From assembly GCA_038087875.1 (NCBI GenBank), contig CM075977.1, positions 91,450,001-91,514,000 on the forward strand: a stretch of DNA of 64,000 nt, in the 5' to 3' direction. This DNA is from Malacoraja senta (taxonomy: Eukaryota). Shown here in pieces: positions 1-64,000 of this stretch. The first letter of the stretch is position 1, and every line of letters begins with the position of its first letter. Position numbers and translations under genes: made by a program. The notes beneath the pieces are model-generated. The model had not been told where the DNA came from. It did no database searches and was given only the letters and a program-made list of their open reading frames with translations.

Positions 1-1602
1 TGTAACATTGGCATTAAAACAAAACACTTCCCATCTCCTGATGAGGAAAAATGTGCTGCTTTTCCGGTGCTATCCCTGCACTCTGCAGTGAGCACGTACA
101 TAGATCAGTCTGGCAACCCGAGCCGCCGGAACGGTCTCTCAGAGTCTGCATGTCTATAAATTGATTTTATCATGCAGAGGATGGTTTCCCGAGTCACGGG
201 GTTGAACCACCAAATGTTTGTGTTTAGGATAACCATATAAGGTCCTATATTATTCCCAACATTTAGTGGGAACCATGGCTGCATAGGCCAGTCAGGCAGT
301 ACGAAATGCCTGAGGCGAGACCTTGCTGGACTTCGTGCAAGACCCGACTGATGAGGCAAAATGGAGGAAAGGCATAAAGAACATTCCTCCTCAGTGTAGC
401 GAGAATACATCTATTTCCACTTTGCCACATATTTTTACAATGGTGATTGAGCCTGGATGTAAACATATTGATATTTGGTCTTCCATCGAACCACAATGTC
501 ATTTAATACTTTGTGATACAACATCCATCCTGTGTTGTCATAGATCTTTACGTGATGACATACCAGTGCCAAATGTGGTTAGGTAAATTATCACAGGTTA
601 TTTAACTTGACTGCACCCATGTGATTAACATATGCCACCACCATAGTGTATCAACTTGGAGTTGAGCATGCAGATTATGCATATTCGCACAATAAACTTT
701 TAACCCATAGAATACACCTAGTGTCTTATAGGTAGTTGATACCATATAACTGAAAAATGGTAACTCATGCAAAGCCCATCCGCCTGCGTAACTAGAGATG
801 GTATTCGTAATTTTTCATCTTTGAGTACTAGCATCAGTTTGTAATATAACTGAAGAGTTACTGAGCAAAAGTTACAGGAGCAATGTTGAATACTGTTCGT
901 CCACCATTGTGACTTTGATAGCTTCAGCTGGTAATAGCATAGGTCTGTTAATAATGACCCATATGGCACTGAAGAAGTTACTCCTTTGCACGTTGTAAGT
1001 TCTGATAATGCAAAGGTCCAAATGCACAGCTGAAAACACAGCCACTATATTGCCAATTACACTTGATGAATAGAGGCTGCTTCATAACAACAAGGTTGTT
1101 ACAGGCTTTTATTAATTCCAATCTCTTGTCACAGTAAATTAATAGAGTTAAAGATAGATCCCAATAATCAATAACTCTAGTTGGTATCAACTTAAACTTA
1201 ACTGGATGGTTGAGAAACCCCAATTTCTCAAATATAGTGTGCGGCCAAAACAGTTAATTTTAGCAAAATACAGCATTTAGAATATCATGTAGTTAGCCAT
1301 AACAAGTGTTTTTGAACTCTAAGCAGCCCAAAGCACCGGTTTTAGTAATTTGATAAATAGCCTGGGAACTGGTTAGCATATTTTGCAACGCTTTAACTGT
1401 TATCATTGCCCCATCCAGCTAAATTTCAAATATCTCCGGTGATCCCTGTGAATGAGAACTGAACAGTATGCATCTTTGAGATCAATGCATGCCATAAAGA
1501 TCCTATGGAAATCAGTTGTTAGACAGTAACGAAGTTTGCTATGCTGAAATGTCTATACTGCACATGCGAGTTAATCAAAGATGAACCGACATCCTGCATC
1601 TT
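1..1602 (-). mobile_element. DIRS (tyrosine-recombinase) retrotransposon, decayed pol: RT, RNase H, DAM-like methylase, start of YR; runs off the window start
   Basis: Minus-strand translation gives DAGCRFIFD...FMACIDLKDAYCSVLIHRDHRRYLKFSWMG (RT, ~1410-1600), GFLNHPVKFKLIPT, YAFPPFCLISRVL and PDWPMQPWFP (DIRS methylase-like motifs); many stops and frameshifts. Confidence 0.88.
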
Positions 1603-1869
1603 ACACAATGATCAGGCCATGCCTGCCATAGTTCCGAGCCTGCCTTGAAAAAACACTCTGGTCATATTTCCGAGCCTATGTCGAAAGGCAATCCTGGCCA
1701 TAATACTGAGTCTGCCTTGAAAGACAACTCTGGCCATCATTCTGTTCCTGCCCATATTTCTGAGCCTGTCTCAAAAGGCAAAGCTGGCCATAATACTGAG
1801 GCTGCTTCAAAAGACAACTCTGGCCACAATTTCACTATCGTATTTGCCTTTCGTTTCCAAGGGGAAGGA
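1603..1869 (+). mobile_element. Inverted 3' tail of Gypsy element 1: 36-bp coding repeats and polypurine tract
   Basis: About five 36-bp units (e.g. GAGTCTGCCTTGAAAGACAACTCTGGCCATCATTCT), in frame in ORF 1645..1878; PPT GGGGAAGGA (1861-1869) directly before the LTR. Confidence 0.75.
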
Positions 1870-2073
1870 TGTAGATGAGATATGCATGTGCCTTTAATAT
1901 AGTGACCTCATCATTACTAACCACTCCCCATATCACAAGTATAATTACAACCTCCCCACCCACATATCACTCTCTAGTTCCTGTGACAGACCACGTACAG
2001 CTAGTGCAATATGTAATGCTCCAGTAAGAATAAAGGTAGTAAAGTAACGATGTGTCGTTAACACTTCTTTACA
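1870..2073 (+). repeat. Gypsy element 1, 3' LTR (204 bp)
   Basis: TGT...ACA ends; reverse complement of 5274-5477 (about 7 differences by eye); preceded by PPT, followed by TSD CCTAC. Confidence 0.95.
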
Positions 2074-2303
2074 CCTACCAGTCCTACTCTCCAATCAAGG
2101 ACATAAATAGAACCCGCATCAGGGGCCTTTGGGCTTACCACAAGACCACCGGTAACCATGAAGGTAGGTGGGTCTGGTTCTTTCCGAAACATGGGGTATG
2201 TGAACCATTTACAAGTTGGTAATATTTACACTTATTTTTTGTACAAATGACAAAGTGAACATGTGATTAGTTTATACTGCACAGTATACAAGGATTCCAA
2301 GCA
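2074..2303 (+). mobile_element. DIRS gag/pol junction segment inside the inversion
   Basis: Starts with TSD CCTAC and continues the DIRS sequence broken at 5478; ends ...LHSIQGF, resembling a DIRS pol N-terminus. Confidence 0.7.
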
Positions 2304-4225
2304 GGAAAATAATGGTCATGCAGCGCAGCAGGCACGACAACCTTGTGACCCTTCACCACCACGCCGTCGTGTAGTACGAGCTCGTCACGGACCAGGAAGT
2401 AGGGCACGGCGCCAGCCGGCAAAGCGGAACGACGGTCGGGCCAGCCCTGCTGGATGATGGCAGAGAGCTGTTGCAGGGCAGGATCATTGGCAGTGTGTTC
2501 AACCAGGGATTTCATCTGCTATGAAGGGACAATATTCACATGGAGCACCAACAGGTCCGACATCTCGTAGGGGTGGCGATCGGTGGATGTCAGCGGGGCG
2601 CGAGACAACGTGTCGGCCACGAACATGTCCTTGCCCTTACGATAAACCACGTCGAAAGTGAAGCGCTGGAGCTGCAGCATCATGCGCTGCAGGTGGGATG
2701 AGGCAACATGGATCGATTTGTTGAGAATGGTGACAAGCGGCTGGTGATCAGTCTCGATGGTGAAAGTGTTGCCCAGGATGTAGTCCTTGAATTTGGAGCA
2801 GGCAAACACCACGGCCAGTAGCTCCTTCTCGATCTGCGCGTAGTGCTGTTCGGCAGCGGTCATGGTGCGGGATGCGAAGGAGACAGGCAGCTGCAGGCCG
2901 TCATGGAGCTGAAGACAAGCGGCACCGAGCCCGAACTGAGAGGCATCGCAGGTGAGGATAATGGGACACTGCAGGTCAAAAAACTTGAGTGTAGGGGTAC
3001 TGATCAGCTTGGATTTAAGGATGTCGAAGGCTTTCTGGTGGTGGGGGAACCAAGCCCAGGACGTGTCCTTCTTTATCAACTCCCTCAGGGGTGCACTGAG
3101 CTCGCTGAGGTCGGGGATGAACTTCCCCAGGTAGTTTACCATGCCCAGGAAGCGTTGCAGGCCGGCCACATCAGTAGGAGAAGACATCCCGGAAATGGCA
3201 GCCGTTTTTTGCGGGTCGGGTTTCAGCCCCGAGGCGGTGAATACATGTCCAACATAGGTGACCTCCGGGACGCGGAATCGGCACTTCTTGGGGTTCAGTT
3301 TCAAGTTGATTTTCCGGGCCCGGTCTAGGACCTGGCGGAGGTTGAAGTCGTGTTCGGCGACATCCTTACCGTAGACCAGGATGTCGTCAACGATGATGGC
3401 GCACGGTAGACCGGTAAACAGCTGCTCCATTGTCCGTTGGAACACCTCGCTGGCAGAGTTGATTCCGAATGGCATTCGGAGGAATCGAAATCTGCCGATG
3501 GGGGTGCCGAAAGTTGTCAAGATGGAGGACTGCTCGTCAAGTGATATCTGCCAGAAGGAGCTCTTGGCATCAAGGACAGAAAAGACTGTTGCCGGACCAA
3601 CCTGTGCAGCGACTTCCTCTACTGTTCTCATAGGGTAGTGCGGGCGTTTAATGGCCAGGTTGAGGTCTTTGGGGTTGATGCAAATGCGTATTTCGCTTTT
3701 GGCCTTTTTCGTGGCAACAACCATGGTGGAGACCCACCTGGTGGGAGCAATGACCGCCTTTAGGATGCCCATTTTTACCATGCTGTGCAGCGTCGATTCT
3801 ACTTTGTCCTTCATGGCGAAGGAGACACAGTGTGGCGCATGGACCACTGGATCGACATTGCGGTCGACTACAATCTTGTAGTTGCAGGGCAGCTTGCCCA
3901 GCTCTTCATCAGAGCGGTCAGGGTATTCAGCCAATGGGTCCATGAGGGCCTGCACCTGGTGGATGTCATGGTGGAAGGAGACCAGGCCCAAGTCCTGGCA
4001 TGCTTGGATGCCCAACAGGGTAATGCATTTTCGATCAAGGAGATAGAAAGTGAGGGGCCGAGAGGACTCCAGTATCTTGCAGTTCAGAGTTACCTTTCCC
4101 ACAGGAGTAAGCACCCCTCCCCCGTAGGCATGCAAAGTTGAGCTGTCAGAAAAAAACTTCTCATTAGTCCTTATCTTGTTGAAGAGGGTTGTTGACATAA
4201 CGTTCGCAACTGCCCCGGTATCAAT
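2304..4225 (-). pseudogene. pol: Gypsy element 1 pol: protease, RT, RNase H, start of integrase region (truncated)
   Basis: IDTGA protease motif; ORF 2519..4198 with LDAKSSFWQI, MPFGI, IVDDIL, TCDAS, YAQIEKELLA, TDHQPL, ADTLSR; stop at 2519-2521; breaks after VVVPAALHDHYF before the integrase core. Confidence 0.93.
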
Positions 4226-5183
4226 CTAGGCAGTGAAGGTCGAGTTGTTCACAGTTACACAAACTGAAGGGTCTGTTATCACAGCAGGTGCGTCCAACAC
4301 AGAAAACAGGCTTATCTCCCCCTGAGAGGAGTCGGATTCAGACACAGACTGTTCGTCGAAATAGCACTGGGAGCTGAGCTCGTTATCAGCTTGTACCAAG
4401 TTGTTTAAAATACACCTCGGAGCAGCAAAAGGCTTCCCACGGGAATGGCAGGCCGCAGCAAAGTGGTTCAGTTTCTTGCAGTTGTTGCAAGTCTTACCCA
4501 AAGCAGGGCATACATTGTATTGATGAGTGGTAAAGTTACAATTGGGGCACCTTTGCCGGGCACGTCCCCCGGGAGCAGTGCCGAACCCGGGGGTAGTGGC
4601 CGGGAAGTGTTCATCCGACGGCTGGTAGTGCTGGCAAAGTTAATATCATGGTCAGCCGGTGACACCGCCGAGGTGACAGCTTCGGCCAAACGACAGGCAT
4701 GCATTGCATCGTTAAAGGTCAGATCGGGCCTGCGCAAAAGTTCAGCCCTCAGCTTCTCGTCGCGGAGACCGTACACCAGAAGGTCCCTAGTAATCTCCTC
4801 AGGGGTCAGCGTGTTAAGGCGGCACCGCCTGGCCAGGTGCCGCAGCGCAGCGACATAGTTCTCGGCATACTCCCCAGGGAGCTGACGCCACGCGAACAGT
4901 TTAAAACGTTCTAAGATGCAGTTTGATGGAATGTCACAAATAGCGGTAAACTTAGCCATACCGGGTCCCGAGCAGATTCACCCGCAGCATAGACGAAGAA
5001 GTCTGACCGAGCCAGGGCCTCGTGACCAGCCAAGTTGAGAAGCAGAGAGGCTCTGAGCTCTGGGCTGGCGGCAGGATGAGCGATTGTGACATAGTGGTCA
5101 AAGTCACGTCTGAAAACATCCCATCGATGGGCAATGTCAGAATCGAAAACGAGCACATCGGGCTTGCGGCAAGAAGTGGCCAT
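4226..5183 (-). pseudogene. gag: Gypsy element 1 gag (frameshifted)
   Basis: Overlapping ORFs with LLLNLAG, ERFKLF..RQ, YVAALRHLARRC, RDLLVYGL and zinc knuckle CNNCKKLNHFAAAC. Confidence 0.88.
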
Positions 5184-5273
5184 GCCGAGGAAATAAGAGG
5201 GGTGTGGAAACAAAAAACTGGGACAAAATTAAATAATAAACCGATAAACGGGAGGCGCCAGGGTAAGACACCA

Positions 5274-5477
5274 TGTAAAGAAGTGTTAACGACACATCGT
5301 TACTTTACTACCTTTATTCTTACTGGAGCATTACAGAAGGCACTAGCTGTACGTGGTCTGTCACAGGAACTAGAGAGCGATATGTGGGTGGGGAGCTTGT
5401 AATTATACTTGTGATATGGGGAGTGGTTAGTAGTGATGAGGTCACTATGTTAAAGGCACATGCATATCTCATCTACA
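5274..5477 (-). repeat. Gypsy element 1, 5' LTR (204 bp)
   Basis: TGT...ACA on minus, followed by TGGTGTC (PBS position); flank GTAGG at 5478-5482 is CCTAC on the element strand. Confidence 0.95.
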
Positions 5478-6873
5478 GTAGGGTACGTGGATTCCATATT
5501 TTTCCTGAGACCGGCTTGGGCCTTGGCCTAAAAGACCTCTGCCCAGCTTGCTGGCTGCCACCAGCTTCAGTGAACCGCTTACTGCCGATGGAGGCATGGG
5601 GTGTGTTGTTGCCAAAACGATGAGGCTGTACTCGTAGTTCGACAGCTTTAGCTCCCTCATGCAGGTCCACCTGTTGAATAGGCTTACCTGAAGAGAAGAT
5701 TCGGCGGCTGTTTTCCCGGGGTTCCATGCCCCTCCAAAGTCACCCCTGATAGCGCTGTTCACTGCCGGCACTTTCAGGAACAATTTACAGGTGCATGGTA
5801 TCTCACAGCCGTCACCTGTTCTTGTTATGACGTGACGTGAGGTTTTGCTGCCAACGGCTGGAACCACTCTTCCTGCAGCACTCCTTCGCTTGCGAGGATG
5901 TCGCAAACTTGGATGTCATGACAGACATATCTGTACCTCACACACGTACTCCAGTATGTTCCACGGACATACTTCCCACTTTGGAGTCAGTTACACACTG
6001 ACACCTCGCACGCCTCTCCATAGCGAGGGTGATAGTAAGCAGCCCTGAAACAGGTGCTGCCGCAGGCCCCCGAGGAGACCAGCGCTGATATGGCCCCTCC
6101 ACGGACCATACCCTTCGTGCCTCATGGTACCGAACTCCGAGTCAGACAGAACTGACCCTGACTGCTCCCCTCCTCAGAGAGGGAGACACTGTGCAGCCCT
6201 GTAAACAGGTGCCGCTGCCACTGCCGCGGGCCCTGAGGAGAACCGCGGTGATATAACTCCCTCCTTGGAGCATACCATTGTGGAGCACCTCTCCATCAGG
6301 TGCTCCATGTGGGCTAGATGTCCGAAGACGTTACCCATTGAAGGAGGGGATCCTCTCCATCAGGAATCCTCCTGGCCCGACTCGTTTGAGTCAACGGCCT
6401 CTTCCCTACGCTCCCCTCCTCAGAGAGGGAGATATAATTTAGTGGCTTACCCTCCAAGCGGGGTTGCCTAGGTGCTACCGGCACCAGACTGAAGCCGCTG
6501 GCTCCACCACCAGCGACTCGAAAGGCAAATTCGACCGCCGCCCGCTACCCTCACTTCCGCGGTCTCCGTAGCGGGTTCCCCGAGGTCATGACCAGGATTC
6601 CCTACGGTCTGTGACTGGGGTTCCCCGCGGTCCATAAAGGTTCCGTCCGGACTTCGCCCCGAAATTCAGCAGGAAAACTCTGTAAGCAGAGACTCCTGCA
6701 AGAGAAAACATAACCTGGGAATAAGTTTAAAACTTACCTTCAGGTTTAAACTTACCGCTGGAAGGAGCAGCGCGCCTGCCAATCAGTCTTTCGCAATGCG
6801 GTAGACATAATGACGCGCATGCAGGCTGACGGGCTTCTATTCACGTAGTCACTCACATGACTCCGAAGTAAAA
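5478..6873 (-). mobile_element. DIRS 5' part: decayed gag-like ORF and left terminus
   Basis: CKLFLKVPAVNSAI resembles DIRS gag; internal direct repeats at ~6030-6430; GC-rich tract ends at a terminus reading TTTTACTTCGGAGTCATGTGAGTGACTACGTGAA on minus. Confidence 0.75.
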
Positions 6874-7094
6874 TTAAAGACATATTTATAACAGTGAAAG
6901 AGTTATGATAGCTATTCTGCAATGTCTTTGTGAACTTGTGGGTGGTGAAGTTATATTGTTTTTATGAACCACTTGTTATAGGGAATGGAAGCAGGGCTGC
7001 AAATGCTCAAAGCTTACTTGCTGCTCACACATCATAGTGGTAAGTAGAAAAGAGATGCAAGACATATAACATTTGAGCATAAACTTGAAGTAAG

Positions 7095-7435
7095 AGTTAA
7101 GAGTGTTTAATTGTTACATGTACCGGCAACAAAAAAAACTTACGTGTAGCAGCTTTGTAGTAAATGCAAAGCACACAGATTTTTTTTTTTTTAATTCAAT
7201 AAATTAATAAACATAATAAGATTGCAAAACTGAAGTCATTAGCACAAGCAAAGAGGGCCCGTTGAAGTTGATAGTTGCGGAGGTCAGTGCTGTGTAGTGT
7301 TCAAGATCCTGATGGTTGTTGGGAAGAATCCTTTCTTGAACCTGGTGGTCACAGTTTTCAGGCTCCTCAACCTTCTTCACGATGGTAGGAGCGAAATGAG
7401 AGTGTGGTGTTGTGAGTCTTTGATGATATTGCCTT
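7095..7435 (-). mobile_element. Rex/Babar LINE 3' fragment (more at ~7950-8045)
   Basis: Minus strand encodes LLPS.RRLRSLKTVTTRFKKGFFPTTIRILN; upstream piece LLNFTRCVMENTMNGCFTACF. Confidence 0.7.
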
Positions 7436-7860
7436 TCTTAAATTTAATCAAAATAAACTTTATTGAAGTTTTTAAAAAAGTACAATACAGGAACTGTGTA
7501 AAAAATGTCTTCCGACATTCTCGGAGGCTGTACATTCATTCAATTCATCGTTACATAGTGTTTACACAAATTACACAATTTTACCTCACATCCTTGCCAC
7601 TCATGTGGCCTCCTGGTGTGAAATCCCTTCCCTTATCTGAGGAGCGTCTTCACCATACCCTACCCCCCCCCCATGTCCAGCAGTGGAAGGGCTGTAGACT
7701 GTTGCCCTCCCACAAAGAGGCTTGCCGTTGGCTGCACCGAGCTTTAGTGCATCCCTCAGCACGCACTCCTGCAGATTGGAGCGGGCCAGTCGGCAACATT
7801 CCCCGACGGACATCTTGCTCTGCAGGGAGGACAACAAAGTTCGGGCAGACTAAAGGGCAC
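7436..7860 (-). mobile_element. Tx1-clade LINE 3' fragment
   Basis: ORF 7601..7837 SVGECCRLARSNLQECVLRDALKLGAANGK..GRATV, followed by a 3' UTR with AATAAA. Confidence 0.7.
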
Positions 7861-8049
7861 CTTTCACCGAGTTGGATCTGCCTTTTTGATCCCTTCGATG
7901 GCAGGGAGGTCAGAATCTGTGATGGACCAGGCAATGTCTACCACTTTCTGTCCTCTCATTCATTCCAGAAAGACCAGGATACTAAAGCATGCTGTGAAAC
8001 AACCATTCATGGTGTTCTCCATCACACACCTGGTGAAGTTCAATAGTGA

Positions 8050-8460
8050 GAGAAGGATACAAGTAGAATTTCCTTCACTCACCTTACCATTCTTATCAAA
8101 TCAGTTCTGGTTTTGTGGTTCATCTTGTAAGATAGCCAAGCGGACTCTTCGCCGATGCCAGCAATGGTGGACTGTAGGGCAGCCCATTGGGTCTGCACTC
8201 TGCAACTTCCATTGTCAGGGAATGCACAGGTTGTGCATGAGGTGCTGCACAAGAAGAGTTACTGTTGTAGGGTCCTTGAGAGCTTTAACATTGATTTCCT
8301 TTCAGTGTTATTTCTGTTGATGCTGATGTTTTGTGGCCATGTTGATGGAGATAACAGAGCGCATTAGACGGTAATCAGTCTTGCAGTCATCGATACCCGT
8401 CATGGAACAAGTAATGTGGTTTCTGTAGTCTGGTGATGAACACTTTTGTTTTGCATGTGA
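8050..8460 (-). mobile_element. RTE-like LINE internal fragment
   Basis: Minus strand: DCKTDYRLMRSVI, INVKALKDP, QWAALQSTI and a decayed NQ.WFD-like motif (post-endonuclease region). Confidence 0.55.
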
Positions 8461-8724
8461 AATGCTCCCTGCTCAATTCTGGGCAGGACCATTATTTTGT
8501 GATTATTCCATATTAACAAAGTTTGTGGTACTGAGTATGGATATGCAATGCTCTGTTCTCTATTTGCTGTTATATTGTAGTGCAGACTTGTTCAATGTGA
8601 ACTAATTCTTACTTTTGCCTCTCATTTGTTTCATTTTCACATCCTTCATCATTCACCTTTCATGTTCTCTTTGTTTTTACCCACCTCTCTTAGGTCTCGT
8701 TCTTTACTTTGGCTTCTTACATTC

Positions 8725-8865
8725 TTACATGGCTAACAGAATCAAGGGATATGGGGAGAAAGCAGGAATGAGGTACTGATTCTGGATGATCAGCCATGAT
8801 CATATTGAATGCTGGCTCGATGGGCCGAATGGCCTACTCCTGCACCTATTTTCTATGTTTCTATT
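8725..8865 (+). mobile_element. CR1 3' terminal fragment
   Basis: GGGATATGGGGAGAAAGCAGG...GATCAGCCATGATC...TTCTATGT tail, as in longer CR1 copies here. Confidence 0.85.
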
Positions 8866-9621
8866 TACAGCTCTGCACCTCTTTTGTAATCACACCTCCT
8901 GAAATGCAATTTTATTCACATTGAAATGTTTCAAAGAGGATGAAAGAAAGCATTTGCCCATTAGATCTGTCCTTGCACCACCCCCAACGTCAGTTGCCGT
9001 TTTATTTCAACAGATGTCTTTGCTTTCAGGAAAATAAGTCTGCAGTTCCCAGGCAATTGTAAAACAGCAGAGACTCCAATCCATCCTTCATCTGAGATTA
9101 AATGCCCTTGACCAATCGCCCCTTGTTTAAAACGCCTGACAGCTCTGCCACAAACCCGAGGCACTTAATCACCCCCCTCACACTGCGCTGGTAAACTTTA
9201 AAGCTTTGCCGTCAATCCTATCACATGTCACGCATTTGACACATTTCAAGATGTTTTCTGCTTTCTTGTGACTTTCATTACTGAATAATCGTCAGAAGCA
9301 CCTTCATACGTCAAAAACAAAAATATCACTCGCAGAGGTTGCGTTTCAGTTGGTACTTGATGTCTTTCATTGCTGCATCCTCTGATTGTGAGGGAGTCCT
9401 GCTGCTGATTCAGTTCCCCTTCACCTGTTCAGGGCCTGACGTATTGGATGGAGGCCAGTGGTACCATCTGTGCATCTCGCCTCTTACACACTGATGGTGG
9501 CCACTTTACAAGATGCCTTGTGATGTGGAAAAATCAACATACAGGAAAGCAATGTCGTTATATTACTTTATGCTTTATATGCGGAGATAGGTGATGTGGA
9601 GTTTGATGATATTACATATTG

Positions 9622-10225
9622 TCAAAGATAGACACAAAAAGCTGGAGTAACTCAGCGGGACAGGCAGCATCTCTGGAGAGAAGGAATGGGTGACGTTTCA
9701 GATCGACACCCTTCTTCAAACTATTCAAGGGAAAGGAAAACGAGAGGTATAGACGATGATGTAGAGAGATAAAGGCCAATGAATGAAAGATATGCAAAAA
9801 AGTTATGATGATAAAGGAAACGGGCCATTGTTAGCTGCATGTGTAGGAAATCCAGAGATGCTGCCTGTCCCGCTGAGTTACTCCAGCATTTTGTGTCTAC
9901 CTATTGCTAGCTGTATGTTGGGTGAAAACAAGAAGCTGGTGCAACTTGGGTGGGGGTGGGATGGAGAGAGAGGTAATGCCAGGGTTACTTGAAGTTAGAG
10001 AAATCAATATTCATACCACAGGGCTGCAAGTTGCGCAAGTGAAATATGAGATGCTGTTCCTCCAATTTGCGTTTAGCCTCAATCTGACAACGGAGGAGAC
10101 CTAGAACAGGAAGGTCAGTGTGGGAATGGGAAGGAGAATTTAAAGTGTACAGTATAGCAACAGTATAGCAAGCTGAAGATTAGGTAGGTCCAGGCGGACT
10201 GAGCAAAGGTGTTCAGTGAACTGTG
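9622..10225 (-). mobile_element. Penelope-like element 3' end: GIY-YIG C-terminus and terminal repeat with decayed hammerhead motif
   Basis: Minus strand NSPSHSHTD..LGLL.CQ.EAKRKLEEQHLIF.L..LQP.GMNIDFSNFK; TTGAAGAAGGGTGTCGATCTGAAACGTC at ~9692-9719; small nested copy at ~9840-9900. Confidence 0.85.
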
Positions 10226-10419
10226 CATGACCAATAAACTGGAAGAAACCATTATTTAGCATTGACTTGTTTTCCATTCGGGATGATAATGGTCAGAACA
10301 GTTGAGTTGTGACCAATAAACTGGCTGGAGATAATTATTCTTGAATCTTCATTATTCTATTACCTTACAATCGAGAAATATTTAAAAACATCCCCTTCAA
10401 TTTGCAAAGGTATATCATT

Positions 10420-12100
10420 TGAATGGACATGAGATAGCCCTGACAGATGAGACAAAGGAAAATCCAAAGACATTTTATGGGTACATTATGCACAAAAGGC
10501 TAACAAGGGAGAGAATCGGCCCCCTTAAAGGATCAACATGGTCATCTATGTGTCGAGCCACAGAAGGTAGGCCAGATGTTAAATGAATACTTCCCCTCGG
10601 TATTTACTGAAGAGAAAATCATGGAAATAAAGGAGAGAAATGAGAAGTGATTTATTCCACCATATCCGAATTACAAAAGAGAAGGTGCCAGATCCCTTAA
10701 AGATAATTAAGGTGGATAAATCCCCGGGCCCAAGTGTATTCTCAGATATTGTGGGATTCTAGGGAAGAACTTGGTAGGAGCCTGGCAGAGATATTTGCAT
10801 CATCTTTAGTCGCAGAGGTGGTGCCAAAGACTGGCGAGTGGCTAATTTTGAGAAAGGCTGCAAAGACAAGCCAGTGAACTACAGACCGAAGGAGAGTAAG
10901 TTACTGGAGGTGATTCTGAGGGACAGGATTTACAAGAATTCAGATAGGCAAGGACTGATTAAGAGTTTTGTGCATGGGAAATCATGTCTCACCAATTTGA
11001 TAGTGTTTTTGAAGAGGTCACCAATAGGATTGATGAGGGCAGGGTGGCGGATGTTACCCATATGACTTTTGCAAGGCCTCTGATGAAGTCCCACATGGTA
11101 TCACATGGTGAGTTAGCCAAATGGATTCAAAATTGGCTCGGTGCATAGGGTAATGATGGAGGGTTGTTTTTCTGACCTGTGACCAGTGATCAGTGACCAG
11201 AGTTCCTTTCCACGGCTCAAATGAGTGCCATAGGGATCTGTGCTGGGTCCACTGTTATTTGTCATCAATGTTAGTGATCTGGAAGACAGTGCAGTTGATG
11301 TGGCTTGTAAATTTGTGGATGACACTAATATTGGCCTTGTAGTGGACAGTGGCACTATCCCCCAGGTTACAAAAATATATGAATCAACTAGGGAAATAGG
11401 CCTTGGAAAGGAACTCTGAGGGGATGCATTTTGGCAAATCAAACCCGGGCAGGATTTACACAGTAAATGGTAAGGCCCCCCGAAAGTGTTGTAAAACAGC
11501 GAGACCTAGGGTACAACTACAGCTGTACAAGACACTGGTGAGACCACATCTGGAGTACTGTGTGCAATGCTGGTCACCCTGCTATAGGAAGAATGTCATT
11601 ATGATGGAAAGGTACAAAAAAGATGCACTAGGATGTTACCAGGACTTGAGGGCTTGGGTTATGAAGAAGCTATGAGGCTGGGACTTTTATACCTGCAGAC
11701 CAAGGGGCCAAGGGGTAACCTTTTGGAGGCAAACAAAATCATGAGAGGTATAGATGCGATGAATGATTGTGGTCTTTTTCCCGGGGTTAATGAGTTCAGA
11801 ACCAGAGGGCAAAGGCTAAAGTTGAGAGGGGAAAGATTTAAAAGAAACCCGAGGGCAACCTTCATGCAGAAGGTGGTGTGTACATTGATCAATCTGCTAA
11901 AGGAAGCTGTAGAGGTGGATACAACGGCAATGTTTAAAAACATTGTGGCACATACATGAAAAGGAAATTCTTAAGGGGAAATGGGCCTAATCAAGCAAAT
12001 GGGACCAGGTTGGAATCTAAAACCTGGTTGGCATAGACAGGATGGGCCGAAGGGCTGGTTCCCATGCTGTAAACAACATGTTTCCATACTCCATGATTCT
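10420..12100 (+). mobile_element. Old, decayed CR1 LINE (ORF2 RT region to 3' UTR)
   Basis: PVNYRP, GKSCLTNLI, LYKTLVRPHLEYCVQCWSP, RTRGQRLKL. Confidence 0.9.
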
Positions 12101-12384
12101 AAATATTACATGAAAATGACAATATAATAATCAAAATTTCCATCATATTTCATCTTGAAGAATAATCAACCTTCCCTCATCACAGAAGGCTTGGTGCACT
12201 GCACAATAATGATACGATTGCAGTCTTGTAAAAAAAAAACAAGCTTTATAGAATATAGAACATAGAACAGGTTAGCTCAGGAACTGGGCCTTCGGCTCTC
12301 AATGTCCGTGCCAAACAAGATGTCTAATTACTCTCCGCTGCCTGCACATGATCCATATCCCTCCATTCCCTGCGTGGTTCTCTA

Positions 12385-12595
12385 ATATTTCTGCCACCTT
12401 CAACGTGATCCCAACACCAGTCACATCTTCCTGTTGCCCCCCCCCCCCCCCCCCCCCCACCTCCCACTTTCCACAGAGACCACTTCCTCTGCAATTCCTT
12501 GGTACACTCATCCCTTTCCACCAACTTTCCCGCTCCCCAGGCATTTTCCCCTCCAGCCCCAGGAGATGTATCACATGTATCCACATGGTTTACAT
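12385..12595 (+). mobile_element. Penelope-like internal fragment (RT/endonuclease linker)
   Basis: FCHLQRDPNTSHIF...FHRDHFLCNSLVHSSL...PGIFPSSPRRCITC; contains a poly-C run. Confidence 0.7.
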
Positions 12596-13791
12596 GCTCC
12601 CTTCATTCATCAGGGCCAGTCTAGCATCTCTCTCTAAACTCAAATGGGCCTGAGCTCCCATGCTCCTAACACACTGAGGCCCCAGTTCCCACATGCCCTT
12701 TAAACTTACTGGGTTTACTGGAAAATATTATACTACTGTACTATGTAAAATCTGAGAAAAGTAAATTAAAAGAGTATTAGTGTATTAATTGGGGGAAACA
12801 TCCAATAGTCCAGAAAACCTGCACTCTAAAGTCCCAAAGGTGCCAGATCAACAGATTTTACTGTGCCATGGAAATTGCAGCAATATTACAACCATAAAAA
12901 AGTAATGTATTACTTTTTAATATGCTAACTAATGATTTTATCATATTAAGTAGACTGGAACAAATACGTTCTCCAATTGAAAGAATAGATAATTGCAAAT
13001 GGCAGAACACAAGCAACAGTGATTAGATTCAAAATATATTGAATTAGTCCCAAAGTACTTAGACATGAACAGTGGGAGTACTGCAGTCAAAATAAATACA
13101 AGGCACATTTGCCAGGGCTTTCAACCATATAACATTATCATATCACAGAGCAGTCTGGGCAACAGTCCAGATCCAAATGCACATCAGATGATAGCATAGG
13201 AGATAAAATGCTAGTAAATATAAACAAGTAAAATTAAAACATGGCCTTCTTAATCATTCTCCATTTATGCAACGTACAACTCCATCATTGGACAATATCC
13301 TTCAGGAATGGGAGAAGAGGGATGGAAAGAGGAAAGATTGTCTCAGCACCTTCTTTAATCACTGTCAAAGGAAATGGAAATGAGTTGGTAATTTATACTA
13401 TCAACAAAGTTACTCTATTCACAAAATAATTTAAAATGCCAACCCTAGCAATAGCCAAGGTAATGAAACACGTCTGACCATGTTGATCATCTCTCGCTGT
13501 GTATCCTTGGCATCGGCCAAGCATGTTATGTACATGCATGTCTTTGCCTGGTGAATATTGAGTGCCTGCTGCAGGTCTGTATCCTCATAAACATTCGCTG
13601 CAACCCCTGTAATTCACTATGGAAGGGCTTAACAGCAATGATCTCTAATGGCTTGTGAGCATTGTGTTCACCCACAGAGCTCCCACAAGTAAAACCGTTC
13701 CGTTCCAAAGATCACCATAGGTAACTATTCAATTTGCATGTACCATGTCTCAGCATCTATTGGTGCTTTAAATGGGTTTGTGATGGACTAA

Positions 13792-14404
13792 AGGGCCTGT
13801 CCCACTTAGGAGATTTTTTTGGCGACTGTCACAGTTGTAGTAGGTTGCCCAAAGAGCGGCGACTGGACCCCCTCCCCTACGACGATGTTTACTACAAGCT
13901 ACAACAGCCTACCACCTAGTTGACATCAAGCTACGGCAGACCACCGACAACCGGCAACCCATTAAGACGTCCACCTACGACCATACCTTCGACAACCTAC
14001 GACCACACAGTCGACAACCAAAGTCAACCTACGTCCACCCGCGACAAGCTACGACAACGACCCTGTCGGCGACAACTGAAGACAACTGAAGACAATTCTG
14101 TTGCCGGTACCTGTCGCCGGTTGACGTAGGTAGTCGCCAATGGAATTCACCGAAGTCAGCACCTGGCGACAACAACGTCACCTGGCGACAACCTACGACA
14201 GCACCTACGACAGGAGAAGACAAGCTACGTCAAGCCCACAGTCGCCGAAAGGTTTTGAACATTTCAAAAGCCAGCGGCGACCAAAAAAACGTTACGACTC
14301 TTTAGGCAACTTGAGGAGACAACTCATGACCATACCCGCGACCATGTGGTGACACCCTAGCTGCCTGTAGTCGCCGAAAAAAACACCTAAGTGGGACAGG
14401 GGCT
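13792..14404 (+). mobile_element. PIF/Harbinger-type MITE
   Basis: TIR AGGGCCTGTCCCACTTAGG / CCTAAGTGGGACAGGGGCT; TAA TSD (13789-91, 14405-07); internal CGACAAC/CTACGAC repeats. Confidence 0.9.
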
Positions 14405-14487
14405 TAACCTTCTAAAACCCTTCAGCGTTTGTAATGTCAGGTCCATCTTATCGTCAATGTATCTCAGCACATGCTCTGCTGTGACTA

Positions 14488-14692
14488 AAACACAAATGTT
14501 GGTGTAACTCAGCGGATCAGGCAGCATCTCTGGAGGACATGGACTGGTGGTGTTTCAGGTCGGGACCCGCCTTTGGACTCTTAGGTCTGAAGTAGGGTCC
14601 CGACCCAAAGCGTTGCTTATCCAGAGATGCTGCCTGACCTGCTGAATAATTTGGCAATTCTTTGTGTTTCCAATCTGCTGCTTCTGTCTCCT
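14488..14692. repeat. Palindromic pair of Penelope terminal repeats, hammerhead cores decayed
   Basis: AACTCAGCGG..CAGGCAGCATCTCTGGA ... TCCAGAGATGCTGCCTGACC inverted arms. Confidence 0.8.
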
Positions 14693-15122
14693 TAATTTGT
14701 TTAATAATTTGTTTCATTCTGCTATTCATCAGGATAATGAAAATCAAAATTTAAACTATATTAGAAATGACATTATGTTCAATAATTCACATATTTCAGA
14801 AGGCAGAGATGTCAAAGCATTCCCTCAAACATTCAATTCACCAGTGAGGCAAGAAACAAGGGTCTAATTCAAGTGACAATGACAATTACATTTGCAGAAT
14901 TACATTTCCAGGTTTTAGGAAATAATCAATTTCTGTAAAAACAAACTTATATTTTACAAATGCTATCTTATGGCATGGATGATATTTTAAATATTTAAAT
15001 ACACACCTGAACGGTGTAATAAACTGGATTTGCCATTTGATAAAAATAAAAATAAAACTACTTTATATGGTCTGCATTCTGTTCCAGATTAAGCACCTCA
15101 CCTGGCCTGGCATTTGATTATA

Positions 15123-15376
15123 CAATAAAACCTCAATAGTGCTAACTTTACCTTGCACTAAAAGTTATTCCCTCATCGTGTATCTACACTGTAAATGGAT
15201 CGATTGTAATCATGTATTGTCTTTCTGCTGACTGGATAGCACACAACAAAAAGCTTTTCACTGTACCTCGGTAAACATGTCAATAAACTGAACTGAACTG
15301 AAACATCAGCTGTTGTCAGGTACTGAACCATCATAATTTCTGAATGGTCAGGTAGTGGATTATCAGAGTTTTACTG
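15123..15376. mobile_element. Tc1/pogo-like MITE interrupted by a Rex/Babar 3' tail (~15140-15303)
   Basis: TA-CAATAAAACCTC ... GAGTTTTACTG-TA ends; insert ends TTCACTGTACCTCGG..CAATAAA(CTGAA)n. Confidence 0.5.
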
Positions 15377-16024
15377 TAGTACGGAATTATGCTGCATCCA
15401 ACATCTTCAATATTCCATTGATATATCCCATTAGTTTTCCTAATGCCATTGTTTATTGCATATAAAAACTGAAATTATAGAATTAAAAAAATTAAGCGAA
15501 TGTCTTACAATTACCATAATGCCACTGATCATGTTAACAGTTTTATTCCCAAAGAATGCAAATTATCTTCTAATTTATTCTGAACCAATGGATAGGCAAA
15601 GAATATAAGATATTCTTAAGTGAGCTTTAAGACACCTTGGGGGCAGCAACTAATGTCTGCGTTCCATTTATGTCGATGAACAATGAAAAGCTGAGAGATT
15701 GCTATCATAACATACCAGCCTGTGTTTGTAATTCAAGGGAGAGAACCACATAAAAATGAATGTCTGGAAGAAAATGGACAACTGTAAATCCAGAGCTATA
15801 CTGATTAGCAGGGAGCGAGAGCACTGCTCTGATGTCACGTTGCACACACTATGTAGCTCAGTTACTCAGGTTAATGTTGTTGGCAGTATCCTTGAAGCCT
15901 GAAAAAATATCCTACCCGGTCAAGTTCTATACCTGATCTTAGAGCTTGACTAGAAATGATACTATTGCAGAATTTAAAGATATTATTGGAAAGATCAGTG
16001 TGCAGAAATTGTATTTGTTCTTTG

Positions 16025-16127
16025 GTGTGAAGATTGACACTAAAAGCTGCAGTAACTCCACGGGTCAGACAGCATCTCTGGAGAAAAGGAATGGGTGTCG
16101 TATCCGGTCGAAACCCTTCTTCAGACT
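16025..16127 (-). repeat. Penelope terminal-repeat fragment, hammerhead motif mutated (GATA for GAAA)
   Basis: Minus: AGTCTGAAGAAGGGTTTCGACCGGATACGACACCC. Confidence 0.75.
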
Positions 16128-16269
16128 TTGGTGTGCTCTGAACACAAGCTACAATGGTACCAATGGACAACCATTCCAGGGTAACATATAAGTTAGTGAC
16201 ATCAGCCAAAATTATGTTAAACGCAGAGATTTTTACTTGGACGTTCTGCAAAAGATGACCCATGATCTT

Positions 16270-17672
16270 CACAGGGAATTACAGACCAGTTAGTCTAACA
16301 TCGGTAGTGGGAAAACTGCTAGAGTCAGTTATTAAAGATGGGATAGCAGCACATTTGAAAAATGGTGAAATCATTGGACAAAGTCAGCATGGATTTATGA
16401 AAGGTAAATCATGTCTGACGAATCTAATAGAATTTTTCGAGGATGTAACTAGTAGAGTGGATAAGGGAGAACCAGTGGATGTGTTATATCTGGACTTTCA
16501 GAAGGCTTTCGACAAGGTCCCACATAAGAGATTAATATACAAACTTAAAGCACACAGAATTGGGGGTTCAGTATTGATGTGGATAGAGAACTGGTTGGCA
16601 GACAGGACGGAAAGAGTAGGAGTAAACGGGTCCTTTTCAGAATGGCAGGCAGTGACTAGTGGGATACCGCAAGGCTCAGTGTTGGGACCTCAGCTATTTA
16701 CAATATATATTAATGATTTGGACGAGGGAATTGAATGCAACATCTCCAAGTTTGCAGATGACACGAAGCTGGGGGGCAGTATTAGCTGTGAGGAGGGTGC
16801 TAGGAGGCTGCAAGGTGACTTGGATAGGCTGGGTGAGTGGGCAAATGCATGGCAGATGCAGTATAATGTGGATAAATGTGAGGTTATCCACTTTGGTGGC
16901 AAAAACAGGAAAGTCGACTATTACCTGAATAGTGGCCGATTAGGAGAAGGGGAGATGCAATGAGACCTGGGTGTCATGGTACACCAGTCATTGAAAGTAG
17001 GCATGCAGGTGCAGCAGGCAGTGAAGAAAGCGAATGGTATGTTAGCATTCATAGCAAAAGGATTTGAGTATAGGAGCAGGGAGGTTCTACTGCAGCTGTA
17101 CAGCGTCTTCGTGAGACCACACCTGGAGTATTGCGTACAGTTTTGGTCTCCTAATCTGAGAAAGGACATTCTTACCATAGAGGGAGTACAGAGAAGGTTC
17201 ACCAGACTGATTCCTGGGATGTCAGGACTTTCATATGAAGAAAGACTGGATAGATTCGGCTTGTACTCGCTAGAATTTAGAAGATTGAGGGGGGATCTTA
17301 TAGAAACGTACAAAATTCTTAAGCGGTTGGACAGGCTAGATGCAGGAAGATTGTTCCCGATGTTGGGGAAGTCCAGAACAAGGGGTCACAGTTTAAGGAT
17401 AAAGGGGAAATCTTTTAGGACTAAGATGAGAAAAACATTTTTTACACAGAGAGTGGTGAATCACTGGAATTGCCTACCACAGAATGTAGTTGAGGCCAGT
17501 TCATTGGCTATATTTAAGAGGGAGTTAGATGTGGCCCTTGTGGCTAAAGGGATCAGGGGGTATGGAGAGAAAGCAGGTACAGGATACTGAGTTGATGATC
17601 ATATTGAATGGCGGTGCAGGCTCGAAGGGCCGAATGGCCTACTCCTGCACCTATTTTCTATGTTTCTATGTT
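16270..17672 (+). mobile_element. Young 5'-truncated CR1 LINE, subfamily A
   Basis: ORFs 16262..16963 and 16976..17590 (NYRPVSLTS, DFQKAFDKV, PQGSVLGP, FADD) split by one CGA>TGA stop; (TTCTATGT)n tail. Confidence 0.96.
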
Positions 17673-18177
17673 TCACAATGGTAGCTCCATTAATAGCTAC
17701 CTGATCCTTTGTCTTTGCCAGTCTTTTGCCATTCTGATCACTGCAAAGGGATTCTAATTTCAAAGGAACTCCTAAAATAGCAGCCATGAAAGGCTGCCAT
17801 GGAGGTGATGAGAACACAAGAGATTGCGGGGGAGGGGGTTTAGGCGATTTACGTAGAATTCTCCTGTGCGTGCAAACATCCACCAAGTATTTTTCTGCCC
17901 TCATTGGGTCCCATGGTATGAGTGGCCTTCCACACTGCAAAGTGCAGGGTGATTAGTACAAGAGAATCATACAGTTGTACAGCACAGAAAAAACGACTTC
18001 AGCCTACAATGTCCTTGCTGCCCATTGTATCTACCTACAACAATCTCATTTGCTCACATGAGGTCTGTAGAAATACGGCTCAGAAATACAAACACAGGTG
18101 CTGAGCTAAATATGCTAAGAGTAACTCAGCGGAACAGGCAGCATCTCTGGAGGACATGGACTGGTGGTGTTTCAGGT

Positions 18178-18635
18178 CGGGACTGTCATATGCTGAGCGA
18201 ATGGAGCAGCTGGGCTTGTACACTCTGGAGTTTAGAAGGATGAGAGGATATCTCATTGAAACATATAAGATTGTTATGGGCTTGGACACGCTAGAGGCAG
18301 GAAACATGTTCCCGATGTTGGGGGATTCCAGAACCAGGGGCCACAGTTTAAGAATAAAGAGTAAGCCATTTAGAACGGAGACGAGGAAACACTTTTTCTC
18401 ACAGAGAGTTGTGAGTCTGTGGAATTCTCTGCCTCAGAGGGCGGTGGCGGCAGGTTCTCTGGATGCTTTCAAGAGAGAGCTAGATAGGGCTCTTAAAAAT
18501 AGCGGAGTCAGGGGATATGGGGAGAAGGCAGGAACGGGGTACTGATTGGGGATGATCAGCCATGATCACATTGAATGGCGGTGCTGGCTCGAAGGGCCAA
18601 CTGGCCTACTCCTGCACCTATTGTCTATTGTCTAT
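18178..18635 (+). mobile_element. CR1 3' fragment, subfamily B
   Basis: ORF GLSYAERMEQLGLYTLE...GYGEKAGTGY; (CTATTGT)n tail. Confidence 0.93.
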
Positions 18636-18822
18636 AGTACTACCTCTGACATCTTTCCATCTCTAAAATGGAGTGAGTGTTGGTTAATAAAGAGAAAATA
18701 ATCTACTAGGAAGTAACGAGTCCTCTAAGATTGTCAGGTTGTGACAAGTGGGCTACCACTTGTAGTGAGCAGTTACCGAGATCTCAATCATTCACCATTC
18801 ACACTAGATTAACAAAATAATA

Positions 18823-19110
18823 GGGCAGCACGGTGGCACAGCGGTAGAGTTGCTGCCTTACAGCGCCAGAGACCCGGGTTCCATCCTCACTATATGTGAA
18901 GTCTATATGGCGTTTGTATGTTCTCCTTGTGACTGCGTGGGTTTGCTCCGGGTGCTCCAGTTTCCTCCCACACTCCGAAAAAATGCAGGTTTGTAGGTTA
19001 ATTGGCTCAATAAAATTGTCCCTAGTGTGTACGATAGAACTGGTGTTGGTCGGTGTGGACAGGGTGAGCCGACGAGCTTGTTTCCTGTTTTATTTCTAAA
19101 ACTAAAACCT
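18823..19110 (+). mobile_element. tRNA-derived SINE (HE1/V-SINE-like)
   Basis: A box TGGCACAGCGG, B box GGTTCCATCC, core GCGTGGGTTT.CTCCGGGTGCTCCAGTTTCCTCCCAC, (CTAAA)n tail. Confidence 0.88.
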
Positions 19111-19216
19111 AAAACGACCATGGGGACCAAGCTGGCTGATGACACAAACTAAGTAGGAATGTGAGTCGTGATGAGGATGCAAAGAGGCTTCCAGAGGACA
19201 AAGAGAAGGTAAGTAA

Positions 19217-19833
19217 AGGGCCTGTCCCACATGGGCATCATTTGCGCGTCATTTAGGCGACATCCGAAAAATTGGTTGGCGCATCATGAAGCGCGCATGG
19301 CGCGTGGTGAGGCGTGGTGGCATATGCAGTGGCGCGCGGTGCCCCAGGATTTTGTAATGCTCGAAATCCTCACACGCCATCTGCGTGACGTATCCCTTGC
19401 GCACGCTGACGTACTGATGGCGTACTGACGGCGTACGTGTAGTGCGTGGTGACGCATGGTTACGCACGGTGACGCACGAACGTTGCCTATGCTAATTTAT
19501 TATGCGTCACCGTGCGTCAACGTCCGTAACCATGCGCCGCCCGTACACCGTTGGCGCGCTATTTGCGCGTGATTTGAGCGCCGCACCACGTGACCATCTA
19601 GGTATAAAGCACGCGTAGTTTTGAAATTTTTTCACTGGGAAAATCCTTGCCACGGAGATCGGACTAAGTACGAACAACATCGCAAATGGCTCCCAAAAGA
19701 AGCAGGGTCCTCAAGAGCACTTGGCGCGCGACTTTCGTACTGCTAGACGATTTTCGCGGGAGTGTCGTGCGTCAGTCACTATCGGCCTGTCGCGTAAATG
19801 ACGCGCAAATGACGCCGAAGTGGGACAGGCCCT
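19217..19833 (+). mobile_element. PIF/Harbinger-type MITE, CpG-rich
   Basis: TIR AGGGCCTGTCCCAC..GGC.TCATTTGCGCGTCATTTA and its complement; TAA TSD (19214-16, 19834-36). Confidence 0.92.
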
Positions 19834-20519
19834 TAAGTGGACAACACTGCTACACAATATAATCTTACCTGAATTACTCCTGCTGTTTGTGTCTATAATC
19901 TTATATAACAAACATTGTTGTCCCCATGTAAGAAACATCTACCATGAAAAAGTGGTCATGAGAGTTTCTTTTATGAATCCTTCAACTGCCCTGAAAGAGA
20001 CAAAAAGGAGACAAATCATGCCTGGACTCATAATGTGAGGGCTTTATTGTGCACACATTGAATGTCCAGGGAAGTGCACAAAACAGATAAAATATGGTGA
20101 CCCTCCATAGTGGTGCAGGAATTTTACAGTCAATGCTCTTGTTGTTTACCTGTCTTTACTTCACACAACTGAACACACATTTACCTAAAGAAAATACCTT
20201 TCCTACCAGTTATTCAAAGGGGTAATTTCATGCATATCATTTTTTTCTAATTATAGAATGATTCTATACGTGTATATTGTTTTCCATAATTGTTCATACA
20301 ACATAGTTACAGTACAGCGCAGAATCATGCCGCACTGCCCACAATGTCCGTGCTGAACATGATGACAAGTTCAACCAATCTTCCCTGCCTGCACATGCTC
20401 CATATCCGTCCATTTCCTGCATATCCATGTACCTATCATGAAGCATCTCCAATGCCACTATCACTTCTGGTTCAAATGCAGATGTCTTAAACACTTAAGT
20501 CTCGTTTCTGGTGAAAGCA

Positions 20520-20818
20520 ATAGACTTTAGAGATACAGAGGCCCTTCGGCCCACCAAGTCCACGCTGACCAGCGATCACCTCGTACACTAGCACTACCGT
20601 GCACACGAGGGACAATTTACAATTTTACCGAAGCCAATTAACCAACAAGCCTTTACGTCTTTGGTTGTGTGGGAGGAAACCGGAGCACCCGGAGAAAACC
20701 CACGCGGTTACAAGGGGAATGTACAAACTCTGTGCAGTCAGCACCCGTGGTCAGGGTTGAACCTGGGTGTCTGGCACTGTAAGGCAGCAACTCTACCACT
20801 GTGCCACATTGCCGCCCC
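20520..20818 (-). mobile_element. tRNA-derived SINE
   Basis: Reverse complement of the same head and core. Confidence 0.88.
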
Positions 20819-21578
20819 TTGGTCAGGTTGGTCAGATGTGATAACGATATTAATGTCATCAATGGCATCATCGACATGTTTACCGACACTGGTGCGGCTG
20901 GCATTAAAGGGTCATTTCGCTGATTCCCAAGCCTCCAGAACTGCACAAACCTGTTACCCACAGCCATGGCTGTTTTATTCGTAAGACAATTGCAAACTGT
21001 TAGTTTGAAGAATGGGATAAGCAGCTGAAAAAAAGAGGGAGGATGAGGAGTGGGAGGAGGAGCAGGGATAAGGAGGAGAACGGGTTCCTTGAGGAGGGAC
21101 ACGTAGGAAATCATGCTATTCATGGCCTGGAATCCTGGCAGCAACCTTAGTTTGTCCTGGTTCTTCAGGGAGTAAGGCACAAATGAATAGAAGTTGGAAT
21201 AGGCCATTCAGCCCAAGGTGCTGCTGTACCATTAAAGCTGATGGTGTAGCGGGGACTCGCAGGAGTCCAACCAAAAACTAAGCGGACACAAGTTGTGTGC
21301 AGGAGACGTGTTTATTCTCCCCGATACAGCTCTCTACTCCTCCAAGGTCATGGACGTTGCCCGGCCTTAAATAGCAACTCTGGTACAAACCCCGTGACTA
21401 GCGCATCCCACACCGAGACGCCGCCCTCCAGAGCCGAGGGTTCGTTGTGCCCGTGGGTTGCCACCAGGTGCCACCACATGACCACCCCAGAACCAGAGGC
21501 ACCGAACCGGACGGGACGCCAGATGAGGCGGCCAGAACGCATATATACAATCCCACGCCCCGGTGGCTTGCTCGGTTC

Positions 21579-23750
21579 CTAAGAATCTCCGGGAGCCCGG
21601 GATGGCTGACGCCTGCGATGGGGCGGTTGAGCCACATGGACTGGTTCGCTCAGGTCCAAGTGGGCCAGTTTCAAACGAGCCACAGACACAGTTTCACGCC
21701 AGCTTCCCATGTCCAAATCAAACGTAGTAAGCCTGTGCCGCAGCACGTGAAACGGACCTTCATACGGGCGCTGCAAGGGCGACCTGTGGGAGTCACAGTG
21801 AAGAAAGACGTACGGGCAGCCCATCAGTGGCAGTGGCACATGGGAAGGGGCCACTCCATGACGCGATGTTGGGATGGGAGACAGGGCGCCGACCCTCTCC
21901 CGCCAGCAGATCAGCACCGATGACGGGGGTTCCTGGAACCCATCAGCAGCAGGGACAAACTCCCCGGGGACGGTGAGCGGAGCACCATATACCAACTCCC
22001 CAGGGGACGATGACAGATCCTCCTTGGGGGCCGTCCGAATTCCCAACAGGACCCACGGCAAATCGTCCATCCACCCAGGGCCCGTGAGACGAGCCTTCAG
22101 GGCAGCCTTCCGACAGTGGTGGAACCGCTTCACCAACCCATTCGACTGGGGATGGTACGCTGTCGAGTGGTGGAGCTGCGTCCCCAACAGGCGGGCCATG
22201 GCGGACCACAGTTCGGACTTGAACTGGGCGCCCCGGTCGGTCGTGATGTGAAGTGGAACCCCAAAGTGGGCAATCCAAGTTGCCACGAGGGCACGAGTGC
22301 ACGACTGCATTGAAGTGTTCGTGAGCGGAATGGCCTCCGGCCACCGCATAAAACGGTCCACGACCGTAAGCAGGTGCGAAACACCCCAGGATGGAGGCCC
22401 CACGATGTCCACATGTACATGATCGAACCGCCGGCGTGGCACTGCGAAGTCTTGAACGGGCGCCCAGACCGTGTTGATGCACCTTCGATGTCTGGCACGG
22501 GATGCATGTCCAGGCCCAGCGACCGACCTGCTTCCGAAGTCCGTGCCACATAAACCTTGCGGCCACCATAGCGACCGTGGCATAGATGGATGGGTGGGCC
22601 AGCCCATGGATCACCTCAAACAAGCGATGGCGCCAGGCCGCCGGAACGATAGGCCTCGGCTGACCCGTGGATACGCGCAGAGGATGGAACCCAAGGAACC
22701 CAATCGCACGTCCTCAAGCACGAAGCCAGAGATCATGGTGCGGTGTGCCGGCATCTCAGCGTCCGCCCGCCAGCTGGGCCGCCACCAAGTCGGAGTAATC
22801 TGTTCCCGAGGCCGGGTTAAGCACGGCTGTAATTGCCAGACGGGACAAAGTATTCGCCACGAGGTTGCATTTCCCGGCGATGTGCCGGATGTCTGTTGTA
22901 TACTCCGAAATAGCCGCCAGCTGGCGCCGCTGATGGGCGGACCAAGGATCCGAAACCTTCATGAAAGCAAACGTGAGGGGCTTGTGGTCCGTGAAGGCTA
23001 CGAAGGAACGGCCCTCGAGGAAGTACCGGAAGTGCCGCACTGCGAGGTGTAAGGCGAGCAGCTCCCGGTCGAAAGCGCTGTAGCGCTGCTCTGCAACCCT
23101 CAGGTGACGGCTAAAGAAGGCAAGAGGTAGCCGACTGCAGAGTCCGAGGCATCCACGGTAAGGGCTGTGGGGGCGTCGGCCGATGGATGCACAAGCATAG
23201 TCACCCGAGCCAAGGCCTCCTTCGCCCCTTCCAACGCCGCCATGGCGACAGAGTCCTACTGTATCTCCTGTTGTTTGCCGGTCAGCAACTGGAAAAGCGT
23301 CCGCAAAAGTTTGGCAGCCGCCGGAACGAACCGGTGGTAAAATGTGATCATCCCTACGAATTCCCAGAGGCCACGTTCCTTAGCAGGCCGCGGGAACTGA
23401 CGGATTGCCTCAACTCTGTCCGGCAGAGGCACTGCTCCGTGCCGTGTCACCTGATGCCCCAGGAAGTTGATGGTCCGAAGGCCGAATTGGCACTTGCCAG
23501 GGTTAATTACGAGGCCATGGTCACTGAGGCGCTGGAAGAGTAGACGCAGGTGGGCGCAGTGTTCCTCACGCGAGCGACTTGCCACGAGTGAACTGCCATT
23601 CACAGCAGTTAACGGGGGGCCCCTCTTAACAGCACGAATGTCCAGTCCAGATGGGGGCAAAATGCTGACCTCTGCCCCGGTGTCCACCAAGAACCTGAGC
23701 CCCGAGCGCCGGTCGCAGACATACAGGCGATGGATCCTGCCGGCCACCAC
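21579..23750 (-). pseudogene. pol: Gypsy 2 pol remnants: protease, RT C-terminus, RNase H, integrase
   Basis: FLVDTGAE; GLVINPGKCQFG; FTDHKPL; HGLAHP..CIPCQ; VHVDIVGP, TTDRGAQF, YHPQSNG; GPF.V; frameshifted. Confidence 0.92.
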
Positions 23751-23754
23751 CGGC

Positions 23755-24631
23755 GTTTCCCGGAAACGAATATGGCTGGCGGCATTGGCGGGCTGCTGAA
23801 CCCCAGAGTTGGTGCTAAAAACACCACATCCTTCTCCCTGGATCTCCTAGGTCCTGCTCAGCCATCCTCCTCTCCTGTGCCACTTGTCTGGTCTGGGCCT
23901 CTTGTGGGTGTGGGCCTCTTGTGGGTGTGGGCCTCTTGTGGGTGTGGGCCTCTTGTGGGTGTGGGCCTCTTGTGGGTGTGGGCCTCTTGTGGGTGTGGGC
24001 CTCTTGTGGGTGTGGGCCTGGATCGCTGGGCCTTCCAGGGTGCTGAATCGATCTGGTCCAGCGAATCCAGTGACTCCAGGGATTCCAGCGCACCCACTTG
24101 CTGCCGGTCGGACAGCCACAGCTCGTCAGCGCGCGCTGCTAGTCTGATTCGATCCTCGAAGCTCTCCCCCGAGACCTGCCGGCGGATGTCGCGCGGCAAC
24201 TGCTGCAGGTAAGTAAATTCAAACAGCGGGCAGAGCTGGTGGTCGCCCATGAGCGTGAGCATCTCGCTCATGAGAGCCGAGGGTTTCCGGTCGCCGAGCC
24301 CACACATGTTGAGGACCCGACATGCACGCTCCATTTGGCTCGGCCCGTAGAGCCGGGGCAGCAGCTCCTTGAGGCCTGTGTATTTTCCTGCTGCCAGCGG
24401 ATTATCGAGGTAAGGTACGACCCGACCGGCCGTTTCCTGATCAAGAGAGCTTACCACATAGTGGTAACGGGTCTTGTCGGCCGTTACGCCGCGGATGTAG
24501 AATTGGGACTCGGCCTGTCGGAACCAAACCCCCGGCTGTGAAGTCCAAAATGTAGGCAGCTTCAGGGAGATCGCGTTGAGTTCGGCCTTGTGGGCCTCGT
24601 AGGGCAGCGACAGAATGCATTTTTTCCCCAA
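23755..24631 (-). pseudogene. gag: Gypsy 2 gag with a 17-bp minisatellite and a GGGAAAC slippery heptamer
   Basis: KLPTFW...WFRQAESQF, LGDRKPSALMSEM; knuckle CF*HQLWGSAARQC in another frame; GGGAAAC on minus at 23755-23761. Confidence 0.88.
23898..24016 (+). repeat. Perfect minisatellite, 7 x CCTCTTGTGGGTGTGGG
   Basis: Counted directly. Confidence 0.95.
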
Positions 24632-24659
24632 ATTTCCCTTCCGGGATTACACTCCTGGG

Positions 24660-24673
24660 CGTCGGGGTCACCA
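24660..24673 (-). promoter_or_regulatory. Primer-binding site complementary to the tRNA-Trp 3' end
   Basis: TGGTGACCCCGACG one base after the 5' LTR. Confidence 0.8.
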
Positions 24674-25790
24674 ATGTAACGGGGACTCGCAGGAGTCCAG
24701 CCAAAAACTAAAAGGACACAAGTTGTGTGCAGGAGATGTGTTTATTCTCTCCGATACAGCACCCTACTCCTCCAAGGTCACGGGTGTTGCCCGGCCTTAA
24801 ATACCAACTCAGGTACAAACCCTGTGACTAGTGCCTCCCACACCGAGACACCGCCCTCCAGAGCCGAGGGTTCGTAGTCCCTGTGGGTTGCCACCAGTTG
24901 CCGCCACAATGATCGTTTACCTCAATATTATCTCAATATTATTTCTAATATATATGATTATACATGATTGGAGAATTGGTGTGGGTCCAGATCTTTACTA
25001 AGGCAGAGGTTGATCGATGCACATCATCATCACGGACGTTGGTGCCACTGGTCAGTACCCATTGAGAAATATGACCTTTAAGTCATCTTTACTAAGAGAC
25101 TAATTTTCCCATCATTATTTTCCAGCAAGACACTTCAGTTGACCATATTATACACTTCAACAATTATCATATTTCCAGATATTTCCCCATCAGGCACCAA
25201 CCATGTTGTGTCGACTTTCGATGTGTGACCAAAGAGACTGATTATCATCGGGATGTTAATAAATTGAAATGTTAATAAATTGGAAACGGCCTGTAGAAGG
25301 TTTGCTGGACTGCCGTGGAGTGACCTGGTTGTTTTATAATGAAACGTTTGTATCTGCAGGACATTAAAGAGTATCAAGTAAATTGATTGAAACTTAGAAA
25401 ATCCGGAGGTGTTTTGATAAGAGTGATTTGAAGAGGGATGTTTTGTCTTGTGAAGAATTTTGAACAAACTGTCATTGTTTAAAAAAAGGGGGATTGCCCA
25501 TTTTGGAGAGAAATGAGGAAAAATATTGTTCTCAGAAGTTTTTGAATTTTTGGAAGACTTTTCTTCTAAGGTCAGTGAAAGTGGAGAGGGAAACGGATAG
25601 AGGTACTTGATTTTTCTATCTCCTTCCTCATTCCATGGAGGTGAGAACTACGTGCCTACATAGGGCTGCTTAGTCACCGAGATGGTTGCTGAATTTCGCT
25701 GCTGCTGTCCAGTGAAGAGCGACCCTGTGCCTTGCAGTTACAGCTTCTAGTGTTTCCTCACCTGCTGCTTTGATGGTCTGCAATTGCCAC

Positions 25791-26337
25791 GGGTCTCCAA
25801 ATCTGAGGAAGGACATTCTTGCCATAGAGGGAGTACAGAGAAGGTTCACCAGACTGATTCCTGGGATGTCAGGACTTTCATATGAAGAAAGACTGGATAG
25901 ACTCGGCTTGTACTCGCTAGAATTTAGGAGATTGAGGGGGGATCTTATAGAAACTTACAAAATTCTCAAGGGGTTGGACAGGTTAGATGCAGGAAGATTG
26001 TTCCCGATGTTGGGGAAGTCCAGGACAAGGGGTCACAGCTTAAGGATAAAGGGGAAATCCTTCAGGACCGAGATGAGAAAAACATTTTTCACACAGAGAG
26101 TGGTGAATCTCTGGAACTCTCTGCCACAGAAGGTAGTTGAGGCCAGTTCATTGGCTATATTTAAGAGGGAGTTAGATGTGGCCCTTGTGGCTAAAGGGAT
26201 CAGGGGGTATGGAGAGAAGGCAGGTACGGGATACTGAGTTGGATGATCAGCCATGATCATATTGAATGGCGGTGCAGGCTCGAAGGGCCGAATGGCCTAC
26301 TCCTGCACCTATTTTCTATGTTTCTATGTTTCTATGT
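25791..26337 (+). mobile_element. CR1 subfamily A 3' fragment
   Basis: ORF 25770..26237 near-identical to the 16976 ORF; TTCTATGT tail. Confidence 0.95.
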
Positions 26338-28391
26338 CTTGAAGCCCTGACTTGTGCGTGACTTGGATTACAGTGAAGGAGAAGTTGTACAGGTTCAACC
26401 TCACTCTCCTGTTCGGCCTCATCTGATTCCAAGGGCAAGATGGCCAGAGAAGATTCTGAATGCAGCAGATTCTGGTACAGGCGCCACGGCACAGTGAACA
26501 AACAAAGAAATGAATTAAATGAAGCGATCCACACACACACCAGGGCCAGAGGCAGAATTATCCCAGTGACCGAAGGGTGACGGGAACAACTACACTTGAC
26601 CCCGAATCTTAGTTTCTCCCACTCCTTGTGTCCGGGTCCCAGACTCTCCTGTTCCTCAGGTTCCATCCTCTTCTCTCCCGCTCTTCTCATCCCAGTCCCG
26701 GTCCCTCTCACTCCTTGTGCACTGGTCCTGATCTCTCCCACTCCTCCAGTCCCGCTCCTCAGATTACAGTCTGGATCTCTTTCACTTCTTGAACCCCAGT
26801 CCTGGCTTCTCCCATTCCCTGCACTCTGGACCTCCCAGATATCTGGCACCCCAGGTGGCATCGTTTCGGAGCCATGCCTTATCTCCAAGCGGCCCTTGAT
26901 AAGTAAGGAGGTGAGTAGTTACTATAGGTAGACAGGAATGCAGAGTTATCATTGCCATCAGACCTTAATGAATCGCAAGGCAAGCTTGAGGAACCAAGTG
27001 GCCTAATCTTGCTTCACAACTGCGGTATGGTTTTGTGTCCAAATTGGTTGCCTATTTTGTGTATGTAAACTAGACCCTCATTTGGGGCTTGAGCACATGC
27101 ACCCTTAACATTTACAGCAGGATAGGAAACACAATCTGCACCTCTGGACAATCCTTCTTAGTCTAGCAGCCTTGAAGCCAAATGTTTTTTCTGTTATATA
27201 GTGGGATATAGGCCATACGTGGGCAGGTGGGACGTATAGATAGTGTAGCCCAGTGTAGATCCCATCTTGGTTTGCATGGGCAATGTGGGCTGAAGGGCCT
27301 GTTTCCGTGCTGTGTGGCTCTATGCCTCCTGCTTGGACTATATAGCAGGATAAAGCAATGAACTTCCTGCTTTAGTGTTTTGAAAGCATTTGTGGACAAG
27401 ATACCAAATGCAATGTTCAGTAATAACCCGCTCTTCAAAGCATTTTGGAGACAGCAAATAGCCAGCGTCGCTGACAATTTGACAGGCCATTTCAACTGTG
27501 AAATTAAAGTAGTCTCTATAGACTACAGTTTTGTCCCCCAACTTCATTCTTGAATTGCTGGTAGAACTGAAATGAATTCAGAATGAACTGCTTTTCAAAA
27601 TCTCTTCAATATAAACTGCACTGTAAGCTGTCATCACTTTTGCTTTCCCTCATTACATTACATGCTATTGTTGAATTCTTGGTGATTGAAGGTTTGGTCA
27701 GTCTAGCTGCATACAGATGAAAAAGCCCAAATATTTAATTGATTGTGGAATCGATATGATGGTGCTATATGTCTATAACTCAGTATTGATTTAGCCCCGT
27801 TGTTTTTCATACTTAATCGTTTAACACATCATGAAAATAACTGGCTAAATGTGCTCTAGGTAAAACAGTAAGCATATGGATATTGAGTTTTTGAATAGTA
27901 ATATATATTCTACTGAAAGCCAATAAATCAAAATCATAAAAATGGCACTGGCTTCAGCTAGGCTGCAGGTCTTAATAGCAACTCTGGTTCTCAAGACACT
28001 TTGATGAACAGCCTTTTAGTGTTGGCAGAGATTAATTTTTCACTTCCTTTAACAAATGTATTGTGAAACAACCACATGGTTTGGTTCCAGCTGAACATTT
28101 TCTCATTTGTTGAATCTGTAGGAACTATCATAGGCTCTTTGCATTATATTGCCCCAGTAGACCACTTTCTAACTATTGGGAAGTAATGCACGAAGCCTTT
28201 CAGAGAAACATTTTTAGCCCCTCCATTAGAGAAACAAAGGAAATATCATCAACAGCAATGCAATTAGATTGTTCTGCTAAAATTATTCTGCTTGCAAACA
28301 TTCCTTAGTGTGTCATTTAAGCATTTTGCAATGTTCTTACTCAATCGGCAAATATGACAAGTCTATGTAAGAAGTGCATGACTACAATCTA

Positions 28392-28945
28392 AAGATACAA
28401 CATACAAGATACAAGATACATTTATTTGTCACATGTGTCAGTTGGCACAGTGAAATGTGATCACCATACAGCCATACAATAAAATAAAAAAGTCTAGAGT
28501 TCAACATAAAACATCCCCACACAGCAGAATCAAAAGTTTCCCACTGTGAGGGAAGGCACTAAAGTCAGTCATCTTCCTCTGATGTTCACCCGTGGTCGGG
28601 GCCTCCGGAGCCCTCCGCAGTCGCCGCTACGGGCAGCCCGCAGCTCCGGCCTGCTCGCTGGGATGTTGGCACTCCGACGTTGGAACGGGAGGCCAACCTC
28701 AGCGGCTTGGACCTCCAAAACACCCGCTTCCCACCGGAGTCCGCAGCTCCCGACGTCCCCAGGCCGCGCCGGGCGGAGATTCACGCCGGCGGACCTCGGC
28801 AAATGGCCCAAGGGACTCCGCGATGTCAGTCAGCGCCGCCCGCGCTGGGAGCTCCGCGTACTACAACTCCGCGATGTCGATGCTGCAGGCCCAACGCTCC
28901 GGAGCTCCAAACGGCGATCCAGGTAGGTATCGCCCGCTCCGCAGT
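28392..28945 (-). mobile_element. GC-rich non-coding retroposon with Rex/Babar-type tail
   Basis: Minus 3' end GCCTTCCCTCACAGT..GTATGGCTGTATGG..TTCACTGTG..GTGACAAATAAA plus simple-repeat tail; related copies at 32360, 40750, 41688, 53328. Confidence 0.7.
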
Positions 28946-29154
28946 AAACATAACTCAAATAAAGATTTCCATTCAACAAACTGAACAGTCCAGTTAAGAT
29001 CAGTCCAGCAAAGATATGAGGTACAGTGGTGCAGTGGTAGAGTTGCTACCTTACAGCGCCAGAGACCCAGTTTCAATCATGACTGTGGGTGCTGTCTGTA
29101 TGGAGTTTGTACGTTCTCCCTGTGATCGTGTGCATTTCTTCTGGGTACTCACGC

Positions 29155-29182
29155 CTGAAGAAAGGTCTCGACCCGAAACGTC
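29155..29182 (+). ncRNA. Minimal hammerhead motif (core intact, A-C mismatch at base of stem II)
   Basis: CTGAAGA A AGGT CTCG ACCC GAAA CG TC. Confidence 0.5.
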
Positions 29183-29226
29183 ACCCATTCCTTCCCTCCA
29201 GAGATGCTGCCTGTCCCGCTGAGTTA

Positions 29227-29830
29227 AAGGCCTGTCTCACGAGTCTGCGGTCATTGGCGGCGAAACGGGAAGAATCTGCCGCCATAGACCGCGCACTCGT
29301 GAGAACGTACAATTCCGGGGCCGTGCGGCGGTGTTCCCAACACCGCACGGTGCTAAAATAAAACCGACAATGTTGAAAACTATAATCTTACCGCACAACC
29401 TCCACCAGTGATGCACGAGTGCGGCACGGCCGCCCGCACGGGCCGCCGCCAGTGTGGCTCGAGCGCCGTGCGTCAAACCTCCACTGCCACAGCCTCCGCC
29501 AGTGAGGCACGTGCCTCCGCCAGTGAGGCACGTGTGCGGTACGGCCGCAGGCACAGCCACCGCTACAGCGCCGCGATCAGGACGGCCGCCGCCACAGCCG
29601 CCGCTCGTGAGTCACGTGTGGCAGGCCGACGTCATCGCAGTCGGCCTGCCCTTTTTTTTACTTACCGCAAGCACGTGGGACCCGCCGTGTTTGAATTACT
29701 CGGCCCCCGCGCAGCATCCGTGCGGCGCTCCAGTGGATAGGCTCGGCGCTCTTGCCGTTGCCGTGCGGTCCCCGCTACCGGCGACGCCGCGCTTCACCGC
29801 CGATGACCGCAAACAGGTAAGACAGAGCCT
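29227..29830 (+). mobile_element. PIF/Harbinger-type MITE, very GC/CpG-rich
   Basis: Imperfect TIRs AAGGCCTGTCTCAC..TGCGGTCATTGGCGG / CCGCCGATGACCGCA..GTAAGACAGAGCCT; TTA TSD splits the host motif GAGTTACTCC. Confidence 0.88.
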
Positions 29831-30439
29831 TTACTCCATCATTTTGTGTTTATCTATAGAGGTAGTGTGAATGGGTATCGATGGTTGGTGTGGACTCAGC
29901 GGACCGAAGGACCTGTTTCCATGCTTTCAATCTTTCAATCTTTCAATCAATCTAATAGTAAAAATGTCATTGATGCCTGGTCTCAGAAGTGAAGTTGAAG
30001 ATGGTGCCACAGTGCCCACCCAAACGTGAAGGTCTGAGGAGCCCAAAATCTGAGGCTCAGGCTTCAAGCTGGGCTTTTGTCATTACACCTCAGACAACTG
30101 AACTACCTTAAACAGGCAAGAAGGGTCCCGAACAAAAACATCACCTGTTCATTCCCTCCACAGATGCTGCCTCACTCACCCACTGAGTTACTCTGCGTTT
30201 TGCTCTGAATTTCAGCATCTGGACTTCCTTGTGTCTAAATTTTGGATCATAGGGTTCAATGTCTATGAATCTGGCTTATGTCTCAGAGTGGTTTGAAGCA
30301 GCAATATGTGGGCAAATATGGGTGTTGTGGAGAAACAAGGGACTACAGGCACTGTTTTTTAAATTAATATTGTGGGGTTAAGGGGAAGAGTATTGTTCAC
30401 TCAGCTCCACGAGGGCCATTATGGACTCCACCCTTCCAG

Positions 30440-30618
30440 AGGTCACCTGTTGCCGACCCTGTTCTGTTCTGGCCTTCATGTCTTTCAGTCTGAAGAAGGG
30501 TTCCGGCCCAAACCATCACCTATTCCTTCTCTCCAGAGATACTGCCTGACGCGCTGAGTTACTCCAGCATTTTGTGTCTATCTTCGGTATAAACCAGCAC
30601 CTGCAGTTGCTTCCTACA
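30440..30618 (+). repeat. Penelope terminal repeat, decayed hammerhead motif (older copy at ~30115-30237)
   Basis: AGTCTGAAGAAGGGTTCCGGCCCAAACCATCACC...GAGTTACTCCAGC. Confidence 0.8.
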
Positions 30619-30830
30619 ACTCTCTATGGTAATTTGTATATGATCTAAGACATCACAACTCCTATGTTTCAGTTCCTTAGCTTTTGCAATCTTCTCCTTA
30701 GTAAAAATATTTTGTTTGCTGTAGCCCCCATCTCTTGGAGAGATAGATAGATTCTTCATTAGTACAGGTTATGGGGGAGGGTTGGATACTTTTCGGCGCC
30801 ACTGTTTCGGCGCTTCCGTTTATAATATCT

Positions 30831-31062
30831 NNNNNNNNNNNNNNNNNNNNNNNNNNNNNNNNNNNNNNNNNNNNNNNNNNNNNNNNNNNNNNNNNNNNNN
30901 NNNNNNNNNNNNNNNNNNNNNNNNNNNNNNNNNNNNNNNNNNNNNNNNNNNNNNNNNNNNNNNNNNNNNNNNNNNNNNNNNNNNNNNNNNNNNNNNNNNN
31001 NNNNNNNNNNNNNNNNNNNNNNNNNNNNNNNNNNNNNNNNNNNNNNNNNNNNNNNNNNNNNN
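30831..31062. other. Assembly gap, 232 N
   Basis: N run. Confidence 1.
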
Positions 31063-31199
31063 GCGCCGAATGGTACCATTCCGATGGGGGGAAGGCAGGA
31101 GAATGGGGTTAGGAGGGAGAGATAAATCAGCCATGATTGAATGGCGGAGTAGACTTGATGGGCCGAATGGCCTAATTATACTCCTATTCCTTATGACCT

Positions 31200-31545
31200 C
31201 CTGTAGCTCTGTACAAAGCAGGCACTGCTGGTCTTTAAGGAAACCTATTATTTCCCTAACTGCCCTTTTACTCTTTATATACATGTCGAATCTCTTAGGA
31301 TTTTCTTTTACCTTGCCTGCCAGCTACAGTTCCTGTATTATTTTAGCCGTCCTGATTGTCTCCTGAAATGTACTCTTACATTTCTTCCACATGCGGAGGG
31401 ATTCGCTTGATTTCATATGCTTTCTCCTCTTTCGTGACCAGAACTTACACATGTCTCAACAACTAGGTTTCCCTAAACCTACCAGCCATGGCCATTCATC
31501 CTAGGTCTTCCTAAACCTGCCAGCCATGGCCATTCATCCTAACAA
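31200..31545 (-). mobile_element. Old CR1 internal fragment, with an inverted duplicate at ~31657-31765
   Basis: LAGKVKENPKRFDMYI..KR.VREIIG encoded in both orientations. Confidence 0.75.
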
Positions 31546-32359
31546 GAACATGCTGCTCCTTTACTCTTCCAATTTCACTTTGAACTTCCAACTTCTTGGT
31601 CTCAAACTTCCACCAACCCTTTGCCTCCACAGCTCTGACCTGCTGACTTCTTTGCGGGCTAAAAGAATACAAGAAATGGAGCTGGCAGGCAAAGTAAAGG
31701 AAAATCCTAAGAGATTCGACATGTATATAAGGAATAAAAGGGTGGTTAGGGAAATTATAGGTTCTTTCAGTGGTGTTTTTTGCTCCACTTTCCGGCATCT
31801 GCAGTCTCTTGTGCCTTGAATCTTAAAGAGTCCTCGTGCAGTGATAAAGGATCATAGCAAGAAAGGTTAAGGAAAGACAGTGGGAATATTAACAATCACA
31901 GGTAAATAAGAAAGAATTGTTTTCAGCGAGGGAATGTGGTTGAGGAAAGTAAGTGTAGAAATTTGGAGTGAAAAAACAGAGATGAGACAAAGATTTATTT
32001 TGCATGAGAAGTTGTGAGTGTAATGAATTTCCAGTAAGGGTGAGTTGGGCTGTTCTTCAAAGTACTGACAGAGGTCATATGGTATAAACACTCTCCTTCA
32101 TGATGTTTAATTAACTAACTGCACAGATGTGTGGGCACAAACAGACACTATCACACCAAACTGATGTTGCAAAAGATGCACATGCACTGAAATGGCTGTG
32201 TAGTGAACACAATGAGCATCACCCACTCATCTTGTCAACTTGTCAAGGCATGTTTGGTGATGAAAATGCATAAAAGAAGACACCAGCATAAACAATTAAC
32301 ACAAAATCCTCAAGCAAAGCTGTAGAAACAGAATTCAGCAGAACAGAACAGGACTAACA

Positions 32360-32860
32360 TCGAGGAGCTGGAGGCCTTTGCTGGAGACCGACTTCGGGAG
32401 CTCCAACCACGGGAGCCTGCAGGTCTTAACATCGCGGAGCTCGTGATCCCTTTGCCAGGGATCGACCTCTAAGCTCCAGCCGCAGGAGCCTGCGGACTTT
32501 AAAATCGTGAAGCTCGCGGCCTCTGGTCAGAGACCTACTTCGGGAGCTCCAAGCCGCAGGACCTTCGACCGCCCCGATGCGGGAGCTTCGGTTGCCCCGA
32601 CGCGGGAGCTTCAATCGCCCCGACGGATGGTTCGACTGCCCCGTACGCGGGAGAAAAATGAGGGAAGAAGTTTAGACTTTATTGCCTTCCATCACAGTAA
32701 GGAATGTGGAATCCGCTGTGGTGGATGTTTATGTTAACTTTTATGTAGTTGTGTGTCTTGTTGCTTTTTTTTAGTATGGCTGTATGGTTATACGAATATC
32801 ACTGTAACTTAAATGGTACACGTGACAATAAAAGACCTTTGAAACCTTTGAAACCTTTCA
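32360..32860 (+). mobile_element. GC-rich retroposon with Rex/Babar-type tail
   Basis: GCCTTCCATCACAGT..GTATGGCTGTATGG..GTGACAATAAA, (CCTTTGAAA)n tail. Confidence 0.72.
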
Positions 32861-33964
32861 AAATTAGCTTAGTTAAAAATATGTATAAAATATATATCTT
32901 CTGTTGTTTTACATAAATATCTTTGCAAGTTATATTCCATGGAAGCAATAAATAATGTTTGGCCCTTCAGCTTTTCAATATACTACTCATATCTTTACGA
33001 CTATTATTTCCTGGAGCGTTATTCTTATTTCGCACAAATTCTTATTCATTGGTGTGGTCCTAATATTTTATTGCACGCATTGTAATATTGAGGCAGTAAA
33101 TCCCTGAAATGACTCCTCTGTGAAAGAGTTAAAGGGGAAAACAGGTACCAGGCACAGAATTACAGCAAAGGAACCTAGCCTTCACTGAGCTGATCCCTGA
33201 TGTGTGATAGTGGAGCGGATATGAGTGAGTAAAATGAGAATTAGTATCTCTAGTGGCATCAATTCTTCTGGAAAGATTTACTGAATAAATCTGAGCAAAT
33301 GGGGTTATAATTAATGGCTGAAATTTTTTTTTAATTCAAGCTTTGATAAATTACATTTTTCAATAGCATTTTAATTTGCTATGGTATTGAATCGTTCCAT
33401 TAGTTAGGCAAGTCTATGATCATGTAATACAGATGGATACCTTCACCGCAAAGGTAATCGGACACCTGGGACCACACTGGGAATCTCCTTCACCAATCAA
33501 ATTGAAGGATTGTAAAATTATGATATTTTTCTTCTCCTAATTTGGCATTGTATTCATCCGCTACTATTTACATTTCCTTCCTGGTCATTGTGCTATTAAT
33601 TTTACAATCCTTCAGAGGAAATGAAACACTGGATTAAAAGCGAGAGGGAAAAGAAAAATGTTTTTAAAAATGTTGAATTTTGGGACTAGGAAATGCAATG
33701 GAGTTCAAAACCTGCGTTAAAATGGTGGAGTGCAGTGGGCCTGATCAACTTCCTATGAGAATTCCAGACAGTGATATCTCAAAACCCAAGTGCTTGTGCA
33801 CTGTAAAATAGGTTTTACACACTTAACCCATCCTATCAACAACTAGGGAGAAGCCCTGCGCTGCTTTCTACCTCATTGGAGACCCTCGGATGACTGGAAG
33901 GGTGGAGCCCAAAATGACCATTATTGGTTGGGAAAAGTGTTCCTGAGCACATCTGTTGCCAGTC

Positions 33965-34170
33965 CTAATTTGATCTGGCCTTTCCTCGCCTGCAATTTAT
34001 TCCCCACCCCGCCCCACCACCCCCACCTCTACTTTCAGTTTGAAAAAGGGTTTCGACCTGAAACATCACCTATTTTTTATTTCTCCAGAGATGCTGCCTG
34101 ACCCACTGAGTTACTCCAGAGTTTCGTATCTATCTTCAGTACAAGCCAGCATCTGCAGTTCCTTCCTACA
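33965..34170 (+). repeat. Penelope 3' UTR and terminal repeat, decayed hammerhead motif
   Basis: AGTTTGAAAAAGGGGTTTCGACCTGAAACATCACC..GAGTTACTCC..CATCTGCAGTTCC. Confidence 0.75.
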
Positions 34171-34187
34171 CAGTCACAGGGAGAACA

Positions 34188-35730
34188 TATGGAGTACTTA
34201 AGGAAGTAGCTCCAGAAATAGTGGATGCATTAGTGATAATTTTTCAAAACTCTTTAGATTCTGGAGTAGTTCCTGAGGATTGGAGGGTAGCAAACGTAAC
34301 CCCACTTTTTAAGAAGGGAGGGAGAGAGAAAATGGGGAATTACAGACCAGTTAGTCTAACATCGGTAGTGGGGAAACTGCTAGAGTCAGTTATTAAAGAT
34401 GGGATAGCAGCACATTTGGAAAGTGGTGAAATCATTGGACAAAGTCAGCATGGATTTACGAAAGGTAAATCGTGTCTGACGAATCTTATAGAATTTTTCG
34501 AGGATGTAACTAGTAGAGTGGATAGGGGAGAACCAGTGGATGTGTTGTATCTGGACTTTCAGAAGGCTTTCGACAAGGTACCACATAAGAGATTAGGATA
34601 CAAACTTAAATCACACGGTATTGGGGGTTCAGTATTGATGTGGATAGAGTACTGGCTGGCAAACAGGAAGCAAAGAGTAGGAGTAAATGGGTCCTTTTCA
34701 CAATGGCAGGCAGTGACTAGTGGGGTACCGCAAGGCTCAGTGCTGGGAGCCCAGCTATTTACAATTTATATTAATGATCTGGACGAGGGAATTGAAAGCA
34801 ACATCTCCAAGTTTGCGGATGACACTAAGCTGGGGGGCAGTGTTAGCTGTGAGGAGGATGCTAGGAGACTGCAAGGTGACTTGGATAGGCTGGGTGAGTG
34901 GTCAAATGTTTGGCAGATGCAGTATAATGTGGATAAATGTGAGGTTATCCACTTTGGTGGCAAAAACGGGAAGGCAGACTATTATCTAAATGGTGGCCGA
35001 TTAGGAAATGGGGAGATGCAGCGAGACCTGGGTGTCATGGTACACCAGTCATTGCAGGTGCAGCAGGCAGTGAAGAAAGCGAATGGTATGTTGGCTTTCA
35101 TAGCAAGAGGATTTGAGTATAGGAGCAGGGAGGTTCTACTGCAGTTGTACAGGGTCTTGGTGAGACCACACCTGGAGTATTGCGTACAGTTTTGGTCTCC
35201 AAATCTGAGGAAGGACATTATAGCCATAGAGGGAGTGCAGAGAAGGTTCACCAGACTGATTCCTGGGATGTATGGACTTTCATATGAAGAAAGACTGGAT
35301 AGACTTGCCTTATACTCGCTAGAATTTAGGAGATTGAGAGGGGATCTTATAGAAACGTACAAAATTCTTATGGGGTTGGACAGGCTAGATGCAGGAAGAT
35401 TGTTCCCGATGTTGGGGAAGTCCAGGACAAGGGGTCATAGCTTAAGGATAAGGGGGAAATCCTTTAAGACCGAGATGAGGAAAAACTTTTTCACACAGAG
35501 AGTGGTGAATCTCTGGAACTCTCTGCCACAGAGGGTAGTTGAGGCCAGTTCATTGGCTATATTTAAGAGGGAGTTAGATGTGGCCCTTGTGGCTAAAGGG
35601 ATCAGGGGGTATGGAGAGAAGGCAGGTACGGGATACTGAGTTGGATGATCAGCCATGATCATATTGAATGGCGGTGCAGGCTCGAAGGGCCGAATGGCCT
35701 ACTCCTGCACCTATTTTCTATGTATCTATG
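34188..35730 (+). mobile_element. Young CR1 subfamily A with uninterrupted 472-codon RT ORF (5'-truncated)
   Basis: ORF 34221..35639 with full RT (FADD); 12-bp in-frame deletion (KVGM) relative to sibling copies. Confidence 0.97.
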
Positions 35731-35779
35731 TACTCTGCACAGAAAGCACCAGAGGTCAAGACTGAACTCAGGTAGTTGA

Positions 35780-36070
35780 GTGGCATGGTGGAGCAGTGGT
35801 AGAGTTGCTGCCTTACAACGCCAGAGGCCCGGGTTTGATCCTGACTACAGGTGCTGTCTGTACGGACTTTGTACGTTCTTCCTGTGATTCGGGTGCTCCA
35901 GTTTCCTCCCACACTCCAAAGACGTACATGTTTGTATGTTAATTTGCTTCGGTAAGATTGTAAATTGTCCCTAGTGTGGGATAGTGCTAGTGTATGGGGA
36001 CCGTTGGTCGGTGCGGACTCGGTGGGCTGATGGGCCTGTTTCCGTGCTGTGTCTCTATACTAAACTAAAC
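35780..36070 (+). mobile_element. tRNA-derived SINE
   Basis: A/B boxes, core, (CTAAA)n tail. Confidence 0.87.
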
Positions 36071-36194
36071 TGTGAGGCAGCAACTCAATTACCTTGGTTG
36101 CTATATCATCCATTGGCACACTGAATGTGAATGACCCCCATGTGGGACATTGTCAAAGGTCTTACTAAAGTCCACGTTGTCCTCATGAACACAC

Positions 36195-36488
36195 TTTAGT
36201 TTAGAGATACAGTGCGGAAACAGGCCCTTCGGTCGAACGAGTCCACACGGACCAGCTATCCCTGCACACTAACACTATTCCACACACACTAGGGACAATT
36301 TACATTTATACCTAGCCAATTAACCTACAAATCTGTAGGTCTTTGGAGTGTGGGAGGAAACCGAAGATCTCGGAGAAAACCCACGCAGGTCACGAGGAGA
36401 CCGTACAAACGACAGCACCCATAGTGGGTCTCTGGCGCTGCAAGCACTGTAAGGCAGCAACTCTACCGCTGCACCATCGTACCACCCC
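36195..36488 (-). mobile_element. tRNA-derived SINE, tail-to-tail with the previous copy
   Basis: Reverse complement of the SINE consensus seen here. Confidence 0.85.
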
Positions 36489-36713
36489 ACTTGTCGTCAT
36501 CAAAATAATCCCACTTAATATGAGAAAGAGGGTGAAGGTTGTTTTTAGTGACAGAAGGCTCGTGACCACAGGAACCAGTGCAGGAACCCCAACTGTTAGT
36601 TATATACTTTAGCAGTTTGGATGTTAAAATAGGACGTATGATCAGTAAATTTGCAGATGACACTAAATGGTGGTGCTGTCAATGTTGAAGAGGCTAGATT
36701 TCAGCTACAGAAT

Positions 36714-37126
36714 TGTGGCGCCTTCACGCCCACGTTGGTTGTAAAAAGAGTTGGGACGTCGAGTTTTATTTCGTCGACTAACACCGTGTCACTTTTATCG
36801 TCACGTATTTCGTAAGTAGAAGGCTGTGCGTACGAATCACGTCAGAGTCACCAGTTGTAGGATCTACTAAATCCCAACAGGATCTACAGAAAGCAAAGAG
36901 CAAATGACACTTAGCTGAGCCAGACACCTTGTGTTACGTTTATTCCAGAAGCCCCTTTTACTACATTCTCACCAATCATAACCCATGTGTAGATAAGGCC
37001 AATTAGTGCGTTTTGCCTTGGAGTTGTTATTGAGCTCTTGTGGCTGGACCTTCTCGTGAGGCTGCTGGCAAGTCGCCAGCGGTGACAGGCTGTACGCATA
37101 ACCAACGTGGGTGTGAAGGTGCCACA
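36714..37126. mobile_element. 413-bp TG..CA element with 27-bp TIRs and 4-bp TSD, inside an old CR1
   Basis: TGTGGCGCCTTCACGCCCACGTTGGTT / AACCAACGTGGGTGTGAAGGTGCCACA; GAAT at 36710-13 and 37127-30. Confidence 0.85.
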
Positions 37127-37309
37127 GAATGACACTGATGGATTGGCAATTTGGGTAAAACGATGGCAGATGGCATTTGATCTTGATGAGTGTGAGGTGA
37201 TGCACTTTGGGAACACTAATAAGATACAATAAATGGGAGGATCCTGATTCAGAGATGAGAGTTTAGTGTATGTCAAAGGATCCCTGATGATGAGGCAGGG
37301 ATTCTTGCT

Positions 37310-37840
37310 AATTCTTGCTATTGAGGGAGTGCAGCGTAGGTTTACAAGGTTAATTCCCGGGATGGCGGGACTGTCATATGCTGAGAGAATGGAGCGGCTG
37401 GGCTTGTAAACTCTGGAGTTTAGAAGGATGAGAGGGGATCTTATCAAAACATTTAAGATTATTAAGGGTTTGGACACGCTAGAGGGAGGAAACATGTTCC
37501 CGATGTTGGGGGAGTCCAGAACCATTGGGCCACAGTTTAAGAATAAGGAGTAAGCCATTTAGAACGGAGACGAGGAAACTCTTTTTCTCACAGAGAGTGG
37601 TGAGTCTGTGGAATTCTCTGCCCCAGAGGGTGGTGGAGGCCGGTTCTCTGGATACTTTCAAGAGAAAGCTAGATAGGGTTCTTAAAGATAGCCGAGTCAG
37701 GGGATATGCGGAGAAGGCAGGAACGGGGTACTGATTGGGGATGATCAGCCATGATCACATTGAATGGCGGTGCTGGCTCGAAGGGCCGAATGGCCTACCC
37801 CTGCACCTATTGTCTAATGTCTATTGTCTATTGTCTATTG
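37310..37840 (+). mobile_element. CR1 subfamily B 3' fragment
   Basis: Same family as 18178-18635; (CTATTGT)n tail. Confidence 0.92.
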
Positions 37841-37894
37841 GCAGATAAAGTACTGGGAAAAGTATGTGGGATACCTGTCTTCATTACCCTGGGA

Positions 37895-38052
37895 TAGACA
37901 GAAAATGCTGGATTAACTCAGCGGGACAAGCAGCAACGTCGAGACCCTTCGTCACCTAATTCCTTCTCTCCAGAGATGCTGCCTGTCCCTCTGAGTTACT
38001 CCAGCATTTTGTGTCTATCTTCGGTTTAAACCAGCATCTGCAGTTCCTTTTT
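37895..38052. repeat. Palindromic Penelope repeat pair with deleted centre
   Basis: Inverted arms; flanks TTCATTACCCTGGGA / TTCATTATCCTGGGA. Confidence 0.75.
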
Positions 38053-38684
38053 ATTCATTATCCTGGGAATAGAATGTAAAAACATTGTACACTGTAAAAC
38101 ATTGGTTAGGCCACACTGGAGTACTGTGTGGTATTCTGATCACTGCACTGTTGGAAGGCCATGATTCCTCTGGGAAGTGCTGAGGAGATTCAACAGGATG
38201 TTACCTGGATTGGAATATTTCAGTAATAATAAGTGGATACGTTGTATTTGTTTTCCAAGTAGCAGAGGAGGCTGAGGGCCAGGCAGGACCGAGGTACATA
38301 AAATCATGAGGGGCATTGAATAGGTAGATAGAAATAAACTTTTACCTCAAACCCATGCCCTCTGGTTTTAGTCGCAAAGGTTAGAAAATGCAACTGTGCT
38401 CTCTTTCAACTTATTACAAATATCAAGCTGCAACTTTGTCTCTTCTCTTCTGGGTCAGAATCCCAAAGCTCTCTGTACCAGCATAACAGCATCTCATCAC
38501 AGCTAGCCACCATCAGATTCAGGGCACGTAGAAATGGGCAAAAATGATGCCCCTGCCACCATCACCCACACACAACAAGTGAACAATGCCCCATATAATG
38601 CATGATACTGGAGACCTTCAACTGGTTATGCCTCATGGTCATAAACACCCTATACGCTGAAGAATGTTTGACAGGAAACATTAA

Positions 38685-39472
38685 TGGACCTGTCCCACTT
38701 AGGCGACAGCAGGAGACTATGCAGTCGCCACATGGTCGCCTCATGTTCGCGGGTAGTTGCCGGGGAGTCACCTTCATGGTCGCTAGGAGTTCCCGCATTC
38801 TGGGAACTTGTCGCAGCCTCATTATGGTCACCGCAAATTTTTCAACATGTTGAAAAATTAGCGGCAACTAGAATGAAGCCGCCATGGAGAGTAGCAAGAA
38901 TTCTCGTGCCGTAGGTGGGTTGCCAGGAGGTCCTAATGGGTTGCCAGGAGGTCGAAGGTTCTCGGAGGTTCTCGTAGGTTGGAGCCGGTGCTGACCGGTG
39001 AATTTCATTGGTTCATTGGGGAAAAAAAAGGTAAGCAGTAGTTTTTAGAACCAAATTTTTAGTACGTTAAATGTCCGCCGAGATTCACAGCCGTGTTTCT
39101 CTGGCTTCTTAAAAGTTGTCTCCACTCTTTCTCCCTCCTCTCCCGCCCCCTCTCCCCCTCTCTTTTAAATGACTTACCGTACACTGTGCTTTAGCCATCT
39201 TTATTACAGCGCCAACCTTCCAGCTCATCGCGGTGTGTGTCTGTATCACCTTGGCTTTGCACCGTGTGAATTCTTTAGACAGGGCAAGCGGGGGGCACGC
39301 TGTTTAAAAAATTCACACAGGCTGGTGAAGGAAGCGATGTGTTTGTGTGTGTATGTGTGTGTGTGTTCCACTCTGACAGTCGCCCTTCCAATTGCCGGTT
39401 ATTCAGGCGACTACCGGCAACTTGACAGTCCCCGGCAGTCCGCTTAAAAATCACCTAAGTGGGACAGGCACA
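38685..39472 (+). mobile_element. PIF/Harbinger-type MITE
   Basis: TGGACCTGTCCCACTTAGG / CCTAAGTGGGACAGGCACA; TAA TSD (38682-84, 39473-75). Confidence 0.9.
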
Positions 39473-40749
39473 TAACTTTTTTTTAGTTCCACAGATGCTG
39501 CTTCATCTGCTGAGTATTTCCAGCATTACCTGTTTTTATTGCACATTAGCTACTGTATGTTCTTTAAATTTAAACACATGGCAATGTAACTACTTTAATA
39601 CTGACAGCATGTTTTCTGGAGTTTATCTCACATTATTGGTTGTTTATTATAAACAGCATCTTAAATTTTCAGTATTCCCTTGGTTTATGAAAGGGCTTTG
39701 ATAATTTAAATCAGCACAGCACTGATTACAACCCAAGCCCTTGTCTCAATATTAAAAAGGACGGCCTCGGGATTCTGTTTCCAGAATCCCTCGTGTGCTT
39801 TAATTTATTGTGAAACTGAACAGCAGTGAATTCTCCCTAATAATTGCCATAAAAAATGGGAATAAAATTAAATGGCTTTGAATGTAACGCAAAGCCGCGG
39901 TGATTTCATGCGCACAGAGAGTAAATATTTCAATCGGTGAATTAGGAATGATTAGCACATGGAATCTATTGAAATATTAACTTGGTACTCAATCATGACA
40001 CATGATCTTTTGACCTACAATTTGAAAACTGCACACAAATTAGATCCGCACCCACCTTTTTCCCTTTCCGCGCCCTGTCTCTCCCACCCCCTCTCTCTAC
40101 TGCCCCCCGCCCACAACCCCCTTCTCCATTCCACCCCCTCCAATCACACCCTGCTGAACCTCTGCACACATCTGAGTGAAAATTGCACTGTAAACTCCTT
40201 TCATAATGTCAACGAGATCCCCTTGCACTCTGCATGATATCTCATCAATTTGGTACGAGTGGAATTTTACAATTTAAATAGATTGGAATCTTGTCTGGGT
40301 CGGAGTTGGTGGAAGCGGCAAATTTTCCTTTTCTGAAGGACCTTCCAGCAAATGTCATGATCATTTTTGCTGGAGGTGATCCAAAGTGAGCAGATTTATT
40401 GAATTGAATGTGGCAACTTTACAATAGAGGAACTTGTGATGACAACCTCTGAATTGCTCGTCGAAGGTTACAGCCATTTCACTGTCACATTGAGTGTCAA
40501 TTTTGTACCAAAACTATTCTCATACATGATTTGTGCAGGCAACCGTGGCCTTACTGCTCAATCTGAATCTTTCAGCCGCAACTTCCAAAGAACAGTGGGA
40601 GCATGTATTCTTGTCTGACTAAAGCTACAAAATCATTGGCAAAACAGGCCAAATATTTCCTGGGAGCCCACCAACTGTAAATCATTGCAACAAGCATCCA
40701 AATTACTGCTGTGGGTTGCTAATATATGAAGTATTTTTCCATGATGACA

Positions 40750-41256
40750 AAAGCTGGTTTGGTGCGGCCTTTCCCAGAGTCGGGCCCAGAGTTTCAGCGG
40801 CGGTGCAGCGGAGACTTTAACATCGCGGAGCGGGGCAACCCCTTGCCGGGGGTCGCCGTAGAAGAACACCGACCGCCGGCCTGCGGCCTACAACTTCTGG
40901 AAGCCGCGGTCTCCGGTAAGGAGGTGGCGGATTTGGGAGCTCCGGGCCGCGGGGTGTGCTCGACCGGTCCCGACGTCGCCGTTCTGACTATCCCGACCAG
41001 AGGGCTTGAACATCGGGCGTAGAGGCGACTATGGAGGGTCAGGGCCCCGACCACGGGTGAACAAGGGAGGAGGAGGAGGGGGACTGTCTGAACTGTATTA
41101 CCTTCCACCACAGTGAAGAATGCTGTGGTGGATGTCTGTGTTGGATTATGTTGTGTATTGTGTCCTTTTTTAATTGTAACGCTGCATGGTAAATTATATT
41201 TCACTGCACTTTATGGTGCATGTGACAAATAAATCTGAACTTGAACTCGGACTTGA
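40750..41256 (+). mobile_element. GC-rich retroposon with Rex/Babar-type tail
   Basis: Homologous in reverse orientation to 41688-42190; GTGACAAATAAA then (ACTTGA)n. Confidence 0.75.
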
Positions 41257-41516
41257 AGAGACTGTGGACGAAGAAATCTGAAACATATGAAAACAGAACA
41301 GTGGAAGAACACAGTGGATCAATCAGCATCTGTGGAGGCAAGAAGTGTAAGTCGATGTTTTAGGTCCCTGCATCAGGACACGTGCTGATTCACCCTCTGA
41401 GTTCTCGCAGCTTCTGTTGTTCCCCCATGGTGTTGCATATGTGTAACCAAAGCTAGAATATGATTTTGCCGTCCAACTTGGCAAGAGTCAGGAGTCAAGT
41501 GTTTTTTATTGTCATA

Positions 41517-42616
41517 CAGGTCCACCACTGGTTTTTCTCTACCCCTGGTTCCAGAGCATTTACTGGATTATCCGTTTTGCTGGGCCAACGGAGATCATGG
41601 CCTCCGAGAGGAGTCCAACAGTTCCGGAATGGTCCGCCTAGGCTGCCAGAGAGCCAAGAATACCGACCCACAAGGTCAGCCTCAGAAGCTTCAAGTTCAT
41701 GTTCAAGTTCACATTTATTGTCACATGCTCCATTAAGGTACAAGGAATTTTTGAGTTACCATGTAGCCATACAATCAAAAAGAGCACAATACACAATAGA
41801 ATTTAACATGAACACCCACCGCAGTGGAATCAACATTCTTCACTGTGATGGAAGGCAATAACGTTCAGTCAATCTTCCTCCTTTGTTCACCCATGGTCGG
41901 AGCTATGAACCCTCCGTAGTCGCTGCTACGAACGGCCCGATGTTCAAGCCCTCTCGTCAGGATGCTCGAAACTCCGACGTCGGGACAGACGGAACACACT
42001 CTTGGAGTTCCCGAATCGACCACTTTCTTACCGGAGTAACACGATGTAATAGTCCGCAGGCCGGCGGTCGGAGCACTTCTTCTGCCGATCCCCGGCAAGG
42101 GATCACCCCGCTCCGCGATGTTAAAGTCCGGGCCGCGCCTGCTGCTGAAACTCTGGGCCGACTCCGAGAAAGGCCGCACCAATCCAGTTGTTAGGCCGCG
42201 AGTGGGTGAAGATGCGGCAAAGAGAAAAGTCGCATCTCCGTCGAGGTAAGTGACTGTAAACAGATTCCCCCTATTCCCACCATGCCCACCCCCCCCCCCC
42301 CCCCCACCACCACACACACACACACACACACTGAAACATACATTTGGACATTATGGGAGATTTGGGGAATGGATCTGATTATAGCTGATGATGAGAATGG
42401 GGGTTGGTTTTGCATAGACCCTGCCACTTGTGGCAAATTTGAATCGCCGATTGGCGTGGAAATCCTGATGAGGTCGAGATTGGCGAGGAAGTCCTAATGA
42501 GGTCGCCCGGCCCAGGCGCCACATTTTCGGGGGAATTTCAAGTGCTCTCTCGTAATTTTGTCCAGATTAAAGGAGGTGCCGGACTACCAGTTGCCGGAAA
42601 AACGGTAGTGGACCTG
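41517..42616. mobile_element. pogo/Tigger-like MITE containing a nested retroposon
   Basis: TA-CAGGTCCACCACTGGTTTTTC ... GAAAAACGGTAGTGGACCTG-CA; sits in a Rex/Babar 3' end (41485-41515 and ~42620-42865). Confidence 0.7.
41688..42265 (-). mobile_element. GC-rich retroposon extending further 5' than the 40750 copy
   Basis: Same family as 40750-41256, about 75 bp longer at the 5' end. Confidence 0.75.
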
Positions 42617-42900
42617 CATTTCCTGAAACGCAGGAATTTCATTGCAGCACAACAAATATCTAAACATTGTACTCTGTAAAGACGATGATAAGCAATAAAA
42701 CATAAATTCAGTATATTTAAAAAATCAACACTGCAAGGACAAAACTATATTAAAAAATGCCACCCGAGTTGGATATTAGCTGGAGGATGTAGTATTTAAT
42801 AGCCTGATCGTTGATGGGAAGAAGCTGCTGCTGAATCTGGACGTGACAGTTTTCAGGCTCCTGTGTAGCAGCTCATCCATTGTCAGAGCAGGTGACATTT

Positions 42901-43829
42901 TTTTTTTTTTTTTATTTTTATTTATTAGCAGTGTACAAAAGTATAATCCGCGGCATATGACATAATACAGTTATTGTACAGCTTCAATTTTAATTTTTAG
43001 CTAAAGATGAGAAAGAAGAAGAGAGAAAAAGCTAGAGAGAGAGAGAGAAAATGAATGTGCAAGAATAGAACCCCTAGACTACCAAATTGGTGTAGCCGAA
43101 GAGTGAGTAAGTAAAAGAAATAAGAAAAACGTAGAGAAATAAAGAGACAAAAACAGAAAGAAAAACAAAAAGTGATGATATACCTGCTTCGTATCTCTCC
43201 CCACCCATCACCCAACCCGTAATTAGATTTAATTCCAAAATTGTGTTGCACCATACTATCCCTGTAATGAATCAATGAATGGTGTCCATGTCTTCGAAAA
43301 TTGCTCTGGTTTTTCTGCTAAGACAAGTCTCATATTTTCAAAGGTACACAAAAATGCTGGAGAAACTCAGCGGGTGCAGCAGCATCTATGGAGCGAAGGA
43401 AATAGGCAACGTTTCGGCCCGAAACCCTTCTTCAGACTGATCTCCTCCTATCTCATATTTTCAAGATGTAGCGTCTCAAACATGTTTGTAATCCACATTT
43501 TAAGAGTAGGGGCAGATGTATGTTTCCAGAATTTAAGTATTCGTTTTTTCGCCGTTATCAGGCCATAATTGAGGAAACGTCTTTGAAATATTGACAGCTC
43601 AGAGCAGGCTTCTGACGTTCCTACAATAATCAGTTCCGTGTCAGGGTCCAGTTTTGTTTTTAATGTTTTTGAGAAAATTTCAAAAATTCCTTTCCAAAAG
43701 TTATGCAATTTTATGCAAGAGGCGAAGGAATGTGTTATAGTTGCTTCTTGAAGGAGACATTTGTCACAAATAGGAGATACATTTGGAAAGATCTTATTCA
43801 GTTTAGTCTTTGAATAGTAGAGTCTGTGT
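42901..43829 (-). mobile_element. 5'-truncated L1-clade LINE with poly(A) tail and 15-bp TSD
   Basis: ORF2 knuckle CDKC..ATITHSFASC..LHNFW; poly-T at 42898-42912; GAGCAGGTGACATTT at 42886-42900 and 43830-43844. Confidence 0.92.
43342..43450 (-). repeat. Solo Penelope repeat inserted in L1, hammerhead core intact
   Basis: TSD TCTCATATTTTCAA (43328-41, 43451-64); minus CTGAAGA A GGGTTTCGGGCC GAAA CG TT. Confidence 0.8.
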
Positions 43830-44289
43830 GAGCAGGTGACATTTATTACAACATTTAAAAATATTGGGCAGATTGCTTATTAATGCTCAAAACCTTTCTC
43901 CATTGTTATGTTATCGTTGATTTGGAATATTATTTTGTCACCTTACTCCCTACAATAGCTTTGTAGTTCGTGTTGTTGTTATTTTGCAGGCATGGTCCAG
44001 AGAGCTCTTTCTCTTTCATGCTTTGAAGAGCTAGTCATTTACCATTGGCGGCATTCAACAGGTCCAGTGACTGGGAGTGTACGGAATAACTTCGGGATCA
44101 GTTAATCGTAGTTGAAGACCACCATTTCCAGTAAGGAGAAAGGGCAAGAATGGCAAGGTAAGGGATCATTGGATTTAGTTTAGAGATACAGCGTGGAAAC
44201 AGCGTTGTAAGCGCTGTAAGGCAGCAACTCTACCATTGTGCCACCATGCTGTCCTGAATGACAAGAGAGTTTGTAAATTTAGTCAAAAA

Positions 44290-45945
44290 GAAAAATGAAA
44301 CACGTGTAAGGTTTAACATGGAACATAAAACGGTACAGCACAGGAAGTTTAGGAAGATAAAATCAGAAAAAAGTATTTGAAGAATATAAAGAAAGTTGGA
44401 AGGAACTAGAAGGAATTGAGGGCTAAAATAGCCATGAAATGTCCTTGCCAACTTGAATTAAAGAGAATACCAAGGAATTTTATGTACACATTAAAAAGGC
44501 AAAAGGGTAACCAGGGAGCATATAAGACGTCTCAAAGATAAAGAAAGGAATTTGTGCTTGGGCTCAGAGGATGGAGGCAGGCTACTAAATAAATAGTTTG
44601 TATTATTGGTAGACACAAGAAACTGCAGATGCTGGAATTTTGAGCAAAAAACACAAAATGTTGGAGTAACTCAATGGGTCAGGCAACATCTCTGGAAAAT
44701 GTGGATAGGCCATGTTTTGGGTTGGCACCTTTCTTCGGACTTCTTCAGTTAGCCTTACGTCTGCATTAGGGAAGCTATTGAAGAGGATTCTTAGGGATAG
44801 GGATTAATCGCATTTGGAAGAGAATTAGCATGGTTTTCTGCATGGCAGATCATGTCTTCGGAATTTAATTGAGTTTTTTGACAAGGTGACAAAAGTGATT
44901 AAAGATGGTAGGGCAGTGGATGTTGTCCATAGGGACTTTAATGATTCATTTGACAAGGTCCCTCATGGTAGGCTGATCCAGAAGATCAAGATTTATGGTG
45001 CTTTGGTAGTTTGGATTCAGAACTAGCTTCCCATAGAAGACAGAGGGTTATGGTGGAAGGGTGGTTATTTTGGCTGGGGGTCCATGACCATGATATTCCA
45101 CAGAAATCTATGCTGGGACCTTAGACGACATAAGTATTTGTGAAGTTATGGATAGTGAAGAAGGCTGTCAAAGGATTCAACAGGATAGTGATCAATTACA
45201 GGTATGGGTGGAGAAATGGCAGATGGAGGTGTTGCACCTTGGAAATGTAAGAGGAAAGTATACAGTAATGAAAGTACCCTTAACTATAATGATGTACAGA
45301 TAAATCTTGGGGTCGAGGTCCATTGCTCCCTGAAAGTAGCATCACAAGCAGATAGAGTGGGAAGGAATGTGTACAATTTGCTTTACTTCATCAGTCAGAG
45401 CATTGAGTATAAGAATCAGGAAGTCAAGTTGCAGCTGTATAAAACTTTGGTCAGACAACCTTTATGGTATTGTGTGCAGTTCAGGTCACCCCATTACAGG
45501 AGGGACGTACAGACTTTGGAGAGGGGGCAGAAGAGGTTTACTGGGATGGTGCCTGGATTAGAGGGTATTAGCGATAAGGAGAGAGTGGACAGACTTGAAT
45601 TGTTTTCTCTGGAGTGTCGGTGGGAGATCTGATGGAGGTTTTGACATTTATGAGAGGCACAGATAATGTCGGCAGTCTCAAGCTTCTTCCCAGGGTGGAA
45701 ATGTCAAACACTAGGTGACATAGCTTTAAGGTGAGAGGGGAAAGGTTAAAGGGGATGGGTGAGGCAGGTCTATTTACACATGGTGTGGTGGACAATAGTG
45801 GTGTTTATGAGACTGTTAGATAGGTGTATGAATATGCATGGAATGGAGGGATATGGATCACATGAAGGCAGAGGAGATTAATTTAATTTGGCGTCACGTT
45901 TAGCACAAAAGATGTGATCCTTTGCTAAACTGTTCTATGTTCAAT
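44290..45945 (+). mobile_element. Old decayed CR1 with a Penelope repeat at ~44607-44745
   Basis: LQLYKTLVRQPL.YCVQF.SPHYRRD; GRSCL.NLIEFFD.VT. Confidence 0.88.
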
Positions 45946-46654
45946 TTTTAGTTCATCCAATTCATGAGAGGTGTGTCAGGTGAATGTTTCTGATTAGAGA
46001 CTACTCAGCGAAGACCTTTGACAACATAAAGTGCCTTTATTGCAGCCTAGGGGAATGCACAAAGATGCATCACCAACACTCTTGTTGTTATTCCACAAGA
46101 TAGTCACAGATAGTCTGGGCGGCCACGGTGGCACAGCAGTAGAGTTGCTGCTTTACAACGCTTGCAGTGCCGAACACCCAGGTTCGATCCCGACTACGGG
46201 TGCTGACAGAAGGGTCGGTATAAGTCCGTACTAAACATGATGCTAAATTAAACTATTCTTCTCTACCTGTATTTGATCCATACCCCTCTGTTCCCTGCAT
46301 ATCCATGTGTCTATCTAAAAACCTGTTGTGTCTACCTCACCACCCACCCCCTGCCCAACCATGGCAGCTTGTTCTAAGCACCCACCACTCTCTATAAACA
46401 ACTTGACCTGCACATCTCCTTTAAACTTTGCCCCTTTCATCTTAATAGCAATGCCCTCTAGTCTTTGACATTTCCATCCTGGGAAATAGTTCCTGAGCCA
46501 TGCAGCATGGAAACAGTGGCCCAGCCCACCCATGCCTCCCAGGTTTTAGATCTGAGTTATAGTTATAGCCTCATCTGCACGTGTTTGGTCCTTATTCCAC
46601 AAAATATTCCCGTTCATGTACCTGGCTAAATGTCTTATAAATAGCTTCTCAGAT

Positions 46655-46915
46655 GTAATCAGGCAACGGAATCATTCTACCACAACCAGAGAGCAGTGCT
46701 GAACTACTATCTACCTCTTTGGTGACCCTCAGACTATCCTTAATCGGACTTTACTGGCTTTACCTTGCACTAAATCTTATTCCCTTATCATGTATCTATA
46801 CACTGTAACTGGCTTGATTATAATCATGTATTGTCTTTCTGCTGACTAGATAGCATGCAACAAAGGCTTTTCACTGTACCTCAGTACGTGTGACAATAAA
46901 CTAAACTAAACTGAA
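46655..46915 (+). mobile_element. Rex/Babar 3' UTR inserted in a minus-strand CR1 fragment
   Basis: TTTACCTTGCACTAAA..CTTTTCACTGTACCTC..GTGACAATAAA(CTAAA)n. Confidence 0.7.
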
Positions 46916-47207
46916 CACTACAGTACCCGTCTCCGCTGTTTCCTTTGGCAGCTCGTTCCATTTACACATGACTCCTGCGTGAACAAATTGTCCCTCAGGT
47001 CTTTAAATCTTGTGCCTCTCACTTTATGCCCACTCATTCTGGACACCTCTACCTTGGGAAAGAGGCCTCTCATGATTTTGTATACCTCTAAAAGAGAAAC
47101 ATATCTCATCCTATCCAGTCTCTCTTTAAAATCAACCTCTTGAGTCCTGGGTAATATCCTGGTGGTGTTTTTCTGCACATATTCTACTTAATGACTGTTC
47201 CTGTAGC

Positions 47208-47510
47208 ACGACAACAAAAATGCTGGAGAAACTCAGCGGGTGAGGCAGCATCTATGGGGCGAAGGAAATAGGCGACGTTTCAGGTCAAGACCCTTCTTCA
47301 GACTGATGTGAGGGTGAGGGGGGGGGGCAGGAAGAAGAAAGGAAAAGGCGGAGACAGTGGGCAGAGGGAGAGCTGAGAAGGGGAGGAGATAGCAGGGACA
47401 ACCTGAAATTAGAGAAGTCAATGTTCATACCGCTGGGGTTTAAACTGCCCAAGCAAAATATGAGGTGCTGCTCCTCCAATTTACGGTGGTCCTCACTCTG
47501 GCCATGGAGG
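47208..47510 (-). mobile_element. Penelope 3' end: GIY-YIG C-terminus followed on the same strand by a hammerhead-bearing repeat
   Basis: ORF 47285..47479 EEQHLIFCLGSLNPSGMNIDFSNFR; CTGAAGA A GGGT CTTG ACCT GAAA CG TC at 47274-47301. Confidence 0.87.
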
Positions 47511-47739
47511 ATAATTCTGGGTTAGGATGTGGTCGCAGAGTTGGAGGGAAGGGGGAATCACAGAGGGGGGGGGGGCAGTGAGAGAGGAGGTTGTTAAACT
47601 CTCTTTGGAGAGAGGAGGTAACCAGAGCTCCAAATGTGGTGTCACCAAAGTGTTGGACAGCTGTAGCATGATGTCCCAACTCCTTGGCTCAGTAGCATTA
47701 CATGAAAGCAGACAAGCCAAACACGTTCTTCACCATGAA

Positions 47740-47970
47740 ATGTGTAGGAAAGAAATGCAGATGCTGGTTTAAACCAAAGATAGACACAAAATGCTGGAGT
47801 AACTCAGTGGGACAGGCAGCATCTCTGGAGAGAAGGAATGGGTGACGTTTCGGGTCCAGACACTTCTTCAGACTGAGAGCCCCTGACTCGACCTGAAATG
47901 TCACCCATTCCTTCTCTCCATAGATGTTGCCTGTCCTGCTGAGTTACTCCAGCATTTTGTGTCTATCTAC
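47740..47970. repeat. Palindromic Penelope repeat pair
   Basis: Inverted arms of ~75 bp; minus hammerhead motif at 47844-47871 with one stem II mismatch. Confidence 0.85.
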
Positions 47971-48524
47971 ATTTTTCATCACCATGTCCACATCCTTCTG
48001 AAAGATACATCTGCCAATGCTCAAAGCTTTTCATTGCATGTATCCAACTGTTTTCATCTATAGTAAAAACAGAAAGTGTTGGAAGCATTCAGCAGGTGGG
48101 GCAGTTGTAAAACCAACTTGTTTTCTTAGTTTCTCAGATGACAATATAGCTAACATTGTTTTGATGAAGGATTGTTGAATTCCATTTTCCTTTCCACAAA
48201 TGCTACCTGATCTTCTGAGTGCTTCCAACATTTTCTGGATTTAATTGAGTTTTCCTTCATTTTCAGTGATTCTGATTTGCAGCTTGCAATGTAGACAGTC
48301 CTGTCCAGTTACCATTTTATTCTGCATCCCAGCTGTAGCTGGCACATGCACCAAACTTTCACTTGGACTGTCCCACAGTAGTTTTAAACCTGTTGACACA
48401 CCATCTGTCAAAACCTCAAAGCTACTCTGTGCTCACCCCAAATAGGGAGGAGGGAACGAGGAGGCACATGTTAACTTTAACGTTAATCAGCAGAGAGCGG
48501 GGGATGAGAAAGTGGGGTGTATCC

Positions 48525-49500
48525 ATATTTACACTATATATTAATGATTTGGACGAGAGAATTGAATGCAACATCTCCAAGTTTGCGGATGACACGAAGC
48601 TGGGGGGCAGTGTTAGCTGTGAGGAGGATGTTAGGAGGCTGCAAGGTGACTTGGATAGGTTGGGTGAGTGGGCAAATGCATGGCAGATGCAGTATAAAGT
48701 GGATAAATGTGAGGTTATCCACTTTGGTGGCAAGAACAGGAAAGTAGATTATTATCTGAATGGTGGCCGATTAGGAAAAGGGGAGATGCAACGAGACCTG
48801 GGTGTCATGGTACACCAGTCATTGAAAGTAGGCATGCAGGTGCAGCAGGCAGTGAAGAAAGCGAATGGTATGTTAGCATTCATAGCAAAAGGATTTGAGT
48901 ATAGGAGCAGGGAGGTTCTACTGCAGTTGTACAGGGCCTTGGTGAGACCACACCTGGAGTATTGTGTACAGTTTTGGTCCCCTAATCTGAGGAAAGACAT
49001 TCTTGCCATAGAGGGAGTACAGAGAAGGTTCACCAGACTGATTCCTGGGATGTCAGGACTTTCATATGAAGAAAGACTGGATAGACTCGGCTTGTATTCG
49101 CTAGAATTTAGAAGATTGAGGGGGGATCTTATAGAAACTTACAAAATTCTTAAGGGGTTGGACAGGCTAGATGCAGGAAGATTGTTCCCGATCTTGGGGA
49201 AGTCCAGAACAAGGGGTCACAGTTTAAGGATAAGGGGGAAGTCTTTTAGGACCGAGGAGACCATTTTTTTTCACACAGAGAGTGGTGAATCTGTGGAATT
49301 CTCTGCCACAGAAGGTAGTTGAGGCCAGTTCATTGGCTATATTTAAGAGGGAGTTAGATGTGGCCCTTGTGGCTAAAGGGATCAGGGGGTATGGAGAGAA
49401 GGCAGGTACAGGATACTGAGTTGGATGATCAGCCATGATCATATTGAATGGCGGTGCAGGCTCAAAGGGCCGAATGGCCTACTCCTGCACCTATTTTCTA
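48525..49500 (+). mobile_element. Young CR1 subfamily A (5'-truncated, frameshift near 49255)
   Basis: FTLYINDL..FADD..LVRPHLEYC; near-identical to the 16270 copy. Confidence 0.96.
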
Positions 49501-49692
49501 TATATGATGAGACACAAGGATCTTGTCATCATCAGTGGTCTCAGCTTCCACTGTAGACCATTGATCTCAGTATGGCTCAAGCAGTGTTCACTATGGGTAG
49601 GGGGATGGGAAGGAGCGGGAGGGGGTGGTGTGATGCATTAGTGGTTGATCATAGTTAGTTACAGCCACTTCAACCAACATGTCACCTTGCCT

Positions 49693-49909
49693 AGGAAGGA
49701 ACTGCAGATGCTGGTTTGTACCAAAGATAGATACAAAATGCTGGAGTAACTCAGCAGGACAGGCAGCATCTCTGGAGAGAAGGAATGGGTGACGTTTGGG
49801 TCGAGACCCTTCTTCAGATTCAGTTTCGACCAGAAACGTCACCCATTCCTTCTATCCAGAGATGCTGCTTGTCCCGCTGATTTACTCCAACATTTTGTGT
49901 CTATCTTCG
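49693..49909. repeat. Palindromic Penelope repeat pair with 14-bp TSD
   Basis: ATGTCACCTTGCCT (49679-92) / ATGTCACCATGCCT (49910-23). Confidence 0.85.
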
Positions 49910-50721
49910 ATGTCACCATGCCTGCCAGTAAGAGTGTGCCAATGATATATTTGCCTTGTATGGCGAATAGCAAAGTGTGTGCAGGCTGTGAGATATAAAC
50001 GTGAGGAGCTGGCATGTTAATTGTGTGAGGACTTGGTGGATGTTAGATAAGAGTCTGATTGATAGAGTTAGTTGATGGGTGAATGTTAGGATATGACATT
50101 TGAAGGCATGTTCACTGACCTCAACCATAAATGAGAATGGATTATTCTTGAACTACTTAAGGGACTGCATCCAGACCCTCTAGTCATAACTCCCGGGACT
50201 GATCATCAAAGTTGCCTTTATTCCTGGTGCTGGAGAAACCCCCACAGAAATAATTCATCACTCCTCCTCCTGATCTCCTGCACCACGGCCTCCAATTCAG
50301 TACATGGAAACCTCAGAACATGCGCGCTCCTGTCTCAGGCCACAATTTTCTTTGTAAAATTACAGTCATGGAGGTATGCAGCAGGAAAATAGGCCCTTCA
50401 GCCCAACCTATCCATGCCAACCAAGTAGCAGTTACATCCACCATCTGATGCAGGCAAGATACATCCCTTTAATTGTTCTTGCTTGGCTTTAAGCAGTTTG
50501 GGCGAATGTGAATGGCACTAACCAATAAAAATGTGGGGCTTCCATTGATGAGTTAAATCTTTAAAGAGCACATGTTGAATGCTGAGGTGTTTATGTTAAC
50601 AGGAGGTATGAATCGGGAATGCTGCTTGCATTGGGTCCAATGGATTAATATTAACAGACGGTCACAAACCCAGCATCTGTTTTCAGATGCTATCCTTTTT
50701 AACTCTTCCTGAACCTCAGAA

Positions 50722-51000
50722 ACGGCACGGTGGCGCGGGGGTTGAGTTGCTGCCTTCCAGCACCGGGTTCGATCCTGACTGTCTGTGTGGAGTATGCACA
50801 TTCATCCTGTGACTGTGTGGGCTTTCTCCAGGTGCTCCAGTTTCACAGACATGGAGGTTTGTAGGTCAATTGGCCTCTGTAAATTGTCCCCAGAGTTTAG
50901 GATAGAACTAGTGAATGGAGTGATTGTTGGTCAGTGTGGACTCGGTGGGTTGAAGGGCCTGTTCCCATGCTGTATCTCTAAACTAAACTAAGACTGAACT
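50722..51000 (+). mobile_element. tRNA-derived SINE
   Basis: B box GGTTCGATCC; (CTAAA)n tail. Confidence 0.82.
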
Positions 51001-51779
51001 CTAACCAGACCAAAAGACCAGGACCCACCCACCTTATTCTATACTACTTGTCTTTTTCTTCTTAATGTCCATCATTGTTTCACCTTTCGTTCCAAACTGC
51101 GACTGACACCAATTCAGTAGTCACCACGAAGGAACCAATTCATCCTCTAACAATTAATAACACTTACAATTAAGGAATAGTTTAATTCTCCTAATGCTGT
51201 AAATTGCCTTTATATGGACATTTTTATGATGCAATAATAAGACACTGAAACAAGGAAGACAGCCAAGCTAGAAAGGATGACAGAGTGACAGACTAATTAA
51301 ATCCTTCAGTCATCCCTTCTTTGCTCCGCAGAATGCTACTACTCTTATAAAAACATGACAAGGGGCCTATAATATTAATGGAGATTCCTGCGGTTTGCGA
51401 ATACATGTAAAATATTTTTATTCCACATCGTCGTGAAATGCCCGAAGCAATTTAATATAAATTGAAAACTTATGGATGGTGAAATAAATCCCAAAGAGTT
51501 TGTTTCTCGAAGCAGTAGGGAATGCAACTCCTCACAACCAATTTAAGCTTCATTAATGTTGTGTTGTTTCTTTATGGGAGTAATTTTACTTTCCCTGCAA
51601 AGTTGCACGGAGACTGGGCTGAGACCTGAGGCCTGATCAGGAAACTCATGTGAATTTAAGCAATTTCTTAGTATAATCAAGAAACACCATGTGGTGATTT
51701 ATTTATGACAAGCTCAGATGAACATTTTTATATTTAATAATAATATACTTTTAAACTCCAAGATGGTGTCCCCACCCCA

Positions 51780-52212
51780 TTCTTTATTTATTTCAGAAAG
51801 AAACATTATTCAGAAAAAAAGTTAAAAAACAAACACCGCACAAAACGCTTAATACATTCTTAGTGCCTGTACATTCAATATTTCTTGTGTTACACCCAGT
51901 AATATTAGAATCTCTCATTTTCCTCAAACATAGCATCATTCCCACTCATATAGCGGGATGGGAGATTGCAACCTTCATGTAGTCCACCGTGTTTCGACTA
52001 ATGCAATCAACCCGACGTGCACAAACAAATAGGTATAGTGTTTTGTTAGGCTGTGCACACCATATGCAAGAAGAAAAATACTCATATAGTGCTCCTGTAG
52101 TGATATCCCTTCCCTCGTTCGAGGGGAGTCCCCACTGGACTCAGCCCCTCATTGCGCACCAACAGGAGGATCCAGGCCTGTGGTCTTCCCTCACCCAAAA
52201 TCATTGCTTGGT
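51780..52212 (-). mobile_element. Probable Tx1-type 3' end with a 126-bp nested insertion (51954-52079)
   Basis: Minus GKTTG-like ORF end and AATAAA tail; insert flanked by ACTCATATAG (51944-53, 52080-89). Confidence 0.5.
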
Positions 52213-53327
52213 CTAGTTAGTGAGGGATCCAGCAAATGTAACCATTTTTGTATGGCCTCTCCACCAAAGTCACAGTGAGTGAGTTGCAGAAATTCAGCTG
52301 CACAGCATCTTGTGTTCAGTTTCAGAACCCAGTTTGAATAGTATTAGGCACCGGTTATCTCCGAATGTGTGATTAGCTCTGCATTGTCCTTATGAAATAT
52401 TCATTTCTCCTCCCCCTCCCAACCCCAACCCCCCCGCCCCCCCCCCCCCCCCCAGTGATTTCACCTCATGAACAGCAAAGATTTCACCTCATGAACACCA
52501 ACATCACTGTCAAACAATTGTACTAATGTTAATTGTGGCAGTACAGCTCAAATTTTAGTCTCAATTCTTCAGATTAGGTCAGCGTCTGATCCATTTTTGT
52601 GTAAATCTTCCAAATAATCAGGGCACATGAGATGTTGCTAGGCAACGAGACTACCTCCCTTGAACATTATTCCAGTGTCTGTTGTTTGACAATAGTCGGG
52701 TGATGAACGCTGCCATTTAGGCGAAAACTGTAAATGTTTATCGTCTGCCTGAAAGGCAATGTAACCCTTTAAACACGGAATATTCTGGAAAGCATTAGCA
52801 AAACAAACTGCCATCAAATCCCACATTATATATGTAATACTAGAACGATTGCCTTTACTCAGCAATGGAGTCATTCCACCCTTGTCAGTGAAAATTAATG
52901 TCCTTGCTGTTAATTTCCCTGGCAGCTATCCCGATAGGCCACTATAACACTTTCAAGTCTGTCCGGAATTTTCTCCGAAATGCCGCTGAAATTATGTCAA
53001 CCATTAAGGAGGCGTGCAGACTGTAACATATCAGAAGGGTTTCTACAAAGTGGAGGGAGAGCCTGGATCCCTGCAGATCTGCTGCGGCAAAGACTCAATG
53101 GTGTCTGTGTCATATCAAAGACAGCACATACCACATTTTCCTAGTATTTCTGTTCCTCTTCCATTGACTTTATAGTGTGCATGCTTAAATCACATAAAAG
53201 TTCGTAACCTAACATCACATACATTTTTGCCATTGAAGCTGCCCACAATAACCTGCTGATCCATAGAGCAGAATGCCCCAATGCTGTTGGAGTATTTAAA
53301 ACATTATTTTTATGTTTTTAAAAGAAT

Positions 53328-54015
53328 ATTGATTGATTGATTGATTGATTGATTAGATTTTATTGTCATTTGAACCTCAAAGAGGCTCAAACGAAATTCC
53401 ATTTCCACAGCCATACAAACAAAACAATTCGTACACGACACACAAACAATTCAATCTACAGAAAAACATCCATCACAGTGAATCTCCTCCTCACTGTGTT
53501 GGAAGGCAAAGTCTTTTCTCTCCCCTGCACTCCCCATTCTCCTCCTGATGTTGAAGCCCCAGGCGGGCAATGTTAAGTTCCACGGCCATTGAGGCCGCGC
53601 CGGGCGGTGTACGGCCTCGCTCCGGGCCCAAAAGTCACAAGGCTGGAGCCCCCGACGGGCGCTGGAATGTCCCGCCGCCATTAAAGCCGCACCGGGCGAT
53701 GTACGGCCTGCTCCGGGTCGTTCCAACCCCGCGACACGGGCGGGAGAAGTTGCATTGCGGGAGCTCCGAAAACCGGTCTCTCACCTGGACCCGCAAGCTC
53801 CCGATGTCACAGTCCACGGGTCTGCAGCTGCAGCTTGAGCTCCAGAGCCGGGCCGCAGCAGCGAGCCACCACCGCTCCTCACGCTCCGAGGCTGGCCAGC
53901 CCCATGATGGTAAGTCCGCAGCTCCGCAGGCTCCGCAACTGGATCCCCCAGGTTGTCCCGGTCGGAGGCCGCTCCACGGAGCTAGGCCCCAACGACAACG
54001 GAGACCCGACAGGGA
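53328..54015 (-). mobile_element. GC-rich retroposon with Rex/Babar-type tail and (TTGA)n
   Basis: Minus GCCTTCCAACACAGTGAGG..GTATGGCTGTGG..TGACAATAAA. Confidence 0.72.
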
Positions 54016-54412
54016 AATAACAGACTAAGCAATCAATTACCATGTGACCCATTCTTTCCAAAGCATTTAAAGTCATTCATATGCTGTCGAAAGCAACGCC
54101 TGATTTTATTACAGGAACAGGAGTGGGCCAGGTAGCTCATAAAACATATTATGTACACACTGCACAAACATTTTTTGCTTTGATGTTACAAGCGAGTAGA
54201 TAAAGGAAAGCGTGTTGGCAAAATGGCTAAAGTCTGTGCTAGACTTGGGTGCAATGAGAGAGGGTTCATTAGTAATCAGATAATAAGGAATCCTTTGCAA
54301 AAAGTACACCAATATAATAAATTTATTTTATTTAGATTATTAGGGACAGGATTTAATTAGAAACTAGACTCTTCAACTTAAATAAAGCTTGTTACATCGT
54401 AATGAGAAGTAT

Positions 54413-54501
54413 GACACAAAATGCTGGAGTAACTCAGCGGGACAGACAGCATCTCTGGAGAGAAGGAATGGGCGACGTTTCGGGTCAAGACCCTTCTTCA
54501 G
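54413..54501 (-). ncRNA. 89-bp Penelope-derived insertion starting at an intact minimal hammerhead core (54474-54501)
   Basis: Minus CTGAAGA A GGGT CTTG ACCC GAAA CG TC; perfect TSD AATGAGAAGTAT (54401-12, 54502-13). Confidence 0.7.
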
Positions 54502-55560
54502 AATGAGAAGTATATTGGCTAAAGTGTATTTAGTATATTGTATTATATTGTGTTATATTGGCTAAAGTGATTGGAAGATTAGATAGAATATTTGTCCACA
54601 GATCAGTAACAACTAAAATTTAAAGAGATATTTCCAGAAACATGTTTCAAGATGTTTGAGAAAAAAATGGTTTATCCATTTCTAACATAGGAGATTGATG
54701 ATAATGTTGGATTAAATTGGATTGCAAAGGAAGTATATAGGCAAATCCCCCAGGGGTTGGTACGAGGAACATTTCTACTCTTAATATATACTGGGCGGAC
54801 TGGAAATGATTTTCAAATCTGCAGATTGACACAAAAATTGAAGTGTGAGGAGGAAAGTAATGTATTTCTGAAAGATAATCTGGCACAATAGGCAGACATA
54901 GCAGGTGAAATTTAACTAAAAAAGTGGGCAATATTTCATTTTGCTAGGAAGAACAAGAAGAATAGTATAAGCTGGAGGGTAAACTTCTAAATGTGCTACA
55001 GGAGTAGAGACTTCAAGGATTTAGGTACACCGTTTGTATAAAATCCTAGTGCTCATTGAGAAAGTGCTTAAAGAAGCATACATGAGCTTTAGAAAAGAGG
55101 CGTGGAAGATAAGAGCCAAGAAATGATGAAACCTTATAATACATTGGTTCAACCATAACTGCAGTATTGTGTCCATTTCTGGGCATCACACTTTGTACAG
55201 ACATAAAGAATTCTTAGAGGGTGCTGAAAGGATTTACTAAAATGATTTCATGGATGAGGGACTTTAGTTGTCTAAATAGGCTGGGGAATGTAGGGCTTTT
55301 CTCCTTGGAATGGAGAAGGTTGAAAGGGGATCTGCTCGAGGTGTTTTAAATCATTTAAAGATTATGTCGAAATAAATAGTTCCCCATCATGGAAGTGTCA
55401 AGAATCGGGAGGCAGAATTATGGTGATTGGAAAAAGAACAAAATAATGAAATGAGAAGAAAATGTTAACACAGCAAATGATTAGTGCCTGTAATGCACTG
55501 CCAAAGGCAGAAATGGAGGCAGATTCAACTGTGGGGTTCAAAAGGGAAATGAATAAGTAC

Positions 55561-55737
55561 TGTGTGTAAGAAGGAACTGCAGATGCTGGTTTGAACCGAA
55601 GATAGACACAAAAAGCTTGAGTAACTCAGCGGGACTGGCAGCATCTCTGGAGAGAAGGAATGGGTGACGTTTCTGAAGAAGGGTCTCGACCCGAAACGTC
55701 ACCCATTCCTTCTCTCCAGAGATGCTGCCTGTCCCGC
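55561..55737. repeat. Palindromic Penelope repeat pair with 11-bp TSD
   Basis: TGAATAAGTAC at 55550-60 and 55738-48; inverted arms of ~50 bp. Confidence 0.87.
55673..55700 (+). ncRNA. Minimal type I hammerhead ribozyme motif, best copy
   Basis: CTGAAGA A GGGT CTCG ACCC GAAA CG TC: both conserved boxes, 4-bp stem II, GUC triplet, palindromic ACGT in place of stem III. Confidence 0.65.
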
Positions 55738-56444
55738 TGAATAAGTACAGTACCTGAATGAGAAGAAATCGCAAGGCTATGCGGACGTGGCTGAGAGTTG
55801 GACTAACCGGCTTGGTCGTAATGGGCTGATATAGACTCAACAGGATCGGTACTGCTTTGTAAATAATTGTGCTGTAGCTTTACTGTGAGTTTGAGAAGAG
55901 GCTTGTACTTTTGCCAAGAAACGTGCTGGGGCTCAGAACTAGGAGAGTATGACAAGAATCAAAGCATGACCAATATCATTGATAATGGGAGGAATTACAA
56001 AATATGAATAACAGCAAGAAATTTGATTTTTAAAAGTCCATTAATTGTTTGTAGAAAAGTATAAAAAGGAAGACTGCGGATAAAAAAAATTAATGTGAAT
56101 TTCATAGAAATTAGGCTGAAAATTATTGTGTTATCACTAGAAGACAAAATAAAAAAACACCAAAACATCATGGAGATGTTGACAGTAACAAAGAACTTAA
56201 AGCCATTACGAACACCAACAAAGAACAAGGCCTTTCAGCCCATCAAATCCATGCTTGTTCCCAGCAGTAGAATCCCACCAAATTCATTCCCCCTCTCTTT
56301 ATTTCCCATTCACCTGGGAAAATATTCCCTCTCTCTTGCCCTTTAATTTTTTTCCTGCTAATCTACACTAAAGATTAATTGATAGTAATCTATTAATGTA
56401 TCAGCATATCTTTGAGAGACAGACAAAAGCTGGAGAATCTGTTA

Positions 56445-56985
56445 GCAACCCAGGGGAGTATTGTAGAGCAGAGGGATCTAGGAGTGCAGGTAAAAGTGGC
56501 ATCACAGGTAGATAGGGTGATCAAGAAGGCTTTCATCAGTCAGGGTCTTGAATATAGAAGTTGGGATGTAATATTACAGTTGTACAAGACATTGGTAAGG
56601 CCGTATTTCGAGTATTGTGTTCAGCTTTGGTCAGCCGGCTATATGAAGGGTGTCATTAAACTGGAAAGAGTGCAGAGAAGATTTATGAAGATTTTGCCAA
56701 TGCTTAAGGGCCTGAGCTATAGGGAGAGCTTGAGCAGGCTTGGACTTTATTCCTTGGAGTGCAGGAAGCTGTGGGGTGATCTATATGGAACCCAGAGGAG
56801 GTCATTGAGCCAGGTACTATAACAACATTGAAAATACATTTGGTCCGGTACATGGATAGAAAAACTTAGAGGGATATGGGCCAAACGAGAGCACATGTAA
56901 CTAGCAAAAATGGGAATCTTGGTCGGCATGAGCAAGTTGGGCCAAAGGGCCTGCTTCCATGCTGTATGCCTCTATGACTCTATGA
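56445..56985 (+). mobile_element. Older CR1 3' fragment (further remnants ~57050-57900)
   Basis: ORF 56412..56822 QRDLGVQV, LYKTLVRPYFEYCVQLWS. Confidence 0.87.
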
Positions 56986-58307
56986 TAGAAAGTTACTGTT
57001 AATTAATCTTTACTGTAGGTAAGTACAAAAGAAGCAAAGTCGGATTTGATGTTCACTGGGTTCAATGAAGGTCTGCCCTATGAGAAGTAGTTAAGTAAAA
57101 TTTGTCTTGACGAGGAATGAGCAGAGCTCTCATTGAAACAAACAGCAGTCACTGAAGACTTGATGAGGTAGATACTGAGAGTCTATTTTGCTAGGCTGGA
57201 GAATCTAAATCGAGGGAACATAGATTCAGGTTAAGAAGTGACATTTTTAGGACTGAGATGAGGATAATCTCTTAACCCAGAGAGATCTAAATCATTGAAA
57301 TTCTCTGCCAGAGGGGGTTGTGGATGCTCAGTCACCGATGATATTCAAGACTGAGATCAATAAGTTATTTAATCTAATATTGCAGTGCTTATGAAACTGC
57401 ACTGTTCTGCATAATTTCTTAAGAATGTCAGTGACTGCAGCATAAGGAGTGAATAAGGACATGGTCGATTTTATCATATACATTTCTTATTGTACGCCTA
57501 TTAGACTTCAGAGGAACATAATCTATGACTTTAACAGGCAGTGGGAAAATGGGTATATGATGAACTAGCATTGGATGGATCAGGCATGAAGATTGCAAAC
57601 TTTCGAATGATGATTGAGCATTGGTTGAGATACATCTGGTCAATGTGGTTTTATTCTAGGTGTTTTTAAATGATGAAACCTTCAGAGCACACATGCGGAA
57701 ATTAAGCAAAAATATGGATTTTCCAGAGACACTTGATTAGGTACCACAAGAGAGGTTGTTACATAAAATAAGGGTTGGGAGTAATACATTAGTAGGAATA
57801 CATCATGAGTTACAGAACGGAAAACACATTGTAGAAAAATATCTTATTGTACCAAATATGAAAATCAGTGAAGGGGTGGTTGGGAATGGTGCTAGTTGAT
57901 TTACTAACAGGTCAGAGTTACATTGGGAGGAAGGTTTAGGGTGGCATGTTGCCTCTTGTAACTGGATAAATGGAAGAGCTTTAGAGCTAAGTATGGGGGG
58001 CATGTCAGGCTAAGTCAGGACTACATGCAGGGTTAGCACAGTGGTATTCAATGATGGCACAGTAGCACAGCTGGTGGAGCTGCTGCCTCACAATGCCAGA
58101 GACAAGGATTCAATCCTAACTTTGGGTGTTGTCTGTGTGTAATTTGCACATTTTCGCTGATCATCATGGTCTCAGTGGGCCGAAAGGACTGTCTCCATGC
58201 TGCATCTTTAAACTAACTTAAAAAGTGAGGGGGGTTTTTCACTAAAAAACAATTACAGTCATTCACATGTCTCTTCAGAATGATTAGAGACTCGTAAGAC
58301 AACTTAC

Positions 58308-58386
58308 CTCTGATTAAAGTTGACAGATCAGTGAAAGAAGCCTTCATGCGGATCTTAGGAAGTAGGAGCTGTCCCTTTTCTCTCCA
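58308..58386 (-). CDS. Candidate 79-nt internal host exon, unidentified
   Basis: CCTTACATCTTGCATTTTTTTGGTTAG acceptor, AG|GTAAGT donor, one open frame WREKGQLLLPKIRMKASFTDLSTLIR. Confidence 0.35.
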
Positions 58387-58472
58387 CTAACCAAAAAAAT
58401 GCAAGATGTAAGGCACCTCAACCTCCCTCATTGGTCACTGGCAATAGTCACCATGACTATTTTTGTATGCGT

Positions 58473-59265
58473 TGAATGAATGAATGAATGAATAAGTTTA
58501 TTGGTCAAGTATTCACATACAAGGAATTTGCCTTGGTGCTCCACCCGCAAGTGACAACATGACATACAGTGACAGTTAGGAATGACACATAAAACATTAA
58601 ACATTAATAATAAAACATTATTGATTAAACATGTGATTTAAATAAAATACCAGAGCAAAAGGAGACTACAGATTTTTGGTTATTGAGTAGAGCTACTACT
58701 CGTGGAAAAAACTGTTTTTATGTCTGGCTGTGGCAGCTTTGGCAGCTTTGACAGTCCGGAGTCGCCTTCCAGAGGGAAGTGATTCAAAGAGTTTGTGGCC
58801 AGGGTGAGAGGGATCAGAGATGATCTTACCCACTCACTTCCTGGCCCTTGCAGTGTACAGTTCATCAATGGAGGGAAGGTTGCAGCCAAGAACCTTCTCA
58901 ACTGATCTGACGATTCGCTGCAGCCTCCAGATGTCGTGCTTGGTGGCTGAGCCAAACCAGACCATGATGGAGAAGGTGAGGACAGACTCTACAATGGCTG
59001 TATAGAAATGGACCATCATTGGCTGTGGCAGATTGTGCTTCCTCAGCTGCTGCAGGAAGTACATCCTCTGTTGGGCCTTTTTGACTGTGGTGTCGATGGT
59101 GGCCCTCTATTTAAGGTCCTTGGAGATGATGGTCCCCAGGAACTTAAAAGACTCCACAGATGTGACGTGTTGTTGGTGAGTGGGGTGGGGGAGGGGGAGA
59201 TCTTCTAAAGTCTACAATCAATTCCACTGCCTTAAGAGCATTGAGCTCCAGCCAAGTTGAGCATA
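58473..59265 (-). mobile_element. Rex/Babar LINE 3' portion
   Basis: ORF 58834..59064 YFLQQLRK.NL...FYTAIVESVLTFSI.VWFG; (TGAA)n tail. Confidence 0.9.
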
Positions 59266-59683
59266 ACAATAAGGGTGTGCCATCTGTTTATGTGAGGATT
59301 AGTGGTGGCACGCAGTCAGCATATGGAGGCGGCAGAGTGACTGATGAAACAACATTGGCATTAAGCTGATTAGCACTGAACTGAACACTACCATTGACAA
59401 TGCCTTCTTTCCAATTATTCTCCCAGAGGTGGAAATTCTACCATGCAATTAAACAAAAAGCTTTCACTGCATTTTCTATGGATTGGCTCAATTTGTTTTC
59501 TTTATGCTTCATAACTTTATATTCATCTGTTAACAATCTTGATTTTTCATTGCACCATTGTGGAATTATTTACAAAGTAACAAAATGGCAATTCGAATTT
59601 CACTGTACCTTAATTGGTACATGTCTGTGTGAAAACTTGAAACTTGTTTAACTTAAAAAAAGGTAAGATCTCTATGATCGAAT

Positions 59684-59952
59684 AGGGCGGCACAACAGCG
59701 CCAGAGACCCGGGTTTGATCCCGACTGTGGGTGCTGTCGGTATGGACTTTGTACATTCTCCCATGACTGCGTGAGTTTTCCCCGGGGGCTCCGGTTTCCT
59801 CCAACACTCCAAAGACATGCAGGTTTGTAGGTTATTTGGCTTCAGTAAAGATTGTAATTTGTCCCTAGTGCGAGTGTACGGGGATCGCTGGTCGGTGTGG
59901 CCTCGGTAGGCCGAAGGGCCTGTTTCTACGCTGTATCTCTAAATTAACCTAA
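59684..59952 (+). mobile_element. tRNA-derived SINE (another at ~58055-58220)
   Basis: B box, core and tail; head partly deleted. Confidence 0.82.
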
Positions 59953-60921
59953 AAAGAGGACTTTCCATTTGAAGGAAGAAATCTAAAATGCGACCTTCAG
60001 CTGAATTTTACACCCTTTGTTTAAGAGGAAGGAGGGAAAACAGGTTCATAGGAGAATTTCTCATGTTACTGAAATACCTTGCGTGGAATTTTCCTGCAAC
60101 TATGATATTGGCAACAAGTCATCATATGCAACATAATCTCCCAAGGCAGAACATTGAAATTTGCTGCTCAAGATAGAATGACGTCAGATCCATCAGTCTT
60201 TCTGTTCATAAACACCAACAACAGACTAATAAAAGGCAGTGTTATCAAAGGTTCATATTTTCTCAACAACAATGTTTGACAGAATTATTTGCATATAACT
60301 TGTGCTTACACACAATGTGTAACTGTTGAACTGATGAGCAAATTCAGACCACACAGAGCTGATGTTCTAGAAAGATATATTTTTTATATGTCTATTTATT
60401 TTGTTAGCTGGTACAGAGACTCCGCACTTTTTTTCCATTGAGGTTTTATGAAAATATAACGAAACCAGAAACCTTTGTTCTTTGGTTTCTCAAATAGGCT
60501 ACAATCTCAGGGCTAGTTCTGTGTTACTACTAATGTTAATCATCCTATTACAATCATTGTTACTCAGTACTATTTTTGTAGACAAAATGTTGTCGGTATG
60601 CATGTCAGTTAAAAATTAAGATGCATCTTTCAATCAATACACTCCACTCTTCTGTTTTGATTTTGTGACCAATGAACTTTGAATTTAATAAACTGCAATG
60701 AAAAAATAAAAAATGTTAAATTAACACCTTTTTACCTTTTTAGACGTGCCGGTGTGCTGTACCTCTCGTAACGTCACAATAAACTGTTACTCATATTGGC
60801 CTGAACAAGGCCTAGAAATTCCACTACATAGGGCAATATTTATGTGCATTTCAGGATGGAATTTTATGGAAAGTTGTTCATGTAACTGTAAGAGGAAAAG
60901 GGATGTGATACAGAAATCTCT

Positions 60922-61210
60922 AAATAGACAATAGACAATAGGTGCAGGAGTAGACCATTCGGCCCTTCGAGCCAGCACCGCCATTCAATGTGATCATGGC
61001 TGATCATCCCCAATCAGTACCCCATTCCTGCCTTCTCCCCATATCCCCTGACTCCGCTATCTTTAAGAGCCCTATCTAGGTCTCTCTTGAAAGTATCCAG
61101 AGAACCGGCCTCCACCGCCCTCTGAGGCAGAGAATTCCACAGACTCACAACTCTCTGTGAGAAAAAGTGTTTCCTCGTCTCCGTTCTAAATGGCTAACCC
61201 CTTATTCTTC
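60922..61210 (-). mobile_element. CR1 subfamily B 3' fragment
   Basis: Reverse complement of the 18350-18635 type. Confidence 0.92.
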
Positions 61211-61310
61211 CACTGGAAGTATTTCATTTGAGCTATCTTGCACAACTCTCCGGGATATATAGTTCCAGGGATTCAATATCCATTAGTCAAGATGGCACTG
61301 GAGCATGTTG

Positions 61311-61675
61311 ACTAAAGCAACCTCTGGTGACCTTCCCCGCCACCCAAAATAAAAACAAGGTCGAGGTGACCTGCAACCTCCTACCACCTCCCACGCATAT
61401 GTTGAAAACCTTCCTCGACTATGAAGAAAACCGGCTTCGACTAAACCTGCGACTAAAAAATTATCGATTTTTAAAACGGCAACCAATTTTTAATCGAGGC
61501 CGGTTTTAAACATGATGAAAAATTAGCAGCAACCTAGATGAAGCCTCGACCACATGGAAACCACTTTCGACCATTAGGGAGAATGACCAAAACCTCCGGT
61601 GACCTCATTGAAACCTTGGGTGGCGGGCAAGGTCACCAGAGGTTGCTGTTTACATCTCCTAAGTGGGACAGGGGT
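61311..61675. mobile_element. Harbinger-type MITE missing its left terminal TIR
   Basis: Right end CCTAAGTGGGACAGGGGT; sub-terminal inverted repeat GCAACCTCTGGTGACCTT / AAGGTCACCAGAGGTTGC. Confidence 0.75.
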
Positions 61676-63877
61676 TTTATTTCCTGCTGATCCCAGAGGA
61701 AAAATCGATTATCTTCCATACAATTGTCCTACTCTGGTAAATCTCATTTCCTTATTGTACTTAGTTTAGCTTGATTGTATTTATTTATGGTATATTCTGA
61801 TTTGATTGGATAGCATGCAAAACAAATAATGGTATCATTTTGTACATGTGATAATAATAAAACTAAACCTGAACCTCTGCAAGAAACATGTTGCTGCTTG
61901 GAAGGCCACAAAGTCCAACCACAAGCAAATGCAGAGCTTTGAAGGACACAGTGGAGAAGCTCCATCTCTGAAACTATTCTGGCATCTTGGTGGGCCAATA
62001 CTCAAGAGTATATCATTGTTATATGTACTCAACAACGGAACAGTGACATTTTTACTTGCAGCATATAACAGGCTCAGTACAGAAATTCAATACAGCTAAT
62101 ATATACAATAAACAACAACAAAAATCCTAAAATATATATATATAACAACCATGATATTGGTGCAAAAAAAACTGAAAACGCTATTAATATTTTGAAATGA
62201 ACAGCATTTAGGAACATTTAAAAACTATTAAGCTTAAATTAAAGAACTGTACAAGTAAAAATCATTTTAAACAATTAACTGGTTAGCACGCAACAAACAC
62301 TTTTCACTGTACCTCGGTACACGTGACAATACATGAAACTCAACTAAACTCAATTCAACTAAAGTTAAAACAATATAAACAAGAACAAAAACCTTTACAT
62401 GTTTAGAAATATTAAGCAAACCATATTTACAAAATATGTAAAATGCACACTTACTATCACCTTGCCTCCCCTTTATGCATTGAAACCCTTCAGTGCTAAC
62501 AGCAGGGTCCAACCTGGAACATGATCCATGTGCCAAATGCCCACAGTAAATATTGGGGCTATTGTACTCCCGAGAGATTCCAGTGATAAAGCAATTTGGG
62601 GAATGGCCAACTGAGTTTGCTCTACAATTTTGGCACCTCATTGTTCACATGGGTCTTGAAATTTACTGGCACTCAGACAGATACATTCTTGTAATTTCAG
62701 CAAACACAATGGGGCTCTCATCACTAATCTGCAGAAGTACAGGAGCTAATAGCATACTCAGCCATGTTCTTACATCTTTTTACAATCGCCATTTATAGAG
62801 TAGGGAATTAACAATTAATTGTTTCATGGAGAGAAACATAGGAGCAATGCAAAACTCCCAGGGAGTTATCCCATGGAATATGTAAACAATTAACCAGGAA
62901 TTTTGAAGACGTGCTTTGCATTGATATTTTAGTATAACTATGCATGGCCTCCTCAAATTCTGTACATTTAATTTTCAGTGGTGCCTTTCCTAACTTGTGA
63001 TATTTTCATTGTGTGGAAATTAATGAAAGCCAAGCATGTCAGTTGCCAGTTCATGTGCAATTATCAAATCACTTCAAGGTGAATTTAAGTAATCTAAAGG
63101 CAAATTTAACTGAGAGAGATGGTGTGCAATTACCTTGCTAAAACAGAATGGCCAGTGGCATCTTCTACAAGGCCATTTCATGGAGCATAAGCATATTTCT
63201 TATTGGTGTGTTTCACGCTGTGGCTGGGAGGGAGGTTTCATTTTGTGTCAGAGATCAGAGACAATTGTTGGAGAACGGATTAGTTAAGTACTAAAGCAGC
63301 ACCTTGTGTTTTACATCCATCTTGCATGAGCGGAGCCAAGATTACATAACGGACGTACAAGAAACTGCAGAACTGGAAGCTTGAGCAAAAATACAAAGTG
63401 TCAAAGAAACTCACCATGTCAGGCAGCATCGGTGGTGAGAATAGGAAGATAATGTTTCGGCTCAGGACTCTTCTTCAGATTAAATTACACAGGCACATAC
63501 TGTAGCCTATATAGAGCAGGATTACATATCAGCCTTTAGATTTATTCAGGACAAAGAAGAGCAAGCTACAACTAGAATAAATCAGAGATACAGGGAACTC
63601 AAGATGCTAAATGTTCAATAGAACACAAATTGCTGGAGTAGCTCCGTAGGGTCAGGCACCATCTCGGGAGGGTATGAATGTTTTGTTTATTTTTTAGCTT
63701 AGTTTAGTTTATTGTCATGTGTACCGTGGTACAGCGAAAAGCTTTTTCGTTCATGCTATCCAGTCAGCACAAAGACTATATGTGATTACAGTGTATAAAT
63801 ACAGGATAAAGGGAATAACATTTAGTGTAAAATAAAGCCCAGAAATGTCTGATGAAAGAAAGTCTGAGGATCTCCAA

Positions 63878-64000
63878 TGTGGAGTTGGATTCATGGGAGG
63901 TGGTCTTGGAGAGGAGGATGCTCCTCAAACTGCGGAGCATCCTGGACAATACAGCTCACCCCCTCCATGACACACTGATCAACCTGAGGAGTACCTTCAG
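63878..64000 (+). mobile_element. Rex1-like LINE C-terminal fragment, continues past the window
   Basis: VLERRMLLKLRSILDNTAHPLHDTLINLRSTF. Confidence 0.75.

Follow-up and report, generated by a model that had tools for sequence, protein, structure and literature searches.

This locus raises the question of how an LTR retrotransposon copy came to have two LTRs that face each other. Within the 64,000 nucleotides of Malacoraja senta DNA analysed here (the window), the structure and its neighbourhood point to a normal insertion that was probably rearranged afterwards. The argument proceeds from the LTRs to the element body, the surrounding host repeat, and the edges of the rearranged block.

Inverted LTRs and target-site duplication

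The most conspicuous feature is a 204-nt inverted repeat pairing 1870-2073 with 5274-5477. The arms are 97% complementary with 7 mismatches, far beyond chance, and in self-comparison the pair is the sole such repeat in the first 8 kb.

1870..2073, plus strand: 3' LTR (TGTAG...TTACA), inverted relative to the element body; one arm of inverted repeat I1, with 7 differences from the other arm
5274..5477, minus strand: 5' LTR, the other arm of I1
2074..2078, plus strand: target-site duplication copy CCTAC, read from the sequence and as the overlap common to contigs of the uninterrupted site (joint 2079/5478, 3-5 letters)
5478..5482, minus strand: target-site duplication copy, CCTAC on the minus strand, likewise read from the sequence and as the overlap in uninterrupted-site contigs

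On the plus strand, the arm at 1870 starts with TGTAG and ends with TTACA, flanked by the purine run AAGGGGAAGGA (1859-1869) upstream and CCTAC (2074-2078) downstream. The second arm, read from 5477 to 5274 on the minus strand, has the same polarity, with CCTAC (5482-5478) before it and TGGTGTCTTACC after it. The initial annotation had described LTRs that are inverted rather than direct, with the duplication CCTAC on the element strand at both; the coordinates of the 204-nt arms are exact, and both copies of CCTAC can be read where it placed them. It had also described a polypurine tract and a primer-binding site. The tract AAGGGGAAGGA does abut the 3' LTR and TGG follows the 5' LTR; no tRNA matching the primer-binding site was found, the window having no tRNA gene for comparison.

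The LTRs have TG...CA ends and are 97% alike but face opposite ways, so that a direct orientation would be an ancestral state only. The target-site duplication borders the 5' LTR at its U3 end and the 3' LTR at its U5 end. A terminal-inverted-repeat transposon was considered and rejected, as no duplication lies outside the arms.

A Gypsy body that ends before the integrase

The region between the LTRs, together with a short segment on the outer side of the 3' LTR, comprises the following features.

2306..5273, minus strand: Gypsy internal region, defined by Pfam RVT_1, RT_RNaseH and RT_RNaseH_2, tblastn to P0001-P0010 and the open reading frame list; no integrase
5273-5262, minus strand: primer-binding-site-like TGGTGTCTTACC
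about 5213-4471, minus strand: gag pieces, split over frames
near 4215, minus strand: protease DTG
3242-3697, minus strand: reverse transcriptase
2660-3052, minus strand: RNase H
2306, minus strand: end of the tether, ...VVVPAALHDHYF
1832..1869, plus strand: final 38 nt of the Gypsy internal region, on the strand opposite to the other parts; polypurine tract AAGGGGAAGGA at 1859-1869

The domains RVT_1, RT_RNaseH and RT_RNaseH_2 are present, and the closest relatives are Gypsy polyproteins that carry H2C2 and rve. The best protein matches to the pol reading frame cover most of it at 57-66% identity, or half of it at 79%. The open reading frame list places in-frame stops at 4226-4228 and 2519-2521. 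The locus is a dead copy of a Ty3/Gypsy LTR retrotransposon and has no function.

Pol was said to stop at ~2304 before the integrase core, and comparison with five integrase-bearing relatives bears this out: homology ends at 2306, directly before their H2C2 motif. Past this truncation point the five relatives have 374-382 further residues (H2C2, rve and tail), and tblastn against the relatives finds neither H2C2 nor rve in this copy. Relative to them, ~1.1 kb of integrase coding sequence is absent. The attribution of this loss to the inversion goes further than the evidence, as the integrase may already have been absent before; the ~1.1 kb was either lost in the same event as the inversion or already missing in the parent copy.

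The 38 nt at 1832-1869 may preserve the C-terminus of pol. Frame 1833 reads HYRICLSFPRGRM followed by a stop, with R-x-C-x3-P-[KR] 11 residues before the stop; relatives end in R[VIL]C.PNPKYxx and a stop. The position of this match is suggestive, and the shuffle test is weak (39/500).

The host repeat and its uninterrupted copies

The element lies within a repeat, of which three parts bear on the argument.

5483..6400, no strand assigned: host repeat, 5' side of the insertion; high copy in all four runs by depth and internal joints; no coding domain
2079..2305, plus strand: host repeat, 227 bp, originally after the 3' LTR and moved with the inversion; linked to 5478, strand reversed, by contigs of every run
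1612..1831, plus strand: 36-nt tandem array of about 6 units (Tandem Repeats Finder), most likely host repeat, with an opposite-strand joint at 1831 and no YVTRAG motif in any frame

Other copies of this repeat were examined in short contigs from four public runs (X1, X5, X23 and X24) covering three organisms, with X23 and X24 from the likely source organism. Each run has contigs in which 2079 meets 5478, strands opposed, and in which 3-5 letters are common to both sides. The overlap, CCTAC, is found once in other host-repeat copies, at the site that no insertion interrupts. This sharing of CCTAC indicates that the duplication is real, that the insertion was normal, and that the flank 2079-2305 was turned over later. 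The alternative geometry of the 2079/5478 joint is excluded because it predicts zero shared letters. As had been proposed, the flank continues on the plus strand while the rest of the host repeat runs opposite, and 2079-2305 is thus inverted relative to 5483 onward. Two independent insertions were rejected, since copies without the insertion have both flanks and the 5-nt duplication in one continuous stretch.

The same flank bears on whether the copy was born inverted, with aberrant or broken cDNA of the Gypsy family integrated and repaired in one step. In favour of such an origin, one X23 contig has part of an LTR lying inverted some 38 nt upstream of an LTR. Yet the outer ends of the arms share no duplication (AAGGA at 1865-1869, GTAGG at 5478-5482), whereas CCTAC borders one LTR at U3 and the other at U5, the pattern of normal concerted integration. 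Moreover, the block contains 227 bp of chromosomal flank, which cDNA cannot supply. Taken together, these observations make a copy born inverted scarcely credible. A fold-back cDNA integrated as such was rejected, as chromosomal flank lies within the block.

In the contigs of the four runs every part of 900-6400 is high-copy repeat, and internal variants at 2098-2151, 2180-2270 and 2190-2261 indicate that the host flank is multi-copy to at least 2270. Judged by composition, the repeat reaches about 6850 or further on its right. The initial annotation had called this repeat DIRS. A DIRS-like retrotransposon would be expected to encode a tyrosine recombinase and a DIRS-type reverse transcriptase, RNase H and methyltransferase, and to have terminal repeats with an internal complementary region but no target-site duplication. 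The sole hint of a circular or tandem junction is a joint that goes back from 6395 to 1547. The 18 flanking ORFs of 1-1831 and 5483-8320 contain no reverse transcriptase, recombinase or any Pfam domain, a word-based protein search finds no relatives of the 145-aa ORF at 5472-5906, and a protein Atlas search on the host repeat gave no usable match. With the Gypsy reverse transcriptase as tblastn query, no other reverse transcriptase was found within 13 kb. These results lend no support to the DIRS label, which is unverified. Neither the Gypsy family nor the host repeat has a further copy in the 64-kb window by standard or relaxed self-comparison.

The abundance of the repeat raises the matter of assembly, in that the true LTRs could be direct and the 474-bp block misoriented. 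A region that is wholly high-copy repeat from 900 to 6400 is hard for assemblers, and the junctions 1831|1832 and 2305|2306 are known from the assembly sequence alone. Against this, there is no gap near the locus (the sole N run is 30831-31062), both junctions are clean, a long read far exceeds the block in length, and the integrase would still be missing with the orientation corrected. An assembly artefact is therefore very unlikely.

Edges of the inverted block

A second opposite-strand joint, between 1831 and 2305, is found in X1 (2 contigs) and X5 (1 contig). Its depths there are 231 and 35, respectively, against 143 and 39 for the uninterrupted-site joint; the similar depths of both joints fit a 227-nt spacing in one repeat. 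The two positions are themselves boundaries: 1831 is the end of the tandem array and 2305 the end of pol homology. Tandem Repeats Finder reports period 36/90 over 1625-1830, and homology to the pol C-terminus begins only at about 1832-1839. The initial annotation had placed the block at ~1603-2303, some 700 bp. The end of the array at 1830, the joint at 1831/2305 and the start of pol C-terminal homology argue against that extent; the left edge is probably 1831|1832, with ~1603 wrong, and the flipped block is most likely 1832-2305, 474 bp. Deletions had been proposed at both ends of the block, and loss is seen only on the Gypsy side, about 1.1 kb. Thus the two steps of the proposed scheme, normal insertion and then a local inversion turning the 3' LTR and its flank, stand, based on the CCTAC copies and the contiguity of the flanks in uninterrupted copies; the block size and the two-sided deletion do not.

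If the flipped block is 1832-2305, the tandem array falls to the host repeat, and the loss of host DNA would be small or nil. Rather than the Gypsy 3' tail, the array is most likely host repeat beyond the inverted block. An alignment continuing the array into the reverse complement of 2305 downward scores 13 against a shuffle mean of 11.4, which is not significant. The larger block of about 1603-2303 would instead make the array a low-complexity C-terminal tail of Gypsy pol, with loss at both ends. A plus-strand frame is open from 1612 through to the LTR, and the C-terminal motif of relatives is preceded by low-complexity tails. The minus strand of the array is open too, so that the open frame carries no weight, and the array frame is not the one that matches the pol C-terminus. 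The conserved YVTRAG pol motif, expected upstream of R-I-C in the last 38 nt, is absent in every frame, and the array peptide matches the relatives' tails no better than shuffles do. A multi-copy joint falls exactly at the array end, and same-strand joints from 1737 to 5540 link the array to the host repeat, weakly (sides of 19-23 nt). The larger block is accordingly improbable.

The 1831/2305 joint also provides evidence against the 474-bp model. It has zero shared letters, where continuity of the host repeat with identical letters predicts two (AA). Zero overlap can be accounted for only by a few intervening letters, which the table of joints does not flag, or by contigs that are purely Gypsy, with pol at 2305 joined to 1831. 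In addition, the joint was not found in the X23 and X24 contigs, from the likely source organism. Whereas the ancestral adjacency 5478/2079 is recovered in four runs, 1831/2305 is recovered in two and its geometry is ambiguous.

These observations are relevant to a reading in which integrase loss is a family trait. Here, a non-autonomous, integrase-less parent with pol 2305 joined to the 38 nt would have undergone a clean two-break inversion later. Gypsy-only geometry (pol 2305, then 1831 upward) predicts exactly the zero shared letters at the joint; the junction is in frame with the pol C-terminal frame, and the joint is multi-copy in two other organisms. However, the inversion breakpoint would have to hit the subfamily deletion junction exactly, a coincidence of roughly 1 in 1000. 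In the contigs from the likely source organism the joint is missing, and its depth follows the host-repeat joint rather than the Gypsy bins. An integrase-less parent is unlikely, if less so than the larger block.

Proposed course of events

The explanation judged probable is a normal minus-strand Ty3/Gypsy insertion into an abundant repeat and a later in-place inversion of 474 bp (1832-2305). The element would have entered an abundant interspersed repeat by ordinary integration in minus-strand orientation, with duplication of CCTAC. Breakage of host DNA and its repair, or a replication error, would then have flipped 1832-2305 (474 bp) in place. This segment would have carried the final 38 nt of pol, which include the polypurine tract, then the 3' LTR, a single CCTAC and a 227-bp stretch of the host repeat. 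The integrase (~1.1 kb), expected between ...HYF (2306) and the 38 nt, may have been deleted with the inversion, as a one-sided loss, or may have been absent in the parent. The predicted outcome is a dead element whose LTRs face each other and whose 204-nt arms would give hairpin potential only. The anatomy, the reality of the duplication, the inversion of the flank and the point of truncation are shown by the data; where exactly the block breaks on its left, in what order the events came and how the DNA was repaired are inferred.

A different view of the breakpoints is that they are non-random, the "38 nt + 3' LTR" module and the pol end at 2305 being recurrent discontinuities of replication intermediates. 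Integrase would hold pieces of broken or template-switched cDNA at the target, and host repair would join some in the wrong orientation; the integrase-less junction and this locus could then both derive from such cDNAs. We regard this as a long shot. If the same two breakpoints do recur genome-wide, the locus would be evidence for a replication-linked origin and of moderate interest to retroelement biology.

Under the preferred explanation of insertion and later inversion, the locus reflects routine decay, in which a chromosome broke and was repaired in the ordinary way, and no novel type of mobile element. It has little biological weight and is a clear example of nested-repeat decay. It illustrates that a retrotransposon can come to mimic a terminal-inverted-repeat element, which may mislead automatic annotation. 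It also provides a worked case in which the position of the target-site duplication distinguishes post-insertion inversion from copies "born inverted".

Comparison with known systems

In the order gag, protease, reverse transcriptase, RNase H, the copy resembles Ty3/Gypsy elements (Metaviridae) of fish and other aquatic animals ("K02A2.6-like", "Gypsy retrotransposon integrase-like"). It shares 57-65% identity with P0001-P0010 over about 500 residues and 79% with P0063 over 279 residues, and has the TG...CA LTRs, 5-bp duplication and polypurine tract of such elements. In contrast to these relatives, it is without H2C2 and rve, has an inverted 3' LTR and contains in-frame stops.

Among the complex structural variants catalogued in human genomes are inversions with a flanking deletion (delINV / INVdel; PMC5338099). 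The locus resembles this class in its short inverted segment, its two novel junctions and the loss of adjacent DNA on one side. It differs from the catalogued examples in that it sits in nested repeats of a fish genome, and in that the deletion may or may not share the event; end joining and template switching are candidate mechanisms.

With 204-nt terminal inverted repeats around a 3.2-kb body, the locus also resembles terminal-inverted-repeat DNA transposons and foldback elements. Unlike those transposons, it has no duplication at its outer ends (AAGGA, 1865-1869; GTAGG, 5478-5482) and no transposase, and its arms are LTRs with a polypurine tract and a putative primer-binding site as neighbours. 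The likeness to terminal-inverted-repeat elements is accidental.

Inverted LTRs around a Ty3/Gypsy copy

The first 12 kb of the window contain one long inverted repeat, whose 204-nt arms are 97% complementary (7 mismatched positions) and are spaced 3,200 nt apart. Both arms start with TGTAG and end with TTACA, read on the plus strand for the left arm and on the minus strand for the right:

1870-2073, plus strand: left arm (3' LTR), with the purine run AAGGGGAAGGA before it and CCTAC after it
5274-5477, minus strand: right arm (5' LTR), with CCTAC before it and TGGTGTCTTACC after it on the minus strand

This complementarity and opposite-strand polarity bear out the initial annotation, which described 204-bp LTRs that are inverted, not direct. 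The two LTRs differ by 3.4%, a divergence showing that the Gypsy insertion is not recent. Comparison of the first 8 kb with the whole window returned no further copy. A separate 65-nt inverted repeat (9613-9677 / 9851-9915) is 88% complementary, with 173 nt separating its arms.

Coding region and missing integrase

On its minus strand, the interval between the arms codes for a Ty3/Gypsy polyprotein, with the following Pfam domains in a 559-aa ORF (2519-4198):

3242-3697, minus strand: RVT_1
2660-3052, minus strand: two RNase H models

The nearest proteins in the public collection are Gypsy polyproteins of fish and invertebrates (57-66% identity), most of which have both integrase domains, H2C2 and rve. 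When seven of these relatives are compared with the window by tblastn, homology is collinear from gag (5183) to 2306. Pol homology stops there, at ...VVVPAALHDHYF, precisely where the H2C2 motif xIIHRGHPG follows in the relatives; beyond this point, the five relatives examined that bear an integrase have 374-382 more residues. The same searches found no integrase homology near the Gypsy locus, and the earlier placement of the pol end at ~2304, ahead of the integrase core, holds. The copy is dead by more than integrase loss: stops interrupt its frame at 4226-4228 and 2519-2521, and its gag is broken up among frames.

In X5, a public run of another organism, a contig departs from the window at 2331 and continues as sequence translating to ...ESLRVAYFQS. 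This represents a related subfamily in which pol extends past the truncation point. Elsewhere in the window, a second, unrelated LTR retroelement (21582-24631, minus strand) contains DUF7041 (gag-like), RVT_1, Integrase_H2C2 and rve, and shares 24-30% identity with the Gypsy relatives. The plus-strand ORFs 16262-16960, 34221-35636 and 48363-49319 have reverse-transcriptase domains only and are probably LINE-type or Penelope-type elements.

The host repeat and the target-site duplication

Logan contigs of four public runs, two from the likely source organism and one each from two others, were placed on 900-6400. Depth is very high in every bin for the four runs; the whole neighbourhood is therefore repeat. 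The host repeat around the insertion is abundant in all three organisms, and the window's 64 kb hold no second copy of it. Its designation as DIRS is unverified, because the ORFs of 1-1831 and 5483-8320 contain no Pfam domain; for the 145-aa ORF across the insertion site no protein relatives were found, and a protein Atlas search was likewise empty. Within 6035-6400, go-back contigs (6183 to 6035; 6397 to 6164) indicate that the host repeat contains a direct repeat of some 150-235 bp. Another, leading from 6395 back to 1547 across 18 intervening letters, hints at a tandem or circle-junction (circularly permuted) arrangement of host-repeat copies.

In each of the four runs, contigs connect 2079 with 5478 across opposite strands, and 3-5 letters at the joint fit both sides. 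This is the order expected of an uninterrupted host repeat: the reverse complement of 5483 onward, a single CCTAC, then 2079 onward. An LTR-CCTAC-LTR geometry is excluded, as it would give no common letters. The joints thus show that one normal integration duplicated CCTAC, and that 227 bp, originally after the 3' LTR, are now on the other strand. The CCTAC duplication and local inversion first proposed agree with these contigs, and the inversion would be later than the integration. Two independent insertions are ruled out by this joint of uninterrupted copies; a terminal-inverted-repeat transposon, by the letters outside the arms (AAGGA, GTAGG), which form no duplication; and cDNA integrated already folded back, by the chromosomal flank within the inverted block.

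Extent of the inverted block

A second opposite-strand joint, 1831/2305, occurs in two contigs of X1 (a run of the other non-source organism) and one of X5, and is absent from both runs of the likely source organism. Position 2305 coincides with the independently found end of pol homology, and 1831 with the end of a 36-nt tandem array spanning 1625-1830 (Tandem Repeats Finder). Its depths of 231 (X1) and 35 (X5) versus 143 and 39 for the uninterrupted-site joint are similar, as expected if the junctions lie 227 nt apart in one repeat. The 38 nt directly preceding the LTR, in the frame at 1833, read HYRICLSFPRGRM*, with R-x-C-x3-P-[KR] 11 residues ahead of the stop; the matching C-terminus of the relatives is R[VIL]C.PNPKYxx*, a match that is weak in a shuffle test (39/500). 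YVTRAG, strongly conserved just upstream in the relatives, is absent from all frames of the array. Together, the array end, the joint, its depths and, in support, the 38-nt frame point to a left edge at 1831|1832 and a 474-bp block with putative junctions:

1832-2305: inverted block, comprising the last 38 nt of pol, polypurine tract included, followed by the 3' LTR, CCTAC and 227 bp from the host repeat

The initial annotation had placed this edge at ~1603 and assigned 1603-1869 to the Gypsy 3' region. With the edge at 1831|1832, the array would instead be host repeat on the far side of the block. Of the deletions proposed at both ends, only the Gypsy side shows a loss, that of the integrase part, which may predate the inversion; little or nothing would be lost on the array side.

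Zero letters fit both sides of the 1831/2305 joint, whereas host-repeat continuity with the window's letters predicts two (AA). A few letters lying between the sides would reconcile the two, and the joint table leaves inserts of ≤40 letters unflagged (compare row 1737-to-5540). Alternatively, the contigs could be Gypsy only, with pol 2305 joined to 1831; an integrase-less subfamily would then exist, and integrase loss would be older than the Gypsy insertion. This is rated lower because the inversion would have to break exactly on the subfamily's deletion junction.

A contig of X23, a run of the likely source organism, follows the plus strand to 5464 (the reversed LTR, of which the first 13 nt are lacking) and, after 17 other letters, resumes at 1849 with polypurine tract and LTR start (1849-1870; other piece 5452-5464). 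It therefore represents another copy with two LTR pieces back to back. Its junction is ~35-38 nt upstream of the LTR, near the breakpoint position of the inverted block.

Origin of the inversion

The novel junctions 1831|1832 and 2305|2306 lie away from the LTR ends, so integrase did not make them, and a host event is the simplest account of the inversion. Rejoining of three breaks may have turned the 474-bp piece around and dropped the integrase piece, or two template switches may have occurred during replication. The array end (CCACAATT) and the same-strand pol end (CCATTATT) match at 6/8 positions; as this was noticed post hoc, it hints at microhomology weakly at best. Misassembly of the block is very improbable, since long-read assembly is unlikely to create a balanced flip of 474 bp in which both junctions are clean; no assembly gap is nearby, the sole N run being 30831-31062. 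The inverted-LTR feature is real. The locus shows a nested retrotransposon in ordinary structural decay rather than a new kind of element, and catalogues of structural variants include inversions flanked by deletion as a class (PMC5338099).
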